Shown: piece after piece, positions 1 through 64,000 of the stretch
Position numbering within the stretch: the first letter of the stretch is position 1
Layout: each line of letters opens with the position of its first letter
Translations under genes and position numbers: made by a program
Assembly: GCA_038450185.1 (NCBI GenBank)
Contig: GCA_038450185.1_4765.1
Reading direction: 5' to 3' (one strand)
Source of the DNA: a phage
DNA length: 64,000 nucleotides
The notes under the pieces: generated by a model
The model's database searches: none
Seen by the model: the letters and a program-made list of their open reading frames with translations, nothing else
What the model was told of the DNA's origin: nothing

Positions 1-97
1 TTTACTTGATAGTGGGTTATCTGCTGCTGGTAATGCTTTATCGCGTCTAAATGGCGTTGGTGGGCGTGTGGTGAATACTGTCACTAACTGGTTCTGA
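1..97 (+). CDS. partial CDS, 3' end only (about 31 codons ending ...VTNWF, stop TGA)
   Basis: Open frame from window edge to TGA at about 95-97; convergent with the minus-strand alt cluster; T4 synteny would put a late structural gene here, identity not established. Confidence 0.3.
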   Translation, partial: LLDSGLSAAGNALSRLNGVGGRVVNTVTNWF

Positions 98-106
98 TAA
101 GCGAAA

Positions 107-131
107 GGCGGGGATTATCCCCCGCCTTTTT
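107..131. terminator. bidirectional intrinsic terminator hairpin
   Basis: GGCGGGG-loop-CCCCGCC stem flanked by A-run and T-run, between convergent genes. Confidence 0.55.
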
Positions 132-615
132 ATTTTGCTAAATCATTGCAATATTTTAGTGCCTTAGTTTGAAATTCTGCGCTGTTAAGTTCTTCATAAC
201 GGTCATAATCACCGTTTAATGCTGCCTTTCTTGCTTCTTGCTCTATCTGTATGTCAGACATGATAATACAGCGATCCCGTGCTTTCATCTTCTCAAGTTG
301 TATAGACTCTTCTTTCTGCTTGCGCAATTCTTCTTGACGCTTCTTTTCTTCTTGTGCTTTCTCTTCCCGCGCTTCTTTGATTGCATCCTTGAACATCTGC
401 GTTTGTGGTGCTAAACCAACTTTAACGCGATCCACGTCTCGACGTTCCATTTTAGAAATAAAGCACGATTCGATCTGATCATCACTTGCATATGCTGCTT
501 TACATTCACGAAGCAAGAAAACCGGATCTGATTTAGCATTCATCATAGCTTCCATGTTGGCACAACCAGTAAGCATGAATGCAGCCGCAAGACCAATCAG
601 TTTAATCATTTTCAT
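130..615 (-). CDS. lipoprotein with K/E-rich coiled-coil region (161 aa)
   Basis: N-terminal signal peptide with lipobox LTGC; 4-nt start/stop overlap with upstream ORF. Confidence 0.55.
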   Translation of the reverse strand: MKMIKLIGLAAAFMLTGCANMEAMMNAKSDPVFLLRECKAAYASDDQIESCFISKMERRDVDRVKVGLAPQTQMFKDAIKEAREEKAQEEKKRQEELRKQKEESIQLEKMKARDRCIIMSDIQIEQEARKAALNGDYDRYEELNSAEFQTKALKYCNDLAK

Positions 616-1436
616 TTAGTCACCTCACCGAAAATTGTAAATTGTCTACGATTCTCATCGCCGAAAGATTCTACTACGTCGTTTACCTTGACGCAAGTCC
701 CGCGCGGTAAAATTACTTCACATTCGCAAGGGTTCCATGCAATTGACCCAACAACAAAACCTTTATGATCTTTTACGTCAATTACCCATGATACATTACA
801 AGAATGTTGCATCTTTCCGGTCATTGATTCATATCGATTCTCACAATAAAGGCTAGTGCTGTTTGATAGCCATCCTCCAAAGATGATCGGTGTCATGCTG
901 GTCGATACAAAGTTTTTAAAGGTAAACTCCTTATCTTCAATGATGCGCTCTATTGTCTGAATGTCAAGATGTTGACCGCGATAAAGAGTACCGTTTAACT
1001 TTTCGGTTTTATCCATGACGCAATCCATCAAATCGACAATCTCTGATATCTCATCGGTCATGTCTTCTTCCCCTAAGAGAGCACCATTTACCCATTCGTA
1101 TTGTTCAGATACATAATCACAGATTGCATTATATTCTGCTGGGGTTATGTTGTTATGTTTGTAATGTTTGAATACATTATCTCCAAAGTCTTCGGAGTGT
1201 ACTTCATACATCACATTAATGATTTTCTTGACAAATCCATAATCTTGTGTCTCACGCTCAAGGAAGCGGATAACCTTCACATAATCATCAAAGTTAATCT
1301 GATCGCTGATCATCTCAGTGATCATGTAACCATTAATCCCCTCAATGTCATATGTTTCAATATAATTGTCCATACGTTCCATCATTGATTCGCGTGATTC
1401 TTCTGAAAGACGAAAATCCTGTAATTGTTTGAACAT
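612..1436 (-). CDS. ADP-ribosyltransferase-like protein, paralog of the Alt catalytic region
   Basis: R-S-E-type motifs LYRGQ, FVSTS, CECEVILPRG parallel to those in the adjacent 683-aa Alt-like ORF. Confidence 0.55.
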   Translation of the reverse strand: MFKQLQDFRLSEESRESMMERMDNYIETYDIEGINGYMITEMISDQINFDDYVKVIRFLERETQDYGFVKKIINVMYEVHSEDFGDNVFKHYKHNNITPAEYNAICDYVSEQYEWVNGALLGEEDMTDEISEIVDLMDCVMDKTEKLNGTLYRGQHLDIQTIERIIEDKEFTFKNFVSTSMTPIIFGGWLSNSTSLYCENRYESMTGKMQHSCNVSWVIDVKDHKGFVVGSIAWNPCECEVILPRGTCVKVNDVVESFGDENRRQFTIFGEVTK

Positions 1437-1460
1437 TTTAAACCTCCCATATAACAGAAA

Positions 1461-1494
1461 ACGGGGGCTAGTATAAAACTAGTCCCCGTTTGAG
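1461..1494 (-). terminator. hairpin terminator downstream of alt
   Basis: Inverted repeat AAACGGGG..ACTAG/CTAGT..CCCCGTTT followed by T-rich tract on the minus strand. Confidence 0.45.
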
Positions 1495-1515
1495 TCAACC
1501 ATTATTTCTTAAAAA

Positions 1516-3567
1516 TTACATTTTAAATTTATCTGGCATTGCGTCTACAGATACCAGATCAGCGATAAGCTGACGTAGAGTTGCCTTATCTGCTTTCTTA
1601 CGTTCGGTTTTAGCTTCGGTAATAAAGCTGGAGAAAGACAGGTCAGAAGCAGGTTTAACAACACCTTCACGGATGAATGCATCACCGTCCGCGATCATCT
1701 CGCCAGATTCTTGTAATGCTGCCAGTTCATTTTTGTTCATAATATGTGCCTCAATGTAATAAGTTTCTTGTGAATCCGTCGATGCCGTAGCACGAGTTAC
1801 CGTATCAAAGGATAACACAACACCGCGAGGAAGTAAAATCTCGCATTCTTTGTAAGCAAATGCTTTGTTACCTACTGGCAATACAGGGATGTTTTCCGCG
1901 CCAGCAATGGAGAAAGCAACATTAGCGCCACCTTCACCGCGAGAGCCAGCCATAGAATCAACACCAGCAACGGCACTAGCCACGTTTGCATTCCAGCCGC
2001 CAAAAATGTTAGGTGCAAGGGAAGTGCTCACATAGTTTTTAAAGTAAAACGCTTTTTGCTTACGTGCAGTTTCCCACATTTGAGACCGGAAGTCCATACC
2101 ACGATACAGAATAGTACCCGGATCAAGTTTAACACCATAGTTAGAGAAGGCATTATCCAGTGCATCGCACATCTTGACCAATTCTTCTGGATCTGCGATA
2201 CCATCAAATTCTTCCAGCTTACGGTCGGTTAGGAAGTTGTTCATATTGATGTATGCTGCATCCGCATATTCGCTCAACACAAAACCTTCCGCACCTGGCA
2301 GATCAAGATCAATATCTGCCATCATTTCACCCATGTTGCTAGCAATTGCTTCAAACATACCGGAAGCAACATTACGTAGGGCATCGGTTTTAATCTGGGT
2401 GATATGACTACGCAGCATTTCAGCTTTTACATCTGCTGGCATAGACTGGTCTACTCGATCCATTGCCAGGGCGGTGATCTTGTTTTCGAATACTTCCTCG
2501 CTCATGATTTCTTTTAAGCGTTTGATTGATGCTGCGATAACTTCCGCAGACAACGGATCATATTGATCCTGAACTTTTACCAGTTCGCTTACTGCGTATT
2601 TTGCATCGGCTTCGCTTTCAAAAATAGTACGCATGAAACCATAGCGAGTGATAATATCACTTGTCCAGTCATTCAGAGAACGGGCGGTTGAACGTTCTAA
2701 GGCTTGACGGTCAATCAGAGTATTAAACTGTTTCTTAGGTTCGGCTTCGGTGATATCTTCTTCCGGTTTAAGATTAATTTTTTCTGGATGATTCACATAG
2801 TCGCTGTTATAGGTCGCTTGAGTTTTCAGCATTTCTTCTTTAGTCAAACGAGATTTAGCCGCTACGCGTTGTTCCGCTTCCGCGTTTCGTTCTTCTTCTG
2901 ACACAAGACTAGCCGCATACGCCTCATCTTTAGTCAGAGATTCACCAGTAGCCTTAGATACCCAGCGATCACCTAAATCACTTTCTACTTTAGTGAACAA
3001 GGATTCATCAAGTTTAATCCCTTTAATCTTATCAATCGCCATCCCGCGACGCTTGACAACAACTAAAGCGATCTTTTTGCTGGTCATTACTTCCTGCTGG
3101 AATACTTCAAACTTCGGTGTACGACGCACCAAACGCTCTATAACGCGCTTAACCAGTTCGGTCTTACCTTTCATGCGGGATACGTTAAAACGGAACATAA
3201 CAGCGTCTAATTGCGCTTTACGGGCTGTTTCCATAACCACATCAAAAGCACTTGACATAACTGCAATCGGGTTATCGCCTAGACCATTTTTAAGCTGTAC
3301 AATACGACCGCTTTTGTTCATTTCGCACAGTACAACATGTGCGGTCTTGTCACCCATACGAATGATTTTAGGTGTTTTGTTGGTGAAGTTACAAAGACGG
3401 ACAATCACATCTTTATCGCGTGTCTGTACTGCAAAAAGCTGTTTAGGATTCTGCTTAGGCTTTAAGCACTGTACCGGAGCAATACTGCCAAAGTTTTCTT
3501 CCTCTTCCGTCAACAGCCATTTCTCGAAAGATTCAATCATTAGATCGTCGATTTCTAAGTTAAACAT
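1516..3567 (-). CDS. alt: ADP-ribosyltransferase Alt (virion internal protein)
   Basis: 683 aa, close to the recalled T4 Alt length (682 aa); motifs ILYRGMDFRS, YVSTS, KECEILLPRG; position next to the ligase region as in T4. Confidence 0.7.
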   Translation of the reverse strand: MFNLEIDDLMIESFEKWLLTEEEENFGSIAPVQCLKPKQNPKQLFAVQTRDKDVIVRLCNFTNKTPKIIRMGDKTAHVVLCEMNKSGRIVQLKNGLGDNPIAVMSSAFDVVMETARKAQLDAVMFRFNVSRMKGKTELVKRVIERLVRRTPKFEVFQQEVMTSKKIALVVVKRRGMAIDKIKGIKLDESLFTKVESDLGDRWVSKATGESLTKDEAYAASLVSEEERNAEAEQRVAAKSRLTKEEMLKTQATYNSDYVNHPEKINLKPEEDITEAEPKKQFNTLIDRQALERSTARSLNDWTSDIITRYGFMRTIFESEADAKYAVSELVKVQDQYDPLSAEVIAASIKRLKEIMSEEVFENKITALAMDRVDQSMPADVKAEMLRSHITQIKTDALRNVASGMFEAIASNMGEMMADIDLDLPGAEGFVLSEYADAAYINMNNFLTDRKLEEFDGIADPEELVKMCDALDNAFSNYGVKLDPGTILYRGMDFRSQMWETARKQKAFYFKNYVSTSLAPNIFGGWNANVASAVAGVDSMAGSRGEGGANVAFSIAGAENIPVLPVGNKAFAYKECEILLPRGVVLSFDTVTRATASTDSQETYYIEAHIMNKNELAALQESGEMIADGDAFIREGVVKPASDLSFSSFITEAKTERKKADKATLRQLIADLVSVDAMPDKFKM

Positions 3568-3611
3568 TTTATATCCTCTAGTTGATAACCTATAAACCTA
3601 TATTTATGAAA

Positions 3612-3635
3612 ACGGGGCTTAACGCCCCCTTTTTA
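3612..3635 (-). terminator. hairpin terminator
   Basis: GGGGCTTAACGCCCC stem-loop with flanking T-run. Confidence 0.45.
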
Positions 3636-3848
3636 TTATAATGCACCATCAAGCAATTGCTCTAAGGTGTATCCTGAATAGTCTTTTTCAATCAGGATAT
3701 ATTTTCCTACTCGTTTAATACAACCACGCATTTCAACGTATTCTGCGTAGTTGATGGTACGAGTTGTTCCATCTTCCAGTAATGCAGTACCGATTTCGTT
3801 AATGCGGTCATAAGTTACGTCGGTAATGATGATTTCGATGTTAGCCAT
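3636..3848 (-). CDS. hypothetical small early protein (70 aa from ATG)
   Basis: Track ORF 3636..3899 starts at an upstream GTG inside the promoter; internal ATG is preceded by AAGGAG. Confidence 0.5.
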   Translation of the reverse strand: MANIEIIITDVTYDRINEIGTALLEDGTTRTINYAEYVEMRGCIKRVGKYILIEKDYSGYTLEQLLDGAL

Positions 3849-3884
3849 TTGATACTCCTTAGTAGTTCGTTTCGGTATGTGTGC

Positions 3885-3913
3885 ATTATAGGGGATCACC
3901 GATCCCCTGTCAA
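3885..3913 (-). promoter_or_regulatory. sigma70-type early promoter, TTGACA-17-TATAAT, palindromic spacer
   Basis: -35 TTGACA and -10 TATAAT read on the minus strand; spacer GGGGATCACCGATCCCC. Confidence 0.6.
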
Positions 3914-3920
3914 CAACTTT

Positions 3921-4475
3921 TTAGTTATTTTTTAATTGTTCATCTTGCAATAATGCAATCACATGCTGGCGATGTTCTTCCGATTGAGGTACACCGAAAA
4001 AGTTTGTTTTGTAGAAATACTCTAATCGGTCTTCTCGTGTGCTCTCTTCCATCATGATCGCGGGTAGTCCGAGATTTCGGAAACGTCGCTTTTCTGCTGG
4101 CGTAAAATCACTGTAATACAACATAGAATCATCATTACAAGCAATGCTAAACTCATCCTTCATAAAGGAGAATATTGCGTTTAAACGCTGTTTACCGTCC
4201 ACGATTTCGATCTCATAGCGAGAGCCATCATCAATCTTAGCCATTGCGATAGCACCAACCGGAAAATCATTAATCAGGTTTTCGATAAACATACGTTTGT
4301 TTTCGGTGTCCCATACTAAAGGACGCTGATAATCTGGGTTCATGTTGATATAGCCATCTTCTAACCATGCTTCGTAAACAGAGATGACAAAGTTTTTAGT
4401 ATTGGTATAGTAACGGCGTTTAGGCGTTAAACGGTTCATGTTATAGTCTCCTGAATGGATCATCACGTAAATCAA
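3921..4475 (-). CDS. DUF262 (ParB-like, GmrS-type) domain protein
   Basis: Motifs PDYQRPLVW and IVDGKQRLNA typical of the DUF262 N-terminal domain of GmrSD-type enzymes; alternative ATG at about 4439 right after the upstream stop. Confidence 0.6.
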   Translation of the reverse strand: MIYVMIHSGDYNMNRLTPKRRYYTNTKNFVISVYEAWLEDGYINMNPDYQRPLVWDTENKRMFIENLINDFPVGAIAMAKIDDGSRYEIEIVDGKQRLNAIFSFMKDEFSIACNDDSMLYYSDFTPAEKRRFRNLGLPAIMMEESTREDRLEYFYKTNFFGVPQSEEHRQHVIALLQDEQLKNN

Positions 4476-4773
4476 TATCTTTTAAGAACTCATCCCATGA
4501 ATGGCGGATATTGTTCTTAATTCTCCAGATGAGCGCAGGGATTGAACGCTCTCCCATCTGGAAGTATGGATCATATGATCCGTATGCCCAATATGCTACT
4601 ACAATTCCACAATCAGAGCAATAGTATTCTATTTCACTTGCTGGCGACCAAAGTCCATCAATATGATCGGTGATCTTGCTTTCGATGTTATGGCTATGGC
4701 AATCAGGGCAACGGATGCAATGACCTTGTTTGTCGTAATTTGACGTTAGAGAATACTTAAACAATCTCATCAT
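4441..4773 (-). CDS. Cys/His-rich zinc-binding protein (110 aa)
   Basis: CxxC..CxH and CxxC clusters; translationally coupled to both neighbours. Confidence 0.45.
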   Translation of the reverse strand: MMRLFKYSLTSNYDKQGHCIRCPDCHSHNIESKITDHIDGLWSPASEIEYYCSDCGIVVAYWAYGSYDPYFQMGERSIPALIWRIKNNIRHSWDEFLKDIDLRDDPFRRL

Positions 4774-5486
4774 AGATCCTTATTGGCTTCAAATACTGCC
4801 TTTGCGAATCCTCGCGGGGTAAGCGACCTGATAGTCTTTGTTCTGGTTCCTTTCCCGCCTAGCTTAGAATGCTGTTTACTGTACCCTTTATTAATCTGCA
4901 AAGGTTTCTTTTCTGGCATTATAAAGCCTTGTCCGGTCCATAAGCAAGTCTTTTTTGGGTACATATCACGGGCGGCAATATACTCAGGAAACGTAGGATG
5001 CTTATCATCTTCCGGCAAATAACCGCCATATTCCCACGGATGGAACATATAATCAGGCTTACGCCACATGCTAGAGATAACGCTTACAGGATTCTCTATC
5101 ATGTAGGGAACTCCTAGCCATTCACCCAAATAAGCGGTTATTTTAGCTGCCCGTACATCATGAACTTGAATCAATGGTCCTTGTCCTCGTTTCTTTCGTT
5201 CAAAGTGCGCAGCGCCACTAACAGCTAAATTGGTGCACGGTGGGAATGCAAAGATAATATCCGGTTTCCCCCATTCAAGGTCCATTGCTCTTTCCAGCCA
5301 ATTCAAATCAATCCATGTGTTTACATAAGTAATGTTTGGATGTTCAAATCGGGTATTATACTTTTTGTATGTGCCGTGATCGCCATCGTCAGCATTAAAG
5401 CAGATCACCTTATGACCTTCTTTAGCCCATTCTAGCCCCATTATCCCCGATCCGTCAAAGTTGCAGAATATTAATTTTTGTTTCAT
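4770..5486 (-). CDS. compact C5-cytosine-methyltransferase-like protein (238 aa)
   Basis: Motif I-like FCNFDGSGIMG, motif IV-like IFAFPPCTNLAVSGA (Pro-Cys), motif VI-like ENPVSV, possible motif IX RSLTPRGFAKA; too short to hold a normal target recognition domain. Confidence 0.5.
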   Translation of the reverse strand: MKQKLIFCNFDGSGIMGLEWAKEGHKVICFNADDGDHGTYKKYNTRFEHPNITYVNTWIDLNWLERAMDLEWGKPDIIFAFPPCTNLAVSGAAHFERKKRGQGPLIQVHDVRAAKITAYLGEWLGVPYMIENPVSVISSMWRKPDYMFHPWEYGGYLPEDDKHPTFPEYIAARDMYPKKTCLWTGQGFIMPEKKPLQINKGYSKQHSKLGGKGTRTKTIRSLTPRGFAKAVFEANKDL

Positions 5487-5728
5487 ATACGCCCCTTTAA
5501 TCCAACACAGATTTTAGAAGGTTCTTTGCCGTGCCACATTAAGTAAAGTCCGTTAATGCGGCCTTGTTTTGTATATGATTCTTTTCTGATCTTCTTATAG
5601 TGTCGTGTTTCCTCAACTGATTGTTTAGAATACCAATCATAAAGGAAGAGGCACAAAGGCCAACCATTAGCGGCCTTAATGCAGTTATTAAGAAATTCCT
5701 TATTGCGTTTAATTAATTTTCTTTTCAC
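5483..5728 (-). CDS. hypothetical protein (81 aa), operon member
   Basis: 4-nt overlap with both neighbours. Confidence 0.45.
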   Translation of the reverse strand: MKRKLIKRNKEFLNNCIKAANGWPLCLFLYDWYSKQSVEETRHYKKIRKESYTKQGRINGLYLMWHGKEPSKICVGLKGRI

Positions 5729-5976
5729 GCTGCCCCCATTGGTTTGATAGTAACAGAATCTAAAAGACCTTTGTTAGCCAGTTCGCGGCAAGTTTTCAGA
5801 TCCGCAACTTCCCAGCCAGCCGCAATCAGGTTGTCAATGAGGCTGTTAGCAACTTCTTCGCTCATGAAAGAGCACTGTTTGCCGATGGTGTAGCGTACAC
5901 GCTGTAATTTCAGTTTACGGAAGCCTTTAACGTTCAGGTCTTTAGCGATTTTCTTTGCGGTTTCGATGTTAGCCAT
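5725..5976 (-). CDS. hypothetical protein (83 aa), first gene of operon
   Basis: ORF behind the promoter at about 6017-6045. Confidence 0.5.
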   Translation of the reverse strand: MANIETAKKIAKDLNVKGFRKLKLQRVRYTIGKQCSFMSEEVANSLIDNLIAAGWEVADLKTCRELANKGLLDSVTIKPMGAA

Positions 5977-6016
5977 TGTTTGATTCTCCTAAGTGGTATC
6001 TCGTCTTGATGGTTGT

Positions 6017-6045
6017 ATTGTAGGGGAGTTATCCTCCCCTGTCAA
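6017..6045 (-). promoter_or_regulatory. sigma70-type early promoter, TTGACA-17-TACAAT
   Basis: Spacer GGGGAGGATAACTCCCC is an imperfect palindrome. Confidence 0.5.
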
Positions 6046-6059
6046 CACTTTTTATAAAA

Positions 6060-6227
6060 TTATTTGTTAATTTCTGGTGCGTTGCTCGGATAGTAACCTT
6101 CTTTAACACCCAGATATTTTGCAACCATCCCTACAATCTTCTGTGCTACTACAATGTCAAATTTCAGATAATCTTCGCCGTGGGTTTCAATGATATATGC
6201 TTCACATGCTGCTTTAGTCTCGAACAT
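6060..6227 (-). CDS. hypothetical small protein (55 aa), paralog of 9803..9970
   Basis: C-terminus HGEDYLKFDIVVAQKIVGMVAKYLGVKEGYYPSNAPEINK nearly identical to the second copy; track start is upstream of the promoter. Confidence 0.55.
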   Translation of the reverse strand: MFETKAACEAYIIETHGEDYLKFDIVVAQKIVGMVAKYLGVKEGYYPSNAPEINK

Positions 6228-6260
6228 TTTGATTCTCCTATTTCGTTTCGTTATGTGTGT

Positions 6261-6290
6261 ATTATAGGGGATCGGTGATCCCCTTGTCAA
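6261..6290 (-). promoter_or_regulatory. sigma70-type early promoter, TTGACA / TATAAT
   Basis: Spacer palindrome GGGGATCGGTGATCCCC. Confidence 0.55.
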
Positions 6291-6305
6291 CAACTTTTTT
6301 TAAAA

Positions 6306-6587
6306 TTATTCGTGATTAGTTTCGATGTTGTGCATTTTGCACCAGTTCAGCCAGTCGCCCAGATCTTGATAGTTGATGCTTTTATCTGCTGCCATCGTTT
6401 TTGTCTTGATACCCATATGTGCGTTATGAGTAAGCATTTTTACAGTGAACTCGATTTTATCGCCTTTAGCTTTAACATCAACCAGTTTGGTCCACTGGCT
6501 ACCAGCGCCGCGAATGTTCATACCAACGATGTTTCCGATGTATGCTTCTTTGTTTTTCAGGATTTCGGTTGCTTTGATGAATTTCAT
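6306..6587 (-). CDS. hypothetical early protein (93 aa)
   Basis: ORF behind its own promoter. Confidence 0.5.
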   Translation of the reverse strand: MKFIKATEILKNKEAYIGNIVGMNIRGAGSQWTKLVDVKAKGDKIEFTVKMLTHNAHMGIKTKTMAADKSINYQDLGDWLNWCKMHNIETNHE

Positions 6588-6620
6588 TTTTGGTTCTCCA
6601 GTTCGTTTCGGTATGGGTGT

Positions 6621-6649
6621 ATTATGCTATGTTCTTACTTTGGTGTCAA
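6621..6649 (-). promoter_or_regulatory. sigma70-type early promoter, TTGACA-17-CATAAT
   Basis: -35 and -10 hexamers on the minus strand. Confidence 0.5.
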
Positions 6650-6657
6650 CAACTTTT

Positions 6658-6927
6658 TTAGATATTTTCAGAAATAAATTTTAAAACTTGACGTAAATGT
6701 TTCTCATCTTTGATAGTCGCCGGAAGTTCTTCTTTTACTTCCTGTGCAAGATAGATATTTCCGTTCCAAGTGAAAGATCCGTCTTCGTTTACGCGATAGC
6801 TGAACATCCACTCGCAATCATTTTCGATTTCATATACACACAGAAGGGTGTAATCGTTAAAGCTAGTGATTTCAAGGTCGAAGCCGTGACGTTTTGCAAA
6901 GTTGGTAGTGGTTTTAGTCAGAGCCAT
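6658..6927 (-). CDS. hypothetical early protein (89 aa)
   Basis: ORF behind its own promoter. Confidence 0.5.
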   Translation of the reverse strand: MALTKTTTNFAKRHGFDLEITSFNDYTLLCVYEIENDCEWMFSYRVNEDGSFTWNGNIYLAQEVKEELPATIKDEKHLRQVLKFISENI

Positions 6928-6967
6928 TGTTTGATTCTCCTAAGTGGTATCTCGTTTCGATGTGTGT

Positions 6968-6996
6968 ATTATGCTATAGGCCGGATCTGGTGTCAA
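6968..6996 (-). promoter_or_regulatory. sigma70-type early promoter, TTGACA-17-CATAAT
   Basis: -35 and -10 hexamers on the minus strand. Confidence 0.5.
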
Positions 6997-7002
6997 TGCC
7001 TT

Positions 7003-7030
7003 TTTTAAAAAAGCCGACACTAAGGTCGGC
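7003..7030 (-). terminator. hairpin terminator
   Basis: GCCGAC-loop-GTCGGC followed by T-run on the minus strand. Confidence 0.5.
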
Positions 7031-7231
7031 ACATTTTAAAAATTCTTGCTATATATGCAAGCCTCATAATCTAGAGGATGACCGCCAATCCTACCCGGCT
7101 TAATATTCCAACCGCATCGATATTTGCTGACCATGCTAACAGTTTCGGTTCTTAGAGCATTTCTTTGCAAATCATACCCCCTAAATTCTTGTCTATAAGG
7201 ACAGTCCGCTTTGCAAGTTGGCGGTTCTACG

Positions 7232-7423
7232 TCATTTAGAGGGTCGGAAGCAGTTGGCTTTATTATCAATTCTTTGTTTGCAATAATCATAAGCACATCC
7301 CATTGAAGACAATTTAACATCTTCGCAATAAGTGTTGAATCCGTCAAATACAATCACTTCGTATTTGACTCCATCAGCGATAGCTTTTACTTTATACCAT
7401 CCATGCTTGTATAAAATCTTCAT
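7232..7423 (-). CDS. hypothetical Cys-rich small protein (63 aa)
   Basis: ATG preceded by GAGGAAAT; behind promoter at about 7456-7484. Confidence 0.45.
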   Translation of the reverse strand: MKILYKHGWYKVKAIADGVKYEVIVFDGFNTYCEDVKLSSMGCAYDYCKQRIDNKANCFRPSK

Positions 7424-7455
7424 CTTTATTTCCTCAATCTCGTTTCGATGGGTGT

Positions 7456-7484
7456 ATTATGCTATAGTCGTGATCTGGTGTCAA
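7456..7484 (-). promoter_or_regulatory. sigma70-type early promoter, TTGACA-17-CATAAT
   Basis: -35 and -10 hexamers on the minus strand. Confidence 0.5.
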
Positions 7485-7504
7485 TGCCTTTTTTAAAATT
7501 TTAT

Positions 7505-7536
7505 GCAATAAAAAAGCCGACACTAAGGTCGGCTAA
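7505..7536 (-). terminator. hairpin terminator
   Basis: GCCGAC-CTTAGTGT-GTCGGC followed by a T6 run on the minus strand. Confidence 0.5.
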
Positions 7537-7541
7537 TGAAA

Positions 7542-7847
7542 TCATTTAGACAAATAATCATTCTGTGCAATCCGGTCAGCATGTTCCGGCGTTACGTCAA
7601 TTGCAATCACTTTAACGCGCGCTTTCTTGACTGAATTTTCTCGTAGCCAGTGCGTGTGACCGTGCACATTTTTATACTTTGATGCTTTTTCGAAAGTACG
7701 GATCGGACCTGGGTAATCAGCGTAAAGGATCTCTAGGTCTTCTGTGATGTAAAAATATACATCATAATTACTGTTCTCTAGTTTAAGCAGAGACTTTCGG
7801 AACATTGGGAGATTTTCGCGGGTAAATTCAAAGATATTATCTTTCAT
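7542..7847 (-). CDS. small protein, HxHW paralog family member (101 aa)
   Basis: C-terminal HGHTHWL...VIAIDV motif shared with five nearby ORFs; trimmed to internal ATG. Confidence 0.55.
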   Translation of the reverse strand: MKDNIFEFTRENLPMFRKSLLKLENSNYDVYFYITEDLEILYADYPGPIRTFEKASKYKNVHGHTHWLRENSVKKARVKVIAIDVTPEHADRIAQNDYLSK

Positions 7848-7861
7848 AGTATTATCCTCAA

Positions 7862-7888
7862 TAGTTGGATGAAAAGGGGGCTTAACGC
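7862..7888 (-). terminator. intergenic hairpin (terminator or processing site)
   Basis: GGGGGCTTAACGCCCC stem-loop. Confidence 0.4.
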
Positions 7889-7896
7889 CCCGTATA

Positions 7897-8184
7897 TTAA
7901 AACAGTCCTTCCTGTACACCGTAGTAGAGTTCATCGCTGATAATTTCATTAATGCGACGGTGTGCATATTCCTGATTTGCGAAGTTGTCAGCAAGTTCTA
8001 CTTTAGTTTCGCCGTCATGAGTCCATTTAGTGATAACTTTACCATCTGCAAATTTGAAGTTGAACTCTTTAGCTACTGCATCGCGTACCAGACGTGCAAA
8101 CTTATTGTTGCGGATTGCATTGTCGGTTTCGTGTGCAGCGTGAGCGAATTTGTTAACTTTCAGGGTGATAGTAATGTATGCCAT
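7897..8184 (-). CDS. hypothetical early protein (95 aa)
   Basis: ORF behind its own promoter. Confidence 0.5.
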   Translation of the reverse strand: MAYITITLKVNKFAHAAHETDNAIRNNKFARLVRDAVAKEFNFKFADGKVITKWTHDGETKVELADNFANQEYAHRRINEIISDELYYGVQEGLF

Positions 8185-8230
8185 AATTTGATTCTCCTAG
8201 TTAGAAAGTGTATCTCGTTTCGATGGGTGT

Positions 8231-8259
8231 ATTATGCTATACACCCAACCTCATGTCAA
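8231..8259 (-). promoter_or_regulatory. sigma70-type early promoter, TTGACA-17-CATAAT
   Basis: -35 and -10 hexamers on the minus strand. Confidence 0.5.
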
Positions 8260-8265
8260 CACTTT

Positions 8266-8544
8266 TTATAAAATAATTTTTTGATATTTTTCTATGATGT
8301 TCGTGTAATTCACATCAACCGCTAGCACCGTTGCTTCGAATCCACCGTTTAGCCAATGGCTATGATCGTGATCGTGAAAGAAACCTAGACCAGTACGAAG
8401 ACCTTCTTTATATTCGGCGCGTACATTTAGATCATCATCGATAAACAGATAAAACCATGAATTTTTACTAGGATTGATGATACAACCTTTCAGATTCGGG
8501 AGAATATCACGACTAAGAATAAACTTATCACCTACTTTGAACAT
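8266..8544 (-). CDS. small protein, HxHW paralog family member (92 aa)
   Basis: HDHSHWL...VLAVDV motif; trimmed to internal ATG. Confidence 0.55.
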   Translation of the reverse strand: MFKVGDKFILSRDILPNLKGCIINPSKNSWFYLFIDDDLNVRAEYKEGLRTGLGFFHDHDHSHWLNGGFEATVLAVDVNYTNIIEKYQKIIL

Positions 8545-8558
8545 AATATTTTCCTCAC

Positions 8559-8867
8559 TTATAAAGTTTGACCGTTGTTTTTCGCGTAATGCTGAATGCG
8601 TGCTTGATCTGCTTCCGATGGTGATAGATTCCATGCAACCACTACAACTTCTGAAGCATCGTCATCCGTTTCTGATACCCAATGATTGTGATTCATACAG
8701 TTATTTGCTATCGAGTGAGCAAATGATTTCATCACTGGAGACGTATAATCATAGTAACGGATTTTCAGATTTTCATCAACATACAAGTAGATCGTATACG
8801 GCTTATATTCAGTAACCAATAACAGACAGTTACGCAATTCTGGGAAAATCTTTTTAGTTAATTTCAT
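8559..8867 (-). CDS. small protein, HxHW paralog family member (102 aa)
   Basis: YLYVDENL...NHNHWV...VVVVAW motif pattern. Confidence 0.5.
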   Translation of the reverse strand: MKLTKKIFPELRNCLLLVTEYKPYTIYLYVDENLKIRYYDYTSPVMKSFAHSIANNCMNHNHWVSETDDDASEVVVVAWNLSPSEADQARIQHYAKNNGQTL

Positions 8868-9069
8868 ATTCTAGTTCTCCGTAATACACGGTAATCCATT
8901 TTTCTTCATACTTTGTATCTTTCCAGCACACAATCCCGTTTACTGTGCAATCTTTGGAATTGACGAATGATTCATATTGTTCTGCATCTTCCATCATTTC
9001 ATGAGCGGTCTTTTCATCGAATATATCGCAGATCGCTTTATATGCTCGATAATCTTTAAATTTGCTCAT
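8854..9069 (-). CDS. hypothetical small protein, tandem paralog A
   Basis: MSKFKDYRAY...MMEDA...GIVCWKDT shared with 9072..9281. Confidence 0.5.
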   Translation of the reverse strand: MSKFKDYRAYKAICDIFDEKTAHEMMEDAEQYESFVNSKDCTVNGIVCWKDTKYEEKWITVYYGELEYEIN

Positions 9070-9071
9070 AA

Positions 9072-9281
9072 TTAACACCACTCAAGAGTTTTTGAAAACA
9101 CATCTATCCATTGTTGAGTATATGCGGTTTCTTTCCATGACACAATACCAGTCGAATAATGGTTTTTGTTTCCAGAAAAGGACGGGCATTTTGATGCATC
9201 TTCCATCATCTTTTCGGCGAACTCTGGTGCGTATACTCGCAGGATCTGTTGATATGCTTTATAGTCTTTAAATTTGCTCAT
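9072..9281 (-). CDS. hypothetical small protein, tandem paralog B
   Basis: MSKFKDYKAY...MMEDA...GIVSWKET shared with 8854..9069. Confidence 0.5.
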   Translation of the reverse strand: MSKFKDYKAYQQILRVYAPEFAEKMMEDASKCPSFSGNKNHYSTGIVSWKETAYTQQWIDVFSKTLEWC

Positions 9282-9546
9282 AATCGTTAACTACCTTATC
9301 AGCTTCTTTTATTGTTTTTACATCAACTGCGATAATCCGTAAAGGTTCGTCGAAGGTCCACCAATGATCGTGAATATCAGCTTGTGATTTATCACCAAAG
9401 GAATCACGAATATCATTTTTACATTTATAGCTAATGTGACCGTCATAGTCAACATAAAGGTAATTATCGAAAATCGGCGTTTTTAAGATCATACCGAAAA
9501 ATCTTTCTTTGTGTGTCTTATCCAGTGTTGCAGTAATTCGCATCAT
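9268..9546 (-). CDS. small protein, HxHW paralog family member (92 aa)
   Basis: YLYVDYDG...HDHWW...IIAVDV motif. Confidence 0.55.
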   Translation of the reverse strand: MMRITATLDKTHKERFFGMILKTPIFDNYLYVDYDGHISYKCKNDIRDSFGDKSQADIHDHWWTFDEPLRIIAVDVKTIKEADKVVNDYEQI

Positions 9547-9558
9547 AATATATTCCTC

Positions 9559-9738
9559 TTAGAAAGGGATGGTCATTTCTTGAGCTTGTACATTCTCGTT
9601 AGGATTAAACTTCATCCAACCGATATTGTCTACCAGCATATGTACATTTTTATCATATCCTACGTGAGTAGTCAACACTAAATGTGCTTTACCTTCAACG
9701 ATGATTTCCATGTACTTCTGAACTTCGATAGCTTTCAT
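9559..9738 (-). CDS. hypothetical small protein (about 59 aa, below track cutoff)
   Basis: ATG-initiated ORF MKAIEVQKYMEII... behind a TTGACA -35 at about 9794. Confidence 0.4.
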   Translation of the reverse strand: MKAIEVQKYMEIIVEGKAHLVLTTHVGYDKNVHMLVDNIGWMKFNPNENVQAQEMTIPF

Positions 9739-9802
9739 TTTGATTCTCCGTTTGTTGTCTTGATGGGAGTATATTACTACTCCCTTTAATCATTGTCAAC
9801 TA

Positions 9803-9970
9803 TTATTTGTTAATTTCCGGTGCGTTGCTCGGATAGTAACCTTCTTTAACACCCAGATATTTCGCAACCATTCCGGTGATCTTCTGTGCTACTACGATAT
9901 CGAATTTCAGGTAGTCTTCACCGTGGTTTGCTACAATGTATGCTTCGCATTCTGCTTTAGTCTGGAACAT
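9803..9970 (-). CDS. hypothetical small protein (55 aa), paralog of 6060..6227
   Basis: About 90% nucleotide identity to 6060..6227 by eye; same promoter type. Confidence 0.55.
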   Translation of the reverse strand: MFQTKAECEAYIVANHGEDYLKFDIVVAQKITGMVAKYLGVKEGYYPSNAPEINK

Positions 9971-10003
9971 TTTTGATTCTCCTATATCTCGTTGGTATGT
10001 GTG

Positions 10004-10033
10004 CATTATAGGGGATCACCGATCCCCTGTCAA
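10004..10033 (-). promoter_or_regulatory. sigma70-type early promoter with GGGGATC..GATCCCC spacer
   Basis: Near-identical to promoter at 3885..3913. Confidence 0.55.
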
Positions 10034-10041
10034 CAACTTTT

Positions 10042-10344
10042 TTATTCTTCGTCTTTATCTTTATATGCGTATTTCATAAATTTGTCTGCTACTTCATCGG
10101 CATGTTCCGATTCTACGTCGGATTCGAGAACAATAGCAAGATCGGTTTCGTCGTTTCCGTCATACCAATGATTATGAGTATCGTTTTCTTCGATATAGAA
10201 TGAGTCATTTGGAGTTGGACGACAATATACATCTAAATTCTCATCGATGTAAAAGATCCAATCTTCGTAAAGAATAACCGTATTAGCCAGATTTTTATTG
10301 CCTTCAACGAAAGGTTCAGCTACAAATAGCTTAGTTTGTTCCAT
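10042..10344 (-). CDS. small protein, HxHW paralog family member (100 aa)
   Basis: IFYIDENL...THNHWY...LAIVLESDV motif; trimmed to internal ATG. Confidence 0.5.
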   Translation of the reverse strand: MEQTKLFVAEPFVEGNKNLANTVILYEDWIFYIDENLDVYCRPTPNDSFYIEENDTHNHWYDGNDETDLAIVLESDVESEHADEVADKFMKYAYKDKDEE

Positions 10345-10360
10345 AATATTTTCCTCAAAA

Positions 10361-10552
10361 TTATACAGCTTCGTAAACTTCCCAATGTTCAGCGCCAGCA
10401 CGCTTAACGAAAAGGTTTTCTTTGATGTTATTCATAAACGTCTGGATGGATTTAATGCGGTTGGAAGGTTTCCAGTCTTCGTTAGCATTTCGGCGATACA
10501 TTATAACATTACCAGATCGCTTATATTCAGCAACCATTTTAAGACCACACAT
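10361..10552 (-). CDS. hypothetical small protein (63 aa)
   Basis: ATG-initiated ORF in the array. Confidence 0.4.
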   Translation of the reverse strand: MCGLKMVAEYKRSGNVIMYRRNANEDWKPSNRIKSIQTFMNNIKENLFVKRAGAEHWEVYEAV

Positions 10553-10608
10553 AATATTATCCTCAATTTGTGGGAGAGTATTACCCTCCAGATTATTGTT
10601 ATACTACA

Positions 10609-10911
10609 TTACGCAAAATGGCGTGTCAATGCTTCTTTTGCTGTTCCGCTAAGATTCTCGATCTCTCCTGGCATAACATCAACCGCCAGAACTTCTACAA
10701 CATCCTCTGATCCTAACCAGTGAGTATGACCTTTGTAGAACTTGATATCCCATTTATCGCTATCGCTAGCCCACCACACATCACCGTCGATAAAGTTGAT
10801 GTAAAGCACACTACGACACATTGAATTAATTACTTTCAATACTGCGCCTTTCATATCTTCCACGGTATGGTCTTCCATTTTGAAGACCTCACCTACCTGA
10901 ACTTTTGCCAT
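10609..10911 (-). CDS. small protein, HxHW paralog family member (100 aa)
   Basis: LYINFIDGDV...KGHTHWL...VLAVDV motif. Confidence 0.55.
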   Translation of the reverse strand: MAKVQVGEVFKMEDHTVEDMKGAVLKVINSMCRSVLYINFIDGDVWWASDSDKWDIKFYKGHTHWLGSEDVVEVLAVDVMPGEIENLSGTAKEALTRHFA

Positions 10912-10928
10912 TTAGTCACCTCTCTTTA

Positions 10929-11108
10929 TTACATAACAATCACGCCAGCCGTTGAAAGTTGATGTTTCAACTGAGCATTTTCTGCTACTGTCAAATCAAT
11001 GATTTCTTGTGACGCTGCAATCATATAGCCATTGGTGATATTGTTTTTCATCAGTTCAATGGTTTCTTCGTTGTAGCGGATTTTAGCGATGATTTCGTTG
11101 AAGTTCAT
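10929..11108 (-). CDS. hypothetical small protein (59 aa from internal ATG)
   Basis: Track ORF start lies upstream of the promoter; trimmed. Confidence 0.4.
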   Translation of the reverse strand: MNFNEIIAKIRYNEETIELMKNNITNGYMIAASQEIIDLTVAENAQLKHQLSTAGVIVM

Positions 11109-11142
11109 AATTGATTCTCCTAGTTCGTTTCGGTATGTGTGT

Positions 11143-11171
11143 AGTATAGGGGATCGGTGATCCCCTGTCAA
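11143..11171 (-). promoter_or_regulatory. sigma70-type early promoter with GGGGATCGGTGATCCCC spacer
   Basis: -35 TTGACA, -10 TATACT. Confidence 0.5.
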
Positions 11172-11184
11172 CAACTTTTTTGAA

Positions 11185-11661
11185 TTATTTTTCTTTATGC
11201 TCGCGCTCATACTTTTCGAAATAAAATTCTACTGGCTGGTCGTGGATTGACAGTAAGCCAAAGCGTTTAGCCGCTCGCAATCCCATATTGCGCTGAATGT
11301 ACTTCTGGAAGTTCTCGCGTATACACTTACGCCAGTATTCTAAGCCCATACAGCTTTTATAAAGATTGCATTGCACACATGCCGGATTCATGTTATCAAG
11401 TATATCATGCTCCGGTTTATGCATTCCTACAACCTTATACTTCCACGATCCATCATCATTACGGGCAATTCGTCCATTTTCATCATAGACTACCTTTGAG
11501 CGTCGCAATACTGGTTTGATGTGGTCTGCGTGCCAGCGATCCCCTAGTTCCTCGCCACAATAGGCACAACGTCCACCATATTTCATTTTCAGGATCTGGC
11601 GTTGCTCTTTCTTTGACAATTTTTTAGGTTTAGGGGCTTTCGCCCCTTCATTATCACACAT
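11185..11661 (-). CDS. HNH endonuclease
   Basis: CAYCGEEL...WHADHIKP HNH motif plus C-terminal CVQCN; overlaps the ligase 3' end by 8 nt. Confidence 0.55.
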   Translation of the reverse strand: MCDNEGAKAPKPKKLSKKEQRQILKMKYGGRCAYCGEELGDRWHADHIKPVLRRSKVVYDENGRIARNDDGSWKYKVVGMHKPEHDILDNMNPACVQCNLYKSCMGLEYWRKCIRENFQKYIQRNMGLRAAKRFGLLSIHDQPVEFYFEKYEREHKEK

Positions 11662-13153
11662 CGAATACCTCTTTTACTGTATTTGCAGTGGTCTTGTCGT
11701 AGCGAATACGTTTGATGATCGGGAGAAATAAAGAGAACTCCGGTTCATCTTCTTTACGTGATTTGCTGCGGATATACCCGTTGCATGTCATCTCAATGAC
11801 TTTTCCAATCAGGTTATGACGGTCAGCCCATAACATTTCTCGGTCAAGTTCATTTCTACGATCGAACGGAATCACACGTTCAATACCATCATCTTTTTCG
11901 GTTGTAGTGTCGGTCAATCCCGATCCGGTGTTGGTCATCATTCGTCCGCACGCACTACGGACAGTAAAACCGCCTACCTTATTAGGATCTTTACTATGCG
12001 GATATACATCAACAATTTCCGCGTCGAAGTCAATCACTTCTTTAAATTTAACCTGATCTTTACTGCGACGATCTTCAAATACACCATGCAGATTTTTAAG
12101 GATAATACCTTCTAATCCCATGTTTACATATCGATGATATACTTCGCGAGCTTCATCGATATTGTTAACTACAGTATTTTCGATTATCTGCACACGAGGA
12201 TCGTTAAGTTCTTCAACAATCTGTTTTAGTTCTTCGAATCGATCTTTATATTGCTTCGTTGCTTTCTCGTTTCCGTAATACACATCACGGTTGATAACAT
12301 CCCAGACAGTGTAAACAATACATTGGGCTTCTTCTTTTGGAATAGTTCCTTTCAGTGATTTGTTGAGGATACCATTTCCGGTCTGACGATCTGCAACAAC
12401 GGATTCTTTTACTGCTTCCGCTACTGGCGTTAATGGCATTTCCTCTTCTTCAAATATCCATGACAGAGTACCATCATAAACGCTTTCAACGAAGTTCTGC
12501 GCTGGTGTTTGCGAAAGGGTAGGCATATATACCAATTCGCCATCTAGAACAATTCCACGGCCTCGTAGACGCTCTAAAACAGCAAACAAATCATCCAGCC
12601 CCTGATAGGTATTACCTGAACGGGTATATATTGCTAGTGTTTCCCCGTCAATATCAGCCATACCACGAGCGCCATCACTTTTAAGTTGTGCATATGCCGG
12701 ATATTTGATATTAGCAATAGCCTTATCAGAATATGACGATGCAAGGTGGCATGGTTGCTGTGGGATCAGTTTCTTCCATACCTTGTTTGCAGTGGTAGCG
12801 GAACAACCGCATTCCAGATCACGATTCAGGACCATCATTGCAACTTTAGCATCATCTTCTGACAAGCAAGTCAGAGTATCGGTAACTAGTTGTAATGCAG
12901 CATTACCAGTTACTTGACGCGTGGCAAGTTTATTTTTAAAGACCTGTAATGCACCGGATAAAGACAATACAGACGAATAACGCGATGGTTTATCGTATTT
13001 CTTTACGCCAAACGTAACCTGTTTGCAATATGCCAGATAAAAGCATTCTTTCAGCGTTTCATTGCTTGCAGATTCTTTCAGGATCTTTTCTTTCAGCGAT
13101 GTTTTGTCTGTCGCTGCAAGCTGATTAATGATATTAAGAATTGACATTTTCAC
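11654..13153 (-). CDS. 30: ATP-dependent DNA ligase
   Basis: 499 aa; adenylation motif KSDGAR; position and size match T4 gp30. Confidence 0.85.
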   Translation of the reverse strand: MKMSILNIINQLAATDKTSLKEKILKESASNETLKECFYLAYCKQVTFGVKKYDKPSRYSSVLSLSGALQVFKNKLATRQVTGNAALQLVTDTLTCLSEDDAKVAMMVLNRDLECGCSATTANKVWKKLIPQQPCHLASSYSDKAIANIKYPAYAQLKSDGARGMADIDGETLAIYTRSGNTYQGLDDLFAVLERLRGRGIVLDGELVYMPTLSQTPAQNFVESVYDGTLSWIFEEEEMPLTPVAEAVKESVVADRQTGNGILNKSLKGTIPKEEAQCIVYTVWDVINRDVYYGNEKATKQYKDRFEELKQIVEELNDPRVQIIENTVVNNIDEAREVYHRYVNMGLEGIILKNLHGVFEDRRSKDQVKFKEVIDFDAEIVDVYPHSKDPNKVGGFTVRSACGRMMTNTGSGLTDTTTEKDDGIERVIPFDRRNELDREMLWADRHNLIGKVIEMTCNGYIRSKSRKEDEPEFSLFLPIIKRIRYDKTTANTVKEVFDV

Positions 13154-13613
13154 CTCGTTTTGTTAAACGTTCACGAATATCATTGAGGATACTACAAAAT
13201 TCCGATTCGGTCAATATGGTCTTTAACGGATCAGTTCCACCTATACTATGACGTAATTTCTTATTTCCTGTAGCAAGTAATGCTTTACAAAATTCTGGGT
13301 TATTCCGTGCCATCGTAACAAATGCCAGATGTACCAGTCTGTAATAATGCTCACTCATTCGATGAATCTGGCGACCCTGAAAATATAACATGTGATTCTC
13401 AATCTTTTCAGTTCTTCCGGTTCTTTTTGCTTTGCCACCGTGCATCAAAAAGATTTCTCTTTGTCTCTGAGGGTTCTTAAATCTTAGCCCCTGTAAAAAT
13501 CCTTCTGTGCTGTTAATATCGCAACCAAATAGACGGAATGGTCTTTTATTGAAATTACTCAATTCACCCGATGGATAAGGTCCACCCGCATAGATATCAA
13601 TTTCAGAAGTCAT
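13134..13613 (-). CDS. NADAR (YbiA-like) domain protein
   Basis: N-terminal GPYPSGELSNF...STEGFLQGLRF resembles the NADAR/DUF1768 signature; 159 aa. Confidence 0.5.
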   Translation of the reverse strand: MTSEIDIYAGGPYPSGELSNFNKRPFRLFGCDINSTEGFLQGLRFKNPQRQREIFLMHGGKAKRTGRTEKIENHMLYFQGRQIHRMSEHYYRLVHLAFVTMARNNPEFCKALLATGNKKLRHSIGGTDPLKTILTESEFCSILNDIRERLTKRGENVNS

Positions 13614-13821
13614 TGAAACTAATCTCGCTAATCAGAGAGAACGGATCATAATCGTCATTAGGAATATCGATAGTAATCGAATGAGGATTTACCCATACAC
13701 CAAACTGGTCTTCTTCGGTGAATACTTCGGTATGGATTTCGTGGATGTTTACATTCATAGTTTTCATAATAAAATTCCTTAATAATCAATAACTTACAAA
13801 ATCATATAGCCAAAATATAGG

Positions 13822-13845
13822 CGGGATTATTTCCCGCCGTTTAAA
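13822..13845 (-). terminator. hairpin downstream of gene 31
   Basis: GGCGGGA-loop-TCCCGCC stem-loop. Confidence 0.4.
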
Positions 13846-13849
13846 ATCA

Positions 13850-14173
13850 TTAACCGTAAACTACCACAATATTCTGTTTGTGCGTTACAGTCCATTTCAG
13901 GTCGATCTCTTCTTCCTTCTTAACGCCGTTAATAACGTCTGGATGAGGAACTTTATTCATCTTTCCATGTGGCAGTAGAACAGTTTTACCCAGCAACTCT
14001 TTATCTACCGTTTCACCAATATCAATAATCTTACCTACCAGCGGAATCTCGCCCATAGTGCGCTTTTGCTCAATAATGATCCCCATAGAGCTTTTTACTT
14101 CGGTCCCTGCGCTTTCTGCTTTAGCTTCGATAATTACATAATCACCAAGTGCTTTAGGAGTTTTAACGGTCAT
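13850..14173 (-). CDS. 31: co-chaperonin (GroES-like) for capsid folding
   Basis: 107 aa GroES-like ORF with GDYVII motif; position between cd and ligase as in T4. Confidence 0.6.
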   Translation of the reverse strand: MTVKTPKALGDYVIIEAKAESAGTEVKSSMGIIIEQKRTMGEIPLVGKIIDIGETVDKELLGKTVLLPHGKMNKVPHPDVINGVKKEEEIDLKWTVTHKQNIVVVYG

Positions 14174-14214
14174 AATTTTATTACCTCTTCAAATCAATAC
14201 AGTTTAATGATGAA

Positions 14215-14535
14215 TTATTTATAAATTTCGACGATCTGCGCTGGAGTCAGCCCGTCTACATTAATCAGACTATCAAGCCCAAAACTACGGAAACCTTCAA
14301 CTGCAATTTCATATACTGGCAAAGATGTTTCTGATTCTTTATGCGGTTTTTCAACATTCGGAACTAACCACTTTTCGTATGTTTCAAACGGCATCAGTGC
14401 CGGATCTCGCGTGGCGATCATCTCACGGACAGTACCATCTTTCTTAGTAAACTGTAAAGAGTGAGTACCTACAGCAAGCATTTTCTTTAGTGCTTCACGA
14501 AGTGCGATATTATCAATTTGTTCAGTCATTATCAA
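14215..14535 (-). CDS. hypothetical protein (106 aa)
   Basis: ORF overlapping the cd stop. Confidence 0.45.
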   Translation of the reverse strand: MIMTEQIDNIALREALKKMLAVGTHSLQFTKKDGTVREMIATRDPALMPFETYEKWLVPNVEKPHKESETSLPVYEIAVEGFRSFGLDSLINVDGLTPAQIVEIYK

Positions 14536-15028
14536 TACCCTTCAAATCAGTCAATAATGCTTTTGGAATACGCGTAACCGTAATGTCGGCTTTATCCAAA
14601 ATATCAGCCCAATCACGCCCACCATTTCGGTCGTATGTATCGCAATAGTATAGATGTTTAATACCACTGTTTGCAATTGCTTTAGCGCAATCTGGACACG
14701 GTGAAGCAGTACACCACATACTAGCGCCTTCAATCGATACACCGCTACGGGCAGCAAACAAAATAGCATTTAATTCAGCGTGGATCTCGTTTTTCTGTGA
14801 CCATGCACTATGTTCTGGTCGTTTTTCTGGGATCATTTTACCGTCACCATCCAGCCAACCGCTTTTATGTGCATGACAGCTACAATTTACTTGCCCTGCT
14901 GGAGTGCCATTAAATCCAGTAGAAATGATTCGCCCGTCTTTTTCAATTAGTGCGCCTACCTTCCACGAAACACATTTAGAGTTCTTTGCGATTAGATAGG
15001 CGATCTGCATGTAAGTTTGTGACAACAT
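14522..15028 (-). CDS. cd: dCMP deaminase
   Basis: Zinc-binding motifs HAELNAI and CPDCAKAI. Confidence 0.85.
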   Translation of the reverse strand: MLSQTYMQIAYLIAKNSKCVSWKVGALIEKDGRIISTGFNGTPAGQVNCSCHAHKSGWLDGDGKMIPEKRPEHSAWSQKNEIHAELNAILFAARSGVSIEGASMWCTASPCPDCAKAIANSGIKHLYYCDTYDRNGGRDWADILDKADITVTRIPKALLTDLKGIDND

Positions 15029-15049
15029 AATATAATCCTCACATATTAA

Positions 15050-15253
15050 TTAACCGTATACGCGAAAGTATTCTACTGATCCGTCGCTATATTGTTTTAC
15101 ATTGAATGTATTCACGCCATGATCATTGCTCATAATGACATACACACTGCGACGCTCATCACTAAACGGGTTAACTGGTGCTGGTTCAATTTCAACATTA
15201 AAACCACGTTTAGCAAGTGCTTCGCCTAATTTCTTGAGTTTATCGGTAAACAT
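15050..15253 (-). CDS. hypothetical small protein (67 aa)
   Basis: ORF between pseT and cd. Confidence 0.4.
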   Translation of the reverse strand: MFTDKLKKLGEALAKRGFNVEIEPAPVNPFSDERRSVYVIMSNDHGVNTFNVKQYSDGSVEYFRVYG

Positions 15254-16152
15254 TAAAAGTCTCCGTAGTTAACCTGAAAACATTCTACACCAATTGAGCG
15301 GTACATGTCAACCACTTGATCACGGTCATCTACTGCCAAAACAACATGATATCGCGGTGCAATTTCAGAGAAGAAAATCTCTTTCTTTACTTCATGATCA
15401 GGACGACGATCATTAGTTTCACGTTGAAAGTGATCACTAGGTTCAATACCCTGTTCACGCAACCATTGCAGAGTATCTTCTTCGCAAACATCCTCACGCC
15501 CTGAGCATGTAATGATACGATAGCCATTATCACGATACAGTTTAAGCATTTCGACCACTTGCTGACGTGGTTTATCTTCTTTGACCTTTGTCCAGTCAAA
15601 CGGATGACGACCGCCCTTATCCGCTAATGTTCCATCAATATCAAAGATCACTGCCTTTGGCAGCATAGTATTCGGTTTGTATACTTCTTGACCCATATAT
15701 TCCTGCATCAGATAAAATTGGTTGCGCAAATGAGAAAGTGGAATTGCTTTCTCGCCGCGATAGAAATTACGTTTCTTTAGTGTCTCAAATGATTCATTGA
15801 ACACTTGTTCAGTATACACCGCGTTAAATTCTTTTGCAAGTTCTTTGTAGAATACACGATGTTTTTCTTTCAGGTTAGTATCAGAGATAATGATACTTAA
15901 TCCGCGTGATAGAGTCTCACGAGCAATCATTCTCTGAATAGACTCTACCAGCTTTTCCTTTTCCTTAGTATATTTGTATTTCAAAAGTGAGTCAACACCA
16001 AACAACATAAGACGAAGGTCATCACGATTCACATTACGATAATTACTAAACCTTTTACATGTTTCCATAGCCCATGTAGTTTTACCGGACCCAGAACAAC
16101 CAACGGTTAAAATCACTTCACATTTCGGCATTATTTCTCCTTCGGTTTGCAC
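15253..16152 (-). CDS. pseT: polynucleotide 5'-kinase/3'-phosphatase
   Basis: Walker A GCSGSGKTT and phosphatase motif FDIDGTLA; 299 aa. Confidence 0.85.
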   Translation of the reverse strand: MQTEGEIMPKCEVILTVGCSGSGKTTWAMETCKRFSNYRNVNRDDLRLMLFGVDSLLKYKYTKEKEKLVESIQRMIARETLSRGLSIIISDTNLKEKHRVFYKELAKEFNAVYTEQVFNESFETLKKRNFYRGEKAIPLSHLRNQFYLMQEYMGQEVYKPNTMLPKAVIFDIDGTLADKGGRHPFDWTKVKEDKPRQQVVEMLKLYRDNGYRIITCSGREDVCEEDTLQWLREQGIEPSDHFQRETNDRRPDHEVKKEIFFSEIAPRYHVVLAVDDRDQVVDMYRSIGVECFQVNYGDF

Positions 16153-16586
16153 CGTTCCTCATTAAGTTCTTTTCGATAATAACACATGATCAACTTACTT
16201 TCAAGTGTATATCTCTTAATATCCGCAAGCCAGACTCTGAATTTTTGGGAGTCCTCCCACGACATAGAAACTCTAGGTTTACCGTCTATTGTATCCACTT
16301 TCAGGTCAATGTCAACTTTTTCTATTGGTGCTGGTAGTGGAGGATGTAATTTCGGTTCCTGTGAATAATGGTCCATTGTACACGAAGAAAGAGCAAATAC
16401 AATAGGTACAGCGCAGACATGGATTATGGCGGTCTGAAAATTCTTATGTGCTTTCTTAAACATCCAGTGTATCACGAAAATTGAAAACACCATCAGGATA
16501 ATAATAATGCTTGCACCTATCCCCAGATAATCAACAAGATTAAAATTGTTTATCTGCTCTTGCGTAGACAATATTTCTATGCTCAT
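16131..16586 (-). CDS. putative o-spanin (outer-membrane lipoprotein)
   Basis: Internal signal peptide with lipobox ALSSC; true start probably internal (about 16463); adjacent to pseT as T4 pseT.2. Confidence 0.5.
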   Translation of the reverse strand: MSIEILSTQEQINNFNLVDYLGIGASIIIILMVFSIFVIHWMFKKAHKNFQTAIIHVCAVPIVFALSSCTMDHYSQEPKLHPPLPAPIEKVDIDLKVDTIDGKPRVSMSWEDSQKFRVWLADIKRYTLESKLIMCYYRKELNEERCKPKEK

Positions 16587-16906
16587 TTAGTCGCCTCCTT
16601 TAATTCTTCGGTAAACTCCTTAAATGAATCATTAAGCTGTTTCTCTACCAACTTGGGTTTTTGTGCTACTACATAGCCTCGTGTAGCGTCTTTCATTGCT
16701 TTGTTTTGTTCTTCTGCAAACTTAGTTCTTATTCCGTACATCTCCTTTTGTAGTGAGTCTACGACCTTCATCTTTTCATCTGTCTTTTTCTTATATTCTG
16801 TAAATTCCTGATTCAGTCGATCTACCTCTTTTTTATTTTCCCACCACATATTGCCACCCACCCCCAGCAATACAGATATGATAACAATGTATATCAGCTT
16901 TGACAT
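16583..16906 (-). CDS. putative i-spanin (N-terminal TMD plus coiled coil)
   Basis: MSKLIYIVIISVLLGVGG transmembrane segment then charged helical region; trimmed to internal ATG. Confidence 0.5.
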   Translation of the reverse strand: MSKLIYIVIISVLLGVGGNMWWENKKEVDRLNQEFTEYKKKTDEKMKVVDSLQKEMYGIRTKFAEEQNKAMKDATRGYVVAQKPKLVEKQLNDSFKEFTEELKEATK

Positions 16907-16922
16907 ATTACCCCCAACGACA

Positions 16923-16946
16923 AAAGGCGGGGAACTAGCCCCGCTT
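16923..16946 (-). terminator. hairpin terminator downstream of rnlA
   Basis: GGCGGGG-loop-CCCCGC then T-run on the minus strand. Confidence 0.45.
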
Positions 16947-16950
16947 ATTA

Positions 16951-18120
16951 TTACCAATCAATCTTATCAGCCGGAATAAGTTTCTTATAATTCCGTAGAT
17001 AGTAAGTTTTCATTGAATCCATAATACGGTCATAATCAAGACCATCAAATGCAATCATCAGACACATGAAAATATATGCTTGTGCATCACCGTGTTTACG
17101 TGATTCGATAGTCGCATTTGATGCATATGTCTTTCTGTCTTCTCCCGCGTGTGCGTTATAAAATTCTGTTGCTGTCGTGAAGGCATTGCGAAGAATAGAC
17201 CTGAATGCTTCCTCGAATAGCTCGATTCGTTCCATTGCTTCCGGTTCGCCTTCATATGCAGCACGCAAATCATCGGTTTCGCTTTCTACGACATAGTAGA
17301 TCAGGTTATTAGGAAACATCGATGTGTTTTTAATGTTGTGCACACCAATATACCATTCACTCTTCACTTTGAACATTTGACCGTCTTTAGTGCGGGCAAC
17401 AATTCCTTCGATACCTTCTGCGATCCTAACTTCATCAAGAATATTGCTAAAACGCGCTGAATCAACCTGTAACGCATTTACCAGATGAGGACGTAGGATT
17501 GCGTCAGCAAATAGCATTTGATGCGGTACGTACTCTCCTGTGACGTTATGGCGTACATTCAGAAGTGTTAGCGACGGTTCAGAATATTCTACAACAATTC
17601 GGTTGCTGGGTGCTGTATATTCAAAGTTGAAAGTATAATCAGACCCAATATCAGCAATCTTAGCGCGTAGATCCGCATACTTCTCTGAATACAGAAGACC
17701 GTTTGCTCTCTCTGCCTGGCTTGAGTACAAGGCCGCTTTAGACTTCAACTGAACATAGCCGTTATCAATGTATGTGCTTACTAGACTACCGTCCATTTTG
17801 TCCATGACCATTTCCACATCTTCCGGCTTAAAGCGAGCGCGATCATTCTCGCCCAAATTAAAAAACTTCTCCATAGGACGAGATGCAATGCGGATCGGAC
17901 GACCTTTATCGTCAATTTCAAACATGATCCCGCGACACTCTAACGCATCTGGTTTATTCCACATTTCAGGTTTGCTCAAGTACAGATAACTAAAAATGCG
18001 CATACGGGTTTGCATCGCCGTAATTTCATCTTTGTAATAGAACGTATCAGATCCGTCACATAGTGCCATCAGATTTTTGAACAATGCTAAAACTTTTTTG
18101 TTGTTTTCTTTTGTTGACAT
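16951..18120 (-). CDS. rnlA: RNA ligase 1
   Basis: PDALECRGIMFE, ASRPMEKFFNL and KxDGSLVSTY motifs as in T4 Rnl1. Confidence 0.85.
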   Translation of the reverse strand: MSTKENNKKVLALFKNLMALCDGSDTFYYKDEITAMQTRMRIFSYLYLSKPEMWNKPDALECRGIMFEIDDKGRPIRIASRPMEKFFNLGENDRARFKPEDVEMVMDKMDGSLVSTYIDNGYVQLKSKAALYSSQAERANGLLYSEKYADLRAKIADIGSDYTFNFEYTAPSNRIVVEYSEPSLTLLNVRHNVTGEYVPHQMLFADAILRPHLVNALQVDSARFSNILDEVRIAEGIEGIVARTKDGQMFKVKSEWYIGVHNIKNTSMFPNNLIYYVVESETDDLRAAYEGEPEAMERIELFEEAFRSILRNAFTTATEFYNAHAGEDRKTYASNATIESRKHGDAQAYIFMCLMIAFDGLDYDRIMDSMKTYYLRNYKKLIPADKIDW

Positions 18121-18517
18121 AATTTGTGTTCCATTCTGGTTTAAATTTGGTGATCAAAACAGGTTCTTCGATATCGGCAGTGCTTATAATATCCTTACCC
18201 GTTGGATTCTCGATGTACAACTCAAAGCACTGTCGGTAATAGAATGTTACTGTCTTACCTTCCTCTAGCGCCTTATGAATATTCTTACTCTTGCGAGTAT
18301 CCGCTGTTGGTGTTTGTCTGTTAATGCTAGTCCGGTAATAATTGATCCTCTTTCTGAGATTGACAGTCTGACCAATGTATACCAGTTCATCATCAACCGC
18401 AATAGCGTAAAGAACATTTAAACGGTTCTTCTGAGGCGGCAGAATCACATCACCATCTTTACACTCTAAACATGAATATTTAACGAATCCATAGTTTTCT
18501 ATTAGCTCATTAATCAT
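18056..18517 (-). CDS. denA: endonuclease II (GIY-YIG family)
   Basis: NVLYAIAVDDELVYIGQTVNLRKRINYYR closely matches T4 EndoII. Confidence 0.75.
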   Translation of the reverse strand: MINELIENYGFVKYSCLECKDGDVILPPQKNRLNVLYAIAVDDELVYIGQTVNLRKRINYYRTSINRQTPTADTRKSKNIHKALEEGKTVTFYYRQCFELYIENPTGKDIISTADIEEPVLITKFKPEWNTNYVNKRKQQKSFSIVQKSDGTM

Positions 18518-18540
18518 TATCCTTTCCTCACGTCACAACA

Positions 18541-18566
18541 AAGGCGGGATTTCTCCCGCCCACCTT
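18541..18566 (-). terminator. hairpin terminator
   Basis: GGCGGGA-loop-TCCCGCC stem-loop. Confidence 0.4.
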
Positions 18567-18567
18567 A

Positions 18568-18966
18568 TTAACTTTCCAGAATATCGCGAGCTTCGTTACG
18601 CTCCTTGATGATTTTCAGGACAAATTCCAGTTTTTCTTTGTTTAGTGTTCCGTTTTCCATTGCTTCTTTGACGGTAAACACTCCTCCACCTTGCCCGTAT
18701 ACAGTGACAGTGATTTCACCTAACATCGTGGTGTGAAAACCGCCAATTTTCGGTGATTCGAAAGAAACAATTACCTCGCGGACAGTATTGCCGTCGTTGA
18801 TTTCTGAGAGGGTAATGTCGTTTTTGTAGGCGGTTGCTTTAACCATACGGATCAGCATAGTCTGATCTGGGGAGATGGTCATTTTGTCCATTGCATGTTG
18901 CAATGCAGCGTAACCGAAAACTTTAACGAAGTCCAGAACGTCTTTGCGAGTTTGAAAATTAATCAT
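18568..18966 (-). CDS. hypothetical protein (132 aa)
   Basis: ATG-initiated ORF. Confidence 0.45.
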   Translation of the reverse strand: MINFQTRKDVLDFVKVFGYAALQHAMDKMTISPDQTMLIRMVKATAYKNDITLSEINDGNTVREVIVSFESPKIGGFHTTMLGEITVTVYGQGGGVFTVKEAMENGTLNKEKLEFVLKIIKERNEARDILES

Positions 18967-19253
18967 CTTGATACTCCTTAGTTGTTTTGGTATGGGAGTA
19001 TCTTACTACTCCCGTGATATGCTGTCAACTGCTTTTTTATGCAACCGCAAACATCAACATTTGAACATTCTTGGCTGTCTGGCTTTCAAAGTTCTGACAT
19101 TCTTTGATAATGTCCTCTACTTTCTCGCCGGAGATCTCCGCGTAAGTTTCGATTGCCATTTTCAGTACCGCGTCAAAGTTGTTCATTTGATTCTCCTTAA
19201 AGTGTATTTCGTTTCGATGGGGGTATATTACTACCCCCGTTTCATGCTGTCAA

Positions 19254-19472
19254 CTACTTTTTAATGACAAGTTCGAATTTTGCTACCTTGCGTCCTCGTT
19301 TATTGAAAGCAACCCACGGACGGTTTTCAATGTAGAACAATTCTTCGCCAATAATGAATACTGGCTGATTGTAAAGGCGACCCATCAGGTCACGCTGGCG
19401 AATGGTAGTAGATTCGTATACTTCTCCCACTACAAAGTGTTTGCTGATAGAGTCGGTGCAAGTAAATTTCAT
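19254..19472 (-). CDS. hypothetical small protein (72 aa)
   Basis: ORF behind a promoter. Confidence 0.45.
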   Translation of the reverse strand: MKFTCTDSISKHFVVGEVYESTTIRQRDLMGRLYNQPVFIIGEELFYIENRPWVAFNKRGRKVAKFELVIKK

Positions 19473-19505
19473 TTTGATTCTCCTTTGTTTCGTTTCGATG
19501 GGGGT

Positions 19506-19534
19506 ATATTACTACCCCCGTTATTCAGTGTCAA
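19506..19534 (-). promoter_or_regulatory. sigma70-type early promoter, TTGACA / TAATAT
   Basis: -35 and -10 hexamers on the minus strand. Confidence 0.45.
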
Positions 19535-19541
19535 CTACTTT

Positions 19542-19760
19542 TTACTTGTTGTATTCATTCCACCATTGGGTTAGCTTATCAATTATTTTTGTGTTTCTAT
19601 CCAACTTCTCCCACCGTTTTCTAGGGTTTATCAACCGGAATAGGTAAGGTGTACTTGTTAAGTGAACTCGGTCAATGTAGTGATTGATGTACTGCTTTTC
19701 GATTCTAAGTTTCATCTTTTTACGATGAAAATATGCAATGACTTGTTCTTCTGTTTCCAT
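19542..19760 (-). CDS. hypothetical small protein (72 aa)
   Basis: ORF behind a promoter. Confidence 0.45.
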   Translation of the reverse strand: METEEQVIAYFHRKKMKLRIEKQYINHYIDRVHLTSTPYLFRLINPRKRWEKLDRNTKIIDKLTQWWNEYNK

Positions 19761-19784
19761 ATGTTCCTCCGTTTCGATGTGCGT

Positions 19785-19813
19785 ATTATGCTATGGCAAG
19801 ATCTGATTGTCAA
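19785..19813 (-). promoter_or_regulatory. sigma70-type early promoter, TTGACA-17-CATAAT
   Basis: -35 and -10 hexamers on the minus strand. Confidence 0.5.
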
Positions 19814-19819
19814 CACCCA

Positions 19820-19848
19820 ATAACAAAAAAGTCGCCACTATGGGCGAC
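19820..19848 (-). terminator. hairpin terminator
   Basis: GTCGCC-loop-GGCGAC then T6 on the minus strand. Confidence 0.5.
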
Positions 19849-19860
19849 TTTGAACAAACA

Positions 19861-20337
19861 TTAATCATGACCGTGATTTGCAATATCCGCTCGTGTCGTG
19901 TCTTTGTGATTTCCTACGTCAAAGACACGATAGCCGTTTTCTCTGAGAACTTTAATCACTTCTGGGTTATCTTCGAATACTCCCACCACTTCATCTTTAT
20001 CAAATGATTTAATTACCTCTAATTTGATGTGATAGTCTTTACGGGAATCGGTACGTCCTCTCATAAAGATTTTATCAAAACACACCCCGTTAGAAATTAA
20101 CCAATCAATTGTTTCCATGTAAGCATGTGAACTTCGTCCTGTGAGGATGTAAATCAAATGCCCGTTGTCGGAAAGAGCATTGATAACACGGATTACATCG
20201 TAAATGGGGGAATCTCCCCCACATGCCTTGTTATATTCGATCCATGACTCGACTTTATCAAGATTTTCGGTTGGCATCTTTGCTAGTCGATGCGTTGGAT
20301 CTGTGATCGTAAAATCTAAATCGACAAAATATATCAT
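19861..20337 (-). CDS. HAD-like phosphatase (158 aa)
   Basis: N-terminal DxDxT motif FVDLDFTITD; overlaps nrdB stop by 4 nt. Confidence 0.4.
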   Translation of the reverse strand: MIYFVDLDFTITDPTHRLAKMPTENLDKVESWIEYNKACGGDSPIYDVIRVINALSDNGHLIYILTGRSSHAYMETIDWLISNGVCFDKIFMRGRTDSRKDYHIKLEVIKSFDKDEVVGVFEDNPEVIKVLRENGYRVFDVGNHKDTTRADIANHGHD

Positions 20338-21521
20338 AGATATTTCCCGAATCGGTTGTAGTCGTCGTCTGTTAAATCGGTATTAACCTGAGATACCAGA
20401 TACATGATCTCTACTTCTTGCGCCGCGTTTTGAACTTCGTCAGAGTTTAACCACTTACGCATCCACGGTAAAGGATGACGACGAACACTAAACGGGCTTT
20501 TCAGTCCGGCAGCACGCATACGGGAATCTGCCAGGTATTCTACATAGGTTTTCAGAATTTCCGGTGACAGGTTAGGAATTGCCCCCATTGCGAATAGGTG
20601 GTCTACCCATTCTTTTTCTTGCTCGACAACATCCAGAAAGATTTTCGTTGCTTCGCCTTCAAGTTCTTCCGCAATCTGTTTCCACTCATCACCATCAACC
20701 CCCGTTTGCCATTGACGAATAATGTATTGTGTGCCTTTTAAATGAAGTTGTTCATCACGCGCAATAAATTTCATGATCTTCGCGTTACCTTCCAGTAAAC
20801 CACGTTCGGCAAAGCTGAAAGTACATGCAAAGGACACATAAAAACGGATTGCTTCCAGTGCATTGACGCAGTGTGCACACAGATAAATCGAAGCCATCAG
20901 ATCTCGTTTTGTATCTTCAAAAAATCTTCTTGCATCATCTAATTCTGTCTGATCGTCTCGTTCTTCCCAATAGTGGTGGAGAACTTCTTCTTCCCAATAG
21001 CGGAGATCTTCTTTTGCATTCTCATACTTACGAATCCAATAAAGAACATCATCATAATATTTCCCGATAGATTCCGCTCGCTTCATGATAGCAGGGTTAT
21101 CGATGATCTGGTCGAACTCACTAGCCGGATCAATGAAACAGTTACGCATAATGTGTGTATAGCTTCGGCTATGAATCGTTTCGCTGAATGTCCATGTTTG
21201 CAACCATGTATCGAGAGTTGGATCAGATACAATTGGACCAAATGCTGCGGACGGTGCGCGACCTTGAATAGAATCAAGTAATGTCTGATACTTCAAGTTT
21301 TCAGTAAAGAAACGCTTTTCAACGTCACCCATATTAAGATATTGAATGCGGTCGGTTGCAAGTGAAATTTCTTCTGGACGCCAGAAAAATGACAATTGCT
21401 TTTCGATCAGTTCTTCAAATACTTGATGACGCTGAATATCATAGCGAGCGATACCCAACCCACTACCCAGAAACATTGGTTCGTTCATAATATCAACATG
21501 TTCGCGGTTAAATACGCTCAT
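20334..21521 (-). CDS. nrdB: ribonucleotide reductase small subunit
   Basis: 395-aa class I RNR beta-subunit-like ORF next to nrdA; uninterrupted. Confidence 0.85.
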   Translation of the reverse strand: MSVFNREHVDIMNEPMFLGSGLGIARYDIQRHQVFEELIEKQLSFFWRPEEISLATDRIQYLNMGDVEKRFFTENLKYQTLLDSIQGRAPSAAFGPIVSDPTLDTWLQTWTFSETIHSRSYTHIMRNCFIDPASEFDQIIDNPAIMKRAESIGKYYDDVLYWIRKYENAKEDLRYWEEEVLHHYWEERDDQTELDDARRFFEDTKRDLMASIYLCAHCVNALEAIRFYVSFACTFSFAERGLLEGNAKIMKFIARDEQLHLKGTQYIIRQWQTGVDGDEWKQIAEELEGEATKIFLDVVEQEKEWVDHLFAMGAIPNLSPEILKTYVEYLADSRMRAAGLKSPFSVRRHPLPWMRKWLNSDEVQNAAQEVEIMYLVSQVNTDLTDDDYNRFGKYL

Positions 21522-21703
21522 TAATTCACCTCACTATCACTTTTTAACACAAAAGAACTTAGTATTTCTGTTTATTTCGTTATCCTGTTGCAATTCCTGC
21601 ACGGCTTCAAAACAGCTTTGATGTGATGAAAACTCCACGCTGGTAACAGTTCCTTTATTATATGATCCTACGCTAACGGAAAGCAATAACCATACAGTAG
21701 CCA

Positions 21704-21871
21704 TTATCCTACAACCTCAAAACATTTATCATCGGGAAGAATAACCCATTCTACGCCGTATTCATCCTCAACGTAGTAGCAAGTCCCATCATATCGAGCC
21801 TCATATACATTACCGACAACAAAGCTATCAGCTAGCTCAAAATCTACAGCAACACATTTTAATTTGGTCAT
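21704..21871 (-). CDS. hypothetical small protein (55 aa)
   Basis: Internal ATG with RBS; between nrdA and nrdB. Confidence 0.4.
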   Translation of the reverse strand: MTKLKCVAVDFELADSFVVGNVYEARYDGTCYYVEDEYGVEWVILPDDKCFEVVG

Positions 21872-21939
21872 AATAAAATCCTCACTTGTTTTTGATGGTT
21901 GTATTATAGCGGGGATTTCTCCCCGCGTCAACACTTATT

Positions 21940-24183
21940 TTACAGCTTGCAAGATGAGCACTCGCTAGCGTCTTCCGTACCATCTGCACCGTCGCGAACG
22001 TTCGCATAATACAGGGTTTTCAGACCGTAATATTGAGCAAACAACATATCATCTAACACATCAGCAATATCGACTTTACCAGTCTTATAAGTGCTTGGAT
22101 CATAGGATGTATTGGAACTAATCGCCTGATCTACAAACTTCTGCATGATCGCTGCCAGTGTCAGATAGGGCTTGTTACCTTTCTTGATCAGTGTCCAAAG
22201 CAGGTCAATAACATCAGCATTATTCTCTACGTTCGGAATAACCTGATTAAATTGCCCTTCTTTCGATCCTTTAACCGATACAATCCCGCGAGGCGGTTCA
22301 ATACCGTTTGTGCTGTTAGATACCTGAGAAGACGACTCACAAGGCATCAGAGCCGAAAGCGTACTATTACGAATGCCATATTTTTTCAGGTCTTCGCGCA
22401 GTTCTTCCCAATCCATCTCATACACAGGATCAACCAGTTCATCTACTGTCTTTTTGTACCAGTCGATAGGCAGTTCACCGCGTCCATAACGTGTTTCGTG
22501 CATCAGTTCGCAAGCACCCTTCTCTTTAGCCAGTTGCACACTAGCCTTAATCAGAGCATATTGCAAGCGTTCAAACGTTTTATGCGTAAACTCGTTAGCG
22601 TCTTCATATGTGAAGAAATTATCCGCTAGATATGACGCAAAGTTAGTAACACCAACACCCAGAGAGCGACGTTTTTTGGCTGTCAGAGCTTGTTCTACAG
22701 GATAATCCTGATAATCTAACAGGTTGTCAAGTGCACGCACCATAACCATAGCAATGCGTTCTACTTCTTCCATGTTTTCGATATCGAAATTACCTAAAAC
22801 ATATGCTGCCAAAGTACATAGGCTGATCTCTGAATCATCACGCCCCATCGGTTTAGTAGGCAGAGCAATTTCACAACACAGGTTAGATTGTTTAATTGGT
22901 GCTACATTACGAATAAACGCCCCGTGATTGTTCATGTTGTCTGTGAATGTTGGGTAGATTCGACCAGTGTTAAAACGTTCAATTGCCACCGCTAAAAACA
23001 GGTCTTCGGCTTTAACACGAGTTTTACGAACACTCGGATCTTTTTCCAGTTTTTCGTAAAGCTGGCGGAAACCTTCCTCATCTCGGAAGTACAGATCCCA
23101 CAACAAGCCACCTGCAACATCTGGACTAAACAGAGTAATGTAATCCCGTTTAAGGAATCGCTCTACCATCAGGTTATTAATCTGTACGCCGTAGTCAAGA
23201 TGGCGAATGCGGTTATCTTCCACGCCCTTATTGTTCTTTAACACAATCAGACTTTCAAACTCTAAATGCCACATTGGGTAATAGAGAGTCGCCGCCCCGC
23301 CACGAATACCGCCTTGTGAGCATGACTTAACGGCAGTCTGAAAATGTTTCCAGAATGGGATAACGCCAGTATGACGAACTTCACCATGCCCGATCTTAGA
23401 TCCTTCCGCGCGAATCATGCCAGCGTTGATACCGATACCAGCACGCTTGCTAATATACTTGATGATTGCATTTGCTGTTTCGTTGATGCCCTGCAATGAG
23501 TCATCACTTTCAATCACCACACACGAACTAAATTGTCGTGTTGGAGTACGCACACCCGCCATAATCGGAGTAGGCAGAGAGATTTGCTTATTCGCAACAG
23601 CATTATAAAAATCAATCACATGTTCAAGTCGATTTTCTGTCTCTTCTTGATGCAAACACATACCAATCAGCATATACGCAAATTGCGGTGTTTCGATGAT
23701 TTTCTTAGTGCTGCGATCCTGAACAAGATATTTCTCTTTTAACTGCATCGCACCAGCATAGGTCATTTTAAAATCAAGTTTATGGTCGATGAATTTCTCC
23801 AGATATTCCACTTCTTCACGGGAATATTTTTGCAGAATTTCGCGATCATATTTTCCGGTTGCAATATTACGCTCAATATGGCTATAAAAATCAATAGGTT
23901 GGAATTGACCGTATACTGATTTACGAAGCGCGAACATTGCAAGGTTACTTGCTACATATTGATAATCAGGCGTTTCTACAGTAATGTTATCTGCGGCGAC
24001 CTTAATCAATACTTTCTGGATATCATTGGTAGACATACCTTCTGTCAGAAGTGGTTCAACCATATCAAACAATTCATATGGATCAACGTTATGACCTTCG
24101 GCTGCCGCTTCCAGAATTTTCATTACTTTTTCTTTTTCAAACGGAACAGTCAGACCGGAAGACTTAACAACATTTTTAATCAT
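21940..24183 (-). CDS. nrdA: ribonucleotide reductase large subunit
   Basis: 747 aa (T4 NrdA about 754); active-site region NLCCEI and C-terminal CESSS.. Cys cluster. Confidence 0.9.
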   Translation of the reverse strand: MIKNVVKSSGLTVPFEKEKVMKILEAAAEGHNVDPYELFDMVEPLLTEGMSTNDIQKVLIKVAADNITVETPDYQYVASNLAMFALRKSVYGQFQPIDFYSHIERNIATGKYDREILQKYSREEVEYLEKFIDHKLDFKMTYAGAMQLKEKYLVQDRSTKKIIETPQFAYMLIGMCLHQEETENRLEHVIDFYNAVANKQISLPTPIMAGVRTPTRQFSSCVVIESDDSLQGINETANAIIKYISKRAGIGINAGMIRAEGSKIGHGEVRHTGVIPFWKHFQTAVKSCSQGGIRGGAATLYYPMWHLEFESLIVLKNNKGVEDNRIRHLDYGVQINNLMVERFLKRDYITLFSPDVAGGLLWDLYFRDEEGFRQLYEKLEKDPSVRKTRVKAEDLFLAVAIERFNTGRIYPTFTDNMNNHGAFIRNVAPIKQSNLCCEIALPTKPMGRDDSEISLCTLAAYVLGNFDIENMEEVERIAMVMVRALDNLLDYQDYPVEQALTAKKRRSLGVGVTNFASYLADNFFTYEDANEFTHKTFERLQYALIKASVQLAKEKGACELMHETRYGRGELPIDWYKKTVDELVDPVYEMDWEELREDLKKYGIRNSTLSALMPCESSSQVSNSTNGIEPPRGIVSVKGSKEGQFNQVIPNVENNADVIDLLWTLIKKGNKPYLTLAAIMQKFVDQAISSNTSYDPSTYKTGKVDIADVLDDMLFAQYYGLKTLYYANVRDGADGTEDASECSSCKL

Positions 24184-24252
24184 ATTACCTCACTTCATAT
24201 TTTAGCAGGAACAAGTTTTATCCTCCATATTGGGGGCTTTCGCCCCCTTTGT

Positions 24253-25488
24253 TTATACTGCCATTTGAGCGGTGATCGCTGGATGGCTTTGATAGTTGTG
24301 AATTTTAAAGTCTTTCGGAGTCTTTGTCAATACCTCATCTAAAGACTTAAATTCCGGCAACTCAATTGTTGGTTTATCAAACGGAACACGGCTTAACTGT
24401 TCCATAACTTGATCAAAATGGTTTTTGTAAATGTGGCAATCCCCACACTGATAAACCAGTTCGCCAACTTCTAACCCGCAAATCTTCGCGATGATATGCG
24501 TTAACAGTGCATAGCTCGCTACGTTGAACGGATTCCCTAAAAAGAGATCATTCGAACGCATGAAAAATAAACAACTCAATTTGTTGTCGTTGGAAACATA
24601 AAACTGTACCATCGGATGACATACACCTAACACAGCATTATGCGTTTCCTGTACGTTCCATGAATCAATGATAATACGACGACTATACGGATCATTCTTG
24701 ATCATGTCAATAACTTTTTGTAACTGGTCTTCCCAAATCTTCGGGCGATAGACATATTCTTCATCGTCTTTAGTGCTTGATGTGTCTACGTCCATACTAG
24801 CAAAGATCGTGGTATCTGGTGCTAAAATATCCCCACCCAGATAATCACTATCAAGCAGATAACCGAAATAACCATCATCTACCCATTCCTGGAATCCCCA
24901 CAAGCAATATGCATCATTAACAAAATTAGATTGAGTCTTCCAGTGATCGGCTACTAAGAATTGATTATATTCAGAATCAAACTCTTCATAACGCATACCA
25001 CGCCAGATAGCACATAAACGGTCTTCTGTTTCATTGGTTGGCGTAAAGTCTTCTACCCACGGGTGCTTAAATGTATGTGCATATTTGCTCTTAACTCGCT
25101 TAATTTTGATTTCACCGTGTGGATGAATCGGTTTGCGTCGCCACGCCATACCATACATATTGCCGACATTATAACCATTGAATCGCAAGGGATTCTTTTC
25201 TTTCATATCAAGACAGTTGCCGCGCCAAATATCAAAGGCTTCCTCGTCAAACTTGCCGCGTGTAATTTCCTGTAAGCGACGGCGGTCAAGTGATCCCTCC
25301 ATAAACCATAGCAATTCGCCAATTACAGAGGCTGTAGCCATCTTTTTAGTGGTCAGTAAGGGGAAACCCTTGCTTAAGTCAATTCGCATTTCTGCACCGA
25401 ATTTAGAGAGCGTACCTACCCCCGTGCGGTCTTCACGAGGCCAGCCATTATCAAGAACATCACGCAACAGTTTCAAATATTCTTTCAT
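24253..25488 (-). CDS. td: thymidylate synthase with a large in-frame insertion
   Basis: ThyA motifs DRTGVGT, PLLTTKK, SRRIIIDSWNV, LGVCHPMVQFYV, RSNDLFLGNPFNVASYA; 411 aa against about 286 in T4. Confidence 0.8.
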   Translation of the reverse strand: MKEYLKLLRDVLDNGWPREDRTGVGTLSKFGAEMRIDLSKGFPLLTTKKMATASVIGELLWFMEGSLDRRRLQEITRGKFDEEAFDIWRGNCLDMKEKNPLRFNGYNVGNMYGMAWRRKPIHPHGEIKIKRVKSKYAHTFKHPWVEDFTPTNETEDRLCAIWRGMRYEEFDSEYNQFLVADHWKTQSNFVNDAYCLWGFQEWVDDGYFGYLLDSDYLGGDILAPDTTIFASMDVDTSSTKDDEEYVYRPKIWEDQLQKVIDMIKNDPYSRRIIIDSWNVQETHNAVLGVCHPMVQFYVSNDNKLSCLFFMRSNDLFLGNPFNVASYALLTHIIAKICGLEVGELVYQCGDCHIYKNHFDQVMEQLSRVPFDKPTIELPEFKSLDEVLTKTPKDFKIHNYQSHPAITAQMAV

Positions 25489-25750
25489 CCCACTTCCCCT
25501 TTTTCTTTGCTTTCTTACGCAGTTTTGCTACTGTCTCGCTAATGTTAATAAAAATATCGTCTGGACCGAATACAGTAACAGGTCTTGATATATCGCTATT
25601 TTCTTGTACAGGAAACCATGACGCTTTCGATTCATCATAGAGATATTGCAACCCGTAAAGATCTTCTGCTACTGCGTAGTTTTCATGGGTTGCCGACCAT
25701 AATCGAATAATACTGATTTTCATTATTGTTCCCGTCCGCAGTGTAAACAC
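25460..25750 (-). CDS. hypothetical small protein
   Basis: ORF between frd and td; start uncertain. Confidence 0.4.
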   Translation of the reverse strand: MFTLRTGTIMKISIIRLWSATHENYAVAEDLYGLQYLYDESKASWFPVQENSDISRPVTVFGPDDIFINISETVAKLRKKAKKKGKWDERIFETVA

Positions 25751-25816
25751 CGACTACCAGCAAACATCAAAGATTCACCACAATGTTTGCATTCATAATC
25801 TGTCAGAATTTTCATG

Positions 25817-26386
25817 TTACGCCTTCTTACGTTCTAAAATTTGTTCGCTGATCAGGTAATCATCAAGGAAGTAATTATGTTCTTCTTTTGTTGCAAAGTC
25901 AAAATATAATTCCTGAATCATTTCCTTAGAGATACCAACATCATATTCGAACGGATCATTAATTCCTGCTCGTTGAACATACGTTAACACAATACGGTCC
26001 GCAAAGTCAACCGCTTTTTCAATCAGGGAAGGTCCGCCGATAACACTTACCAAACCTTGCGTTTTCTCTAGGGCTTTTAACAGATCCTTCAATTCAATTC
26101 CAGTATACACATCAGGTTGGTCGCCGTTTTTAGCTTTCGGTTCTGGCTTGTTGGTATCGGTGCTAACAACCACATTCAAACGTCCCCAAAGTGCTTTAGG
26201 CAGACTTTCAAAGGTATTGCGTCCCATTACTACCGCAGAAAAATCAACCTCGCCAATAGTGCGGATTTGAAAGTTTTCCATATCTTTTTTGATTGGACGA
26301 CCCCACGGTAAACCGCCTTTAAAACCAAAAGCCCAATTTTCATCCGACATTTTAGTGTCACCAATAGCAAATACACATTGAATCAT
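25817..26386 (-). CDS. frd: dihydrofolate reductase
   Basis: FGFKGGLPWGRPIKKDMENF DHFR motif; 189 aa. Confidence 0.8.
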   Translation of the reverse strand: MIQCVFAIGDTKMSDENWAFGFKGGLPWGRPIKKDMENFQIRTIGEVDFSAVVMGRNTFESLPKALWGRLNVVVSTDTNKPEPKAKNGDQPDVYTGIELKDLLKALEKTQGLVSVIGGPSLIEKAVDFADRIVLTYVQRAGINDPFEYDVGISKEMIQELYFDFATKEEHNYFLDDYLISEQILERKKA

Positions 26387-26401
26387 AATATAAATCTCCC
26401 A

Positions 26402-26731
26402 TCAAATCAGTTTGAAATAGTTTTCGTTTACATTTTCTTCTGTGATTGCTGTCTTAAATTCTTGACCGTTATCCGGTGTGATGAAATAACGGTCAGAATA
26501 ATCACGAAAACGTTTTAAGTGAGATACACCAACATTAACACCATTTTCCCAAAAACGAAAGGTAATCATTTTTGGTTCATATCGATAGTCGCTGGTTAAC
26601 ACAGTACCATCACCGCGACGGGCTTCATAAACCGTAATACATTCACGATTGGCGGCTTTTAAGCATTCTTCAATAGTGCCGCACGAGATAATACTTACTT
26701 TTTCATCTACGATTTGTTCTACAGTCCACAT
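26402..26731 (-). CDS. hypothetical protein (109 aa)
   Basis: Internal ATG behind promoter. Confidence 0.45.
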   Translation of the reverse strand: MWTVEQIVDEKVSIISCGTIEECLKAANRECITVYEARRGDGTVLTSDYRYEPKMITFRFWENGVNVGVSHLKRFRDYSDRYFITPDNGQEFKTAITEENVNENYFKLI

Positions 26732-26762
26732 AATATAATCCTCTCTTTGTTTCGATATGTGC

Positions 26763-26790
26763 ATTATACACTATTGCGTTACGCTGTCAA
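26763..26790 (-). promoter_or_regulatory. sigma70-type early promoter, TTGACA / TATAAT
   Basis: -35 and -10 hexamers on the minus strand. Confidence 0.5.
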
Positions 26791-27795
26791 CTCTTTTTCA
26801 AAAGTTTTTACGATATACATGATAGTGCTCAATTCAGACGGCGCGACTGTTTCTGTGTAGCCATCCGGCATATCTTCTTTTGAGATATAGGAAGTTTTAC
26901 CTTTCATCGCTTCCTTGATCTTGTTCTCTAATTCTAAGATCTTTTGACCGTCTTGTAAAGTCAATTCATAAAAGATCTCGTGGTCGAATTTAGATTTCGC
27001 TGATTGGTTTCTCATTCGTTCTTGTGTTGTTAAATTGGTTATTCCAAATTTGATTCCATAAAAACATGATTTTTTAATTAGTTTTTGAATGTATAGTGTT
27101 CCGTGTTTTAAAGTGTTGTATCCAAATCTAGCACAACTTGAACATCTATTTCCTGATAGAAACCCGTTAATTGTTGGTGTAAATGTATGACCATTACAAC
27201 ATTGCAATTTTAATTTTGTTGTATTTCCTTTCCATTCACCTATAAATCCATTGAATAGTATGTTTTCTTTATCAAAGATTGGTTTAATTCTAATAATATA
27301 GTCATCTTTGGGTATTGATTTTAATTCTTTCAGTTTTAACCGGTAGCATTCTTGGCAGCGTCTTCCATTTTTGAAATTGTTAATTGTTGGTGTAAATGTA
27401 TGTCCATTACAACATTGTAGATTTAATTTTGTCGATGACCTTTTCCATTCACCTATAAATCCATTGAATAGTATGTTTTCTTTATCAAAGATTGGAGTTA
27501 ACTTATGTAGATGTTCATCTTCCGAAAAAGATTTCATCCTTCCATTCTTTATGTCTGCACATTTATGACAGCGATTTCCAGCGTTGAAATTGTTAATTGT
27601 TATTGTAAATGTATGACCATTACAACATTGCAATTTTAATTTTGTTGTATTTCCTTTCCATTCACCTATAAATCCAATAAACTTTATATTTTCTTTAAAG
27701 AATGTTGGTTTTAATTCTTCGTAGTAATTCACTGGAGATTTTGAATTGTGAGCTTTTCTAACCCATTCAATCTCATGTGCTTGACGTACTAACAT
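26779..27795 (-). CDS. T5orf172-like (GIY-YIG superfamily) protein with three tandem Cys-rich repeats
   Basis: Three copies of about 70 aa containing FIGEWKGNTTKLKLQCCNGHTFT..NRC..C; C-terminal GTLYIQKL...YGIKFGITNLTTQERMRNQ. Confidence 0.5.
   Translation of the reverse strand: MLVRQAHEIEWVRKAHNSKSPVNYYEELKPTFFKENIKFIGFIGEWKGNTTKLKLQCCNGHTFTITINNFNAGNRCHKCADIKNGRMKSFSEDEHLHKLTPIFDKENILFNGFIGEWKRSSTKLNLQCCNGHTFTPTINNFKNGRRCQECYRLKLKELKSIPKDDYIIRIKPIFDKENILFNGFIGEWKGNTTKLKLQCCNGHTFTPTINGFLSGNRCSSCARFGYNTLKHGTLYIQKLIKKSCFYGIKFGITNLTTQERMRNQSAKSKFDHEIFYELTLQDGQKILELENKIKEAMKGKTSYISKEDMPDGYTETVAPSELSTIMYIVKTFEKELTA
27160..27700 (-). repeat. three tandem direct repeats, about 210 bp each, inside the CDS
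   Basis: Near-identical blocks ...GTAAATGTATGACCATTACAACATTGCAATTTTAATTTTGTTGTATTTCCTTTCCATTCACCTATAAATCCA... at about 27170, 27380 and 27590. Confidence 0.75.
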
Positions 27796-27825
27796 AATTT
27801 TATCCTCCGTTGTTTCTATGGGTGC

Positions 27826-27853
27826 ATTATACATTACCACATCAGCATGTCAA
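27826..27853 (-). promoter_or_regulatory. sigma70-type early promoter, TTGACA / TATAAT
   Basis: -35 and -10 hexamers on the minus strand. Confidence 0.5.
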
Positions 27854-27881
27854 TACATTTTCATAAAATTTTATGCAATAA

Positions 27882-27906
27882 AAAAGCCTCCCCGAAGGAA
27901 GGCTTT
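27882..27906 (-). terminator. intrinsic terminator downstream of gene 32
   Basis: GCCTTCC-TTCGGG-GAGGC hairpin then T6 on the minus strand. Confidence 0.55.
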
Positions 27907-27914
27907 AAAATTCA

Positions 27915-28889
27915 TTACATCCCTAACAGAGCGTCAAGATCATCCAGATCAGAAGCGGAGGAAGTACCGCCACCCAGGTCCAGAGATGCCATCAGGTCAT
28001 CAGCGGAAGAATCTAACGCCGTGCTAGCTGCGTTAATACCAACTACAGTGCTAGCTGCGGTCATACCAGAATCGAATGCATTCATCTGTGCGTCAAAATC
28101 GTCAAGCTGGCTGTTAATCGCTGCCGCAGCACTGGAAGCCGCAGCACCAGCTACCATAGAAACGCCCATAGTTTTCTTAAATTTGGTTTCCAGTTCATCG
28201 AACGGTTTAAACTGGCTAGGCGCTACAATCTCACTCAGATCAACCATGTTTTCCATCAGATATTTCTGATATGCTTCGTCTTCAATTTTCGGAAGCTGTG
28301 ATTGCTGCATGAAACGAGAATCATCATAGTTCTGGTGTTTATCAACCTTCTTAGCTTTCAGGAGGAAGTTAGCACCGGAGAACACACAAGTTACATCGAC
28401 CGGAACTTCGCCCATGTCGGTATTCACGTTCACCATTGCAACGATCTTATCATAAATTTTCTGACCGAAGCGGAATTTGAATACCTTACCTTCATTTTCT
28501 GGTGCTTGAGGATCTTTCAGTACCAGAATATTTGCGTAGTAAGACGCTTTACGCTTAATCAGTTGCCATTCGGTTTTATCGGTATTGTACAAGTCTTTTT
28601 CGTTAATATATTTGCACACAGGGCAAGAATCAAAATCACCGTGGGTGCTAGAGCAGTTTTCCCAATACCATTTGCCATTAACTTTGAAGGAATGGTTTAC
28701 CAGTTTCACAATCGGCAGACCGTCTTCTGTCTTAGACGGCAGGAAGCGAATCAGGGCTTCACCGTTACCTGCTGCATCAGTCTTAATCTTCCACTCTTTC
28801 GGATCTTCTTTGGAGAAACCGTTGCCACCTTTCAGTGCGGCCAGTTGAGCTTGCAATTTGGAGCTATCTTGACGACGAAACATGTTCAT
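27915..28889 (-). CDS. 32: single-stranded DNA-binding protein
   Basis: IRFLPSK...[24 protein letters not shown] matches the T4 gp32 zinc-binding core; acidic C-terminus. Confidence 0.9.
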
Positions 28890-28949
28890 AATTATACCTC
28901 TTTATACATTAACTATTGATTAATTTACGTTTTATACTATATCAGATAC

Positions 28950-29546
28950 TTAATTGCTTGTCAATACTTTATCAATTATATCTAACAGTTTTGGCTTTCT
29001 ATTTTCAAATTCTAACATCTCTTCGGGAGAAATGTCAACTACTTCTGTTTTGTTGAAAAAGTTTGGGTCTATAGCATCAGCAACAAAGTTTCTCGCAAGT
29101 GCTGCCGCTTTCTCATGAACATATATTCCCAAATATATCAACTTCTTTCTTTCGACCTGAATATTGGCAACATATTTACCATCTCGTTTATAAAGACTAA
29201 CACCGATATATTCAGACGATCGACCTTTCTGTTTACCCATATTTCTTGAGTTTTGTTGCTCGTTCGCATCTCTCAAGTTTTCAATCCGATTATCTGTTAT
29301 AATTCGGTTAACATGGTCAACGTATTTTGGCATGTATCCATGATGCATAAAGAAAATTATTCTATGCTCTTTATGATGTTTACCATCGATACACACCAAT
29401 CTGTATCCATGACTAGGATTAACTCCACCAGCTCTAGATCCGACTTTATGCTTTCGGTTTGTCGATATCTTGCAAATCAGCTTACCGTTATCATATTTAA
29501 AGAGTTCATGACAACGAGCATACAATTCAGGATCATATGTTTTCAC
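28950..29546 (-). CDS. HNH endonuclease with AP2-type DNA-binding domain
   Basis: HNH motif HHKEHRIIF...DHVNRI..DNRIENLR; AP2-like YIGVSLYKRDGKYVANIQV...IYLGIY; lies between genes 32 and 59. Confidence 0.6.
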   Translation of the reverse strand: MKTYDPELYARCHELFKYDNGKLICKISTNRKHKVGSRAGGVNPSHGYRLVCIDGKHHKEHRIIFFMHHGYMPKYVDHVNRIITDNRIENLRDANEQQNSRNMGKQKGRSSEYIGVSLYKRDGKYVANIQVERKKLIYLGIYVHEKAAALARNFVADAIDPNFFNKTEVVDISPEEMLEFENRKPKLLDIIDKVLTSN

Positions 29547-30210
29547 CTTTTAACCTCGATATTTCTTTACACTCTTTAACTACTTTAACAAATAATGCTC
29601 TTGCTTTTGCGGCGTCAATAACAAGTAGTTTCTTGTACGCCTTCATTTTAACACTATAAGTTTGCCAAATCAAGTCTTTGGCTACCTTGTCGTGTTCGTC
29701 GATTATATTTAGAAAGCTATCTAACAACATAAACGACTCAAACGATATAATCCGATTTTGCAGTAGTTTAAAAATACCGCTTGTTTCGGTTGCGGGATTA
29801 TATGTAATTAGCTCTTTAAGAGTAACCCCGCGTTTCTCGGAGAAGTATACCAGACTTTTAATGTCATCGTCAAATCTTGTTGCTGCATCGGTTATCTTTC
29901 CTATGTATTCCATATAAAAGCCGTATGCGTCAACATCAGTGATTTCACCTACCCATGCATCGGTATTAGCTACCAGATTGCTTAGGAATAGGAAGTATAA
30001 TTCTCTTAGATTGTATTTTTCCGCTAATTTCGCGAAATAATACTTATCTCTGCGTTTATTGAATGCGGCATCAGATAACCGCATCCTCCAATTATATTTT
30101 ACGCAATCATAACGCCCGTTCATATGAGCTTTCATCATGCAATATAACATATACACAGATTTAGCATTAATTCGCATATCTGGATCTGGAGGAAGACGGT
30201 TTCTGATCAT
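29533..30210 (-). CDS. 59: helicase loader gp59
   Basis: Size (225 aa), position between 32 and 33, and similarity to the recalled T4 gp59 N-terminus. Confidence 0.65.
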   Translation of the reverse strand: MIRNRLPPDPDMRINAKSVYMLYCMMKAHMNGRYDCVKYNWRMRLSDAAFNKRRDKYYFAKLAEKYNLRELYFLFLSNLVANTDAWVGEITDVDAYGFYMEYIGKITDAATRFDDDIKSLVYFSEKRGVTLKELITYNPATETSGIFKLLQNRIISFESFMLLDSFLNIIDEHDKVAKDLIWQTYSVKMKAYKKLLVIDAAKARALFVKVVKECKEISRLKGENI

Positions 30211-30219
30211 ACATACCCC

Positions 30220-30489
30220 TTAAATATCGAGAGTGTTGGTCGGTTCGTCGATCACTCCCTTCCTGAGTGTTCTATTTACTATACATTCTTGTGTGATCTT
30301 GTCAATAATGGACACCGGAATATACTTCTGATAGTGACCATATTCTATAGAGTTTTCCTCTACAAACTGAGTGGTCGCTTCAAGATAAGTCAATCCCTCT
30401 TCAACAACCAGTTTTTCGATTGCAAGACCGTTTGCTGTTTTGTTCGCGGCTTTTACCGCATGTTCATTAAGCATTGAACACCCGATCAT
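30220..30489 (-). CDS. 33: late transcription accessory protein gp33
   Basis: Small acidic protein with EEGLTYLEATTQFVEENSI region at the T4-syntenic position. Confidence 0.5.
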   Translation of the reverse strand: MIGCSMLNEHAVKAANKTANGLAIEKLVVEEGLTYLEATTQFVEENSIEYGHYQKYIPVSIIDKITQECIVNRTLRKGVIDEPTNTLDI

Positions 30490-30742
30490 AGAGTTCTACC
30501 GCTTCGTCGCGTTCTGCTTCGAAGGTTTCGCGCTGTTGCTGGTGATACAGTTTAAACAGAATGCCCCACATTTTACCATCTACGCCTAATTCTTCTTTAG
30601 CACGCTGTTTGATCTCTTTGATCTTATCGCCATATGCTTCTTGAATTGTTTTCTGATCGCTGGCTTCTTTAATCAGTTGTGCCAGGGTATTTCCGTGTAC
30701 ATTTTCATCGAATACTACTTTTTCTTTTTTCTGTTCAGTCAT
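30467..30742 (-). CDS. dsbA: double-stranded DNA-binding protein
   Basis: 91 aa; KEASDQK...AKEELGVDGKMWGILFKLYH...ELYDRVF matches T4 DsbA. Confidence 0.7.
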   Translation of the reverse strand: MTEQKKEKVVFDENVHGNTLAQLIKEASDQKTIQEAYGDKIKEIKQRAKEELGVDGKMWGILFKLYHQQQRETFEAERDEAVELYDRVFNA

Positions 30743-30747
30743 AATAT

Positions 30748-31350
30748 TTAACCCTCTTTCGTCATTAATTGAAAACCACGTTCAGCTTTTGAAATTTCGC
30801 TAGGACTTAAATCGTCACCAACATATTCTAGCATCATTTCTCGGATAATGTCAAGTGCTTTTTCATCACCTGATTTTAACTCGAACTCAAGTTCATAATT
30901 TGCGCTTGTGTTGATAGTATATCTACCTATTCCTGCATAATTAAATGCATCTGTGCATATTTCAACTAAGCCTACACCAGTATCAATTGTTCTAGCTACT
31001 CTCGCTGTCATCACATAAAATTGCGGTCTAAGTTGTGTTAAATTGACACCCAGACAATCAACAAATTCAGAAAAATCTTGATAATTACATAACACTATTT
31101 CTTCTCGGTTAAATAAACCGCTTTCGTGACTTCCATGTTTTATTAGAAATTTATTTGTCTTTTTGTCAAGACGTGCATACACTCCCTGTTTATGTAAAAT
31201 ATATTCTTCGTCATCATAATACGATTCTAGCTTATTATAGATTTTTCTGTCTACAATACTATAACAATCATATAACTTAGAACATGCGTCAAAAATAGAC
31301 TTAAGCCCTTTGTTTGACCTTGCATAGTATTTTAATTCAAGTTCTTTCAT
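30748..31350 (-). CDS. CYTH-like triphosphate tunnel metalloenzyme domain protein
   Basis: N-terminal ExExK signature MKELELKYY and C-terminal acidic strand ELEFELK; 200 aa. Confidence 0.4.
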   Translation of the reverse strand: MKELELKYYARSNKGLKSIFDACSKLYDCYSIVDRKIYNKLESYYDDEEYILHKQGVYARLDKKTNKFLIKHGSHESGLFNREEIVLCNYQDFSEFVDCLGVNLTQLRPQFYVMTARVARTIDTGVGLVEICTDAFNYAGIGRYTINTSANYELEFELKSGDEKALDIIREMMLEYVGDDLSPSEISKAERGFQLMTKEG

Positions 31351-31360
31351 ATGTCAATCC

Positions 31361-32308
31361 TTAGAACTCACCAATTTTCTGCAACATTTTAACTAACGCA
31401 TTTGTTACAAAATAGTTATAAATCTTACCGCGTGGTGCTGGTTTAGATTTCTCCCATGACTCCAGGATCTGATTCTGGATATTGTCTGGGATCTCGTCAA
31501 AGTCAATCAACTGACGGTTTTCATCAAAGCGTCGTGCTTCTTCCTCTGTCATCAAAGACTTTGGATCTTCGGCATCGAAAATTTGCTCTAACCATTTGGT
31601 TGCAATTGGTTTAGCTCGTTCTCCTTCCAGTCGTGAGATAATGAAATCACTACGGCACTTGATCGAAGCTACACCGTCTTTTGCGTCACCCTTAACACAT
31701 TTTACCATAAGGTCTTTGTAAGGGCTACCATATTTGCATTTCTTCCATGCTTTCTGTACTGGCGCCCACTGTTTCACGTTTTTGTATTTGTGCAACTGTG
31801 TGTAGTCACCATCGCCGGAGTTGATTAGCACCTGGCGACCTTCTACAGAAAACTTTTTAGTTAACACAGCGATTATATCATCCGCTTCAACTTTGTCAAC
31901 CTTAATAACGTGATAAGGCATGTTCTCTTTAAACTCTTCGGTGATCTTATTGATCGCAGCAAAGATCATCTCCCAATCACGCGGATCTGCGTCTCGTTTT
32001 TCCTTACGGTTGCGTTTATAGTAAGGGGCGATATCACGTCGCCAGTAACCTTTGCTTGAATCAAAGGCAAGTACCGTAATTGGGTATTGCTCTTTGAATT
32101 TTGTCATATTATAACGCATGGTGTCAAGAATAAGATGACGGATCATGCCTTCACTAATAGGGTCTTCCGGTTTAAAGGTATGCGAGATAGTAGCAATCAT
32201 AAGCTGCGACATATCAATCAAATGCACACCTTCCGGCAGTTTATCTTCTGGATCATCGAAGAAATCATTAAGTGTAGCGGTAGTTTTTGTAAACGGGTTA
32301 TACGTCAT
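31361..32308 (-). CDS. rnh: RNase H (FEN-family 5'-3' exonuclease)
   Basis: 315 aa; multiple matches to T4 Rnh (GYWRRD, NMPYHVIKVDKVEADD, HKYKNVKQW, VRSDF, IDFDEIPDNI). Confidence 0.85.
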   Translation of the reverse strand: MTYNPFTKTTATLNDFFDDPEDKLPEGVHLIDMSQLMIATISHTFKPEDPISEGMIRHLILDTMRYNMTKFKEQYPITVLAFDSSKGYWRRDIAPYYKRNRKEKRDADPRDWEMIFAAINKITEEFKENMPYHVIKVDKVEADDIIAVLTKKFSVEGRQVLINSGDGDYTQLHKYKNVKQWAPVQKAWKKCKYGSPYKDLMVKCVKGDAKDGVASIKCRSDFIISRLEGERAKPIATKWLEQIFDAEDPKSLMTEEEARRFDENRQLIDFDEIPDNIQNQILESWEKSKPAPRGKIYNYFVTNALVKMLQKIGEF

Positions 32309-32310
32309 AA

Positions 32311-32496
32311 TTAAGTTCTCTCCACTCTCACAACAACATATTCGCCAAACGAGTTAGATACTTCACGATCATACCCGTATTTCTCCATAACTCGCAGAAT
32401 TGCATTGTTTAATTCGGCACGGAAATAATTATAATCCTTATCAGGGATTCTGTCAACTACCCATTTTGCACCTTCTGACAAATCAACTTTAACCAT
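32311..32496 (-). CDS. hypothetical small protein (61 aa)
   Basis: ORF directly upstream of rnh. Confidence 0.4.
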   Translation of the reverse strand: MVKVDLSEGAKWVVDRIPDKDYNYFRAELNNAILRVMEKYGYDREVSNSFGEYVVVRVERT

Positions 32497-32534
32497 AATA
32501 TATCATCCTCTTTTGTTTCTATCAAGCCTCATTT

Positions 32535-32542
32535 TATAAATA
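32535..32542 (+). promoter_or_regulatory. T4-type late promoter TATAAATA
   Basis: Exact TATAAATA about 29 nt upstream of the gene 34 ATG. Confidence 0.65.
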
Positions 32543-32570
32543 TGAACATACTATAAAAGGAGACCCAATA

Positions 32571-35500
32571 ATGGCAGATTTTTCTCAACATTTCAAGGCC
32601 ACATTTGGCTTTGACGCTGGTAATGAAAAGGTCGTCAATGTAGCATTGGCTGATAAGAATGTCAACACCGATGCGGTCAACGTTGAATTTTTCAATTACC
32701 ATAATGGTATTACTCAGTATGACACAACTCGCGGTTATGATCAATACGGAACTACAATCTATCAAAACCGTCCGTATTATGCAAAAGAAGATATCACAAA
32801 ACCAGCAGGTGACTTTGACCCGACTAAATGGCAAGCACTGCGCACGGACCCACGTTGGGATTATGTTGCAGCAACTTCCGGCGATACTCCTTTAAAGTCC
32901 GGTGATTATATCGCAGCGGACTGTCAGTTTGCAAACTTGACATTCTCAATGCCTACTAATCCGGCAGAGGGCGACACTATAACAGTAAAAGATATCGGTG
33001 GCAAGTGCGGTGTTAATGAGTTATCGTTCCTTGCGGCTGGTCATGAGTTCTATCATAACGGTGTGGTAAACAACCGCAAATGGTATTGTACTACCCCTTA
33101 TGCAATGAACTACTTCATTTTTGCTCGCAATCGCTGGCACGTTTACCAGACGGGAACAGAGCCGCGCGGGGTATATGCACAACCATCTATCGACCCGATT
33201 CAGATGCAAAACGGTGATCAGGTATTCCGCCGTAGTTCTTTGGGTAACATTGTTTTGATGCTTCCTAAGTTTGCTAATAACGGTGATATAATCCAGACTA
33301 CCGATCTTGACGGATTGACTGCAACCAACCATGTTACGGTAAAAGTGCATGAAGGTGCGCAAGAACAATCGATCGGTACTTTCGGGGTAAAAGAAATTGT
33401 TGGTAAGCGTAGCGGTCATGGTGTATTCATATTTGACAAACCGGAAAACTTATGGCGTTTGTGGGATGGTGATCAGTCTGTTCGCTTGAATCCTATCATT
33501 AGTGATACTCGCTTATCCCCCAATAGCTATGTTGCAGTATTTGGTGATCGTGATGTTACCTTGACTTTACCGACCAATGTCGAGCCGGGTGATCGTATTC
33601 AAGTTTCTATGCAGTATATGCACGGAAACCAGACTTGCCGAATCATTACCTCAGAAGAGGATACAAAAATCCTTATGCAGAAAAACATGGTTCAGTTTCC
33701 TAAGCGTAGCGAGTACCCATTCAATGGGGCCGATACATGGACGGGAGTGTCTGAATTGTCTTTCAACGCTGCAAATGATTATGTACCTTATCTGGAGTTC
33801 TCTTATTCAGAAGGTGATGATGGTAAGAAATACTGGTTGGTGGCACATGCTCACCCGATTGTAGAACGAGTAGATCCGACTCGTAAAGATCGTGTTGGTG
33901 TAATTGCACTGGCTACCCAGGATGAAACAAACAAAAACCATGAAGATAATCCTAGCGACGAAGTTGCGGTGACTCCAAAGGTTCTGGCTAATAAAACAGC
34001 CAACGAAACTCGACGCGGTATTGCTCGCATTGCAACTCAAGCGGAAACTCATCAAGATACTGGTTCCAGCTTCCTGGATGATGTTATCGTTACACCTAAA
34101 AAGTTAAATGACTGTGTTGCTACCGAAGCCCGTCGTGGTGTGATGGAAATTGCAACTCAACATGAAACCAACGAAGGTTTAGACGATACCCGCGCAATCA
34201 CTCCTAAGAAGTTAGAAGAGCGTCGAGCGTCAGAGGATCTTGCTGGTATCGCTGAAATTGTTCAGGTAGGCGGTAATGCTGCCGCTCTAAGGGGTGAAGC
34301 TGGTACAGGGATCTATAACATCAATGACCATGCTAAAATTGTTACACCGCAAAACATCAACGAAGTTAAGGCGACCGAAACTTCCCGTGGTGTTGGGTAT
34401 CTGGCGACGGATGAGGAAGTTCAAGGGGCTACTGAATCAACCCCGCAAGATGCATTGCTGATCACTACTCGCACGTTAACCAAGCGCACTGCTACCGAAT
34501 CCCGTACTGGTATCGCTGAAATTGCAACTCAAGAAGAAACAAACTTAGGCCAAAGTGATGACCATATCATCACACCTAAAAAACTGCATACTCGCCGCGC
34601 AACGGAAACTTTACATGGTTTAGCAGAAATTGCAACTCAAGAAGAGTTTGACGCAGGTCTTGACGATGCTCGCATTTCTACCCCATTGAAGATTAAAACC
34701 TTCTTTGAGAATGCACAGCGTTTGAAAGTAGACCCGACTCAGGGGCTTAACCTTACTGGTGATTTGTGGCAAGGTATCATGATCAGCGGTCTGGACGCAA
34801 CCGAAGACACAAAAGGTGTCGCTAAAGTTGCTACTACTCAGCTTACGGATGCTGGTCAAGATGATACTACAATCATCACGCCTAAAAAGCTGCAAGGCAA
34901 AAAAGCCACCGAAGGTAAAGAAGGTATTATCCGCGTTGGTACTCAAGCCGAAACCGTGGCTGGTACACTGGCTAATGTAGCAATTTCTCCGAAGAACTTC
35001 AAATATGTTGTTCAGACAGAGGATACATGGAAAGCAACCGAAGCGCGTCGTGGATTCTTGAAAGTTGCTACTCAGGAAAACTGTTTTGTTGGTGATAATC
35101 TGCAAGGTTCTACTCAAGAACTAGGAAACTACCAGCATGACGGAATTGCTGTTACCCCGAAAGGATTAAACTACGCACTTGCTAATTTCTTACCTAAGAT
35201 GGCAACTGCTCAGAATAGTTTGAAATTGGGTAACGTAGAGGCCGCTAAATGGGCGCGTAGAGACATTGACCAGACCATAGAGAGCAATTACACGTTTAAT
35301 AAAAACGTTAACGTGAAGGGCGATTTAGAGTGCTTAAAATCAGGTTCCTTTGAAACTCTATCTGTGACTAAGAACTCGACCGATGTTCCGAGTAATGGTC
35401 ATCTGGTGTTGGGTGAGCGTGGAGTTGACGGTCACACCGGAATTACTCTGCATGGCACAACCGCATCGGAAGGCATGAAAAACTCTTGGTCTATTATCGT

Positions 35501-36311
35501 TGGTGGCACTGGAACAGCGCAAGTTGTTGATAGTGATGCTATCGCTTTCGGTAAAATCAATGATGGTGGAGTCGTTGAGCATTACGCCTTTGCTATGAAA
35601 CACAATGGCGACGCGACAGCATATAGAGACTTTATTGCAGGTCGTAACCTGTATGCGAAACAAGGCGGTTTATACATTGTTGACCAGTCTAATCCGGCAA
35701 TGACTCGTTCCCCAGATGGTATGCTGAATATCGGTCACGGTGGAAGTGTTAACATCAAGGCAGGTCATCAAACGTTAACTACAGAGATCGCCGGACAGAA
35801 ATATCAGATCGTACACGCAGGAAACGCTGACGAAGTTCTTAACCGTCAGTTTGTTAAGAATGCTGGCGATACAATGGTCGGTAAGCTGACTATGGATAAT
35901 GCGCCTATTGTTTCTGTTAAGCATGAAGCTAGCGCGGCAACCGCTCCGGCAATCGGTAACATCGGTTTCTGGAATATGCGAGTTACTACCCAGAACATCA
36001 AAGAAACTTATCCAGAGAAGAAAAACGGTACTCTGATGCAATGGGGTACTGACGCGGACGGGCTTACCCAGCTTTGGTCCCCCGATGGTACTCATAAACA
36101 TTATATCCGTTCCGGTACTGGTGGTCAATGGACCGCATGGGGTGAAATTTACACCAAACAGAATAAGCCTACCGCTCAGGAAATCGGGGCAGTAGTTGCA
36201 GAAGGTGGTTTAATGAACTCTATGACGGTTCGTGATTGGATCAAAGTTGGTAATGTTAAAATCATCGCCAATAATCTGACTCGTACCGTAGACTTTATCT
36301 GGGAAGACTAA
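32571..36311 (+). CDS. 34: long tail fibre proximal subunit
   Basis: 1246 aa; repeated ATQ.ET..G.DDT..ITPKKL motifs and LAEIATQEEFDAGLDDARISTPLKIKT as in T4 gp34. Confidence 0.85.
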   Translation: MADFSQHFKATFGFDAGNEKVVNVALADKNVNTDAVNVEFFNYHNGITQYDTTRGYDQYGTTIYQNRPYYAKEDITKPAGDFDPTKWQALRTDPRWDYVAATSGDTPLKSGDYIAADCQFANLTFSMPTNPAEGDTITVKDIGGKCGVNELSFLAAGHEFYHNGVVNNRKWYCTTPYAMNYFIFARNRWHVYQTGTEPRGVYAQPSIDPIQMQNGDQVFRRSSLGNIVLMLPKFANNGDIIQTTDLDGLTATNHVTVKVHEGAQEQSIGTFGVKEIVGKRSGHGVFIFDKPENLWRLWDGDQSVRLNPIISDTRLSPNSYVAVFGDRDVTLTLPTNVEPGDRIQVSMQYMHGNQTCRIITSEEDTKILMQKNMVQFPKRSEYPFNGADTWTGVSELSFNAANDYVPYLEFSYSEGDDGKKYWLVAHAHPIVERVDPTRKDRVGVIALATQDETNKNHEDNPSDEVAVTPKVLANKTANETRRGIARIATQAETHQDTGSSFLDDVIVTPKKLNDCVATEARRGVMEIATQHETNEGLDDTRAITPKKLEERRASEDLAGIAEIVQVGGNAAALRGEAGTGIYNINDHAKIVTPQNINEVKATETSRGVGYLATDEEVQGATESTPQDALLITTRTLTKRTATESRTGIAEIATQEETNLGQSDDHIITPKKLHTRRATETLHGLAEIATQEEFDAGLDDARISTPLKIKTFFENAQRLKVDPTQGLNLTGDLWQGIMISGLDATEDTKGVAKVATTQLTDAGQDDTTIITPKKLQGKKATEGKEGIIRVGTQAETVAGTLANVAISPKNFKYVVQTEDTWKATEARRGFLKVATQENCFVGDNLQGSTQELGNYQHDGIAVTPKGLNYALANFLPKMATAQNSLKLGNVEAAKWARRDIDQTIESNYTFNKNVNVKGDLECLKSGSFETLSVTKNSTDVPSNGHLVLGERGVDGHTGITLHGTTASEGMKNSWSIIVGGTGTAQVVDSDAIAFGKINDGGVVEHYAFAMKHNGDATAYRDFIAGRNLYAKQGGLYIVDQSNPAMTRSPDGMLNIGHGGSVNIKAGHQTLTTEIAGQKYQIVHAGNADEVLNRQFVKNAGDTMVGKLTMDNAPIVSVKHEASAATAPAIGNIGFWNMRVTTQNIKETYPEKKNGTLMQWGTDADGLTQLWSPDGTHKHYIRSGTGGQWTAWGEIYTKQNKPTAQEIGAVVAEGGLMNSMTVRDWIKVGNVKIIANNLTRTVDFIWED

Positions 36312-36315
36312 TTAA

Positions 36316-36334
36316 AGGGGGCGAAAGCCCCCTA
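36316..36334 (+). other. intergenic stem-loop between genes 34 and 35
   Basis: GGGGGC-GAAA-GCCCCC hairpin without a T-run. Confidence 0.4.
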
Positions 36335-36344
36335 TGGGGTTATT

Positions 36345-37484
36345 ATGACACAAGAGATAGAATTACGCAACACTGGAATTACGTTTGCGCATTTCGACGA
36401 AGACTCTGCGACATTTACAAGCATTTCAGAAAACAACTCTGTAATGTATAAGCTGGAAGTGCGCGGATCTAATGCAGATTCTACCAAACCAGCAAGGATT
36501 AGATTTAATGGAGTGGAGATCGTTGGTACTGGCTATGAAAATGGCCTAAATTTTAAAGTTCTTACTCCAACTGGACAACTACACGAAGAAAAGGTATTCT
36601 ATGGTCGCGGTGCTGTTTTGGCAATGCGTGATTATCTTTCTTTGCTGAAAGGTGACTATATCATTGCGATGGCAACTCATGGAGAATTGTTTGCAGATCC
36701 GATAAGTGATGTTGTATTTTCTAAGATGGGATCTGTATCATTCCCGAATCACATTTTGTTACAGCAAATGCCTCGTGTATCCTATGCAGCAATTTATTCT
36801 ACTAAAATGGGTAAAATTGTGTGCGAAGGGATGCAAGCAACTAACGGGGAAGGACAAAATTCATCTATACAAATTGAGAAAGTCTATGATACTATAGATG
36901 ATCTTGCTATAACAGGAACACCACAACGATTTTTAGATTATCCGGTTGAGTATGTTAGCGAAGATGCCGAACATTTCGAGCTAATACAATGGCCTCATGA
37001 TGAGACCAGCGCCCCACTTGAGGATTTTAACATAAAGGCAGGTGACAAACTATCAATATCCTTTGAATTGTTCCGTGATAGTGCCGCAGCCGCAGCCAAC
37101 GTAACAGCGCGTTTCTATCACAACTACTTCACCGATGGACAATATAAAACTGGTGTTCGATACAATGCCAGCAAAAAAGACCAGTGGGAAAAGTTTGAAG
37201 CAGTCTATACCGTACCGGAAGGTGTCGATAGTGTAGTAACTGGTTGTATCAGATATCCAACCAACTCAAATGAAGGTATTGTTAAAATTAGAAACATACT
37301 AATAACGCCGATCAGTGGAGTCGTCAAAACTACTGGTCCGACTTCATTTGGTGTTAATGGTGTTAGAACAACTCATATTCAGGATAACGGTGATTTTACT
37401 AACCCTGTAATGAGTCTTCTTAAACTTCCTAGAGACAATAAACATATCACATCCAACAACTTTAAAGAGTTCGATGTTGATTAA
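36345..37484 (+). CDS. 35: long tail fibre hinge connector
   Basis: 379 aa (T4 gp35 about 372) between 34 and 36. Confidence 0.7.
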   Translation: MTQEIELRNTGITFAHFDEDSATFTSISENNSVMYKLEVRGSNADSTKPARIRFNGVEIVGTGYENGLNFKVLTPTGQLHEEKVFYGRGAVLAMRDYLSLLKGDYIIAMATHGELFADPISDVVFSKMGSVSFPNHILLQQMPRVSYAAIYSTKMGKIVCEGMQATNGEGQNSSIQIEKVYDTIDDLAITGTPQRFLDYPVEYVSEDAEHFELIQWPHDETSAPLEDFNIKAGDKLSISFELFRDSAAAAANVTARFYHNYFTDGQYKTGVRYNASKKDQWEKFEAVYTVPEGVDSVVTGCIRYPTNSNEGIVKIRNILITPISGVVKTTGPTSFGVNGVRTTHIQDNGDFTNPVMSLLKLPRDNKHITSNNFKEFDVD

Positions 37485-37498
37485 CATTTTTAACAAGC

Positions 37499-37524
37499 CG
37501 ATCCTCGTGGTCGGCTTTATTTTT
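37499..37524 (+). terminator. intrinsic terminator after gene 35
   Basis: AGCCGATC-loop-GGTCGGCT then TTTATTTTT. Confidence 0.55.
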
Positions 37525-37644
37525 ATACAGTTGGTTAAATTGTAACCAAAACGAAGAAAGATCTTTAGAATAATAAAAATTTGTTTCGGTTAAAAAGTAG
37601 TCAGTGCCTACGGCACGTCGCGAAGCGATATTTTGTTAACATTC

Positions 37645-37652
37645 TATAAATA
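37645..37652 (+). promoter_or_regulatory. T4-type late promoter TATAAATA
   Basis: Exact TATAAATA about 34 nt upstream of the gene 36 ATG. Confidence 0.65.
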
Positions 37653-37685
37653 CTCGGAACTATAACTAATTTTTGAGGTTACTTT

Positions 37686-39176
37686 ATGGCAGATTTGAAA
37701 TATGGATCTACTGTAGGTGGATCTCCCATTTGGACGCAAGGAAACTTGACGATCCAGCCAGCGGGGGATCAGCTTTTCTACAAAGGTCATAAAATCTATA
37801 CCGCTTTTGATAGACCTTCGGCTACCGATTTTGATGCTGTTAGTGCATCTGAAGGTGGCACATTTCAAAAGCAAGTTCATTTCGAGGAAGGTTTAAGCGT
37901 AGGTAGCGCATCGGCTGGAGAAACCAAAAAGAATGGTATCTTTAAAGGTCAGAGTGACGCTGCTAATTTTGACGGCGTAAGCTGGGGTTTGCATTCATGG
38001 AAGTCAATCGGCTTTGTTAATGCCCGTGATGGCGTTATTATGGCGTATATTGACACCACAACGGGCGAATTTAAGTCTAAAGGGACTATCGAAGGGACAA
38101 CCATTAAAGACACAGGTCAACGCGTCTATAGCCCTGTTAATAAACCAACGAATAATGATTTAGATTTGGTGTCTCGTCGCGGTGATACTCTCACAGGAAC
38201 ATATAATTTAAACACTGTCACTGTTAAACTATCGGTTGATTCGAAATTAATTGCAAGGGAACGTGATTTAATTAATTTTGATGCGACTAAGATCTATTAT
38301 GGTAACGTTCTTGATACGTTGGTCTTCCGAAGTAAAGATGAGCCTACCATTTTTGTTAATGGCATAGAAGGTCGTTTTTATCACACCAACAATAAACCAA
38401 CTAAAGCCGATGTTGGACTAGGCAATGTCACCAATGATGCACAGGTTAAACGTGCTGGTGATATTATGGAAGGTAACTTGCAAGCGCCTAGAATGTTGGC
38501 GACAAACGATCCTGCTGGTCCTAATGAATTGGTTCGTTTGAGCTACTTTGAGAGAAAATCAATGGTAGCAAATCCAACCATCATAGGAAACGTTGATTGG
38601 AACACTCTTATTAATCGCGGTATCTATCGTGTGGAAAATGCTGGGTCGGGTACTAATAAACCGTCTGATAGCTATTATAACGGCGTTTTGATGGTATATC
38701 GCCCAGAAGATGCGGTCGGTACTCGTCGAATTGTTCAGGTGTATTATCCTGAATCTATTGACCATCCGATGTGCTGGCGTTCGTGTTCTAATGAATCATG
38801 GACTGCATGGAACTATGTAGATCACCGTAAATTGGCTGATATTCGCTATGTTAACGTCACTGGCGATACCATGACAGGACCGTTAACTGTTCCTGCTGCA
38901 AATGGCGTTAGAACGGCTAGAGGTGCATATAATGGTGATAACTACTATGCTGGGTTAAATAGTGCTGATGGCACTGCTATGATTCACCGTATCAGCGATA
39001 TTAAAGCCACCGAAAAATTGGGTATTACTCACGATTCTAAAGCTGTTTTCATTAAAGCGCGTGGAAATACTCAAGACACAGACCGCTATGAACTTTACCA
39101 CGAAGGCCATAAACCGACACCCGCAGAGGTTGGCGCGGTTCCACTTAATGCGGTGATTGATTTTGGTACTTTCTAA
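37686..39176 (+). CDS. 36: long tail fibre distal hinge subunit, enlarged
   Basis: N-terminus MADLKYGSTVGGSPIWTQGN matches T4 gp36; 496 aa against about 221 in T4. Confidence 0.75.
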   Translation: MADLKYGSTVGGSPIWTQGNLTIQPAGDQLFYKGHKIYTAFDRPSATDFDAVSASEGGTFQKQVHFEEGLSVGSASAGETKKNGIFKGQSDAANFDGVSWGLHSWKSIGFVNARDGVIMAYIDTTTGEFKSKGTIEGTTIKDTGQRVYSPVNKPTNNDLDLVSRRGDTLTGTYNLNTVTVKLSVDSKLIARERDLINFDATKIYYGNVLDTLVFRSKDEPTIFVNGIEGRFYHTNNKPTKADVGLGNVTNDAQVKRAGDIMEGNLQAPRMLATNDPAGPNELVRLSYFERKSMVANPTIIGNVDWNTLINRGIYRVENAGSGTNKPSDSYYNGVLMVYRPEDAVGTRRIVQVYYPESIDHPMCWRSCSNESWTAWNYVDHRKLADIRYVNVTGDTMTGPLTVPAANGVRTARGAYNGDNYYAGLNSADGTAMIHRISDIKATEKLGITHDSKAVFIKARGNTQDTDRYELYHEGHKPTPAEVGAVPLNAVIDFGTF

Positions 39177-39182
39177 TTTTAG

Positions 39183-39205
39183 CGGGGAGATAATCCCCGC
39201 TTTTC
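39183..39205 (+). terminator. intrinsic terminator after gene 36
   Basis: GCGGGGA-loop-TCCCCGC then TTTTC. Confidence 0.5.
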
Positions 39206-39246
39206 TAAATAATATTATTCTAATAACCGTTTAAGGATTTTATAAA

Positions 39247-42162
39247 ATGGCAGATTTAAGCAGAATCCAATTTAAACGTACTAGCACTAAAGGCCGTCGA
39301 CCTGATGCTGGTACGATGAATCCGGGGGAATTGGCAATCAACCTTGCGGATCAATATCTTCTTACTAAAAATGATTCCGGTGCTATTATCAATTTAAGTT
39401 GTCCTCCGGTTTATGACAGCGATGTTACAATGGCGGGTAAGGTTAAAGGAAATAATTATATTTTAAGTAAAACCGCTAATTATTTTGAAGACCAAACCGC
39501 GCGAGATCTTAATTATTTTGGTGCGTTTCGACCGAATAATGCTGATGGTTGGTCTAACTTGATTCTGAACATTCCTCATCCCAGCGGTAAAGCACACGGT
39601 CGCGGGTTTGAATTTGAATATGGTTCTAGTTCCTCTCAGGTTAAAACCTATGGCTTTGATAAGGATGGTAACAAGAGATTCAGCTTTCGCATGTATCACG
39701 AAGGTGATAAACCTACTCCCTCAGAATTGAACGTCTATAGCAAACAAGAAATTGACCGTATGTTTGTTAAGAACGTTAAAATGGTTGTTCCTTCTGGTGG
39801 TGCAACCCGTGGTTATTTTAAAATTGCATCCGCAATGATCCCGCAGAGTGGTCGGATGGCGTTTCTGCGAATCTATGGTGGTAATGGATATAATGTAAAC
39901 TCATATGATCAAGTTGATTTTCTTGAAATTGTTATTCGTAGTGGTAATAATAACCCTAAAGGCGTTAGTATTGCTGCATATCGTCGAAATTCTTTGAACG
40001 TCCATGAAGTATTTGCAATTAATACTTCCGGTGATAACTATGACATTTATGTTAACTATGGTCGCTTCACCGATAACGTTATTGTAGAGTTTGGAAAAAC
40101 TGTTGATGTTGCATTGACTGTTCACGATGTTCCTGAATTTTCGGCGACTAAACCAGAAACCGGAACTAAATTTGATGCTCGTGTTATTACTATGTTCAAC
40201 ACCGAAAACAAAGCCGGAACGTTGATGTTTGATAATAACTCACAAACAACCTATGATATTGTTAGCCTTAATAACGTACCAGACAACAATAAAAAATATA
40301 TGCGTAAATTCCGCAGTCGTGCGGCGGAAACAATATGGCATGAAACTGTTCAAGGTGATGTTTATCGCCTAGCGACAGGGGCTACCGATCAGAAAGAAGT
40401 GTTAAAGATTGTAGGTAGTGATGGTTTATTTGTCAATAGACTTCATCTGCAAGGCAATAACGCGATTCGTATGTGGCGTCCTACTGGTTGTAGTAACTAT
40501 TTTGAATATATGGATCAGCGAGACGGGGCTAATAAACGTCAAGGCTGGTTTGGTTTTGGTTCTACAGAAACCAACGATTTTCAATGGTATAGTGACGAAG
40601 GTAAAAACTTTGTTAAGCTAGAAGCAAGTGGTCAAGTATCTTTAAGCGCAGGTGCAACCAAAATTGTATACACTAATGGTCAATATGTAGCTGCCAATTC
40701 TGATGCATACCGTATGATCTTTGGTAATTATGGTGCATTCTGGCGTAATGACGGCACTAAAGTTTATCTTATGTCTACTGCCGAAAATGATAGATTTGGT
40801 GGCTGGAATGCCTATCGTCCATTCATTTATGATTTAACTTCCGGTAACGTTCAATTAGGCGGTGATGGTAACGAAGATGCATTAACGTTAGAAAGTGCTT
40901 CTCGTGCCGCTCGCTTTAGTAATGACGTTTACATTAAGAAAGGGCTTTTGACTTTCGACGCTGGGCGATTAAATTCCCGCGATTACTTCCGGTTTAACCA
41001 TTGGGGCGATAGCAATAACGGTCGCGATAACATTTTACAGCTTGACGATAGCATAGGTCCACACTTCACCACTGAACGTACTTTAGCAACTGGTTCAATT
41101 AAAACTAAATTCTTCGGTAATTTGGAATCTGCTGGTCAAATTAAATGGGGTAAAGGGACCGCCACATCTACGTTTACTCTACGTGTATGGGGTAGCGATA
41201 GCCGTAAACAAATATTTGAATGCGGCGATGAAAGCGGGTGGCATTGGTATACCCAACGCGCGGGCGGTCCTGATACTTCTGCAATTGATTTTGCCATCAA
41301 TGGTACTGTTAGGCCTCAAGCAATTCACACTGGCGGTAATATCACTATCAACGGTGCTGATATTGAGTTTAAACGCACTGGCAATAAGCACATCTGGTTT
41401 AGAGATCCAAACGGCTTAGAGTTAGGTCTGTTGTACTGCGATGATGCTGGCGTTATGCGTATGCGCGGTAAGAAACAAACCGAAGTCTGGAAATTCGGCG
41501 GTAAGATGATTCAACTTGAAACTGGTACTGTAACCGGTGGCGGTAGTGGTCTGATTCGTGGTAGCGTTGCTGGTGGTAGTTGGACTAGCTGGCGCGATCG
41601 TGCTTCCGGTTTACAGGTCGACTGTCAACAATCAACCGTTTCCGCTCATAACGTATGGAAAGCAACCCATCAAGGTAAATATCATATAGCAGCAATGGGT
41701 GTACACGTTCCTAGTGGTACTATCGGAAATGCTATGGTGCGTATGCACGTACACGATGCAACTTTTGACTTTGGTGCGAGCGGTGACTTCCAGGCAAGCC
41801 GTAATGGTAATTTTAACGATGTTTATATTCGTTCTGATGCTCGCCTTAAAATCAATAAGGAAGAGTATAAGGAGAATGCCACCGATAAAGTTAATCGCTT
41901 GACGGTATACACCTATGACAAGGTTAAATCTTTAACCGACCGTACTGTCATTGCTCATGAAGTTGGTATTATTGCTCAGGATCTTGAAAAAGAATTGCCG
42001 GAAGCCGTAACAACTTCTAAGATCGGCGATCCAGATAATCCAGAAGAGATCTTAACAATTTCTAACTCCGCTGTCAACGCTCTTTTAATTAAGGCGTTTC
42101 AGGAAATGAGCGAAGAACTTAAAGCCGTTAAAGCTGAACTAGCGGAACTTAAAAAGAATTAA
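39247..42162 (+). CDS. 37: long tail fibre distal subunit with C-terminal intramolecular chaperone domain
   Basis: N-terminus MADLSRIQFKRTSTKGRRPDAG..GELAINL matches T4 gp37; C-terminal roughly 108 aa begin at an S-D-A-R-L-K motif. Confidence 0.85.
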   Translation: MADLSRIQFKRTSTKGRRPDAGTMNPGELAINLADQYLLTKNDSGAIINLSCPPVYDSDVTMAGKVKGNNYILSKTANYFEDQTARDLNYFGAFRPNNADGWSNLILNIPHPSGKAHGRGFEFEYGSSSSQVKTYGFDKDGNKRFSFRMYHEGDKPTPSELNVYSKQEIDRMFVKNVKMVVPSGGATRGYFKIASAMIPQSGRMAFLRIYGGNGYNVNSYDQVDFLEIVIRSGNNNPKGVSIAAYRRNSLNVHEVFAINTSGDNYDIYVNYGRFTDNVIVEFGKTVDVALTVHDVPEFSATKPETGTKFDARVITMFNTENKAGTLMFDNNSQTTYDIVSLNNVPDNNKKYMRKFRSRAAETIWHETVQGDVYRLATGATDQKEVLKIVGSDGLFVNRLHLQGNNAIRMWRPTGCSNYFEYMDQRDGANKRQGWFGFGSTETNDFQWYSDEGKNFVKLEASGQVSLSAGATKIVYTNGQYVAANSDAYRMIFGNYGAFWRNDGTKVYLMSTAENDRFGGWNAYRPFIYDLTSGNVQLGGDGNEDALTLESASRAARFSNDVYIKKGLLTFDAGRLNSRDYFRFNHWGDSNNGRDNILQLDDSIGPHFTTERTLATGSIKTKFFGNLESAGQIKWGKGTATSTFTLRVWGSDSRKQIFECGDESGWHWYTQRAGGPDTSAIDFAINGTVRPQAIHTGGNITINGADIEFKRTGNKHIWFRDPNGLELGLLYCDDAGVMRMRGKKQTEVWKFGGKMIQLETGTVTGGGSGLIRGSVAGGSWTSWRDRASGLQVDCQQSTVSAHNVWKATHQGKYHIAAMGVHVPSGTIGNAMVRMHVHDATFDFGASGDFQASRNGNFNDVYIRSDARLKINKEEYKENATDKVNRLTVYTYDKVKSLTDRTVIAHEVGIIAQDLEKELPEAVTTSKIGDPDNPEEILTISNSAVNALLIKAFQEMSEELKAVKAELAELKKN

Positions 42163-42204
42163 GGAAAAATCCCAGGGAAGGGAAACTATTAAGGAGAAAC
42201 GGCT

Positions 42205-42444
42205 ATGGTCTATAATATCGTCATTGGTGCTTTGTCTAGTTTCGGAATGAAACTATTATCAAAGTTAATTAGTGAAAAGATGCTCACTAAAATTTTCTTC
42301 TATTGCGCTCGTCGTCTTGCGGCTTATACCAATACGCCAATTGATGATCGTTTTGTGGAAGAACTTTATAAGGAGTTTAATAAAGATCAGTCAGAAGATA
42401 GTAACGAGCAAGATAAACCTAGTGATAGTCAACTACCTAAATAA
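42205..42444 (+). CDS. hypothetical small protein (79 aa) between gene 37 and holin
   Basis: Strong RBS AAGGAG; hydrophobic N-terminus and acidic C-terminus; no similarity recognised to gp38. Confidence 0.45.
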   Translation: MVYNIVIGALSSFGMKLLSKLISEKMLTKIFFYCARRLAAYTNTPIDDRFVEELYKEFNKDQSEDSNEQDKPSDSQLPK

Positions 42445-42477
42445 GAATACACTGTCATAGTTATCTTAGGGCATTAT

Positions 42478-43134
42478 ATGCAAGTTTCTGAAAAAGGGAA
42501 AGACTTTGCTATCTCAAATGTCCTGCGCGCTATTTTCACAACTAAAAGCACGGAGTTGCTCGTACTTCGTGTTTTTGCTGCCGTCGTGTTGTCCGTATTG
42601 GCATTTGTCGTTTATAGTAAAAACGAGTTATTTGCGCTTTATAAAGAGACTCGTTATGAGACTTATGCTCACATTCTCCAGGTAGAGAAAGACCGCAATT
42701 TTGATAATGCAGCACAGGAGCAGTTACAGATAGTTCATGTGTCGGCTGATGCCGATTTTTCTGCTGTTTTTAGCTTTCGTCCGAAAAACCTAAACTATTT
42801 TGTTGATTTGGTGGCATATGAAGGAAAGCTACCGCATACGATCGATGAAAAGAATTTAGGCGGATTCCCTATCAATAAAACGAGTGAAGAATATCGTAGG
42901 CATCTTTTAGGTAAATCATATTTTACCGATAAAGATTTCCAGTATATTCCATCGAGGGAGAAAAAATTAGAGAATATCGATATAGGGTTTATGTATTCTT
43001 GTCCTATATTCAATCTCGATAATGTCTATTCTGGTAGTATCGCCATTGCATGGAAGAATAAACCGGATATTGACATTGAGAATTTGGATACTCTTTGCAA
43101 TCAATCTGCCAGAATCCTCGGAAGGATTAGATAA
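42478..43134 (+). CDS. t: holin
   Basis: 218 aa, same length as T4 holin T; LEQLQIVHVSADADFSAVFSFRPKNLNYFVDLVAYEGKLP and C-terminal ARILGR match. Confidence 0.85.
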   Translation: MQVSEKGKDFAISNVLRAIFTTKSTELLVLRVFAAVVLSVLAFVVYSKNELFALYKETRYETYAHILQVEKDRNFDNAAQEQLQIVHVSADADFSAVFSFRPKNLNYFVDLVAYEGKLPHTIDEKNLGGFPINKTSEEYRRHLLGKSYFTDKDFQYIPSREKKLENIDIGFMYSCPIFNLDNVYSGSIAIAWKNKPDIDIENLDTLCNQSARILGRIR

Positions 43135-43141
43135 CTTAAAG

Positions 43142-43168
43142 GGGAAGCCTTTCGGCCTCCCCTTCTTT
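43142..43168. terminator. bidirectional intrinsic terminator
   Basis: GGGGAAGCC-TTTCG-GCCTCCCC hairpin flanked by A-run and T-run, between convergent genes. Confidence 0.6.
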
Positions 43169-43169
43169 T

Positions 43170-43418
43170 TTATTGGCGCATAGAAGCCCCTGAATCACAT
43201 TTTGACGCTGTATGATGAAAACAGGTAGCGTACCAGTCATCGGCTTGTTTGTCTTCGTCAGAAAACGCGTAATTTCGTTGTATGCCGTTTTCTACTTTGA
43301 CCAGCGCAATAGCTGTTTCTGGAAGATCAATCAATCGGACAAAATCGCCATCTTCCCATTCTACACGAGCAATATCATAACCCATCTCAAAGTATACAAT
43401 CGCTTGTCCTAATTTCAT
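43170..43418 (-). CDS. hypothetical protein (82 aa)
   Basis: ORF, 4-nt overlap with upstream gene. Confidence 0.4.
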   Translation of the reverse strand: MKLGQAIVYFEMGYDIARVEWEDGDFVRLIDLPETAIALVKVENGIQRNYAFSDEDKQADDWYATCFHHTASKCDSGASMRQ

Positions 43419-43747
43419 TCTGGAAACTTCCCGTAAATGTTCTCTGCCAACATACGCGCATCGCTAATGATATCTTTCATGCTATGACCGTAGTGTTCAG
43501 CCATTGAGTTGACACAATCAACAAAGAAATTATAACGGCGACGGTTTAAGATTTCTTCTCTGCTATAGTTTTCATATTTGACGGTCGAGTGTGCTTTCTC
43601 GATTGCCTTGATCGCTATATTGACTTCATTGATAATGGTTTTAGCATTGTATGCGCCACGACGGATCAGGATATTTGTCAATTCTCTTGCAATATCTTGC
43701 AATTCTTCATATTCATGTTCAAACATAATCAACCTCTCAAAATACAA
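43415..43747 (-). CDS. hypothetical protein (110 aa)
   Basis: ORF; start may be internal. Confidence 0.4.
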   Translation of the reverse strand: MYFERLIMFEHEYEELQDIARELTNILIRRGAYNAKTIINEVNIAIKAIEKAHSTVKYENYSREEILNRRRYNFFVDCVNSMAEHYGHSMKDIISDARMLAENIYGKFPE

Positions 43748-43750
43748 TCC

Positions 43751-44083
43751 TTACAGATGAAAACCTGTTACGATCACCGCATCGATCTTACCGCTAGGAA
43801 TAAACGGTTCGCCCTCTTTTATTTCAACTTTGAATTGATGCCATTTCGCTAATACTTCTTCCGGTACACCCAGCGATTCGGCGTCTGCTTTAGTTTCATC
43901 CATAATCCAACTAGGCTGCATGAGAGCATAGTTTACATAGTCCATTTCTGGGGTCATGTCATCAATGTTAATATATTTGCAGTTGACGCGTTTCAGAATT
44001 TCAAATTCTTTATTATCAACCTGTACCATGTATAATTCAGTAGTTTCTGGAATCAGTTCCCACACAATCAGTACATTTTTCAT
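43751..44083 (-). CDS. hypothetical protein (110 aa)
   Basis: ATG-initiated ORF. Confidence 0.4.
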   Translation of the reverse strand: MKNVLIVWELIPETTELYMVQVDNKEFEILKRVNCKYINIDDMTPEMDYVNYALMQPSWIMDETKADAESLGVPEEVLAKWHQFKVEIKEGEPFIPSGKIDAVIVTGFHL

Positions 44084-44091
44084 AGTTCACC

Positions 44092-44460
44092 TCACTTAAC
44101 AAAGATTTTCTTTAATGCTTTCAGGATCGTTGCTTCCGGCGCTTCTTCCGGTGGAGGAAGCAATTCTACCACTTCCTCTTCCAACTCGATATAGTCTACC
44201 AGATATTCTACATAGAATGCAAGTGCTTCCATGAAATTAGATGCTACATCCGATTCACCACAAGCGCCTACATGCATTGTATAAACATCACTGCGATCAA
44301 GTTTGTGGATGCTTCCCAGATAGTTTCGGTTATACCAGACTTCCCACACTTTCAGCTTTCCGGTTTTGGTTGCTGTTTTATAATCGGTTTCGTAATGATG
44401 CAATTGACGTTGCAAATCATTGATAATAACACATTTTTCGTAATTGTTTTGAATTTCCAT
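44092..44460 (-). CDS. hypothetical protein (122 aa)
   Basis: ATG-initiated ORF. Confidence 0.4.
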   Translation of the reverse strand: MEIQNNYEKCVIINDLQRQLHHYETDYKTATKTGKLKVWEVWYNRNYLGSIHKLDRSDVYTMHVGACGESDVASNFMEALAFYVEYLVDYIELEEEVVELLPPPEEAPEATILKALKKIFVK

Positions 44461-44470
44461 GATGTAATCC

Positions 44471-44662
44471 TCACTTATCGTTAAGAAGTTCTAAAACTTT
44501 CTGTCGTACTTTGTCAATATTAGTTGATTCAAAAACTGTACGGTATCCCCAGCTTTGACCGTATGAGCGGTTGCAATCTCCATATCCCCATTGTTCAACC
44601 TGATAGTATTCAAGGAATGGGTGCTGCCGAACTATGATACCATCGCGATTAAAAATTACCAT
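44471..44662 (-). CDS. hypothetical small protein (63 aa)
   Basis: ATG-initiated ORF. Confidence 0.35.
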   Translation of the reverse strand: MVIFNRDGIIVRQHPFLEYYQVEQWGYGDCNRSYGQSWGYRTVFESTNIDKVRQKVLELLNDK

Positions 44663-44685
44663 AATATAATCCTCACGTCAACAAC

Positions 44686-44973
44686 TTATTTTCGGTTGTG
44701 GTCACGATATGTTTTAAAATATCCCTCGTACCACGGTAAAACATCTGGATTTTTACCACTATACAGACCTTTAACCATCATGTCAATAAGACCGTCCGGT
44801 GTTTGATAATTACCAGCTTTTATAAGCTCTCTGATTAAAATTTCCCTGTATATGTCTTTCGGATCTTCGTAATCAACTTGTATCGTGGTTGTTGTCTCGC
44901 TTAATTTGGTTTCTGGAGTATCTTGCATCGCCTTCCACCAATCTTTTGTGATCTTCATGTTATTGAATTGCAT
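44686..44973 (-). CDS. hypothetical protein (95 aa)
   Basis: ATG-initiated ORF. Confidence 0.4.
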   Translation of the reverse strand: MQFNNMKITKDWWKAMQDTPETKLSETTTTIQVDYEDPKDIYREILIRELIKAGNYQTPDGLIDMMVKGLYSGKNPDVLPWYEGYFKTYRDHNRK

Positions 44974-44984
44974 AATTTAACCTA

Positions 44985-45743
44985 TTACTTGCAAACGTAT
45001 TGATCTACATCAATTGCGCCACCGAATGTAGGATGACGTTTTTCGAATCGAATAGTTCCGTCGTTTGGTTCGAAAACGGAGTATTCATATAGATCTTTCT
45101 TGCCAACATTCTTATAAAACCCGCCTTTAGTCATAACGGTTTCTTGTACGTTTGCTTTGTGTACGTTGTATTCATCAATGTATACAAAATCAACCATCTT
45201 CCCATTTTTAATTGTTACTTTAAGATCTCCTGGTTGGTTTCCATATTTGGCATACAGTGGCGCTTCTTTAATTTTTGTGGAAATTCCATCTTTCATACTC
45301 CACTCATAACGAACGGTGCATTGATAGGTAAAAGTTTCGACCTTCGGTTCTTCTACCACTTTTTCTTCCTGTTTCGGTTGTTCTTCTTCAACCTTCACAG
45401 AAGTCTCTGAATCGCTTTCTGACGCGGTTTCTTCTTTAGGTAATACATTCATCAAGTTTTGGATTTGAGCGTTGTATACAGCCTCCAGTGGCTGAATCTG
45501 CCCGATATTGATCATTGTATCACGAACAGTTTTATTCCAGTTGCGTTGCTCTTGTTTCAGAGACGGATCAATCTTAACAGCTTTAACATATACTTCATGA
45601 AGTTTCGAATCCAGTGCGGAGATTGACTCATTAACACAAATAAACTTCTCTGATTTGGTAGTAGCCTTAGTGCAATCAAAGGACGCAGCATTAGCACCTA
45701 AAGCAGTAGCAGAAAGAACGATAGCAGCGATAATGTTTTTCAT
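44985..45743 (-). CDS. secreted protein with LprI-like (DUF1311) N-terminal domain
   Basis: Signal peptide MKNIIAAIVLSATALGANA; then FDCTKATTKSEKFICVNESISALDSKLHEVY as in lysozyme-inhibitor LprI-type domains. Confidence 0.45.
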   Translation of the reverse strand: MKNIIAAIVLSATALGANAASFDCTKATTKSEKFICVNESISALDSKLHEVYVKAVKIDPSLKQEQRNWNKTVRDTMINIGQIQPLEAVYNAQIQNLMNVLPKEETASESDSETSVKVEEEQPKQEEKVVEEPKVETFTYQCTVRYEWSMKDGISTKIKEAPLYAKYGNQPGDLKVTIKNGKMVDFVYIDEYNVHKANVQETVMTKGGFYKNVGKKDLYEYSVFEPNDGTIRFEKRHPTFGGAIDVDQYVCK

Positions 45744-45813
45744 AATATATTCCTCAATGTTTTGTCTTGATGGGAGTATCTTACTACTCCCTTAATCCGG
45801 TGTCAACTACTTT

Positions 45814-45969
45814 TTAAATTTCTTCTACAGTAAAGTCTTCAATGTTGTTGTGCTCGGCGAACGTTGCCAGACCAGCATTCCATGCATCATCCTCAGAGAA
45901 GAATACACCGTAACGTTCATATCCTTTAGCGCCTTCAAATTTAACCATTAATTTGTGAGTATGTTTCAT
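45814..45969 (-). CDS. hypothetical small protein (51 aa from internal ATG)
   Basis: Track ORF start lies across the promoter; trimmed. Confidence 0.35.
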   Translation of the reverse strand: MKHTHKLMVKFEGAKGYERYGVFFSEDDAWNAGLATFAEHNNIEDFTVEEI

Positions 45970-46000
45970 TTTGATTCTCCTTCGTTGTCTTGATGAGTTC

Positions 46001-46029
46001 ATTATAGGGGATCGCAGATCCCCTGTCAA
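46001..46029 (-). promoter_or_regulatory. sigma70-type early promoter with GGGGATCGCAGATCCCC spacer
   Basis: -35 TTGACA, -10 TATAAT. Confidence 0.55.
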
Positions 46030-46041
46030 CTATTTTTTAAA

Positions 46042-46323
46042 TTATTTTCGCCATTCACCGGAAACAATGAAGTTTGTAAAGTGATTGTGGTCCGTGATAA
46101 TGTCATTAAGTACCATATGCGGATATGCTTTAGTGTAATCACGTTTACGATCAGTCATCCAACCAACGAAAGTCGGTGCAAAGTACGGCACACCGTCAGA
46201 TGATGCCATATTAAACCCTTTATCAGCCATAAATGCAGCCGCCCTAAGATTTTTAATTGAAGTAGTGCGACTAATTTCAAAAACTTTATCGGTAAAATTC
46301 ATTTTAAACCCCCACTCGTGCAT
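46042..46323 (-). CDS. hypothetical protein (93 aa)
   Basis: ATG-initiated ORF. Confidence 0.4.
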   Translation of the reverse strand: MHEWGFKMNFTDKVFEISRTTSIKNLRAAAFMADKGFNMASSDGVPYFAPTFVGWMTDRKRDYTKAYPHMVLNDIITDHNHFTNFIVSGEWRK

Positions 46324-46513
46324 TAATACGCATTTTCTGCATAGCCATGATCTGGCTTACTGCTTCTTCTTTACGTTCTTGCGTGATAACGTGACCAGAT
46401 TCCGCAAACTCTCCCGTAACTTCTTCTATGATCTCGCGAACTTGAGAACGTCCAAAGATGCGGTTTCCTTCGTAGCTCATAAATTCAGTCACTACTTGCT
46501 CAATAGATTTCAT
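46304..46513 (-). CDS. hypothetical small protein (69 aa)
   Basis: ATG-initiated ORF. Confidence 0.4.
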   Translation of the reverse strand: MKSIEQVVTEFMSYEGNRIFGRSQVREIIEEVTGEFAESGHVITQERKEEAVSQIMAMQKMRINARVGV

Positions 46514-46578
46514 GTGATTCTCCTTTCGTTTGGTATGGGAGTATCTTACTACTCCCTTATCTTTACGTCAACCAGTTT

Positions 46579-46821
46579 TTAGAAATTTTTCGCTTCTTCT
46601 TCGGTCATCATCACCGCGCATTCGTGCATAACTTTGAAAACCGGGTCAATCATATCGAATGCTTCGCGGGACAGTTTACGAGAAGCGATTTTGATTGCTT
46701 CAACGTCTTCTACTACAGGAACAAAAACAGTTTTCAGTTCGTCGAGCACGGCAGCTTCTTTTTCATTCAGGAAGATTCCAGCGTCGTACAATGCAACTTC
46801 GATAACATTAACTTTAACCAT
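46579..46821 (-). CDS. hypothetical small protein (80 aa from internal ATG)
   Basis: Trimmed to internal ATG. Confidence 0.4.
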   Translation of the reverse strand: MVKVNVIEVALYDAGIFLNEKEAAVLDELKTVFVPVVEDVEAIKIASRKLSREAFDMIDPVFKVMHECAVMMTEEEAKNF

Positions 46822-46884
46822 TTTTATTTCCTCCAGTTCGTTTCGGTATGGGAGTATAATACTACCGATGACCTTTGGCGTCAA

Positions 46885-47085
46885 CTAGTTTTTGTTATTT
46901 TCGTGAAAATTTTTCGTCGCCTCATGTGCTTTTCGCTGGGCTTCTTGTTGTGCTTGCTGGCGTGCTGCCTCTTGCGATGCCATAACAGACGCATTTGCAG
47001 CAGTTACAGCCGCGACCATCGCTGCGGTATTAGCATTTACCGTACATGCACTAGCCAGCAAAGCAATTGCAATCATTTTCTTCAT
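46885..47085 (-). CDS. small secreted or lipoprotein-like protein (66 aa)
   Basis: Signal peptide MKKMIAIALLASACTVNA. Confidence 0.4.
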   Translation of the reverse strand: MKKMIAIALLASACTVNANTAAMVAAVTAANASVMASQEAARQQAQQEAQRKAHEATKNFHENNKN

Positions 47086-47252
47086 AGTTTCCCCTTTAGG
47101 TTATCTTCGACCTTCACCCATTCCGCGTATTCTTGCGCGGCTACTTTCGGATTTAAGCCGTCTTCGTACATTGCTTCAAGTAATTCTTCGTCGGTTGGCT
47201 TATACCCTAGATAAGCCTCCACCTGATTTTTCCAAATTTTATACCAGTTCAT
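47082..47252 (-). CDS. hypothetical small protein (56 aa)
   Basis: Trimmed to internal ATG. Confidence 0.35.
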   Translation of the reverse strand: MNWYKIWKNQVEAYLGYKPTDEELLEAMYEDGLNPKVAAQEYAEWVKVEDNLKGKL

Positions 47253-47256
47253 ATTA

Positions 47257-47529
47257 TCACCAGTCAAGAGCGCGTGTCTCTGCGTCTTCCCATGCTTGAT
47301 CCATAACAGCCTTGAAAACATATTCTAGAGTATCATCTTTAGAGAATCCGAAGACTTTAGACGGAATATCTTCGATTGCTACTCCCGCAACTTCTGCATT
47401 ACGCGCTTGGCAATAATGCAACTCTAAGTTATCGAGATAGCGACCGCCTAATTTCTCCATATCATCCCAGCATTTCCAGTAACCTACTTTATCTGCAATT
47501 GCCAACACTTTGCTGTTTTCGTTGTTCAT
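47257..47529 (-). CDS. hypothetical protein (90 aa)
   Basis: Trimmed to internal ATG. Confidence 0.4.
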   Translation of the reverse strand: MNNENSKVLAIADKVGYWKCWDDMEKLGGRYLDNLELHYCQARNAEVAGVAIEDIPSKVFGFSKDDTLEYVFKAVMDQAWEDAETRALDW

Positions 47530-47560
47530 CTTTGATTCTCCTTTTGTTTGGTATGTGTGT

Positions 47561-47589
47561 ATTATGCAATGATGGATTATGGAAGTCAA
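47561..47589 (-). promoter_or_regulatory. sigma70-type early promoter, TTGACT / CATAAT
   Basis: -35 and -10 hexamers on the minus strand. Confidence 0.45.
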
Positions 47590-47605
47590 CAACTTTTAAA
47601 ATAAA

Positions 47606-47628
47606 AAAGCCGACCACAAGGATCGGCT
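47606..47628 (-). terminator. hairpin terminator
   Basis: GCCGATC-loop-GGTCGGC then T-run on the minus strand. Confidence 0.5.
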
Positions 47629-47638
47629 TAATAATCAG

Positions 47639-48034
47639 TTACTTACTAAATTTCTTTTTGGCTTCGTCTACTGCATGAGATGCTAGTACCGCTGCCGCAT
47701 GTGCACTTTTATCTGTGTTGCAGAGAACACCCAGATAAACATCACGCCAAAGTTTAATCATCTCATAGATCATATCAATATCATTTTCTTGTTTGTTGGC
47801 GATGCTATTCGTCGTTATCTGGTAAGGTAACGGCTTGATCTGTACTGGTTCCGCCATCGGGCTAATCGGTTTCGGATCAGTCATAATAGGTGCTGTTGTG
47901 GGTGGTGTTTTCCATACATCATTATTCCACGGTTTAATCGTTGTGTCGTAAAGTTTATAAGGATTTTTGTCTGGGTCAACCATCCATGCATGATGAGTAC
48001 CCAAACCATTTGAAGTGATGCGTCGTTCAGTCAT
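47639..48034 (-). CDS. hypothetical protein (131 aa)
   Basis: ATG-initiated ORF. Confidence 0.4.
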   Translation of the reverse strand: MTERRITSNGLGTHHAWMVDPDKNPYKLYDTTIKPWNNDVWKTPPTTAPIMTDPKPISPMAEPVQIKPLPYQITTNSIANKQENDIDMIYEMIKLWRDVYLGVLCNTDKSAHAAAVLASHAVDEAKKKFSK

Positions 48035-48236
48035 ACTTTCCCTCCAAAAATTCTTTCATCAAATAGTCTATCGTTACTCTGTGTTCTGGTGTGTTTGTTA
48101 TCTCTGCTAACTTATTCAGAGATTCAATAGTGATCCGGTTGGCTTCTTCCATAGTCTCAACGACCATCGGTACAATCTTTTTATTGTTGTACACGAAAGC
48201 CACATAACCGCCTTCTGGATATTCTTTCATAATCAA
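48027..48236 (-). CDS. hypothetical small protein (69 aa)
   Basis: ORF overlapping both neighbours. Confidence 0.4.
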   Translation of the reverse strand: MIMKEYPEGGYVAFVYNNKKIVPMVVETMEEANRITIESLNKLAEITNTPEHRVTIDYLMKEFLEGKYD

Positions 48237-49612
48237 CCCTTCTTAAGTTCTTTAAGATCTTTCTTATATTCCTTCATTGCGGTCGTCTTTGTCCAATACT
48301 CATATTCACTATGATGTTTATCGGCATCTTTGACCAGTCGATCATACTCTTCTTGAGTAACGCTATACAATGGCATAGAAACTAGCTTATCGGCGTATGG
48401 ACGCAGTTTTTCATGTCCATTGATGGATTGCATTACCTCGGCCTTTTTCTTTCCCTGTAGCTCGATTTCGCCCTTAATTACAAGGTCGATAAATTCAGCT
48501 TTAGCCATTGCATAATTGTATGCTTCCAGTGTTTCCGCTTGCATCAATTCAATGCGTTTATCTACATAGCCTAATCGGATTTCGACGAATCGACGGATCA
48601 GATCGCTCGCTTTTTCGAATACTTCTACTAAACCACGTTCGTTAACTACTACGATATTCTGGGCTACTAACTGCGTTAGTTTAAAATCCTTCATGATTTG
48701 CTCATGTCGAGCGGATTCATCTTCGCTTTTGAAATAATCACGTTTCAGTGTTACTTCAAATCTGAATCCGTCCTTAGAGCAACGGTCATTATACGATACA
48801 ATCAGATCTTTTTCTTCCAGTGCATCCAGTACCGCTACATATTCTTCACGGTCGAACTTATAAGGAACTTCTGATATTGTCAGTTTAGTCTTGCCGTTTA
48901 GTTCATATGTACCCTCAAGAATCACACCATCGCGATCATCTCGCGGGATAACTTTACCCGTGAATTTCGGGAATTGAACACTAGGTTCTTTATCCAGTTT
49001 TCCGGCAAGTGCTAGCTCTGTGCATTCAATAAGGCTTTCCAGTGAATGCGGTAAAATGTCAGTTTTATACCCTGTAGCAATACCACTAATACCGTTAGCC
49101 AATACCATTGGAACAACTGGCAAGTAGAACGCTGGCGGGATGTGTTCCAGATCTTCGTGCTTAGGTGCGCAATTCATATCTTTATAGATTTTAAAGAAGT
49201 TTTCATGAACACGAGCAAAGATATAACGTGCCGCACCTGCTTTCTGGACTAAACGCGATCCGAAGTTACCTTGACCGTCAAGCAGTGGAGTATTATTGCT
49301 CCATGTATTCGCCATGAGTGATCCGGCTTCTACGGCATTAGTTTCCCCGTGGTGATAACCCAACTCAGCAACACCAGATCCAATATCTGCCATCTTACGG
49401 AATTTCTTACGGTCGCCTTTACTCTTTTGAAGTGCGCACTCCATAACAAAGCGTTGCACTGGTTTAAGCCCATCCACTAATTGAGGAATCCCGCGTTCCT
49501 CGGCAGAATAGATCGCATATTCCTTAGCTTCATTATGTACAATGCTTTCAAGGCTGCGGTAAGTAAATGTGTTTACAATTTGACTAATTTTATCCATCTT
49601 CACCTCATACAC
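48233..49612 (-). CDS. 52: DNA topoisomerase II medium subunit (GyrA-like)
   Basis: 459 aa; GyrA-type PQLVDGLKPVQRFVM motif; T4 gp52 about 442 aa. Confidence 0.8.
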   Translation of the reverse strand: MYEVKMDKISQIVNTFTYRSLESIVHNEAKEYAIYSAEERGIPQLVDGLKPVQRFVMECALQKSKGDRKKFRKMADIGSGVAELGYHHGETNAVEAGSLMANTWSNNTPLLDGQGNFGSRLVQKAGAARYIFARVHENFFKIYKDMNCAPKHEDLEHIPPAFYLPVVPMVLANGISGIATGYKTDILPHSLESLIECTELALAGKLDKEPSVQFPKFTGKVIPRDDRDGVILEGTYELNGKTKLTISEVPYKFDREEYVAVLDALEEKDLIVSYNDRCSKDGFRFEVTLKRDYFKSEDESARHEQIMKDFKLTQLVAQNIVVVNERGLVEVFEKASDLIRRFVEIRLGYVDKRIELMQAETLEAYNYAMAKAEFIDLVIKGEIELQGKKKAEVMQSINGHEKLRPYADKLVSMPLYSVTQEEYDRLVKDADKHHSEYEYWTKTTAMKEYKKDLKELKKG

Positions 49613-49967
49613 GCTTACAAATCACATTCTTTACTTTATCAGATTTATCAGCCCAATCCAATAGCCATTTTAACGGAAGGATTGAAACAATAAACGGGGC
49701 AGCAATCAAAGCAAACATGATACCCCTGATAATCAGGAAAGCGCAAGTGACAAAACTGGCGATAGTGATCCCGACAAAACAAAATACCATAGAAAACAGA
49801 GTAATGATATAGAAAGGCCAGAATACCCACTCCCGCATCTTAACTCCTTTGTATTCTCTGAATTGCTTAAAATCTACAAACAACTCTCGGATAGACGCGT
49901 ACAGGACCGAAAAATCATCTTTCATTGCTCTGAATGAGCAATCTTCTATTTTAGAATGACCTAGCAT
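49605..49967 (-). CDS. hypothetical membrane protein (120 aa)
   Basis: Two or three predicted transmembrane helices. Confidence 0.4.
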   Translation of the reverse strand: MLGHSKIEDCSFRAMKDDFSVLYASIRELFVDFKQFREYKGVKMREWVFWPFYIITLFSMVFCFVGITIASFVTCAFLIIRGIMFALIAAPFIVSILPLKWLLDWADKSDKVKNVICKRV

Positions 49968-49969
49968 TA

Positions 49970-50263
49970 TTAACCGCCTTTAACCATTGATACAGGAATT
50001 GTTTTCTGATTTGTGTATAAGTGGCCTACTTCAATTTTTTCTTGAATCACCACGACGTTACAATATCCACTGTCTTTAAGTTTTCTGATAATGACTCGCT
50101 TTTGTTCGTCGGTGATAGGATTGACTGTTCTCACCAATTCACCACAAATAATAGCACCATCTTTACAATTACCAGTAACTTTCATGCTACGACCGTGAAC
50201 AACAACCACGTCACCGTAAATCACATTTTCGTCGTCGTATTTGGTAATAACCGTGACCGTCAT
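49970..50263 (-). CDS. hypothetical protein (97 aa)
   Basis: ATG-initiated ORF. Confidence 0.4.
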   Translation of the reverse strand: MTVTVITKYDDENVIYGDVVVVHGRSMKVTGNCKDGAIICGELVRTVNPITDEQKRVIIRKLKDSGYCNVVVIQEKIEVGHLYTNQKTIPVSMVKGG

Positions 50264-50282
50264 AATGTATACCCTCTAAGAA

Positions 50283-50305
50283 AGGCCGCTTTGCGCGGCC
50301 TATGT
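50283..50305 (-). terminator. intergenic hairpin
   Basis: GGCCGC-TTTG-CGCGGCC stem-loop. Confidence 0.4.
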
Positions 50306-50308
50306 TTA

Positions 50309-50626
50309 TTATTGTTCTACAGTATAACCGTTGTTTTCAAGCCATGCAATAACAATCTTTTCGCCAATTTCATCGAGCATTTCATCAGCGCCATATTCTT
50401 TAATGAAAGTCGATGGATCATTATTGCTTACTACGTGCTGGATCACAACATGTTCAGGGATTGCATCTAACAGTTCATCATGGTCATACTCGTTAGCAAT
50501 ATCTTCAACGGTAACATTATTAGCCAGATCCACATCGTCTAAAGTCACCGTAACGCGTCGAGATGGATATAATACCTGTTCTACTTCAACATGTGCACTT
50601 TCGCAAGTAACCTTCATATCAATCAT
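50309..50626 (-). CDS. hypothetical acidic protein (105 aa)
   Basis: ATG-initiated ORF downstream of rIIB. Confidence 0.4.
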   Translation of the reverse strand: MIDMKVTCESAHVEVEQVLYPSRRVTVTLDDVDLANNVTVEDIANEYDHDELLDAIPEHVVIQHVVSNNDPSTFIKEYGADEMLDEIGEKIVIAWLENNGYTVEQ

Positions 50627-50640
50627 AATTAATTCCTCTA

Positions 50641-51642
50641 TTAGTAATGGCTAAAACCTTCGGTTACATCTTCAACCACATAGTAACGATGACAGCGCAT
50701 TTTGGCATTCGCATAATCTTTCGGGATACTTACAACGTGACGCGGATCAACTTTGCATTTAATGATTCGGCCTCGCCCACCGCCATAGTGCGGAATATAG
50801 TGTTTCGCTGCAACGTGGAGGCCATTAGAGCAAGTGCGATCATCATCTGGGTCCACGTCTTTACGCTTCATTTTAACCGTGCGCCCTGGGCTATTATCAA
50901 ACGTATGCGTAAAGAAATCTTTATAATCAACATCAACACGTTTCCATGCATAGAAACAACCATCTTCCCCGATCTCAATGTCGTTGTGCTCTAAGAAGTC
51001 AAACAGACGATCTACGGCCTTACGGCTAGGGTTTTTCTTGCACTTCTCAAAGAAGTTCAGATAGTGCGTATATGGCTTATTCTCTTTAATCGACTCCACC
51101 ACTCGACGAGTCAGATTATTATCAAGAACAATATTATGATAATACACAATACCATTTTCGATACGGAAAGCACCGTGATAATATACTTCAACCGCTTTCT
51201 TAATGTCAATCAGCGTAATAGCTTTGATGAAATCATTATGTTTAATCGCTTCCAGTGCTTCATTAAAGTTAACATGTGATGGGTCAGCAGTATAAACAAT
51301 GTCACCACATGTAATAGTAATAAATTTAGATGAGGCTATTGCTACGATTTTTGAGGAAGTAGTCACGGGCTTTTTTGCGCGTTCACCGCCTTTTCCTTTA
51401 CTGGTTTTACGGCGTGCTTTACGGTTTTCCAGTGCCTTGCGACCTTCCGCTACTGCGTCTTTCTGAATCAGTAATACACGAGAGGCAGTGCGACGAGATA
51501 CACCGAATGCTGCCGCAAGTGCTTCGCGGGTAGTAAACTTACCTTCGCCCCACTGTTTAGCCAGTTTGATTTGTTTTGCGGAGTCCAGACATTGAACGTT
51601 ACGGTCAGAGACGGTGATTTTTGCTTTAGTCATATTATTCAT
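50641..51642 (-). CDS. rIIB: rIIB protein
   Basis: 333 aa; SQKAVSRLFDFL, YFYAWK, HTFDNSPG, VDPDDD, DYANAKMR, YVVEDVTE match T4 rIIB. Confidence 0.85.
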   Translation of the reverse strand: MNNMTKAKITVSDRNVQCLDSAKQIKLAKQWGEGKFTTREALAAAFGVSRRTASRVLLIQKDAVAEGRKALENRKARRKTSKGKGGERAKKPVTTSSKIVAIASSKFITITCGDIVYTADPSHVNFNEALEAIKHNDFIKAITLIDIKKAVEVYYHGAFRIENGIVYYHNIVLDNNLTRRVVESIKENKPYTHYLNFFEKCKKNPSRKAVDRLFDFLEHNDIEIGEDGCFYAWKRVDVDYKDFFTHTFDNSPGRTVKMKRKDVDPDDDRTCSNGLHVAAKHYIPHYGGGRGRIIKCKVDPRHVVSIPKDYANAKMRCHRYYVVEDVTEGFSHY

Positions 51643-51695
51643 TCCTCTATTAGTTGGGCGACTCTCGCCGCCCGATTCACATCATTATACCAGAA

Positions 51696-51827
51696 TTATT
51701 TTGCTTCTACAACCTTGCGGATTGTGCGGTCTGATACATTATAGATTCGTGCCAGTTCGCCTTTAGTCAAGCCGCGAGCGTATTGTTTACGGATGGTTTC
51801 TTTCTGGATAGCGGTCAGTTTAGTCAT
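51696..51827 (-). CDS. small helix-turn-helix protein (about 43 aa, below track cutoff)
   Basis: ORF MTKLTAIQKETIRKQYARGLTKGELARIYNVSDRTIRKVVEAK with SD AAGAGGTGA; sits between rIIA and rIIB. Confidence 0.45.
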   Translation of the reverse strand: MTKLTAIQKETIRKQYARGLTKGELARIYNVSDRTIRKVVEAK

Positions 51828-51838
51828 AATATCACCTC

Positions 51839-53944
51839 TTAAAATTTAACATTCTTAACCAGTTTCATAAAGTCTTGTGCGCGTTTGTCGTTATGCAGAA
51901 TACGATACCAGTTATCTACAATATCATACAGTAACGGGCTATTCTCTTTAAACTTCGCACAAACTGCTTTAATTCGTTCGTTTGCTGCCGTGAATTTTTC
52001 ATCACAAATCTTTTTAGTTTCTTCGTCCATAATCCAACGAGTACGAAGGAGTAACTTGGAAACCTCTTTATTATAATGACGACCGTACAGTCTGTCAATA
52101 AATTCTGGAATACAGCGTTCTAGTTCATCGTCATGAAACAACATAGTGATCACACCCAGATATTCGCCATACCCCAGATGATTGGTCTTAACCTTCTTAG
52201 CCAGACCAGCCAGCTTACCGCGAACAAATTCTAGCGCACATTCCAATTGTTCGTCAACGAGATATTTTTGTGTCTCGTTTCTAGTAATAATATACTTTGT
52301 TACCCCGAAGTAGTCAAGCGCCGTGTGTAATGTATTTTCACTATAGATCGATTTACGACTACGGCTTTCGAATGCATCACCTACGCGGAACATGTGCAAG
52401 CCTGATAACTCGCGAATCTCTGCCGCTTTCATGTGATGGCTGGTTTTATGCCAACTGTCACCAATCTTTTCCATGATATACACGTTAGGCAGCTTGGGAG
52501 TCGCTTCACGTTGTGTGCTCGGTCTTTCCGGTTTAACTGCTTTAGCACGCAGATCATCGGCCTCTGATACCTTAATCACGGTCATTTCAGAATCATCATA
52601 ATACTGTTTGATGTACTCGAAAGTCTCCATATGTTTTTCGTTGTTCTGACGGAACACCAGTACCTTTTTATTGATGCCGTATTCTTGGACCATGCCGTTA
52701 AGAGTCAGTGCACGCAGTTTCGGTTTATCAGTATCATCAATAAGACACGTAATATCTTCTTTATGCATCCATACAAAATGCGTAATGTTGTATTGACTGC
52801 TAACGAAAGCAGGGCGCAATTTGCTGATTGTGTGACGAGTACGATACAGAGTATACACCTGACCTTCTACGTCATTTGGCGAATCTTTACCCGCATTCAC
52901 AAACTTATTATAGGTTGCTACCGGATCATCCCACTGCCCGATCTTACCCATCTTGCTAATAATATTGCGTTGAGTCGATGAATACTCGCTCATAAATTGC
53001 GCAAGTTTACGCTCTGTTTTAATGTTGGCGATCTTTTCTTTAACCTTTTCCAACATCATTTCATTGATTTCTGCAATGCGTTTTTCGATGTTCGCTTTAG
53101 TCTCAATTGACAAGTGAACTTCTTCACGCGATGGCATCAGGTCCAGATCACCCAACTCAAAACTAATGTAAATGGTCTGGTGCTGGCGGTTTACAGCTTC
53201 TAACCATGTTCCGCGAACATATTCATACGGGATCGGATACTGGATCTTACCCATGATTGCATATACTACATAGGAATCGTTATCACGCCCATTACAAACA
53301 TAATAATTATCAAAGCTAGGGAAATAATTAATTTCGATTGCATTGATATTCGGTTTGTGTTCCCCAAAATGACGCAGTACAAATTGCGCTTCTCGATGCC
53401 ATGTCTGAATGTCTTTTTCTTTCACCGGAATAGTGATTTTCAGACCGTTGTCTTCATAGGTCGGTTCGTCGAAAATCTGCACCATTTTCGGAATAGAGTT
53501 TTGCACAAATGCAGTAAAGCCATAAGCGCGACCATTGTAGTAGTTTACGATTGTAAAGGTGTCAGTATAGCTATAAGCAGACTTCGCACCTAAACCAAAA
53601 GATCCGATATAATCATTAGTCTGGTCTTTGGTTGATTCAAAGTAAACAGTAAACAGTTGTTCTAATTCTTTCTTAGACGGAATACCCGTACCATAATCAC
53701 GCACAGAGAAATAAGGTTCAATTGCGGTAGGCAAATGAATATCAAACGGACGATCTAAGGTTCCGGCTTCTTTGTGGGTGTCGGTAGCATTACATGAATA
53801 CTCACGGACACAAGCACGTTCACAATATTGATAAGTGTTCTTAGAAAGCACCATAAAAGCCTTGCTACTTGCTTTCAGAGAAAAATCAACCGCACCGCTC
53901 AAGTCACTGCCAAATACTTCTTCATTATCAATATGCATTTTCAT
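51839..53944 (-). CDS. rIIA: rIIA protein
   Basis: 701 aa; YIGSFGLGAKSAYSYTDTFTIVNYYNG matches T4 rIIA. Confidence 0.85.
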   Translation of the reverse strand: MKMHIDNEEVFGSDLSGAVDFSLKASSKAFMVLSKNTYQYCERACVREYSCNATDTHKEAGTLDRPFDIHLPTAIEPYFSVRDYGTGIPSKKELEQLFTVYFESTKDQTNDYIGSFGLGAKSAYSYTDTFTIVNYYNGRAYGFTAFVQNSIPKMVQIFDEPTYEDNGLKITIPVKEKDIQTWHREAQFVLRHFGEHKPNINAIEINYFPSFDNYYVCNGRDNDSYVVYAIMGKIQYPIPYEYVRGTWLEAVNRQHQTIYISFELGDLDLMPSREEVHLSIETKANIEKRIAEINEMMLEKVKEKIANIKTERKLAQFMSEYSSTQRNIISKMGKIGQWDDPVATYNKFVNAGKDSPNDVEGQVYTLYRTRHTISKLRPAFVSSQYNITHFVWMHKEDITCLIDDTDKPKLRALTLNGMVQEYGINKKVLVFRQNNEKHMETFEYIKQYYDDSEMTVIKVSEADDLRAKAVKPERPSTQREATPKLPNVYIMEKIGDSWHKTSHHMKAAEIRELSGLHMFRVGDAFESRSRKSIYSENTLHTALDYFGVTKYIITRNETQKYLVDEQLECALEFVRGKLAGLAKKVKTNHLGYGEYLGVITMLFHDDELERCIPEFIDRLYGRHYNKEVSKLLLRTRWIMDEETKKICDEKFTAANERIKAVCAKFKENSPLLYDIVDNWYRILHNDKRAQDFMKLVKNVKF

Positions 53945-53958
53945 AATATAATCCTCAC

Positions 53959-54216
53959 TTAATTAAAATCTTCTTTGTCCATCTCTGCGTAGATTACATC
54001 CCACGCCCATAAATCAATAAACGCATTATATGTCACGGTGCAATCGTTGTCAATCACTTCTTTCGCATATTTCTTGATGTTTTCGTAGGAAACTTGCGGA
54101 TCAATTTTGTGTTTACGAAGGTGTGCATATTCATACCTCAAACATTTCATAAACAGGTCCATCGATTTCTTTTCTCGATGGTACTTGGCGAACATAAAAT
54201 CAAAACTTCTATTCAT
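53959..54216 (-). CDS. hypothetical small protein (85 aa)
   Basis: ATG-initiated ORF. Confidence 0.4.
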   Translation of the reverse strand: MNRSFDFMFAKYHREKKSMDLFMKCLRYEYAHLRKHKIDPQVSYENIKKYAKEVIDNDCTVTYNAFIDLWAWDVIYAEMDKEDFN

Positions 54217-54226
54217 TTTCTACTCC

Positions 54227-54421
54227 TTATACATTTTCAATCACCCATTGCAGATGGGCTTCTGCGTCAACCAGTTCAGCGCGGCTTTTCTCTAAGCACT
54301 TGCTGTATTCTTTACGTTCCCAATCAGCAATTTCGTTTTTCAGGACTTCTTCATAGTAAGCAATTACGCCTTTCAGATCGGAAACTTTACGGCTTGCCAG
54401 TTCGATGTAATGGTTACGCAT
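54227..54421 (-). CDS. hypothetical small protein (64 aa)
   Basis: ATG-initiated ORF. Confidence 0.4.
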   Translation of the reverse strand: MRNHYIELASRKVSDLKGVIAYYEEVLKNEIADWERKEYSKCLEKSRAELVDAEAHLQWVIENV

Positions 54422-54617
54422 TTTGATTCTCCTTTGTTACTAGATAACGAATTTGGTCTTGCATTGCAATCAGTTCCCAGCGTGCTACTTTCATCATAGA
54501 AACCGACTCTTTGAACATAATATTAGCTTTTTCCTTATCCCCTGTCAAGTAGATTTCTGCAATTTTTTCACAAAATTTTTGAGTTTCTTCATTCTTAAAC
54601 GGTTTCATATAAGTCAA
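54414..54617 (-). CDS. hypothetical small protein (67 aa)
   Basis: ORF behind promoter-like TTGACA at about 54662. Confidence 0.4.
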   Translation of the reverse strand: MTYMKPFKNEETQKFCEKIAEIYLTGDKEKANIMFKESVSMMKVARWELIAMQDQIRYLVTKENQNA

Positions 54618-54674
54618 CCTTTTGTTTTCGATGGGGATATTATGATATATCCCCGATCCAGTGTCAACAGATTT

Positions 54675-54974
54675 TTAATCTTTTTTCAGTGCATCCATTA
54701 CTCGCTCTGCGATCAGTTCTCTTAAGCACTGATAACCATGATATTTGATGGCAATGTCACGCAGATCATTAACCAGTTCCCGTACTTCATGGTCTTTCAG
54801 ATCGTCTCTGTATTTCGATTTAATCGTATCTTTAGGTGGATTGCGGATAACCTGAAAACCTTGTTCTGCAATCACTGCGGCTTCTCGCTGGCGTTCATGC
54901 TGTACGGTATTTTTGATCAGGTCTGCTTCCATGAACTTTGCCATACTCATCATCATGTTATTCTTTTTGCTCAT
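54675..54974 (-). CDS. hypothetical protein (99 aa from internal ATG)
   Basis: Internal ATG with GAGGA Shine-Dalgarno; downstream of gene 39. Confidence 0.4.
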   Translation of the reverse strand: MSKKNNMMMSMAKFMEADLIKNTVQHERQREAAVIAEQGFQVIRNPPKDTIKSKYRDDLKDHEVRELVNDLRDIAIKYHGYQCLRELIAERVMDALKKD

Positions 54975-55039
54975 CGTTAAATCCTCATAAAAGAAAAGGG
55001 AGACTCCCATTATAGAGAATCTCCCTTGTATGTCAAGTG

Positions 55040-56863
55040 TTATGATTGCATCCAAATTTTGCGCTGATCTGCATCTTCACTATAGAGCAAATCGAATAGC
55101 TCTTTATAGTTTTCCGGTAACGTGATGATCTCCATGACAGGATCGTTGATCACGCGATGATAGTCGGATTCTGTGAGCGATGCTAAACCTTTGATATATC
55201 GAATGTTGTAACCTTTGATATTATCTCGGTCGTTCTCGAAATCTTCTAGGTCATAATACCATCGAACATCATCACCTTTCTTTGGTTCAGCAATGATAAT
55301 AGGTGTTTTGATAAACCGGATTCGTCCATCTTCAAACAATTCAGGCCAACGTGCAAAGAAAGAGATCAGACTAGGTTTAATAGACCCGATCCCGTCAGTA
55401 TCAGCGTCGGTCATAATCGCAATATTTTTGTATTGCATAACTTCCAATGCATCAACACCAAATTGCAAACCAGTGATCGCCATGATGTTAAAAATTTCGG
55501 CGTTCTTAACGATCTTTGCCTCTGGTTGTTCCCACGTTGTAAGAGTTTTACCTCGCAACGGGAAACCGCCATGTAAATCTTGATCACGTACAGAGATCAG
55601 ATAGTTGATCGCGGAATCACCTTCCGTCAAAAACAGGGTAGTTTCTGCGTCAGTTCCAATAAGGTTAGCTTTAACGTGTTTTGCTACCTTAGCCCGTTTC
55701 GCTGCTTTTGCTGCCTTAGTCGCTGCCGCTTTATCTGCTGCCTCTTTGCGTGCCAGGACTACAGCAATAATAGGCATGATAATGTTTTCTTTCTTCGCAA
55801 TGACTTTAGCCAGCTTTTTAAAATCAAGAACAATATGACGCTTGATATCACCAGTTGGGTTAGTCAAGCGTTCTTTTGTCTGTGAATCAAAGCGCAAGTT
55901 AGGCAATTCACGAACAATAAGAATACAGGTCAATCCAGACTTAACCGCAGCTTTAGTAACATCAACCTTATATTCTTTCTTGATTCGTTTTACAATCTCT
56001 TCACAAAGATCATCTGTCACATAATCAACGTGTGTTCCCCCGTTTTTGGTAAACAGACCATTAGCAAAGGATACTGATTTAAAACCTTCTCCCTCGACCG
56101 CCGGAACTAGAGCAAGTGAAAAGTTTTTATCTTCAATGACAAACGGATCATCATTGTATAGTTTAGCATAATCCTTGAACTTACTAACAATGCGTTTACC
56201 ATTAAACTTAAACGTGATCTTAGGAAAGATTACGCTCAATGATTGCAGACGATCATGAACAATATCTAAAACAGAGTTGTCCATCATATAACCTTCGAAG
56301 TGGTCGAAGTCTGGGCAAAATGTAACCTTTGTTCCCTTCAATTTTGATGGTTTTGATGACCATGTGATATTTTCAGCACCGTTTGTGCATTGAACGGTCA
56401 TTTCTGTTTCGCCGTCACAGGTCACACCAGTAAACCAATCGCTAAAGAAATTTGACAACGACGACCCCACACCGTTCATCCCTTGCGTTAATCGATTGGT
56501 ATCATCAAAGTTAGACCCTGCTTTTGTTCGTGTCCATGCGGCTACAGGTTGCGGAATCTGCGTACCCTCTGGGGTAGTAACCATATGTTGAGGAATACCG
56601 CGACCATTGTCTGTTACCGTAACAATATTGTTTTGGATATCGACGCTAATCACATTGGCAAATTCAAAATTAGTGCGGATCGCCTCGTCTACAGAGTTGT
56701 CGATGATCTCATCAATGATTTTAACCAGTCCAGGAACGTATGAAATTTTTGTCCATTTACCGAACAGGAAACGTTGATGTTCTTCGTAAGTTGTTGATCC
56801 TATATACATTCCTGCACGCTTAAGGACATGTTCACGATCAGATAAAATGCGAAACTCACTCAT
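55040..56863 (-). CDS. 39: DNA topoisomerase II large subunit (GyrB-like), single uninterrupted ORF
   Basis: 607 aa; GyrB-type ATPase and Toprim regions; no split gene 60 segment. Confidence 0.85.
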   Translation of the reverse strand: MSEFRILSDREHVLKRAGMYIGSTTYEEHQRFLFGKWTKISYVPGLVKIIDEIIDNSVDEAIRTNFEFANVISVDIQNNIVTVTDNGRGIPQHMVTTPEGTQIPQPVAAWTRTKAGSNFDDTNRLTQGMNGVGSSLSNFFSDWFTGVTCDGETEMTVQCTNGAENITWSSKPSKLKGTKVTFCPDFDHFEGYMMDNSVLDIVHDRLQSLSVIFPKITFKFNGKRIVSKFKDYAKLYNDDPFVIEDKNFSLALVPAVEGEGFKSVSFANGLFTKNGGTHVDYVTDDLCEEIVKRIKKEYKVDVTKAAVKSGLTCILIVRELPNLRFDSQTKERLTNPTGDIKRHIVLDFKKLAKVIAKKENIIMPIIAVVLARKEAADKAAATKAAKAAKRAKVAKHVKANLIGTDAETTLFLTEGDSAINYLISVRDQDLHGGFPLRGKTLTTWEQPEAKIVKNAEIFNIMAITGLQFGVDALEVMQYKNIAIMTDADTDGIGSIKPSLISFFARWPELFEDGRIRFIKTPIIIAEPKKGDDVRWYYDLEDFENDRDNIKGYNIRYIKGLASLTESDYHRVINDPVMEIITLPENYKELFDLLYSEDADQRKIWMQS

Positions 56864-56962
56864 TATTAAACCTCTTCATAACATAACCATAACTTACTGC
56901 AACCGCCACAAAGACGGCTGCAACAATCATATTAAAAATTGAGTGATTGTCAAGTATATGAC

Positions 56963-57136
56963 TCATGACACGCGCACATTTTTATCATAGTACCCGCCAT
57001 TAATCCCGCGCGGGGCAGTTAATCCCTGTTTGCATTCTTTACCACATTCAGGGCATTCTGCCTTTTCACGCTCGGAAATTTTGCGGATTTTCTGAAATTG
57101 ACCGTGTTCTTCACAAGAATAATCGTATAATGGCAT
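56963..57136 (-). CDS. FmdB-like zinc-ribbon protein (57 aa)
   Basis: MPLYDYSCEEHGQFQ...CPECGK pattern; trimmed to internal ATG. Confidence 0.4.
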   Translation of the reverse strand: MPLYDYSCEEHGQFQKIRKISEREKAECPECGKECKQGLTAPRGINGGYYDKNVRVS

Positions 57137-57137
57137 A

Positions 57138-57806
57138 TTATCCCCTTTGTTTCTTAACTGAATTTGGATCTGGATTTTCTGGTAGGTCTTCCAGACCCAT
57201 AGCATAACGTTGTGCATAGATTAGCATAAGAATATCGCGAGCGCAATCATGAATTGCATCATGTGCGATAAAACCATCTAGCGTACCCATTGGTAACGGA
57301 CACTCACACATCCCGCGATGCATCAATGTACGCTCAATGGCGGTGCGAACATCTCGGATGTTCCAGAATCGCACAGGTTCAAGATTGAACGTCTCTCGTG
57401 TATTGTGTGCACAGCGGATCATATCAACTAGTAACGGAATATCAAACGCATTACCGCGTGACCACATTACGGATTTAACCGGATCTACCCCTACGGCTTC
57501 ACAGAATGCGTTAAAACGCGCTAAACCTTCTTTAGTTGATACTTCCGTACCATTTGTGATTAATTGCTTTCTCATACCTTCTGAGGCGGTATTCTTCCAC
57601 CATTCAACCACACCATGATCAAACACCCTTACACCTTTCTGGGAAGGAATATCAAATTTTACCAGAAAGGAATTGTCGACCAGTTCTTTAAATGTAGGTG
57701 GATTGTGCGGATCTTCTTTAAATCCGATTGCCGCCATATTGATAACCGCCCCATCGGGCGGATAACCTAAACTTTCAAAGTCAATCATTAAATCCACTGG
57801 AAGCAT
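57138..57806 (-). CDS. dexA: exonuclease A (DnaQ-like 3'-5' exonuclease)
   Basis: IDFESLGY, KFDIPSQKG, EWWKN, LEPVRFWNIRD, CPLPMGTLDGFIAHDAIHDCARDILM, YAMGLEDLP match T4 DexA. Confidence 0.75.
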   Translation of the reverse strand: MLPVDLMIDFESLGYPPDGAVINMAAIGFKEDPHNPPTFKELVDNSFLVKFDIPSQKGVRVFDHGVVEWWKNTASEGMRKQLITNGTEVSTKEGLARFNAFCEAVGVDPVKSVMWSRGNAFDIPLLVDMIRCAHNTRETFNLEPVRFWNIRDVRTAIERTLMHRGMCECPLPMGTLDGFIAHDAIHDCARDILMLIYAQRYAMGLEDLPENPDPNSVKKQRG

Positions 57807-57807
57807 T

Positions 57808-58050
57808 TTAAATATCCTCCGCGATATGCCGGAACAACTCCAGATCGTTTTTATCCAGAATGAAACCGCTACAATCAATAATCCCGTTACCGTAATTATC
57901 GGTTAACAGTCGTTCCGTTGCCATGTATGCGCGTACTTTGTTGTTAAAATTCATTACATGTTGTGCATAGTCACAATGAATCTTTTGACGGTTCCACGCG
58001 ACAATTGATTGTAGATGTATTACATTAGCCACATTATTAATAACAACCAT
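57808..58050 (-). CDS. hypothetical small protein
   Basis: Internal ATG inside the repeated RBS element. Confidence 0.35.
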   Translation of the reverse strand: MVVINNVANVIHLQSIVAWNRQKIHCDYAQHVMNFNNKVRAYMATERLLTDNYGNGIIDCSGFILDKNDLELFRHIAEDI

Positions 58051-58292
58051 ATCAAAACCCTCGCTTAGTGGAATGTTCTGGCATTTTATTGATACATTCA
58101 GCTTGGTCGTCACGAGATTTTTTTGACGAATTAAGAGCTACAGCCAAAAAATCCTGTAACTGTTCGTTTGTCATTTTTGGCTTACACCGCGTATCTAAAC
58201 CCTTCGTTCTTCTAGCTTCATTAGCCATATCAAAACCCTCGCTTAGTGAAATGCTCGATCATTTTATTGATACATGCAGCTTCACTATCGCC
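58046..58292 (-). repeat. two copies of an about 65-bp direct repeat spaced about 180 bp apart
   Basis: CATATCAAAACCCTCGCTTAGTG.AATG.TC...CATTTTATTGATACAT.CAGCTT at about 58046 and 58226; on the minus strand each spans a conserved C-terminus, stop, and RBS-ATG of the next small ORF. Confidence 0.6.
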
Positions 58293-58407
58293 GGACACGT
58301 TCCAGCCGTATAGACCCCATCTAAAGCACATGGTAACAGTTCCATTGTGACGGCTTACCGTCACATCATTAAATTCTGGGATACTTCGCATAATCATAAT
58401 AATTTCC

Positions 58408-59799
58408 TCAAATATAGTCTACTCGATACCGCGCACGGGTAACACCCACATATAATAACTGCATTGCCAATTCAAAGTCAACATTGTCTGTACACATGCA
58501 AGGAGTATACAGGAACACGCGGTCTACGCTGATCCCTTGTGACTTATGAATGGTGCAAGCTGGTAATGCTTTTACATTCAAGAACATACGCTTCATCGTC
58601 CAGAAGGAATCCCAATCTGGTTTAAATTTTGGATTCTCTTTCTTCATTTCGCGATATTGTCCGGCGACCGTATTCAGATAGATAGAGAAAATGTTCTTCT
58701 GACGTTGTTCTGTCAGAATGTTGATTTCTACTAAATCTGGTTTATCTGTAGTGATTCCGACTGCATCTAAACCGACTTTCTGATTTAGGATTTCTTTGTC
58801 TTCGTCATCATCGACGCTTTCCACTTTCAGAGTATAGCCTAAAACTGGTTGCGGATCTACCCCCGTGCAACGTAATGTAAATTCGCGCGGGATGACCTCT
58901 TTAACTCGGATCATCTCACCATTGTTAAAAATAACATTGGGAATCTTCTTCCCGCGTTCATCTCGCAGATATTCGATCAATGGTTCCTGAGTAACCAGAA
59001 TTTCATCTACAATCACTGGTTCATCGGTGTTATAAACGCGCTTACGCACAATTTCATTGAGTTTTTCGACGCTCTTGTTAGTGTAGGCCAGAATACGGTT
59101 TTCTAGCAGGTCTTCCGGCGTTTTAACGGTTTCGAAATAATGCTTCATAAACTCCGGCAGAGTTGAGCTATGGAATACACCCTCGTTGCCGCACTGCTTT
59201 TCGAATACCCATTTACCATTACGGACAGCGGTCGCCACATCAATGATCGGTGCATTAGATCGTTTAATTTCTGTCAACTCCACGTTTTGAAAATTTTCAT
59301 CCGTGAAGAAAGGAGAGATCGACGTTGCACCGCTCGGATCAACTGGTCGTAACTGGTGCGGATCGCCAACTGCAATAACAACAATTCGACCGTTGATACT
59401 CTTCATGAGAATATCAAATAGTTTCTTATCGACCATACTCGCTTCATCAACAATGATGATCTGAACATCATCTAGCTTAGGAGTATCTTTTTGTTCAAAT
59501 ACTTGAGTATCTTCATAGTTGGTTGGATTTAGTCGCAGTAGTGCATGTAAAGTAAATGCTTGACGACCTACCGCCTTACTCAAAACTTTTTTAGCCTGGT
59601 GGGTAGGCGTTGCCAAAACCACACCAGTTACACCACGGCGGACCATTTCCTGAACAATGAATTTCATCATTGCGGTTTTACCAGTACCCGCCGCACCACG
59701 GACAGTTGTATGCTTCTTTTGTTCAATACGTTTCATTAGAACATCAAAAGCATGTTTTTGCCCGTCTGTTAACATATCGAAAGTTAATACTCTGCTCAT
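58408..59799 (-). CDS. dda: Dda DNA helicase (SF1)
   Basis: Walker A GAAGTGKT; N-terminus LTDGQKHAFDVLMKRIEQKKH matches T4 Dda. Confidence 0.85.
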   Translation of the reverse strand: MSRVLTFDMLTDGQKHAFDVLMKRIEQKKHTTVRGAAGTGKTAMMKFIVQEMVRRGVTGVVLATPTHQAKKVLSKAVGRQAFTLHALLRLNPTNYEDTQVFEQKDTPKLDDVQIIIVDEASMVDKKLFDILMKSINGRIVVIAVGDPHQLRPVDPSGATSISPFFTDENFQNVELTEIKRSNAPIIDVATAVRNGKWVFEKQCGNEGVFHSSTLPEFMKHYFETVKTPEDLLENRILAYTNKSVEKLNEIVRKRVYNTDEPVIVDEILVTQEPLIEYLRDERGKKIPNVIFNNGEMIRVKEVIPREFTLRCTGVDPQPVLGYTLKVESVDDDEDKEILNQKVGLDAVGITTDKPDLVEINILTEQRQKNIFSIYLNTVAGQYREMKKENPKFKPDWDSFWTMKRMFLNVKALPACTIHKSQGISVDRVFLYTPCMCTDNVDFELAMQLLYVGVTRARYRVDYI

Positions 59800-60149
59800 T
59801 ATCCTAAAATCCTCACCTTGCGAACACAGATAGTATTGAGTTCTCGCCGTACCCGTTCTTTTTCATATTCAGGAATTTTATATTCGATACCATCCCGAAC
59901 AATTTCAGAAGACCGGATTATGCCAAATTTTCGTTTAGGTACAACCTTGTATTTCGGTTCACCCGCCAATAGACTCTCACAATAATCTATCTGATCACAC
60001 ATTGACGCTAACGCAGCATCATGTGTTTCGCAAGTTAGGACGCGACCCTTCGCGTCCACTGAGTATTGAAAGAATCCGTCTTTATCACGATAACATACAG
60101 CAAATACATGCATTATAAACCTACCTTCGCTTTCATCAATTCGATCCAC
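59799..60149 (-). CDS. hypothetical protein
   Basis: ORF between srd and dda; start may be the internal Met. Confidence 0.4.
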   Translation of the reverse strand: MDRIDESEGRFIMHVFAVCYRDKDGFFQYSVDAKGRVLTCETHDAALASMCDQIDYCESLLAGEPKYKVVPKRKFGIIRSSEIVRDGIEYKIPEYEKERVRRELNTICVRKVRILG

Positions 60150-60868
60150 GACGCATCAATCGGAAGCCCGTATTTCACGCGTTCTTTTTGTGCTGGCGTT
60201 AAGTTCTCATACTTAGAAAGAGATTCAATCAAAACGCTGGTATATTTTAGCACGATTTCGGTATTGTTTGCAATAGCCTTAAGTTTTTCTTCTTTCTTGT
60301 TGATTTCGCTAAGGGCTTGCTTGAGATCTGCAATTTTCTGATAACGTTCTTCCATACGTAAGAGAGTATTTTTAATCGCTCGCTCGGCTGCCTCTGCTTT
60401 CTCCGGTTCGTTGTGCTTTTTGTGGCGCTCTATTGCTAATTTCTTTTCTTCGATTGCCATTTCCTGATTTTTGATGCGATTCTCGTTAAGTTCGATCCAC
60501 TCGATGTACTTCGCACGTAGGGCAATTTCATCATCAGAAAGTTTACCGTTAGTTCCTAGTTCCTGGATCTCTTTAAGAGATTCGATAGTGTGATTGCCAC
60601 GGAAAGAATTGTATTTCAGTTTAACCGGAATTACATTGCCATCAACATATCCCAGATTGCAATCAATGCGCTCTAAGGAGAGTCCGTCATCACCTTCACC
60701 GAAAGCCTCACCTGAATAGGCACAATGAGTCTGGCGGTAAATGTTACGCACAGTGACTAAGCTCATAGAGAAGTCTTTGTTGCGACGTGAAGCACCAGCC
60801 ATGATAGAGTTCAGCCGGAAAACAACCAGCGCCAATTCTTCGTTAGATTTAAAAGCAAACAGTTTCAT
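60113..60868 (-). CDS. srd: Srd-like protein
   Basis: 251 aa at the T4-syntenic position between dda and the Mod-like gene; identity is from position and size only. Confidence 0.45.
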   Translation of the reverse strand: MKLFAFKSNEELALVVFRLNSIMAGASRRNKDFSMSLVTVRNIYRQTHCAYSGEAFGEGDDGLSLERIDCNLGYVDGNVIPVKLKYNSFRGNHTIESLKEIQELGTNGKLSDDEIALRAKYIEWIELNENRIKNQEMAIEEKKLAIERHKKHNEPEKAEAAERAIKNTLLRMEERYQKIADLKQALSEINKKEEKLKAIANNTEIVLKYTSVLIESLSKYENLTPAQKERVKYGLPIDASWIELMKAKVGL

Positions 60869-60929
60869 AATTGATTCTCCTTAGTTGGTATGTGTGTATT
60901 ATTGTCTATCTGGTTTGTGCTGTCAACAC

Positions 60930-61433
60930 TTAAATTAAAGAAAATTTGTAAATCTCTATCAGATCGCCATTACACGCGTAAACTTCCTCGATCTCATCAA
61001 GGATCATGGTCGTCCCTGTCTTGTATATGCACTCGCGCTCATCTGCCAACATAGCATACAAAGACAGTCGAGTAGTCGGATTGTCATACTCTTTAGACAC
61101 CACTCGGTCAATAGCATGTTCGTAATAATTCATGCAAGGCTTGGTAGGTTTTATTGCAATAATCTTTCCTGTTGCATAAACATCGGTTGCAAAGTCCTCT
61201 GCTGTTGATTGCAGTGGCGTAAAGCTCATAGGACGCTCTACAACGAAAGAATCGCCTACAATTAAGGTATCCAGCTTACGGCCTTCTCTTTTGCTCACAC
61301 CGCGATACAAGGCTTCATGATGCACTAACCGCTCAGTCTTTTCAATCAATCCATTAAGGATCGACATATCGATATTTTCTTTAGAGTTCATCACCTCATC
61401 AATGATGTTAAGTTCTTCTGGTGTAAATTGCAT
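60930..61433 (-). CDS. ADP-ribosyltransferase, ModA/ModB-like
   Basis: ALYRGVS, SFTPLQSTAED and ADERECIYKTG motifs parallel to the Alt-like proteins; 167 aa. Confidence 0.5.
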   Translation of the reverse strand: MQFTPEELNIIDEVMNSKENIDMSILNGLIEKTERLVHHEALYRGVSKREGRKLDTLIVGDSFVVERPMSFTPLQSTAEDFATDVYATGKIIAIKPTKPCMNYYEHAIDRVVSKEYDNPTTRLSLYAMLADERECIYKTGTTMILDEIEEVYACNGDLIEIYKFSLI

Positions 61434-61444
61434 AATAAAAAAGC

Positions 61445-61468
61445 CTCCAATCTTTCGACGGGAGGCAT
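61445..61468 (-). terminator. hairpin terminator
   Basis: GCCTCC-loop-GGAGGC then T6 on the minus strand. Confidence 0.5.
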
Positions 61469-61502
61469 AATAAAACCATTATAGAGTAGTGTCAACTAAT
61501 TT

Positions 61503-62027
61503 TTAGTAGCCGCGTTCTTGACGGGCGAAGTTTTCAGCATTTTTCAGATAGTACAGAATAAAGAGTTCTTGAGCGTCAATACCCAGCGGGATCATCTTTG
61601 ACAGAATGAAGTGGATCGCGTCCACAAATTCAAATTTCACTTCAAGCTGATCTTCCGGTGACAGTTCAGAGAATTTACGCGCTCGCGCTTCCCCGTGGTT
61701 CTTTTTCCACATTTTCCAGATTGCACTTGCATCTTTACCATTGGACATTCCACCCAGAGATGTGTAAAGCTCTCGTGTTTCGTCTGCGATAGCGTCATCC
61801 ATCCGTTGCATCCAATCCAGCATTTCACCGCAAGTCTCTAGCTTAGTTGGATTTGGGACCCAATCAAATTTTTCGGATAATGCAACCTGCAAACCAGTTT
61901 GCATTTCGAGCATCACCTGAAACGGATCTTTACCTTCTGCAATCGCGTGATGATATGCGGCGATAGCCGCGTTAATATCTTTTTCGTTAACCAGACCAGC
62001 ACAAGAATTAAATTCTGACATATTCAC
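61503..62027 (-). CDS. putative dCTP pyrophosphatase (gp56-like, MazG-type)
   Basis: 174 aa (T4 gp56 about 171) adjacent to primase; identity is inferred from size and position. Confidence 0.4.
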   Translation of the reverse strand: MNMSEFNSCAGLVNEKDINAAIAAYHHAIAEGKDPFQVMLEMQTGLQVALSEKFDWVPNPTKLETCGEMLDWMQRMDDAIADETRELYTSLGGMSNGKDASAIWKMWKKNHGEARARKFSELSPEDQLEVKFEFVDAIHFILSKMIPLGIDAQELFILYYLKNAENFARQERGY

Positions 62028-62035
62028 CTCATTAA

Positions 62036-63064
62036 TTAAAATTTACAATATTTCATAAACCGCATTTTAGCCATCAGACCTTGTACGGTGTTCTCTTTGA
62101 TATATTCCATGATCTGGTCGCGTGTAGCGCCCTCGTCCTGAATCATGGCGTTAACGTCTTTAGAATGCCACGGGCAGCGATCCCACAAAACAATCTTTTC
62201 CCCTGCATTGATAAACTTTTCCAGTCGGTGCATTGTATCGGCAGACCGTGGTTCCGCATCAAGTACAAACACTCGCTGATCAGGGAAAGGAATTTCATCT
62301 AATCCCAAAGTACCGCCAGTAATTGCACACCCGTTATCAATAAACAATGAATCGATCGGACCTTCTAAGAAATACACAGGTTTACTCGGATCGGCGCGTT
62401 CAAGACCATAGACCTTACTCGCTAACTCATGAGTTTTAATCGTCATATATTTGGTCTTTCCGTAATCCTTTCTCAATGCTCGCCCCTGAATGGATTCTAT
62501 CTTGTTCTCGCGGTTAAAGATAGGAATCACTAAACGCGGTTCAGGTTGTGGATTCTTGAAAGTATCAGCCTTAATGTGATTTGCTACCTTTTGCCATTCT
62601 CTCGTGAAATACAGAAGATCCCATTTATCGTGAGGAATACAGCGATCACTGACATACTTTATTATAGGATGATTAGCCGGAAGAGTATCTAATCTCTCGC
62701 AGAAAGGCAATGTTTGCACTTTCTTAATCTCCGGCTTTTCTACCTTTTTCAGTGGCTTGAACGTGGTGTTCTTGTGGTCGCCTTGTTCCTTCCGTCTCTC
62801 CATAAGCCATTCCCTGAATAGGTCCGGCTTATACTGTTTGAGAAATTCACCTAACGGCTGATTGTAGTTACAGTTGAAACAACCACAACGCAAACTATCT
62901 TTATAGGTATAGATACGGAATCGCGCTTGAGTATGATTTTTCTTTGAGTCACCGCAGATCGGACAACTACAGACCAGCGTAAATGAGCTAGTATGCAACC
63001 GTTTAAAATTTCGTTCGCCGTATATGGCTTTTTCCGCTATTTCATAATCTGCGTAGTAAATCAT
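62036..63064 (-). CDS. 61: DNA primase
   Basis: 342 aa, same as T4 gp61; zinc ribbon CSCPICGDS..CGCFNC; Toprim-like YFLEGPIDSLFIDNG. Confidence 0.75.
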   Translation of the reverse strand: MIYYADYEIAEKAIYGERNFKRLHTSSFTLVCSCPICGDSKKNHTQARFRIYTYKDSLRCGCFNCNYNQPLGEFLKQYKPDLFREWLMERRKEQGDHKNTTFKPLKKVEKPEIKKVQTLPFCERLDTLPANHPIIKYVSDRCIPHDKWDLLYFTREWQKVANHIKADTFKNPQPEPRLVIPIFNRENKIESIQGRALRKDYGKTKYMTIKTHELASKVYGLERADPSKPVYFLEGPIDSLFIDNGCAITGGTLGLDEIPFPDQRVFVLDAEPRSADTMHRLEKFINAGEKIVLWDRCPWHSKDVNAMIQDEGATRDQIMEYIKENTVQGLMAKMRFMKYCKF

Positions 63065-63073
63065 AATAACCTC

Positions 63074-63277
63074 TTATAGCTCAAATTTCATGAAAGTTCC
63101 TACACTTTCATTTTCATTCTCTCCGTTTTCATCTAAGCCAAATTTGTAGACACTACCATCTGGCGATGTGTAAGAGAATACACGAAAACGGCCTACCGAA
63201 TCAAGTTCTGTAAATTCATATTCTTTTCCGGCTTCAAAAAGTGCATATGTGCTTTTAAGACATTTCATCGTAATCAT
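63074..63277 (-). CDS. hypothetical small protein (67 aa)
   Basis: ORF upstream of primase. Confidence 0.35.
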   Translation of the reverse strand: MITMKCLKSTYALFEAGKEYEFTELDSVGRFRVFSYTSPDGSVYKFGLDENGENENESVGTFMKFEL

Positions 63278-63597
63278 TTAAGCGCCACCGACAACAGAAT
63301 GAGAACTACACCAACATACATTGTGATCTCGGATAACTTTTCTGTTTTTGTTTTGTGTCCAGATAATCCGAAAACAACAACACCGATAATAGCGGACAGC
63401 AAGCCAACGATAAACATGATGATACTAAGCACCGTCTTTCTCCTTTTTGCGTTTTTCTTTACCCGCTACACTAGGTCCACGATTGGTAATAGATCCGCTC
63501 GTTTCACCTGCTGCGATCTTCTCAGGATTGCCGCCAGCATCGCCAGCGGTCATATCTTCTTTGAGTTTATTTTCTTCAACAAACTGTTTAAAGCCAA

Positions 63598-63975
63598 TCA
63601 TAGAATAATCTCTTTCAGTAAGTCAACAATCTGGTCTTTCGTCAGTTTATCCTGATTCTCTACAATCTTGATAACACAAGCGTTAACATCTTTTCGAGTA
63701 ACGCGGGAGATCGTTTTAATACGATGAAACGGTTCGTAGAAATATACTGCTTCATTATAGAGCGCAGCAATTTTTCGACGCATTTGATCTTTATCCGACA
63801 AGAAAACAAGTGCTGTTTTATGACCTTCTACACCCGCCACGTTATATAGTTCAGCAACACCCCAGCGACCTTCCGGTTCAATCATTCCGGCGTGTTTACC
63901 GTCGATAAAAATAAGAATATCTCCGTTGAATGCGGTTTTGAATGCTACATCTTCCGGCGTAATCATATTTTTCAT
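63598..63975 (-). CDS. hypothetical protein (125 aa)
   Basis: ATG-initiated ORF near window end. Confidence 0.4.
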   Translation of the reverse strand: MKNMITPEDVAFKTAFNGDILIFIDGKHAGMIEPEGRWGVAELYNVAGVEGHKTALVFLSDKDQMRRKIAALYNEAVYFYEPFHRIKTISRVTRKDVNACVIKIVENQDKLTKDQIVDLLKEIIL

Positions 63976-64000
63976 AATATAGTCTCCTTAGAGTTTCATT

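Follow-up and report, generated by a model that had tools for sequence, protein, structure and literature searches.

A diverged six-member paralogous family in the hyperplastic region of a Krischvirus: candidate host-takeover or counter-defence factors with a predicted alpha/beta fold

The hyperplastic regions of T4-type phages are the principal reservoir of phage accessory genes that have yet to be characterised, and such genes have yielded several anti-defence proteins. Among known systems, one of the closest to the family described here is Tis1 (PDB 6ox6_B), which gives immunity to the type VI effector Tas1. The most similar described genomic arrangement is that of ORFans flanked by early promoters with a stem-loop (PeSLs), a concept introduced by Arbiol et al. 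in 2010 (PMC2839356), who reported that PeSL repeats of hyperplastic regions shuffle ORFans. The genes that we analyse, P1 to P6, resemble the PeSL-flanked cassettes of that study and its 2014 follow-up (PMC4122927) in phage group (RB49/phi1), and in both cases small ORFans lie between repeated promoter-plus-stem-loop cassettes. However, PeSL cassettes hold a single gene, whereas the P genes mostly sit in multi-gene units. Neither the word 'paralog' nor ORF197-206 appears in Arbiol et al. 2010 (PMC2839356), and literature searches with the P-gene locus tags, or with Krischvirus plus anti-defence, returned nothing.

The window, the whole 64,000-nucleotide stretch of DNA that was analysed, comes from a Krischvirus (RB49-like), a T4-type coliphage. 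Six P genes lie within its hyperplastic region, in the interval from alt to gene 30. All six ORFs of 92-102 aa reported in the preliminary description are present at its coordinates, which include the stop codons, and all are on the minus strand:

10609..10911, minus strand: P6, 100 aa, motif KGHTHWL, ortholog of RB49p208, phrog_16486
10042..10344, minus strand: P5, 100 aa, motif THNHWY, ortholog of RB49p206, phrog_15965; very acidic, with pI 4.07 and net charge about -20
9268..9546, minus strand: P4, 92 aa, motif IHDHWW, ortholog of RB49p203, phrog_15972
8559..8867, minus strand: P3, 102 aa, motif NHNHWV, ortholog of RB49p200, phrog_9345
8266..8544, minus strand: P2, 92 aa, motif HDHSHWL, ortholog of RB49p199, phrog_17255
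7542..7847, minus strand: P1, 101 aa, motif HGHTHWL, ortholog of RB49p197, phrog_9345

The common motifs that had been proposed fall in the same columns of a multiple alignment of the six proteins. These shared elements are a Y-L-Y-I-D-x-(D/N)-L hairpin, an H-x-H-W tetrad and a V-L-A-x-(D/N)-V strand, in proteins whose pairwise identity is 20-31%. In a leave-one-out HMM search of all 632 stop-to-stop ORFs in the window, the omitted copy was the top non-training match each time (E = 1e-13 to 1e-5), with the runner-up ORF at E of approximately 0.07-0.5. The H-x-H-W tetrad occurs in exactly six of these ORFs, P1 to P6, against a composition-based expectation of 0.57 occurrences, and PHROG cross-hits connect five of the six proteins. 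As judged by these sequence comparisons, the conclusion that P1-P6 are one genuine paralogous family despite their low identity is statistically solid. The description of the locus as a six-copy array holds for the number of paralogs but not for a strict tandem arrangement, since only P3 and P2 adjoin and unrelated small ORFs lie between the other P genes. No seventh copy was found in the 64-kb window or in positions 10-60 kb of RB49. A 63-aa ORF at 10361-10552 has a 27-nt repeat in common with P3 and a near-terminal 'EHW', but it scores only 0.9 bits, and its reading as a truncated copy is not supported. Two large proteins from the exhaustive search, P0097 (1034 aa, with MAM-like repeats) and P0101 (1440 aa, an OmpA-type repeat protein), were judged spurious because their scores sum weak matches to repeated beta-hairpins.

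Several signals around the P genes are relevant to their expression:

11143..11171, minus strand: early sigma-70-type promoter (PeSL) with a GGGGATC...GATCCCC spacer stem-loop, heading orf59-P6-orf63-P5
9771..9799, minus strand: promoter-like site, TTGACA-17-TAATAT, heading orf59-P4-orf69-orf70-P3-P2
8231..8259, minus strand: PeSL-type early promoter, TTGACA-17-CATAAT, heading orf95-P1
7515..7534, minus strand: terminator-like hairpin with a T-run, directly 3' of P1
9072-9281 and 8854-9081, minus strand: tandem paralogs of phrog_8471 ('MSKFKDY...'), a second small family directly upstream of P3

Ribosome-binding sites in the region are strong, and each of the six P genes has a Shine-Dalgarno sequence (GAGG or GGAG) 6-9 nt 5' of its ATG. 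Most are the second or a later gene of a multi-gene unit, and P3 shares its first 14 nt with the 3' end of the phrog_8471 gene that lies upstream of it. The cassettes recur as a 62-nt repeat (six copies) and an 88-nt repeat (three copies) that contain TTGACA, the GGGGATC/GATCCCC stem and TATAAT, and the terminator-like hairpin after P1 belongs to a 25-nt perfect repeat with a second copy at 7006-7030. Like PeSL-associated ORFans, the P genes are thus found in a variable region between core genes and among repeated cassettes of early promoter plus stem-loop. The promoter consensus suggests that they are transcribed early. None of the genes neighbouring P1-P6 has a functional assignment.

AlphaFold2 models of P2 (pLDDT 86, pTM 0.81) and P1 (pLDDT 83, pTM 0.79) are independent and agree on a confident fold. 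It is predicted to be one compact alpha/beta domain with the order beta-alpha-beta-beta-beta-alpha-alpha-beta-alpha. In the models, the invariant His-Trp would be located on a short helix, and the loops that adjoin it vary more than any other part of the protein. Among orthologs, the strands and the HW are fixed, and variation is concentrated in the loop from beta4 to HxHW, directly after HW and at the termini. Every member has a negative GRAVY score and lacks a hydrophobic segment. Because pI values span 4.1 to 7.9, charge does not count among the features that the members share.

P1-P6 make good candidates for factors of host takeover or counter-defence. Our preferred reading, which we hold tentatively and at somewhat less than an even chance, is that they are non-enzymatic, stoichiometric binders with such an accessory role. 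They would be lineage-restricted orphan proteins of about 95 aa, soluble and cytoplasmic, made early from sigma-70-type PeSL promoters. A common scaffold with a conserved His/Trp contact patch would mediate binding, each of the six old subfamilies would keep its own target, and the proteins would probably work as dimers or together with other small proteins as partners. The data directly support the homology and conservation of the copies, the purifying selection on them, their early-promoter context, the confident and reproducible fold prediction and the absence of known relatives; we infer binding, the kind of target and oligomerisation. A more specific version seems rather unlikely: the fold would be an undescribed one that serves as a modular counter-defence kit, with six specialised inhibitors on one scaffold, each directed against its own immunity or restriction system of E. 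coli and some working with the neighbouring phrog_8471 proteins. RB49 has the gene order uvsX, one small ORF and gene 43, and lacks there the beta-gt and gene 42 that are found in T4. Such a kit, if real, would aid a T4-type phage that has no hydroxymethylcytosine or glucosylation genes at the T4 position.

Pfam, NCBIfam and PDB sequence searches with the family produced no significant match, and no relative was detectable among 1.84 billion protein clusters or the PDB. Each window protein matches one PHROG over nearly its full length (E = 2e-45 to 9e-64), and PHROGs 9345, 17255, 15972, 15965 and 16486, which consist of the six proteins and their orthologs, are all annotated 'unknown function', in agreement with the initial impression that no named family is represented. 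PHROGs treats these as five separate families; here they are joined into a single superfamily whose members have a fold in common and an invariant His-Trp. The P proteins could instead be immune-signal sponges like Tad2, Tad1 or Acb2, oligomers that sequester the nucleotides used as second messengers by CBASS, Thoeris or Pycsar. In this case the Trp would stack on the base, the His residues would contact phosphate and the paralogs would be tuned to different signals. We consider this distinctly unlikely. DUF2829 (PF11195), the family of the anti-Thoeris sponge Tad2 and of AcrIIA7, gave no Pfam match to any of 20 P-family members at E <=10, and an hhalign comparison of the P-family alignment with a 30-member DUF2829 alignment returned 0.06% probability over 5 aligned columns. 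In the solved DUF2829 chains and the 30-member alignment, G-W-N-G-K comes after a helix at the N-terminus and D-x-L-A-E-D-W lies at the C-terminus; both motifs are missing from the P-family alignments.

Small SH3-like beta-barrels (KOW, Tudor) may have a strand order that resembles that of the P family, and there are in addition one source label and some weak, non-significant matches. The P proteins might be mimics or binders built on such a barrel that attach to the machinery of host transcription or translation, as is common among T4 early proteins. This also appears quite improbable: no sequence or structure match is significant, and KOW, Tudor and SH3 are absent from the Pfam results. The P family also has extra helices and the H-x-H-W insertion. 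Five of the six proteins are acidic or near-neutral, which makes direct nucleic-acid binding unlikely.

The preliminary description suggested that the His pair binds a metal or ligand, and by extension the P proteins could be metalloproteins or small enzymes in which His-x-His binds Zn, Ni or Fe, either for catalysis or to handle the metal; a dimer interface might bring two such pairs together. H-x-H does occur in every one of the six window copies and in 90% or more of family members, with T, S, N, D or E between the two His residues. Across the wider family, however, invariance is limited to the second His and the Trp. P0084 and P0086 have Ser, and P0088 has Asp, in place of the first His, although these members are otherwise intact, and the replaceability of this residue weakens the proposed site. 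No other column of possible ligands (Asp, Glu, Cys or His) is invariant, the strand Asp changing to Thr, Asn or Gly in some members, and two invariant residues are too few for a catalytic centre. No metalloprotein match was found in Pfam or the PDB. Two enzyme classes with related signatures were also rejected. The 2H phosphoesterases have two H-x-T/S-x motifs in one domain of approximately 150-200 aa, whereas each protein of about 95 aa here has a single H-x-H-W and no Pfam match to this class (Acb1-like). HNH (beta-beta-alpha-Me) nucleases spread His, Asn and His over approximately 20-30 residues of a beta-beta-alpha fold, whereas the 'HNHW' is contiguous within a short model helix, and no HNH Pfam match was obtained. 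We regard the metalloprotein or small-enzyme reading as highly unlikely.

The distribution of the family is consistent with long retention of each copy. Checking copy number across T4-like phages, as had been suggested, we found the same six genes in identical order in all seven Krischvirus genomes sampled. An HMM scan of 129 kb covering all T4 early regions found no homolog (best E = 0.28). The T4 counterpart interval, alt to gene 30, contains alt.1 only, which indicates that the P family is a lineage-specific add-on. Uncultured relatives have two to five family domains, some of them fused: P0087 comprises two family domains within one protein, and in a distant relative (L014) one 260-aa ORF joins two phrog_8471 domains to a P3-like domain. 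These fusions hint at dimers or complexes, although the contigs that bear them are metagenomic and 1-2 kb long, and the fusions could be assembly artefacts. More distant members can be assigned to P3-, P4-, P5- and P6-like subfamilies, with identities of 35-65%, which implies that the duplications predate these phages and that each copy was separately retained. The view that the genes are old duplications under diversifying pressure is accordingly borne out as to age but contradicted as to selection, because ortholog dN/dS is 0.08-0.20 in each copy, a range that reflects purifying selection. This is opposite to the arms-race signature often found in anti-defence genes, and it counts against the counter-defence part of our preferred reading. 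P1 is truncated by a frameshift in phages JSE and kvi and is thus dispensable, as accessory genes are.

That the P genes are cargo without a selected protein function, ORFans that PeSL-mediated recombination carries and duplicates, is extremely improbable: the region is rich in ORFan-shuffling PeSL repeats and P1 is frameshifted in two phages, but the low dN/dS of every copy, the constancy of six ordered copies in the seven genomes, the subfamilies still recognisable in distant relatives and the one confident fold of two independent models all argue against it. Because each genome has six old paralogs under purifying selection, an invariant His-Trp with variable flanking loops, natural fusions and no detectable relative, the family is a tractable target for the discovery of a novel class of inhibitors or a novel small fold. 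Even if the proteins prove inert, five PHROG families without a function are merged into one, and the 'diversifying selection' and 'metal site' readings are corrected.

Six ORFs of 92-102 aa lie on the minus strand between 7542 and 10911, exactly at the coordinates claimed for them in the preliminary description. The order of transcription is P6 to P1. A ribosome-binding site (GAGG or GGAG) precedes every ATG by 6-9 nt, and all RB49 counterparts of the six are annotated as hypothetical.

7542-7847, minus: P1 (RB49p197)
8266-8544, minus: P2 (RB49p199)
8559-8867, minus: P3 (RB49p200)
9268-9546, minus: P4 (RB49p203)
10042-10344, minus: P5 (RB49p206)
10609-10911, minus: P6 (RB49p208)
11185-11661, minus: HNH endonuclease gene
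11654-13153: gene 30 (DNA ligase)

The three motifs reported for these proteins, a Y-L-Y-I-D-x-(D/N)-L hairpin, H-x-H-W and V-L-A-x-(D/N)-V, share the same columns of a multiple alignment. Because the copies are only 20-31% identical to one another, homology was tested formally by comparing five-copy profiles, with one copy left out, to the complete set of 632 stop-to-stop ORFs in the 64-kb window. The omitted copy was the best non-training match each time, with E values of 1e-13 to 1e-5; the ORF ranked after it scored 0.07-0.5. The H-x-H-W tetrad is present in P1-P6 and in no other window ORF (0.57 expected from composition). The leave-one-out matches and the restriction of the tetrad therefore confirm the original observation, and P1-P6 are a real, old family retained by selection. 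The six are paralogs as proposed, but they do not form a contiguous array, since unrelated small ORFs are interspersed and only P3 and P2 are adjacent. Likewise, all six carry H-x-H-W, but the wider family strictly keeps just the second His and the Trp.

Krischvirus phages (RB49-like T4-type myoviruses such as JK32, Brandy and RB49) match the window at 92-96% identity. P1-P6 are located between alt and gene 30, an interval that in T4 holds alt.1 alone. The HNH endonuclease gene, which shares 8 nt with the end of the DNA ligase gene, marks the border of core genes and hyperplastic region. Two extra RB49 ORFs between this gene and the array, RB49p210 and p211 (locus L001, 7285-8046), are missing in the window (about 11108-11185) and in JK32; ORFan210 is the cassette for which promoter-early stem-loop (PeSL) mini-circles were demonstrated (PMC2839356).

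Near-consensus TTGACA-17-TATAAT promoters are numerous on the coding strand of the P-gene region, and the P genes occupy the second or a later position within their transcription units.

Unit 1: PeSL, orf59, P6, orf63, P5
Unit 2: promoter, orf59, P4, orf69, orf70, P3, P2
Unit 3: PeSL, orf95, P1, terminator

These sigma-70 promoters are embedded in repeated cassettes of 62-88 nt, and in some copies the spacer that separates the -35 and -10 boxes contains a GGGGATC...GATCCCC stem-loop.

5998-6059, 6602-6663, 6949-7010, 7437-7498, 8212-8273, 9986-10047: six intergenic cassettes
6229-6316, 9973-10060, 11111-11198: three further intergenic cassettes

The cassettes correspond to the PeSL elements described in the hyperplastic regions of RB49 and phi1 (PMC2839356), in a paper where the word "paralog" is absent and the P-gene ORFs are unnamed. 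A perfect 25-nt repeat, TAAAAAAGCCGACACTAAGGTCGGC, occurs at 7006-7030 and 7509-7533, 503 nt apart; on the minus strand both copies form the same terminator-like hairpin, each beside a PeSL. A third duplicated gene, encoding a 55-aa "MF(E/Q)TKA(A/E)CEAYI..." protein (phrog_8009), occupies 6059-6230 and 9802-9973 (minus strand) inside a 172-nt direct repeat with 87% identity. The same 88-nt PeSL promoter cassette precedes each copy, which suggests that PeSL recombination duplicated the cassette.

Among 5.8 billion proteins, a word-indexed search gave 86 matches. Each has 72% identity or more with one of P1-P6, and the matches are therefore orthologs on Krischvirus-like contigs. When 1.84 billion cluster representatives were searched exhaustively with a profile, just 22 clusters reached E <= 0.001; two of these are long repeat proteins and were for that reason judged spurious. 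Each of the seven sampled Krischvirus genomes has exactly six members in identical order. No members were found in T4 early regions. RB49 has none at 10-60 kb, so the copies are restricted to the interval from alt to gene 30. Two members occur in an uncultured T4-like relative (L003), at the equivalent place between alt and the ligase gene, and a 2.1-kb contig (L005) has five family domains in four consecutive genes, P0087 among them being a two-domain fusion. P3-, P4-, P5- and P6-like subfamilies are recognised among distant members (35-65% identity), and the duplications are therefore older than the split of these phages.

A paralog pair of a second small family ("MSKFKDY", phrog_8471, likewise labelled "unknown function") stands in tandem directly upstream of P3 (9072-9281 and 8854-9081, minus strand). 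On a distant metagenomic contig (L014, 318-1100), a 260-aa ORF joins two phrog_8471 domains and a P3-like domain in frame, the counterparts of three genes that are neighbours in the window (9072-9281, 8854-9081 and 8559-8867).

The P proteins have no match in Pfam or NCBIfam and match five PHROGs, each of "unknown function". A profile search of PDB sequences yielded Spindlin alone (E of 1-2). AlphaFold2 models of P1 (pLDDT 83, pTM 0.79) and P2 (86, 0.81) have a common predicted topology, beta-alpha-beta-beta-beta-alpha-alpha-beta-alpha, with H-x-H-W on the short second-to-last helix. Matches in a viral structure library were limited to paralogs from Krischvirus and a small number of uncharacterised proteins.

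Two values per entry
Tas1 immunity protein (6ox6_B): 3.7, 4.4
Cif: 4.3, 4.3
AcrIIA7: 3.2, 4.2
mS34: 3.4, 4.1
ModTad2: 3.0, 3.8

Because AcrIIA7 and Tad2 are both DUF2829 proteins, a DUF2829 alignment was built and the profiles were compared; at the profile level membership is rejected (probability 0.06%). The contiguous "HNHW" is not an HNH nuclease motif and does not qualify as a 2H phosphoesterase motif either. The absence of a named family holds after every search run here.

Diversifying pressure had been proposed, but the orthologs of each copy are instead under purifying selection (dN/dS 0.08-0.20 in seven genomes, except P4, whose dS is saturated), and neighbouring genes have similar values. 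P4 and P5 alleles diverge more than the sequences flanking them, consistent with the mosaic exchange that is typical of hyperplastic regions. Within ortholog groups the strands and HW are unvarying, and substitutions and indels concentrate in the N-terminus, the C-terminal helix and both sides of H-x-H-W (the loop ahead of it and the residues that directly follow). In P6 orthologs (e.g., P0059-P0068) an "EEGSLV"-type insertion of 6-10 aa in that loop varies, the allele being short in the window and long in RB49 and JK32. P1 is frameshift-truncated at or just before H-x-H-W in JSE (P0085) and kvi (P0054), so it is dispensable in some lineages.

Only two residues are invariant in the family, the invariant patch is flanked by variable loops, every member lacks a hydrophobic segment, and the genes stand in an early-promoter context. 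The P proteins might, we tentatively propose, be non-enzymatic binders on one common scaffold, each subfamily with its own target, whose early, accessory role would be in host takeover or counter-defence. It is improbable that they are instead a sponge for nucleotide signals, and equally so that they are KOW/SH3-like mimics that dock on the machinery of transcription or translation. A little less probable still is a metal site (suggested earlier from the His pair, with ligand binding as the other option) or a small enzyme, a reading weakened by replacement of the first His with Ser or Asp in intact members. Functionless cargo is contradicted by the selection data and very unlikely.

If the proteins are scaffold-sharing binders, then their working form may be a dimer or a combination with phrog_8471 proteins. 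Charge differs widely (pI 4.1-7.9). P5 (10042-10344, minus strand) has a pI of 4.07 and a net charge of about -20 (27 Asp+Glu versus 7 Lys+Arg), within the range of DNA-mimic anti-restriction proteins; it has an acidic tail, and its paralogs do not share this extreme acidity.

The family as a unit appears to be undescribed, but the kind of genomic feature it represents, the ORFan families of T4-type hyperplastic regions, is well known. The family is less a surprise in itself than a sound candidate for experimental screening. Elsewhere in RB49 (L017, 10000-59999), a single small ORF lies between uvsX and gene 43, and beta-gt and gene 42, which T4 (L011, 1-50000) has in this interval, are absent; this arrangement fits unmodified cytosine DNA in the genus.

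What the first reader, a model, noticed from the sequence alone, without database searches (positions are those of the whole stretch)
13134..13613. NADAR-like protein next to DNA ligase in a genome carrying three ADP-ribosyltransferases
The 159-aa ORF has a NADAR/YbiA-like signature (GPYPSGELSNF…STEGFLQGLRF). NADAR proteins have been reported to hydrolyse ADP-ribose from guanine modified by DarT-type toxins, so a phage copy is a plausible counter-defence gene against DarTG-like systems. Alternatively it could tune the phage's own ADP-ribosylation by Alt, the Alt-like paralog and the Mod-like enzyme. Its start overlaps the ligase stop and a roughly 56-codon ORF overlaps its own start, suggesting coupled expression.
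Basis: partly seen in the sequence, partly recalled or inferred. Interest (0 to 1): 0.55.

Follow-up and report, generated by a model that had tools for sequence, protein, structure and literature searches.

The report
Phage NADAR enzyme that de-ADP-ribosylates DNA

Summary
The 159-aa ORF at 13134-13613 (minus strand) is real. It is the Krischvirus (RB49-like) ortholog of T4 gp30.3. It matches Pfam Phage_30_3 at 130 bits (cutoff 36), is 38% identical to T4 gp30.3, and lies between gene 31 and the DNA ligase gene 30.

T4 gp30.3 was renamed AdfN in 2025. It is an orphan NADAR-family glycohydrolase that removes DarT1-added ADP-ribose from guanine in phage DNA.

The generic NADAR Pfam model scores below threshold here (16.7 bits against 35.1). 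Other tests place the protein in the superfamily:
- Profile-profile comparison with E. coli YbiA gives 95% probability.

The catalytic Glu (E37), the phage-clade His (H122) and the C-terminal helix are present. The diphosphate-binding Lys is Arg (R44), a minority variant that co-occurs with loss of a conserved Trp.

All 60 Krischvirus records keep the full gene under purifying selection. No AdfA homolog was found.

One detail is reversed: the gene's stop end overlaps the ligase start.

Verdict: already known, correctly interpreted, and untested in this genus. Low interest.

The parts
13134..13613 (-). Gene 30.3 / adfN ortholog: 159-aa phage-clade NADAR, a predicted guanine-ADP-ribose glycohydrolase
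13503..13505 (-). Codon GAA for E37, the counterpart of T4 AdfN E36, PnNADAR E43 and E. coli C7 NADAR E88 (contacts the distal ribose)
   Evidence: Alignments. Glu in 157/161 family domains. Mutagenesis of the T4 and C7 residues in PMC11825919 and PMC11543638.
13482..13484 (-). Codon AGA for R44, at the position of T4 K43, PnNADAR K50 and C7 K95 (diphosphate contact). A natural Lys-to-Arg variant.
   Evidence: Alignments. Lys in 148 and Arg in 10 of 161 family domains. Arg co-occurs with loss of Trp at column 71, which is I71 here. C7 K95R is active in vitro but gives no rescue in vivo.
13248..13250 (-). Codon CAT for H122, the last-strand His that defines phage NADARs. YbiA has Glu and DarG1 has Asp at this position.
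   Evidence: His in 158/161 family domains. Aligned to the YbiA Glu in hhalign. Literature definition.
13137..13208 (-). Codons for residues 136-159, whose residues 136-158 form the C-terminal helix. This is the element truncated in the DarTG1-sensitive phage RB69. Here it is intact and 7 residues longer than in T4.
   Evidence: AF2 secondary structure, helix 136-158. Alignment reaches the T4 C-terminus. Truncation data in PMC11825919.
13603..13767 (-). Upstream 54-aa ORF (31.-1 in RB49), very acidic, unknown function. Its stop overlaps the 30.3 start by 11 nt.
   Evidence: phrog_15277, E=3.7e-42. Same overlap kept in a relative with 69% aa identity, L006. Named 31.-1 in AJ550428.
11654..13147 (-). 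Gene 30, ATP-dependent DNA ligase. Its ATG at 13147 and its GAGGTG ribosome-binding site lie inside the 3' end of 30.3 (14-nt overlap).
   Evidence: PF01068 and phrog_114. Sequence. Annotated start in relatives.
13820..13838 (-). Terminator-like GC hairpin followed by a T run, between gene 31 and ORF 31.-1
   Evidence: This is a consensus match only; the number of such sites in the region does not exceed the shuffled controls.
1516..3567 (-). Context: Alt ADP-ribosyltransferase
   Evidence: phrog_802, E=9.5e-180; PF03496.
612..1436 (-). Context: Alt-like 274-aa ADP-ribosyltransferase paralog
   Evidence: phrog_15144, E=4e-198; PF03496, E=4e-16.
60930..61433 (-). Context: Mod-like ADP-ribosyltransferase
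   Evidence: phrog_832 'RNA polymerase ADP-ribosylase', E=1e-20.

Best explanation
The ORF is the Krischvirus ortholog of T4 gene 30.3 (adfN). It is a single-domain enzyme of the phage clade of the NADAR (YbiA-fold) superfamily. It most likely binds the ADP-ribose moiety attached to N2 of guanine in phage DNA and hydrolyses the N-glycosidic bond, releasing ADP-ribose and restoring an unmodified base. E37 would contact the distal ribose, R44 the diphosphate, and H122 would take the place of the Glu or Asp of other NADARs. By erasing the marks that the DarT1 toxin of a DarTG1 system places on replicating phage DNA, the enzyme lets replication proceed in DarTG1-bearing hosts. It acts as an 'orphan antitoxin' and does not bind the toxin. 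It is probably transcribed with the flanking ORF 31.-1 and the ligase gene, whose reading frames overlap it at both ends.

Shown here: family membership, synteny, fold, conservation of the catalytic positions, purifying selection and the overlapping gene arrangement.

Taken from the literature on the T4 ortholog: the enzymatic activity, guanine specificity and anti-DarTG1 phenotype.

Inferred: that the Krischvirus allele, which carries Arg44, does the same.
For: Family and orthology:
- PF08010 at 130 bits; phrog_652.
- 38% identity over the full length to T4 gp30.3.
- Same position between gene 31 and gene 30 as in T4.
- RB49, JSE and Phi1 records already name the gene 30.3.

NADAR fold:
- hhalign to YbiA: 95.3%, E=2.4e-8 over 140 columns, with the E-x3-Q-x2-K motif and the last-strand position aligned.
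- Profile against PDB sequences: YbiA at E=0.0012.
- AF2 pLDDT 96.7.

Conservation and selection:
- 36 of the 38 columns conserved at >=80% in the family are kept, including E37, Q41 and H122.
- The C-terminal helix is intact.
- dN/dS is 0.03-0.2, and all 60 Krischvirus records hold a full-length gene.

Function of the T4 ortholog:
- Necessary and sufficient for DarTG1 resistance; removes ADP-ribose from DNA in vitro; E36A and K43A impair it (PMC11825919).
- Guanine-ADPr hydrolysis, with no activity on thymine-ADPr or cytosine-ADPr (PMC11125620, PMC12945103).
- Conditionally essential under DarTG1 in a transposon screen.
Against: - No Krischvirus allele has been tested, and no paper links Krischvirus to DarTG.
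- Identity to T4 AdfN is only 38%.
- The diphosphate-contacting Lys (T4 K43) is Arg here. In the E. coli C7 DarG1 NADAR, K95R kept in vitro hydrolysis but lost in vivo rescue.
- A Trp conserved in 84% of family members is Phe78, and another common Trp is Ile71.
- T4 AdfN works fully only during T-even infection, for unknown reasons. Activity may therefore depend on a partner, and T4 genes 30.1 and 30.2 have no homolog in this window.
- The generic NADAR Pfam model is below threshold.
Confidence: 0.8

Rival explanations
1. It reverses or tunes ADP-ribosylation made by the phage's own Alt, Alt-like and Mod enzymes on host proteins (arginine-ADP-ribose) or their RNAylation products.
For: Three ART genes lie in the same 64-kb window. 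[quoted passage not shown] Guanine N2 and the arginine guanidinium are chemically related N-linked acceptors (my inference).
Against: In T4, loss of 30.3 has no fitness effect on E. coli K-12 without DarTG1, and the gene is specifically required with DarTG1. All substrates demonstrated for T4 NADAR are guanine in DNA or RNA. None of the papers I read reports activity on proteins. Alt is about 8 kb away from this gene and Mod about 47 kb, so they are not in one operon.
Confidence: 0.04
2. It degrades soluble ADP-ribose-derived molecules, such as immune second messengers or RNA-repair by-products, rather than DNA adducts.
For: Proposed for phage NADARs on contextual grounds (PMC9503650). The family also occurs in bacteria beside nucleoside-salvage genes and NUDIX genes, and fused to phosphoesterase or hydrolase domains.
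Against: The T4 ortholog acts directly on ADP-ribosylated DNA in vitro and its phenotype is DarTG1-specific. No signalling-based defence has been linked to it.
Confidence: 0.06
3. It is an active guanine-ADP-ribose hydrolase, but its relevant target in this phage is not DarT1-modified DNA. The target would be guanine-ADP-ribosylated RNA, or DNA modified by other guanine-specific ARTs (ScARP/pierisin-like or YarT-like toxins). The R44/I71 pocket variant could reflect such a shifted specificity.
For: All NADAR families remove G-ADPr from RNA as well as from DNA. Other guanine-directed toxin-antitoxin pairs exist (YarT-YbiA). R44 with loss of W71 marks a minority subclade.
Against: This rival partly overlaps the best explanation, since the chemistry is the same. 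T4 AdfN itself lacks W71 (it has Ala) and is anti-DarTG1. The host range is E. coli, where DarTG1 occurs.
Confidence: 0.08
4. It is a housekeeping N-glycosidase of the YbiA type, detoxifying riboflavin-pathway intermediates.
For: E. coli YbiA is the best structural and profile match.
Against: The last-strand Glu that defines the YbiA family is His here. The gene belongs to a phage-dominated family whose T4 member is an anti-defence enzyme.
Confidence: 0.02

Closest known systems
T4 gp30.3 = AdfN (anti-DarT factor NADAR), Johannesman et al. 2025, PMC11825919
   Same: Same Pfam family (PF08010) and PHROG (652). Same genomic slot between gene 31 and gene 30. Same size (159 against 152 aa). Same single-domain NADAR fold, catalytic Glu, last-strand His and complete C-terminal helix.
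   Different: Only 38% identical. It has Arg44 where T4 has Lys43 and Phe78 where T4 has Trp79, and it is 7 residues longer at the C-terminus. It abuts the ligase gene directly, because no homologs of T4 30.2 and 30.1 are present. The upstream neighbour (31.-1) is unrelated to T4 30.4. Untested experimentally.
DarG1 antitoxins of DarTG1 systems (BC4488-type NADARs; E. coli C7, Geobacter lovleyi 8bat)
   Different: His instead of Asp in the last strand. Lacks the N-terminal helix and beta extensions of DarG1. Not encoded next to a DarT. Phage-borne 'orphan'.
E. coli YbiA (2b3w) and Phytophthora NADAR-ADP-ribose complex (8bau)
   Different: About 20% identity. These proteins have Glu in the last strand. 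YbiA does not protect against DarT1 in vivo, and its physiological role differs.
AdfN-Bas32 and AdfN-Bas60 (NADARs of T5-like and Vequintavirinae phages)
   Same: Phage-encoded NADARs with anti-DarTG1 activity.
   Different: According to PMC11825919 they belong to other NADAR branches, were acquired independently, and work without phage infection. The present gene belongs to the gp30.3 branch.
T4 Tk.4 = AdfM (macrodomain, anti-DarTG2) and AdfA (gp61.2, DarT1 binder)
   Same: Functional analogues: phage factors against DarT toxins.
   Different: Unrelated folds and mechanisms. No homolog of either was found in this window. No AdfA homolog was found in any Krischvirus record.

Membership tests
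Phage NADAR / gp30.3 / AdfN family (Pfam PF08010 Phage_30_3) | Scores above the curated threshold of the family profile | tested here: met
   130.1 bits against a cutoff of 36, E=6.5e-38, covering profile positions 2-138 of 138. phrog_652, E=2.5e-45.
Phage NADAR / gp30.3 / AdfN family (Pfam PF08010 Phage_30_3) | Histidine in the last beta-strand, where the YbiA family has Glu and the DarG1/BC4488 family has Asp | tested here: met
   H122. His in 158/161 family domains. Aligned to the YbiA Glu in hhalign. Feature defined in PMC11543638 and PMC11125620.
Phage NADAR / gp30.3 / AdfN family (Pfam PF08010 Phage_30_3) | Catalytic Glu (T4 E36) in the E-x3-Q-x2-K helix | tested here: met
   E37 and Q41 are present.
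Phage NADAR / gp30.3 / AdfN family (Pfam PF08010 Phage_30_3) | Basic diphosphate-contacting residue (T4 K43). It is Lys in 92% and Arg in 6% of family representatives. | tested here: inconclusive
   The residue is R44, basic but not Lys. C7 NADAR K95R is active in vitro but does not rescue in vivo. R44 co-occurs with the Trp71-to-Ile change, which suggests a compensated pocket.
Phage NADAR / gp30.3 / AdfN family (Pfam PF08010 Phage_30_3) | Complete C-terminal helix, whose loss in RB69 reduces activity | tested here: met
   Helix 136-158 in the pLDDT-96.7 model. The alignment reaches the last residue of T4 gp30.3.
Phage NADAR / gp30.3 / AdfN family (Pfam PF08010 Phage_30_3) | Syntenic position in the gene 31 to gene 30 early region of T4-like genomes | tested here: met
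   The order pseT-cd-(WYL_2)-31-31.-1-30.3-30 in the window, against 31...30.4-30.3-30.2-30.1-30 in T4.
Phage NADAR / gp30.3 / AdfN family (Pfam PF08010 Phage_30_3) | Hydrolyses guanine-linked ADP-ribose on DNA and protects the phage from DarTG1 | not testable with these tools
   Shown only for the T4 protein. No data exist for any Krischvirus.
NADAR superfamily (YbiA fold) | Matches the generic NADAR profile PF08719 above its gathering score | tested here: not met
   16.7 bits against 35.1, E=0.0089. 19 of 68 family members reach E<=0.01, best 1.1e-6. The protein is captured instead by the sister model PF08010.
NADAR superfamily (YbiA fold) | YbiA fold: helical core flanked by small beta-hairpins, with the active-site motif in register | tested here: met
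DarG1 antitoxin (BC4488-type NADAR of DarTG1 operons) | Asp in the last strand and a gene adjacent to a DarT1 toxin gene | tested here: not met
   H122 in place of Asp. The neighbours are ORF 31.-1 and the DNA ligase, with no DarT.
YbiA family proper | Glu in the last strand | tested here: not met
   His122 aligns to the YbiA Glu.

The most novel reading that the evidence does not exclude
The Krischvirus enzyme belongs to a minority subclade of phage NADARs. In this subclade the diphosphate-binding Lys is Arg and a nearby conserved Trp is replaced by Ile with a one-residue deletion (the R44/I71 pocket). This remodelled pocket could confer a different substrate range or efficiency from T4 AdfN. 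It could also remove the dependence on the unknown T-even factor. In this lineage the gene may be the only anti-DarT1 device, since no AdfA homolog was detected, and it is translationally coupled to the DNA ligase gene.
Probability: 0.12. Interest if true: 0.35.

Novelty: already known. Interest (0 to 1): 0.15.

Why it matters
The result mainly matters for annotation. Fifty-one of the 60 Krischvirus records in the phage collection label this gene 'hypothetical protein' or a generic 'phage protein'. Seven already call it 30.3, and two records carry no annotation. The gene can now be named adfN-like NADAR ADP-ribosylglycohydrolase.

It predicts that RB49-group phages, which are used in phage-therapy collections, resist DarTG1-bearing E. 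coli through this gene. It also predicts that this is their only known anti-DarT1 factor.

The natural Arg44 variant offers a ready-made test of the Lys/Arg question raised by the C7 K95R mutant.

None of this changes current understanding of the system.

Tried and rejected
- Single-sequence AlphaFold gave an unusable model (pLDDT 46.9). It was replaced by a run on a 68-sequence alignment.
- Single-sequence phmmer against PDB gave a D-alanine carrier-protein ligase (7vhv) at E=3.7e-4. I reject this as chance. It covers a different fold region, it was not recovered by the family profile, and it did not appear in either fold search.
- The promoter and terminator scan of 11500-15300 found no more sites than shuffled controls. 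No sigma-70-type, MotA-box or TATAAATA late promoter is evident by eye in the 82-nt gap upstream of ORF 31.-1. I therefore make no claim about transcription units beyond the overlapping reading frames.
- tblastn of T4 30.1, 30.2, 30.4-30.7, 61.2 (AdfA), sp and tk.4 (AdfM) against the window gave only 30.3 and 61.1.
- A literature search for Krischvirus together with DarTG found nothing.
- I considered filing the protein as a DarG1 antitoxin or as a YbiA-family protein. I rejected both because the defining last-strand residue is His and no toxin gene is adjacent.
- I considered that the R44-I71 co-occurrence proves compensation. I rejected this as proof, because the Fisher test is not corrected for phylogeny and seven of the ten Arg sequences look like one clade.
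Full report
**Observation**

Both quoted motifs are present, GPYPSGELSNF at residues 11-21 and STEGFLQGLRF at residues 35-45.

All genes in this neighbourhood run on the minus strand. In transcription order they are:
- pseT (15253-16152)
- a 67-aa ORF
- cd, dCMP deaminase (14522-15028)
- a WYL_2-domain ORF (14215-14535)
- gene 31, co-chaperonin (13850-14173; phrog_931)
- a 54-aa ORF (13603-13767)
- the ORF in question
- the ATP-dependent DNA ligase gene 30 (11654-13153; PF01068, phrog_114)
- an HNH endonuclease gene (11185-11661)

The minus-strand sequence shows that the 54-aa ORF ends at TGA 13605-13603. That is 11 nt inside the ORF, whose ATG is at 13613-13611. The ORF's TAA (13136-13134) lies 14 nt inside the ligase gene. 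The ligase ATG at 13147 is preceded by GAGGTG at a good Shine-Dalgarno distance. Close relatives annotate this same ligase start.

The window does carry three ADP-ribosyltransferase genes:
- Alt, 1516-3567.
- A 274-aa Alt paralog, 612-1436.
- A Mod-like 167-aa ORF, 60930-61433.

**Source of the window**

The window is 97-99% identical to Krischvirus genomes, the RB49 group of Straboviridae. All 60 Krischvirus records in the phage collection contain the full 480-nt gene at 96-99.8% identity. Fifty-one call it 'hypothetical protein' or a generic 'phage protein', and two carry no annotation. The RB49, JSE and Phi1 records already name it 30.3. RB49 fragment AJ550428 names the upstream 54-aa ORF 31.-1.

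**Family**

- The protein matches Pfam PF08010 'Bacteriophage protein GP30.3' at 130.1 bits (cutoff 36, E=6.5e-38) over the whole profile.
- It matches phrog_652 at E=2.5e-45.
- tblastn finds homologs in 1510 phage records, mostly T4-like phages of Escherichia, Klebsiella, Aeromonas, Acinetobacter and Vibrio.
- An exhaustive HMMER scan finds 975 cluster representatives at E<=1e-3, but only two at E<=1e-30. The Krischvirus protein is therefore a fairly isolated branch, with its nearest relative outside the group at about 47-50% identity.
- It is 38% identical to T4 gp30.3 over the full length (BLASTP E=1e-28).
- T4 gp30.3 sits in the same 31-to-30 region, though T4 has 30.2 and 30.1 between it and the ligase. 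Those two genes have no homolog in the window.

**What the family does (literature)**

T4 gene 30.3 was renamed adfN by Johannesman et al. (Nat Commun 2025, PMC11825919). The evidence is as follows.
- Chimeric-phage mapping showed that 30.3 confers DarTG1 resistance.
- RB69, which has a frameshift removing the last 15 residues, is sensitive.
- Ectopic adfN-T4 rescues RB69, and E36A, K43A and the truncation impair that rescue.
- The purified protein removes ADP-ribose from DarT1-modified DNA.
- It does not bind DarT1.
- Oddly, it works fully only during T-even infection.
[quoted passage not shown] They are distinguished by a His in the last strand, where YbiA has Glu and DarG1 has Asp.
- The same papers show that the T4 enzyme hydrolyses guanine-ADPr on DNA and RNA but not thymine- or cytosine-ADPr (PMC11543638, PMC11125620, PMC12945103).
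- A T4 transposon screen found 30.3/adfN dispensable on K-12 but required in the presence of DarTG1 (bioRxiv 10.1101/2025.11.20.689424).

**My tests of NADAR membership**

The generic NADAR model PF08719 scores only 16.7 bits against a cutoff of 35.1. Deeper tests are positive:
- A profile of 68 family members finds YbiA (2b3w) at E=0.0012 and the Phytophthora NADAR (8bau) next, with SmEgfLqslKf aligned to TSEHYFQAQKF and SSEQYFMKRKQ.
- hhalign of that profile against E. coli YbiA gives 95.3% probability, E=2.4e-8 over 140 columns, and places H122 on the YbiA last-strand Glu.
- AlphaFold on the alignment gives pLDDT 96.7 and pTM 0.90.
- These are the same three structures reported for AdfN-T4.

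**Active-site and integrity check**

In an alignment of 161 family domains, 38 columns are conserved at >=80%. The window protein keeps the consensus in 36 of them, including E37 (T4 E36), Q41, Q51, R85, H122, T135 and E138. T4 AdfN itself departs in six.

There are two departures here. One is F78 for Trp. The other is R44 for the Lys that corresponds to T4 K43, PnNADAR K50 and C7 K95, the diphosphate contact.

Arg occurs at this position in 10 of 161 representatives, including the 69%-identical relative P0002. Arg co-occurs with replacement of a second common Trp by Ile plus a one-residue deletion: 9 of 10 Arg sequences lack that Trp, against 24 of 148 Lys sequences (Fisher p=2.5e-6, not corrected for phylogeny).

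Schuller et al. found that C7 NADAR K95R retains hydrolysis in vitro but no longer rescues DarT1 toxicity. The natural Arg is thus the one real uncertainty about activity. The apparent co-substitution and strong purifying selection argue that the enzyme is functional.

Selection and conservation data:
- dN/dS is 0.03-0.2 against four Krischvirus genomes.
- dN/dS is 0.12 against the divergent metagenomic relative L006.
- L006 keeps the identical arrangement of 31.-1, 30.3 and ligase overlaps.
- The C-terminal helix, whose loss cripples the RB69 allele, is complete (helix 136-158).

**Context relevant to mechanism**

- No homolog of AdfA (T4 gp61.2) is present in the window. The 61.1 homolog sits at 63434-63601 with nothing AdfA-like around it.
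- tblastn with AdfA finds 487 phage records, all >=60% identical, and none a Krischvirus.
- No Tk.4/AdfM homolog is in the window.
- The 30.3 product would therefore be the only recognisable anti-DarT1 factor of this phage, though only 64 kb of about 165 kb was examined for AdfM.
- The overlapping frames make translational coupling with 31.-1 and the ligase plausible but unproven.
- A terminator-like hairpin follows gene 31 (13838-13820), and no convincing promoter was found.

**Rivals**

*Self-tuning of Alt/Mod.* This has only co-occurrence in its favour, and the T4 genetics contradict it.

*A role on soluble ADPr derivatives.* This was proposed before the biochemistry was done (PMC9503650). 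The direct DNA assays make it unlikely for the T4-type proteins. Bacterial family members next to nucleoside-salvage or NUDIX genes and fused architectures show that the wider family may have other jobs.

*A shifted target.* The target could be RNA guanine-ADPr or other guanine-specific toxins. This remains possible and is not exclusive of the main explanation.

**Verdict**

It is also already established knowledge: this is the ortholog of a biochemically and genetically characterised gene, in a curated Pfam family, in the syntenic position.

What is new is modest:
- The genus-wide annotation gap.
- The Arg44/Ile71 pocket variant.
- The direct coupling to the ligase gene.
- The absence of AdfA.

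Novelty: already known. Interest 0.15.

Noticed in passing
window 13603-13767 (-): ORF 31.-1 encodes a 54-aa, very acidic protein: 11 Asp/Glu, 1 Lys and 3 His. It belongs to phrog_15277 (unknown function). It overlaps the 30.3 start by 11 nt, and the pair is conserved in a relative with 69% identity (L006). It could be a partner of the NADAR or an unrelated small early inhibitor.
   Followed up: partly
window residues R44 and I71 of the ORF (codons 13482-13484 and 13401-13403): Within the gp30.3 family, Arg at the Lys43 position co-occurs with loss of a conserved Trp (Ile plus a 1-residue deletion). 9 of 10 Arg sequences lack the Trp, against 24 of 148 Lys sequences. This may mark a subclade with a remodelled diphosphate pocket. 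The test is not corrected for phylogeny.
   Followed up: partly
window 62036-64000; phage collection: No AdfA (T4 gp61.2) homolog lies next to the 61/61.1 homologs, and none was found in any Krischvirus record. No Tk.4/AdfM, 30.1 or 30.2 homolog is in the window.
   Followed up: yes
window 11185-11661 (-): An HNH endonuclease gene (phrog_2118, PF01844) starts 8 nt inside the 3' end of the ligase gene. The neighbouring spacing varies among Krischvirus genomes; MIZ6, for example, has an extra ORF. This is consistent with a mobile homing endonuclease.
   Followed up: no
window 3921-4475 (-) and 4770-5486 (-): A 184-aa ORF with a GmrSD_N (DUF262) domain (E=6e-20) and a 238-aa ORF matching a PHROG annotated as DNA methyltransferase lie just downstream of (3' to) alt on the minus strand. 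A phage-borne half of a type IV restriction enzyme is unusual.
   Followed up: no
proteins P0021, P0038, P0059, P0078, P0070, P0052, P0019, P0017: The gp30.3 domain occurs in several larger proteins. One recurrent form is about 470 aa, with an N-terminal part of about 310 aa that has no Pfam match. Others are fusions to a calcineurin-like phosphoesterase, an alpha/beta hydrolase or BspA-type LRRs. Tandem duplications also occur.
   Followed up: partly
L013 4001-4462; L015 1089-1691 and 4001-4669; L011 4001-4513: Family members exist outside T4-like phages. One is in a Clostridia MAG directly after a deoC-PNP-phosphopentomutase-cdd-pyrimidine phosphorylase cluster. Two copies are in a Falkowbacteria genome near NUDIX and RNase T genes. 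One is in a 42-kb phage-like contig.
   Followed up: partly
L002 2953-3789 (T4 gene 30.2): T4 gp30.2, the gene immediately downstream of adfN in T4 and absent here, begins MKPTILTDIDGV. This resembles HAD-phosphatase motif I. I did not test it. It might be relevant to the unexplained T-even dependence of AdfN-T4.
   Followed up: no
window 14215-14535 (-): A WYL_2 (Sm-like SH3) domain ORF between cd and gene 31 is annotated 'tail fiber protein' in several relatives. This is probably a propagated misannotation.
   Followed up: no
Single-sequence phmmer gave a nominally significant hit (E=3.7e-4) to the C-terminal domain of D-alanine carrier-protein ligase DltA. NCBIfam also showed a weak DltA hit. 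Profile and fold searches did not reproduce it, so I treated it as chance.
   Followed up: yes

Follow-up and report, generated by a model that had tools for sequence, protein, structure and literature searches.

Homing endonucleases of the T5orf172 class have been described in which CapR/DUF723 zinc fingers are repeated and recombine with one another (PMC10448857). The gene gp174 of phage ICP1 shows a 228-bp in-frame deletion, and six repeats are present in phage Helene (PMC10448857). CapR binds DNA via pairs of cysteines, and zinc-dependent, sequence-specific DNA binding has been demonstrated for CapR only (PMC8096241). For the catalytic domain, the ICP1 protein Odn (Gp88) provides experimental proof that a T5orf172 domain is a nuclease, with the N-terminal domain determining where it cuts, and the substitution E180A abolishes its activity (PMC8263062). 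The gene analyzed here has the architecture already described for the ICP1 T5orf172 homing endonucleases (Netter 2021 PMC8096241; Barth 2023 PMC10448857) and therefore belongs to a known class.

The window, the whole 64,000-nt stretch of phage DNA that was analyzed, comes from a Krischvirus, an RB49-like coliphage, and is 99.1% identical to phage W115 at the locus. The gene lies on the minus strand between gene 32 and a frd.1-like ORF; as the first-pass annotation had pointed out, only the small ORFs frd.1, frd.2, and frd.3 are found between frd and 32 in T4 (T4 annotation). The ORF occupies 26779..27795 including the stop codon, begins with an ATG at 27795–27793, and encodes 338 aa, arranged as a leader, three zinc-finger modules, and a C-terminal nuclease domain. 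The protein matches the profile of PHROG 681, "endonuclease" (E 1.4e-73). Its N-terminal leader (aa 1–25, MLVRQAHEIEW..., 27721..27795, minus strand) is common to the one- to six-module alleles discussed below. Neither tblastn nor HMM searches of the six-frame ORFs revealed a paralogue of either domain elsewhere in the window, and an Rfam search of 25000–30500 gave no match.

Three consecutive modules of about 70 aa had been proposed from the first reading of the sequence, and three tandem modules of 71 aa (213 nt) were found. Tandem Repeats Finder placed the array at 27166–27697 (period 213, 2.5 copies, 80% matches, score 685), and a repeat search recovered a 156-nt core three times at 213-nt spacing, two copies being 81% and 78% identical to the reference copy. 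In protein register, the repeat units correspond to aa 26–96, 97–167, and 168–238. The three tandem repeats are real and far above chance, but the earlier description of them as near-identical in DNA was overstated: nucleotide identity is 78–82% in the cores and 66–69% over whole units, with 72–78% and 58–61% at the amino acid level, respectively. Units 1 and 3 share an exact run of 73 nt, and units 2 and 3 one of 54 nt.

The Cys-rich repeats match the Pfam CapR homology domain PF21817 in three stretches (80.7 bits against a cut-off of 24.2, E 9e-23), and the DUF4379 treble-clef model also scored above its cut-off (25.1 vs. 24.5). These matches identify the repeats as CapR-homology, treble-clef zinc-finger modules. 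Each contains two putative zinc-ligand pairs in the pattern C-x3-H, 14 residues, C-x2-C. On the minus strand, module 1 (aa 26–96, 27508..27720) carries the putative ligands C57, H61, C76, and C79; module 2 (aa 97–167, 27295..27507) carries C128, H132, C147, and C150; and module 3 (aa 168–230, 27106..27294) carries C199, H203, C218, and C221 and abuts the nuclease domain without a linker. All nine cysteines are invariant among 23 three-module relatives, and the ligand histidine is kept in every module of five alleles. The divergent modules of RB49 have CxC or Cx2C where Cx3H is expected. A structure model of the full-length protein gave a pLDDT of 90.9 with a pTM of 0.41, which indicates confidently modeled domains with loose relative placement.

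The C-terminal domain (aa 231–338, 26782..27105, minus strand) had been likened to the T5orf172 branch of the GIY-YIG superfamily. No match was obtained for it in Pfam at E<=1, as part of the whole protein or isolated, nor in NCBIfam, nor among PDB sequences with phmmer and a 21-sequence profile. The connection is made instead through homologous domains. Of 21 diverse homologous C-terminal domains, 16 match MUG113 and 13 match T5orf172 (Pfam, E<=1). The window domain matches one such homologue, P0050, at a library-wide E of 2.2e-16, and P0050 exceeds the MUG113 (PF13455) cut-off at residues 421–479 (25.9 bits vs. 22.3). In the homologous region, P0045 also reaches MUG113 (22.6 vs. 22.3), and P0053 and P0067 reach T5orf172 (PF10544; 20.4 and 21.8, respectively, vs. 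20); all of these scores are marginal, and the link to the window domain is transitive. A word-indexed protein search with the domain alone returned only eight close matches, the distant relatives being recovered by exhaustive search. The model of the C-terminal domain (pLDDT 95) has a beta-beta-alpha-beta-alpha core, and its best matches among solved structures are GIY-YIG nucleases. Profile and model together support the view that the segment is a divergent relative of T5orf172/MUG113 within the GIY-YIG superfamily, as first suggested. Sequence and profile similarity does not extend to canonical members: the window protein does not match PF01541, which only 3 of the 21 relatives match (best E 1.8e-4), and the hhalign probability was 0.4% for T4 I-TevI and 0.1% for SegG. 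When the full-length model was compared with the PDB by Foldseek, nothing matched at E<=0.001; the best of the weak matches, tandem dsRNA-binding-domain proteins with a TM of about 0.1, were taken as noise. Ten residues of the domain are invariant (Y235, K249, G251, R260, E290, D311, G312, T314, E315, and T316). They include the conserved Tyr in strand 1, the Lys-x-Gly (K249-F-G251) in strand 2, the Arg in helix 1 (R260), and the two Glu (E290, E315). By analogy with Odn, we infer catalytic roles for Y235, K249/G251, R260, E290, and E315. Conservation of the nuclease-domain residues is complete in hundreds of relatives, implying selection on catalysis.

The gene also has its own promoter, as had been claimed: a perfect sigma-70 sequence of the early type (TTGACA-16-TATAAT, 12/12 consensus) at 27826..27853 on the minus strand, just after the terminator hairpin of gene 32 (27883..27906, same strand). 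A Shine-Dalgarno sequence, GGAGGA, can be read at 27803..27808 (minus strand), 7 nt before the ATG. A longer reading frame from a GTG at 27840 is an unlikely start because this codon is within the promoter, upstream of its -10 hexamer at 27831–27826. A second perfect sigma-70 promoter, at 26763..26790 on the minus strand, serves the downstream frd.1-like ORF, and its -35 hexamer doubles as the Leu-Thr codons of the conserved C-terminus, ...KELTA*.

The slot flanked by gene 32 and the frd.1-like ORF proved polymorphic on comparison with related phages; at least 59 Krischvirus records matched, in addition to metagenome contigs. Phage W115 (ON286974) carries an identical 338-aa protein, W115_107, and a metagenome contig encodes a 338-aa protein that is 99% identical (P0009). 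The slot is empty in phage PHB13, holds an unrelated 109-aa ORFan in MIZ6, kvi, and 011D4 and a Rha/DUF559 gene in pEJ01, and contains a decayed, frameshifted copy of the gene in MIZ4. Other Krischvirus slots hold intact alleles with 1, 2, 3, 4, 5, or 6 modules (196, 267, 338, 400, 471, and 541 aa, respectively). The expectation that the repeat number may vary between isolates is thus borne out; five sizes were confirmed at this one locus, and the sixth, the two-module allele, is known only from a 1-kb contig. Modules are more similar within an allele than between alleles, and the arrays diversify fast while the nuclease domain remains 80–87% identical.

Taken together, we consider it probable that the gene is a free-standing gene of the homing-endonuclease type, of the T5orf172/CapR class. 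In this scheme, the gene would be transcribed early from its own consensus sigma-70 promoter. The three CapR-type modules would form an N-terminal "beads-on-a-string" array that reads a long DNA site, and the GIY-YIG-fold domain would cut near that site via its conserved Tyr, Lys-x-Gly, Arg, and Glu. When two phages infect the same cell, a related genome without the gene, or with a different allele of it, would be cut by the enzyme, and recombinational repair would copy the gene and its gene 32/frd neighborhood into the cut genome. Recombination between its own repeats would let the array evolve, giving the alleles of one to six modules, and a change in module number would presumably shift target specificity. 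The sporadic presence of the gene at a fixed site in close relatives, including a decayed copy, is consistent with the earlier suggestion of a free-standing mobile endonuclease; DNA binding, cleavage at a target, and homing are predicted functions of the 338-aa protein.

Several observations run against homing. The C-terminal domain lacks a direct Pfam, NCBIfam, or PDB sequence match. T4 free-standing endonuclease genes reportedly never use early promoters (PMC2988022), unlike the gene here with its perfect early-type promoter. The flanks were also compared between nine genomes with the gene and five without it. No column in 25817–26790 or 27796–28889 separates carriers from non-carriers, which indicates no co-conversion tract or target-immunity polymorphism in this small sample and within the roughly 1 kb covered on each side, cleavage sites of free-standing enzymes being able to lie further away. 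Identity profiles of the flanks in 80-nt bins showed no gradient. The variable 3' part of gene 32 (28036–28115) was considered as a mark of homing and rejected, since PHB13 and kvi, both without the gene, are identical to the window there.

Finally, the gene could be gained and lost through the flanking repeats without any nuclease, which leads to the strongest alternative. The gene may be the cargo of a promoter-flanked (PeSL-type) cassette that is gained, lost, or swapped by homologous recombination between the two early-promoter/RBS segments bracketing it, its own nuclease playing no part in its spread. This explanation is compatible with the homing-endonuclease one; we regard it as possible but doubtful. 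A direct repeat of 71 nt brackets the gene, with an upstream copy at 27810..27880 and a downstream copy at 26747..26817 that is 70% identical to it, and each copy contains a 12/12 sigma-70 promoter. The hairpin, consensus early promoter, and Shine-Dalgarno sequence directly upstream of the ORF form a PeSL-like cassette (PMC2839356), where a PeSL subclass with the hairpin upstream of the -35 has been described. The empty site of PHB13 holds a single, hybrid-looking copy of the repeat, and the same borders enclose the 109-aa ORF or the Rha/DUF559 gene in the phages with alternative occupants. The window contains 11 perfect promoters against 0.12 expected, all on the minus strand, and four of them have the palindromic spacer typical of PeSLs. 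ORFan cassettes in RB49 and phi1 are known to move by such recombination, PeSL-mediated mini-circles are documented in both phages (PMC2839356), and the lack of any flank SNP linked to gene presence fits this route as well. Conversely, a stem-loop is missing from the downstream copy, and the two copies are only 70% alike. Selection on catalysis, implied by the conserved nuclease residues, also speaks against this route, and the class adjoins essential genes in many unrelated phages without PeSLs (PMC10448857).

It is unlikely, though conceivable, that the gene is instead a domesticated weapon like ICP1 Odn, its nuclease kept for cutting a competitor (co-infecting phage, satellite, or host DNA) and its array tracking the competitor's sequence. 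Odn is a T5orf172 nuclease in such use (PMC8263062), the perfect promoter predicts early and strong expression, and the fast diversification of the array beside a stable nuclease domain would suit a moving target. Salmonella and E. coli chromosomes also carry homologues (P0045, P0048, P0049), and the nine-to-five comparison of flanks is without a homing signature. Against this, many close relatives are viable with the gene missing, replaced, or decayed, which fits a dispensable selfish gene better than a weapon. PADLOC returned no convincing defence-system match; a Type I specificity subunit match of 20 bits, with no stretch passing alone, was regarded as chance.

We think it very improbable that the protein, descended from an endonuclease, now works as a DNA-binding regulator whose fingers turn a promoter down or up and whose C-terminal domain has ceased to cut. 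CapR itself is such a case (PMC8096241), I-TevI doubles as an autorepressor, and the gene is situated among promoter-rich early regions. However, CapR is a DNA-binding part resembling only the N-terminal domains of the nucleases, whereas the nuclease domain is present here with every invariant residue intact. That the three-module repeats are an assembly artefact, a doubt raised by the first-pass annotation, is close to inconceivable, as we found no point in its favor, the same three-module protein occurs in the independent isolate genome of W115 and in the metagenome contig, the reading frame is unbroken across all modules, and other assemblies hold alleles with different module numbers.

A more speculative idea, to which we give little credence for now, is that the one- to six-module series, seen at a single locus of nearly identical phages, is a natural, fast-evolving DNA-recognition array in which recombination of modules re-targets the nuclease, with gain and loss via the promoter repeats. 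Only a few positions within the 71-aa modules are hypervariable, and through these each CapR module could recognize a set number of base pairs. The enzyme could be re-targeted as its modules undergo unequal crossing-over and gene conversion with one another, and the whole gene could come and go via the flanking promoter repeats rather than by classical homing. Should there be a module-to-sequence code, this family would provide programmable nucleases with a new scaffold. The series provides, in E. coli phages that are easy to grow, one nuclease naturally fitted with one to six modules, and it could be used to test finger number against target length and homing against promoter-cassette spread. 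The assignment of the gene leaves current understanding unchanged. It gives a concrete class to a gene that is labeled "hypothetical protein" in W115 and JEP8 and that RB49 and GEC-3S annotations call just "endonuclease". It also adds RB49-like coliphages and phage T5 to the range of the CapR/T5orf172 homing-endonuclease class, known so far chiefly from vibriophages.

Among known systems, the T4 Seg and I-TevI endonucleases share the fold superfamily and the modular design of nuclease plus DNA-binding part. SegG is likewise free-standing beside gene 32, and in T4, too, the promoter of a downstream gene can be embedded in an endonuclease gene (PMC2988022). They differ in showing no sequence or profile similarity to the window protein (hhalign probability below 1%), in the reversed domain order of I-TevI (nuclease N-terminal), in the position of segG between 59 and 32 rather than 32 and frd (T4 annotation), and in their middle or late promoters (PMC2988022). 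The PeSL cassettes of RB49 and phi1 (Arbiol 2010 PMC2839356; Comeau 2014 PMC4122927) have the same order of stop codon, hairpin, early promoter, Shine-Dalgarno sequence, and start, a related promoter segment downstream, and alternative occupants and an empty site in close relatives. Their cargo is mostly small ORFans as opposed to a nuclease gene, and the downstream motif of the window differs in lacking a hairpin and in overlapping the ORF end. The ICP1 origin-directed nuclease Odn is alike in its T5orf172-type catalytic domain with conserved Arg and Glu, but it has a RepA_N domain instead of zinc fingers and is an anti-satellite weapon. PLE CapR, the satellite repressor of the ICP1 capsid operon after which PF21817 is named, has a homologous zinc-finger module; it is the DNA-binding part only and a repressor, whereas the window protein joins three modules to an apparently intact nuclease.

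Other proteins have both domains. In phage T5, AAX12067.1 ("RB49ORF238c-like protein") has two CapR modules and the same C-terminal domain (29% identity to the window protein over 254 aa, E 1e-26), but its gene is located in the tail gene cluster. RB49 ORF238c (RB49p240, "endonuclease") is the orthologue at the corresponding position and shares the nuclease domain, differing in its five much more divergent modules and its length of 485 aa. RB49-type phages were not found in those supplementary files of PMC10448857 that were searched. The ICP1 T5orf172 genes (gp174, gp165, gp121, gp53, and gp130) resemble the window gene in their CapR-type N-terminal finger or fingers, often repeated, in the T5orf172-like nuclease domain at the C-terminus, in being free-standing beside essential replication genes, and in repeats that recombine and change the module number. 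Unlike them, the window gene resides in the Straboviridae, in Krischvirus, and its C-terminal domain represents a sub-branch with the signature DGYTET that the Pfam T5orf172 model barely detects. Also unlike the ICP1 genes, it is bracketed by early promoters, and alleles of 1, 3, 4, 5, and 6 modules, a series of at least five steps, occupy one Krischvirus locus, with a two-module allele known from a short contig.

The 338-aa ORF on the minus strand (ATG at 27795, stop codon at 26781–26779), with a GGAGGA 7 nt 5′ of its ATG, most likely encodes a homing-endonuclease-type enzyme, which is the best-supported reading of this gene. A longer version of the ORF starting from a GTG at 27840 was discarded because this codon lies within the gene's promoter. 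The coordinates, the length, and the three tandem units reported in the first-pass annotation were correct. Its description of the units as near-identical was too strong, as whole units (aa 26–96, 97–167, and 168–238 in protein register) shared 66–69% identity in DNA and 58–61% in protein. Their 46-aa cores were 78–82% identical in DNA and 72–78% in protein, and the linkers between cores were far less similar. Tandem Repeats Finder identified one array at 27166–27697 (period 213, 2.5 copies, 80% matches, score 685), and a repeat search identified three 156-nt copies spaced 213 nt apart, with 81% and 78% identity to the reference copy. Units 1 and 3 shared an exact run of 73 nt and units 2 and 3 one of 54 nt, a mosaic that points to gene conversion between them. 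Over 1.7 kb, the region shared 99.1% identity with Escherichia phage W115, an RB49-like member of the Straboviridae (genus Krischvirus) that encodes an identical 338-aa protein labelled as hypothetical. A 171-kb metagenome contig also encodes a 338-aa protein with 99% identity (P0009). Since both carry the same protein, an assembly artefact was ruled out as the origin of the repeats.

Each repeat appears, from its sequence, to be a zinc-finger DNA-binding module. Pfam identified three CapR-homology domains (PF21817; 80.7 bits against a cut-off of 24.2, E 9e-23), along with a marginal match to the treble-clef DUF4379. The modules followed the pattern KP(I/T)F-x-KENI-x-F-x-GFIGEWKG-xx-TKL-x-L-x-C-x3-H-x-F-x-P-x-I-xx-F-xx-G-x-RC-xx-C, and each then continued into a linker of ~20 aa. 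Across 23 three-module relatives, three Cys in every module were invariant. The His was found in all modules of five alleles, and divergent RB49 modules contained CxC or Cx2C where others have the His. In the full-length AlphaFold2 model, a module consisted of a helix, three short strands, a short helix, and a linker helix. The model was locally confident (mean pLDDT 90.9) and globally not (pTM 0.41), as expected of a beads-on-a-string protein. Searched against the PDB with Foldseek, the full-length model returned no significant match.

The C-terminal domain has a divergent GIY-YIG fold of the T5orf172/MUG113 type. This resemblance, proposed at first pass, was supported by way of homologues and the modelled fold, the domain's own sequence having no Pfam match. 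Residues 221–338 alone had no match in Pfam, in NCBIfam, or among PDB sequences and showed no profile similarity to T4 I-TevI or SegG. Searching 1.84 billion representative proteins exhaustively identified 439 relatives at E ≤ 0.001, and each of the 150 listed (77–621 aa) had the domain at or near its C-terminus. Among 21 diverse homologous C-terminal domains, 16 matched MUG113 and 13 matched T5orf172 at E ≤ 1 (best E 1.7e-6 and 6.6e-7, respectively). A further 100 full-length representatives yielded matches to CapR (61), DUF4379 (49), MUG113 (36), DUF723 (32), and T5orf172 (13). Curated cut-offs were passed in the homologous stretch by several relatives, all marginally (among them P0050 with MUG113, 25.9 against 22.3 bits; P0053 with T5orf172, 20.4 against 20; P0067, 21.8 against 20). 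An AlphaFold2 model of the domain, built from the 21-sequence alignment (pLDDT 95.0, pTM 0.87), had a beta-beta-alpha-beta-alpha topology followed by a loop and a helix. It matched 81 predicted viral structures at E ≤ 0.001, the best 50 of these 81 with TM 0.73–0.98 and probability 1.00. Named matches included "CapR homology domain-containing protein", "Homing endonuclease", "GIY-YIG domain-containing protein", and [quoted passage not shown]. Invariant residues were Y235 (strand 1), K249-x-G251 (strand 2), R260 (helix 1), E290 (helix 2), and the signature D311-G-x-T-E315-T. By sequence comparison, these match the superfamily set Tyr / (Tyr or Lys)-x-Gly / Arg / Glu, with E290 and E315 as candidates for the metal-binding Glu. 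Odn of ICP1, the only tested T5orf172 enzyme, cleaves DNA as a purified protein and loses this activity on a Glu-to-Ala change (PMC8263062).

Repeat number differed between isolates, as the first-pass annotation had anticipated. Within the sub-lineage having the window's leader peptide, alleles formed a ladder of one module (196 aa, Hadza gut contig), two (267 aa, P0012), three (338 aa, window and W115), four (400 aa, L010), five (471 aa, L009), and six (541 aa, JEP8). The one-, four-, and five-module genes were confirmed between gene 32 and the 109-aa ORF plus frd, and the three- and six-module genes occupy the same slot. The source of the two-module allele is only a 1-kb contig; five sizes were thus confirmed at one locus. 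Modules were more alike within an allele (76–81% nt identity in the window, 68–85% in L009) than between alleles (56–73% for the window's modules), which argues that arrays expand and homogenise in place. Module variation clustered at a few positions.

Neighbors were frd (PF00186), the 109-aa ORF at the frd.1 position (PHROG 16287), and gene 32 (PF08804). The 109-aa ORF (26402–26731, minus strand) had no Pfam match and was kept in all Krischviruses examined, being much more divergent (66–88% identity) in the Hadza gut contig. In T4, the frd–32 interval contains only frd.1, frd.2, and frd.3, as stated at first pass, and segG sits across gene 32 (T4 annotation). Among Krischviruses, the slot that separates gene 32 from the frd.1-position ORF is a swap site. 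It is empty in PHB13 and holds an unrelated 109-aa ORFan in MIZ6, kvi, and 011D4, a 145-aa Rha_N + DUF559 (Vsr-like endonuclease) gene in pEJ01, and, in MIZ4, a frameshifted remnant that retains one finger plus the nuclease domain. Intact genes in RB49 (485 aa), GEC-3S (392 aa), and JK32 (412 aa) have very different arrays and C-terminal domains 80–87% identical. The pEJ01 gene (L013 1964–2401; N-terminal Rha DNA-binding domain 34.6 bits, C-terminal DUF559 23.5 bits) is a second, unrelated nuclease-type cassette within the same borders. The decayed MIZ4 copy spans L012 1979–2905; the nuclease domain of its annotated 182-aa ORF shares 51% identity with that of the window, and the ~380 nt 5′ of this ORF contain finger-like pieces in other frames, broken by stops.

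Across gene 32, a 198-aa HNH_3 + AP2 ORF (28950–29546, minus strand; Pfam E 2.2e-11 and 7.2e-5; PHROG 99 "HNH endonuclease") sits between gene 59 (29533–30210) and gene 32, the T4 segG position, so that gene 32 is flanked by two endonuclease-type genes. This ORF was missing in W115, RB49, JEP8, GEC-3S, MIZ6, and PHB13 and was found in MIZ4, pEJ01, and L009; kvi probably also has it, as a hypothetical protein at that position. The gene 32 start and leader (28836–28935) occurred in two versions of the RBS region and first ~25 nt, with 93–98% identity in genomes with the HNH ORF and 83% in those without, JK32 being the exception. The two versions may reflect a co-conversion tract of the HNH gene or a difference in immunity at its target. 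The Ala/Ser-rich C-terminal coding region of gene 32 contains a 21-nt direct repeat (28021–28041 and 28048–28068; 90% identity, 27 nt apart). The 3′ part of gene 32 is its most variable stretch among Krischviruses (60–100% identity), and this variation did not track with presence of the finger-nuclease gene.

The first-pass claim of an own promoter was borne out by a 12/12 sigma-70 match at 27853..27826 (minus strand), 3′ of the gene 32 terminator hairpin (27906..27883) and followed by the SD and ATG. This hairpin–promoter–SD–ATG order is the PeSL layout of RB49 and phi1 (PMC2839356). A second 12/12 promoter, for the downstream ORF, was found at 26790..26763 (minus strand), its −35 TTGACA doubling as the Leu-Thr codons in the conserved C-terminus KELTA*. 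Together, the two promoter/RBS segments make up a 71-nt direct repeat (70% identity, 1063 nt apart), and the empty PHB13 site has a single copy resembling a hybrid between them. Perfect promoters numbered 11 in the window, every one of them on the minus strand, compared with 0.12 expected by chance. Four of the perfect promoters (3885–3913, 6261–6290, 10005–10033, and 46001–46029, minus strand) had the GC-rich palindromic spacer GGGGATC..GATCCCC, the canonical PeSL motif of RB49-type phages.

Four lines support the homing-type reading: domain architecture, conservation of the catalytic set, the pattern of presence, absence, and decay, and published work on the class, in which CapR was found to bind DNA via its Cys pairs (Netter 2021, PMC8096241) and fingers to be repeated (Barth 2023, PMC10448857). 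From these we infer cleavage, a target, and homing. Bound to a long DNA site through its finger array, the enzyme would cut next to that site with its GIY-YIG-fold domain; repair templated by the carrier genome would then spread both the gene and its surroundings. Counting against homing, no site within ~1 kb on either side separated nine carriers from five non-carriers, and the ~1-kb flanks showed no identity gradient. Either the target lies elsewhere, or tracts were erased by recombination, or turnover occurs via the promoter repeats. The last, shown for RB49 ORFan cassettes, is a serious alternative that would account for the absent flank differences and is compatible with homing. Less likely readings are a domesticated weapon resembling Odn of ICP1 and a pure regulator of the CapR kind.

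As a homing-type gene, it joins a class that is already known. Repeated CapR/DUF723 fingers are common among T5orf172 homing endonucleases, and the repeats recombine (Barth 2023, PMC10448857). The RB49 and GEC-3S orthologues are already called "endonuclease" in RefSeq; part of the supplementary files of the 2023 survey yielded no Krischvirus genes. The module ladder, with five sizes at one locus and a two-module allele, and the promoter-repeat bracketing are mildly interesting additions. A phage T5 relative was annotated in 2005 as "RB49ORF238c-like" (AAX12067.1; 265 aa, L017 1051–1848, just upstream of tail gene pb2; 29% identity, E 1e-26) and has two CapR modules, with a C-terminal domain of the same DGYTET type as in the window protein. 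It likewise had no Pfam T5orf172 match, so the Pfam model under-detects the DGYTET sub-branch. Free-standing endonuclease genes of T4 are reported to have middle or late promoters, never early, and some contain embedded promoters for downstream genes (PMC2988022). The window gene parallels them in its embedded downstream promoter and differs in its early promoter.
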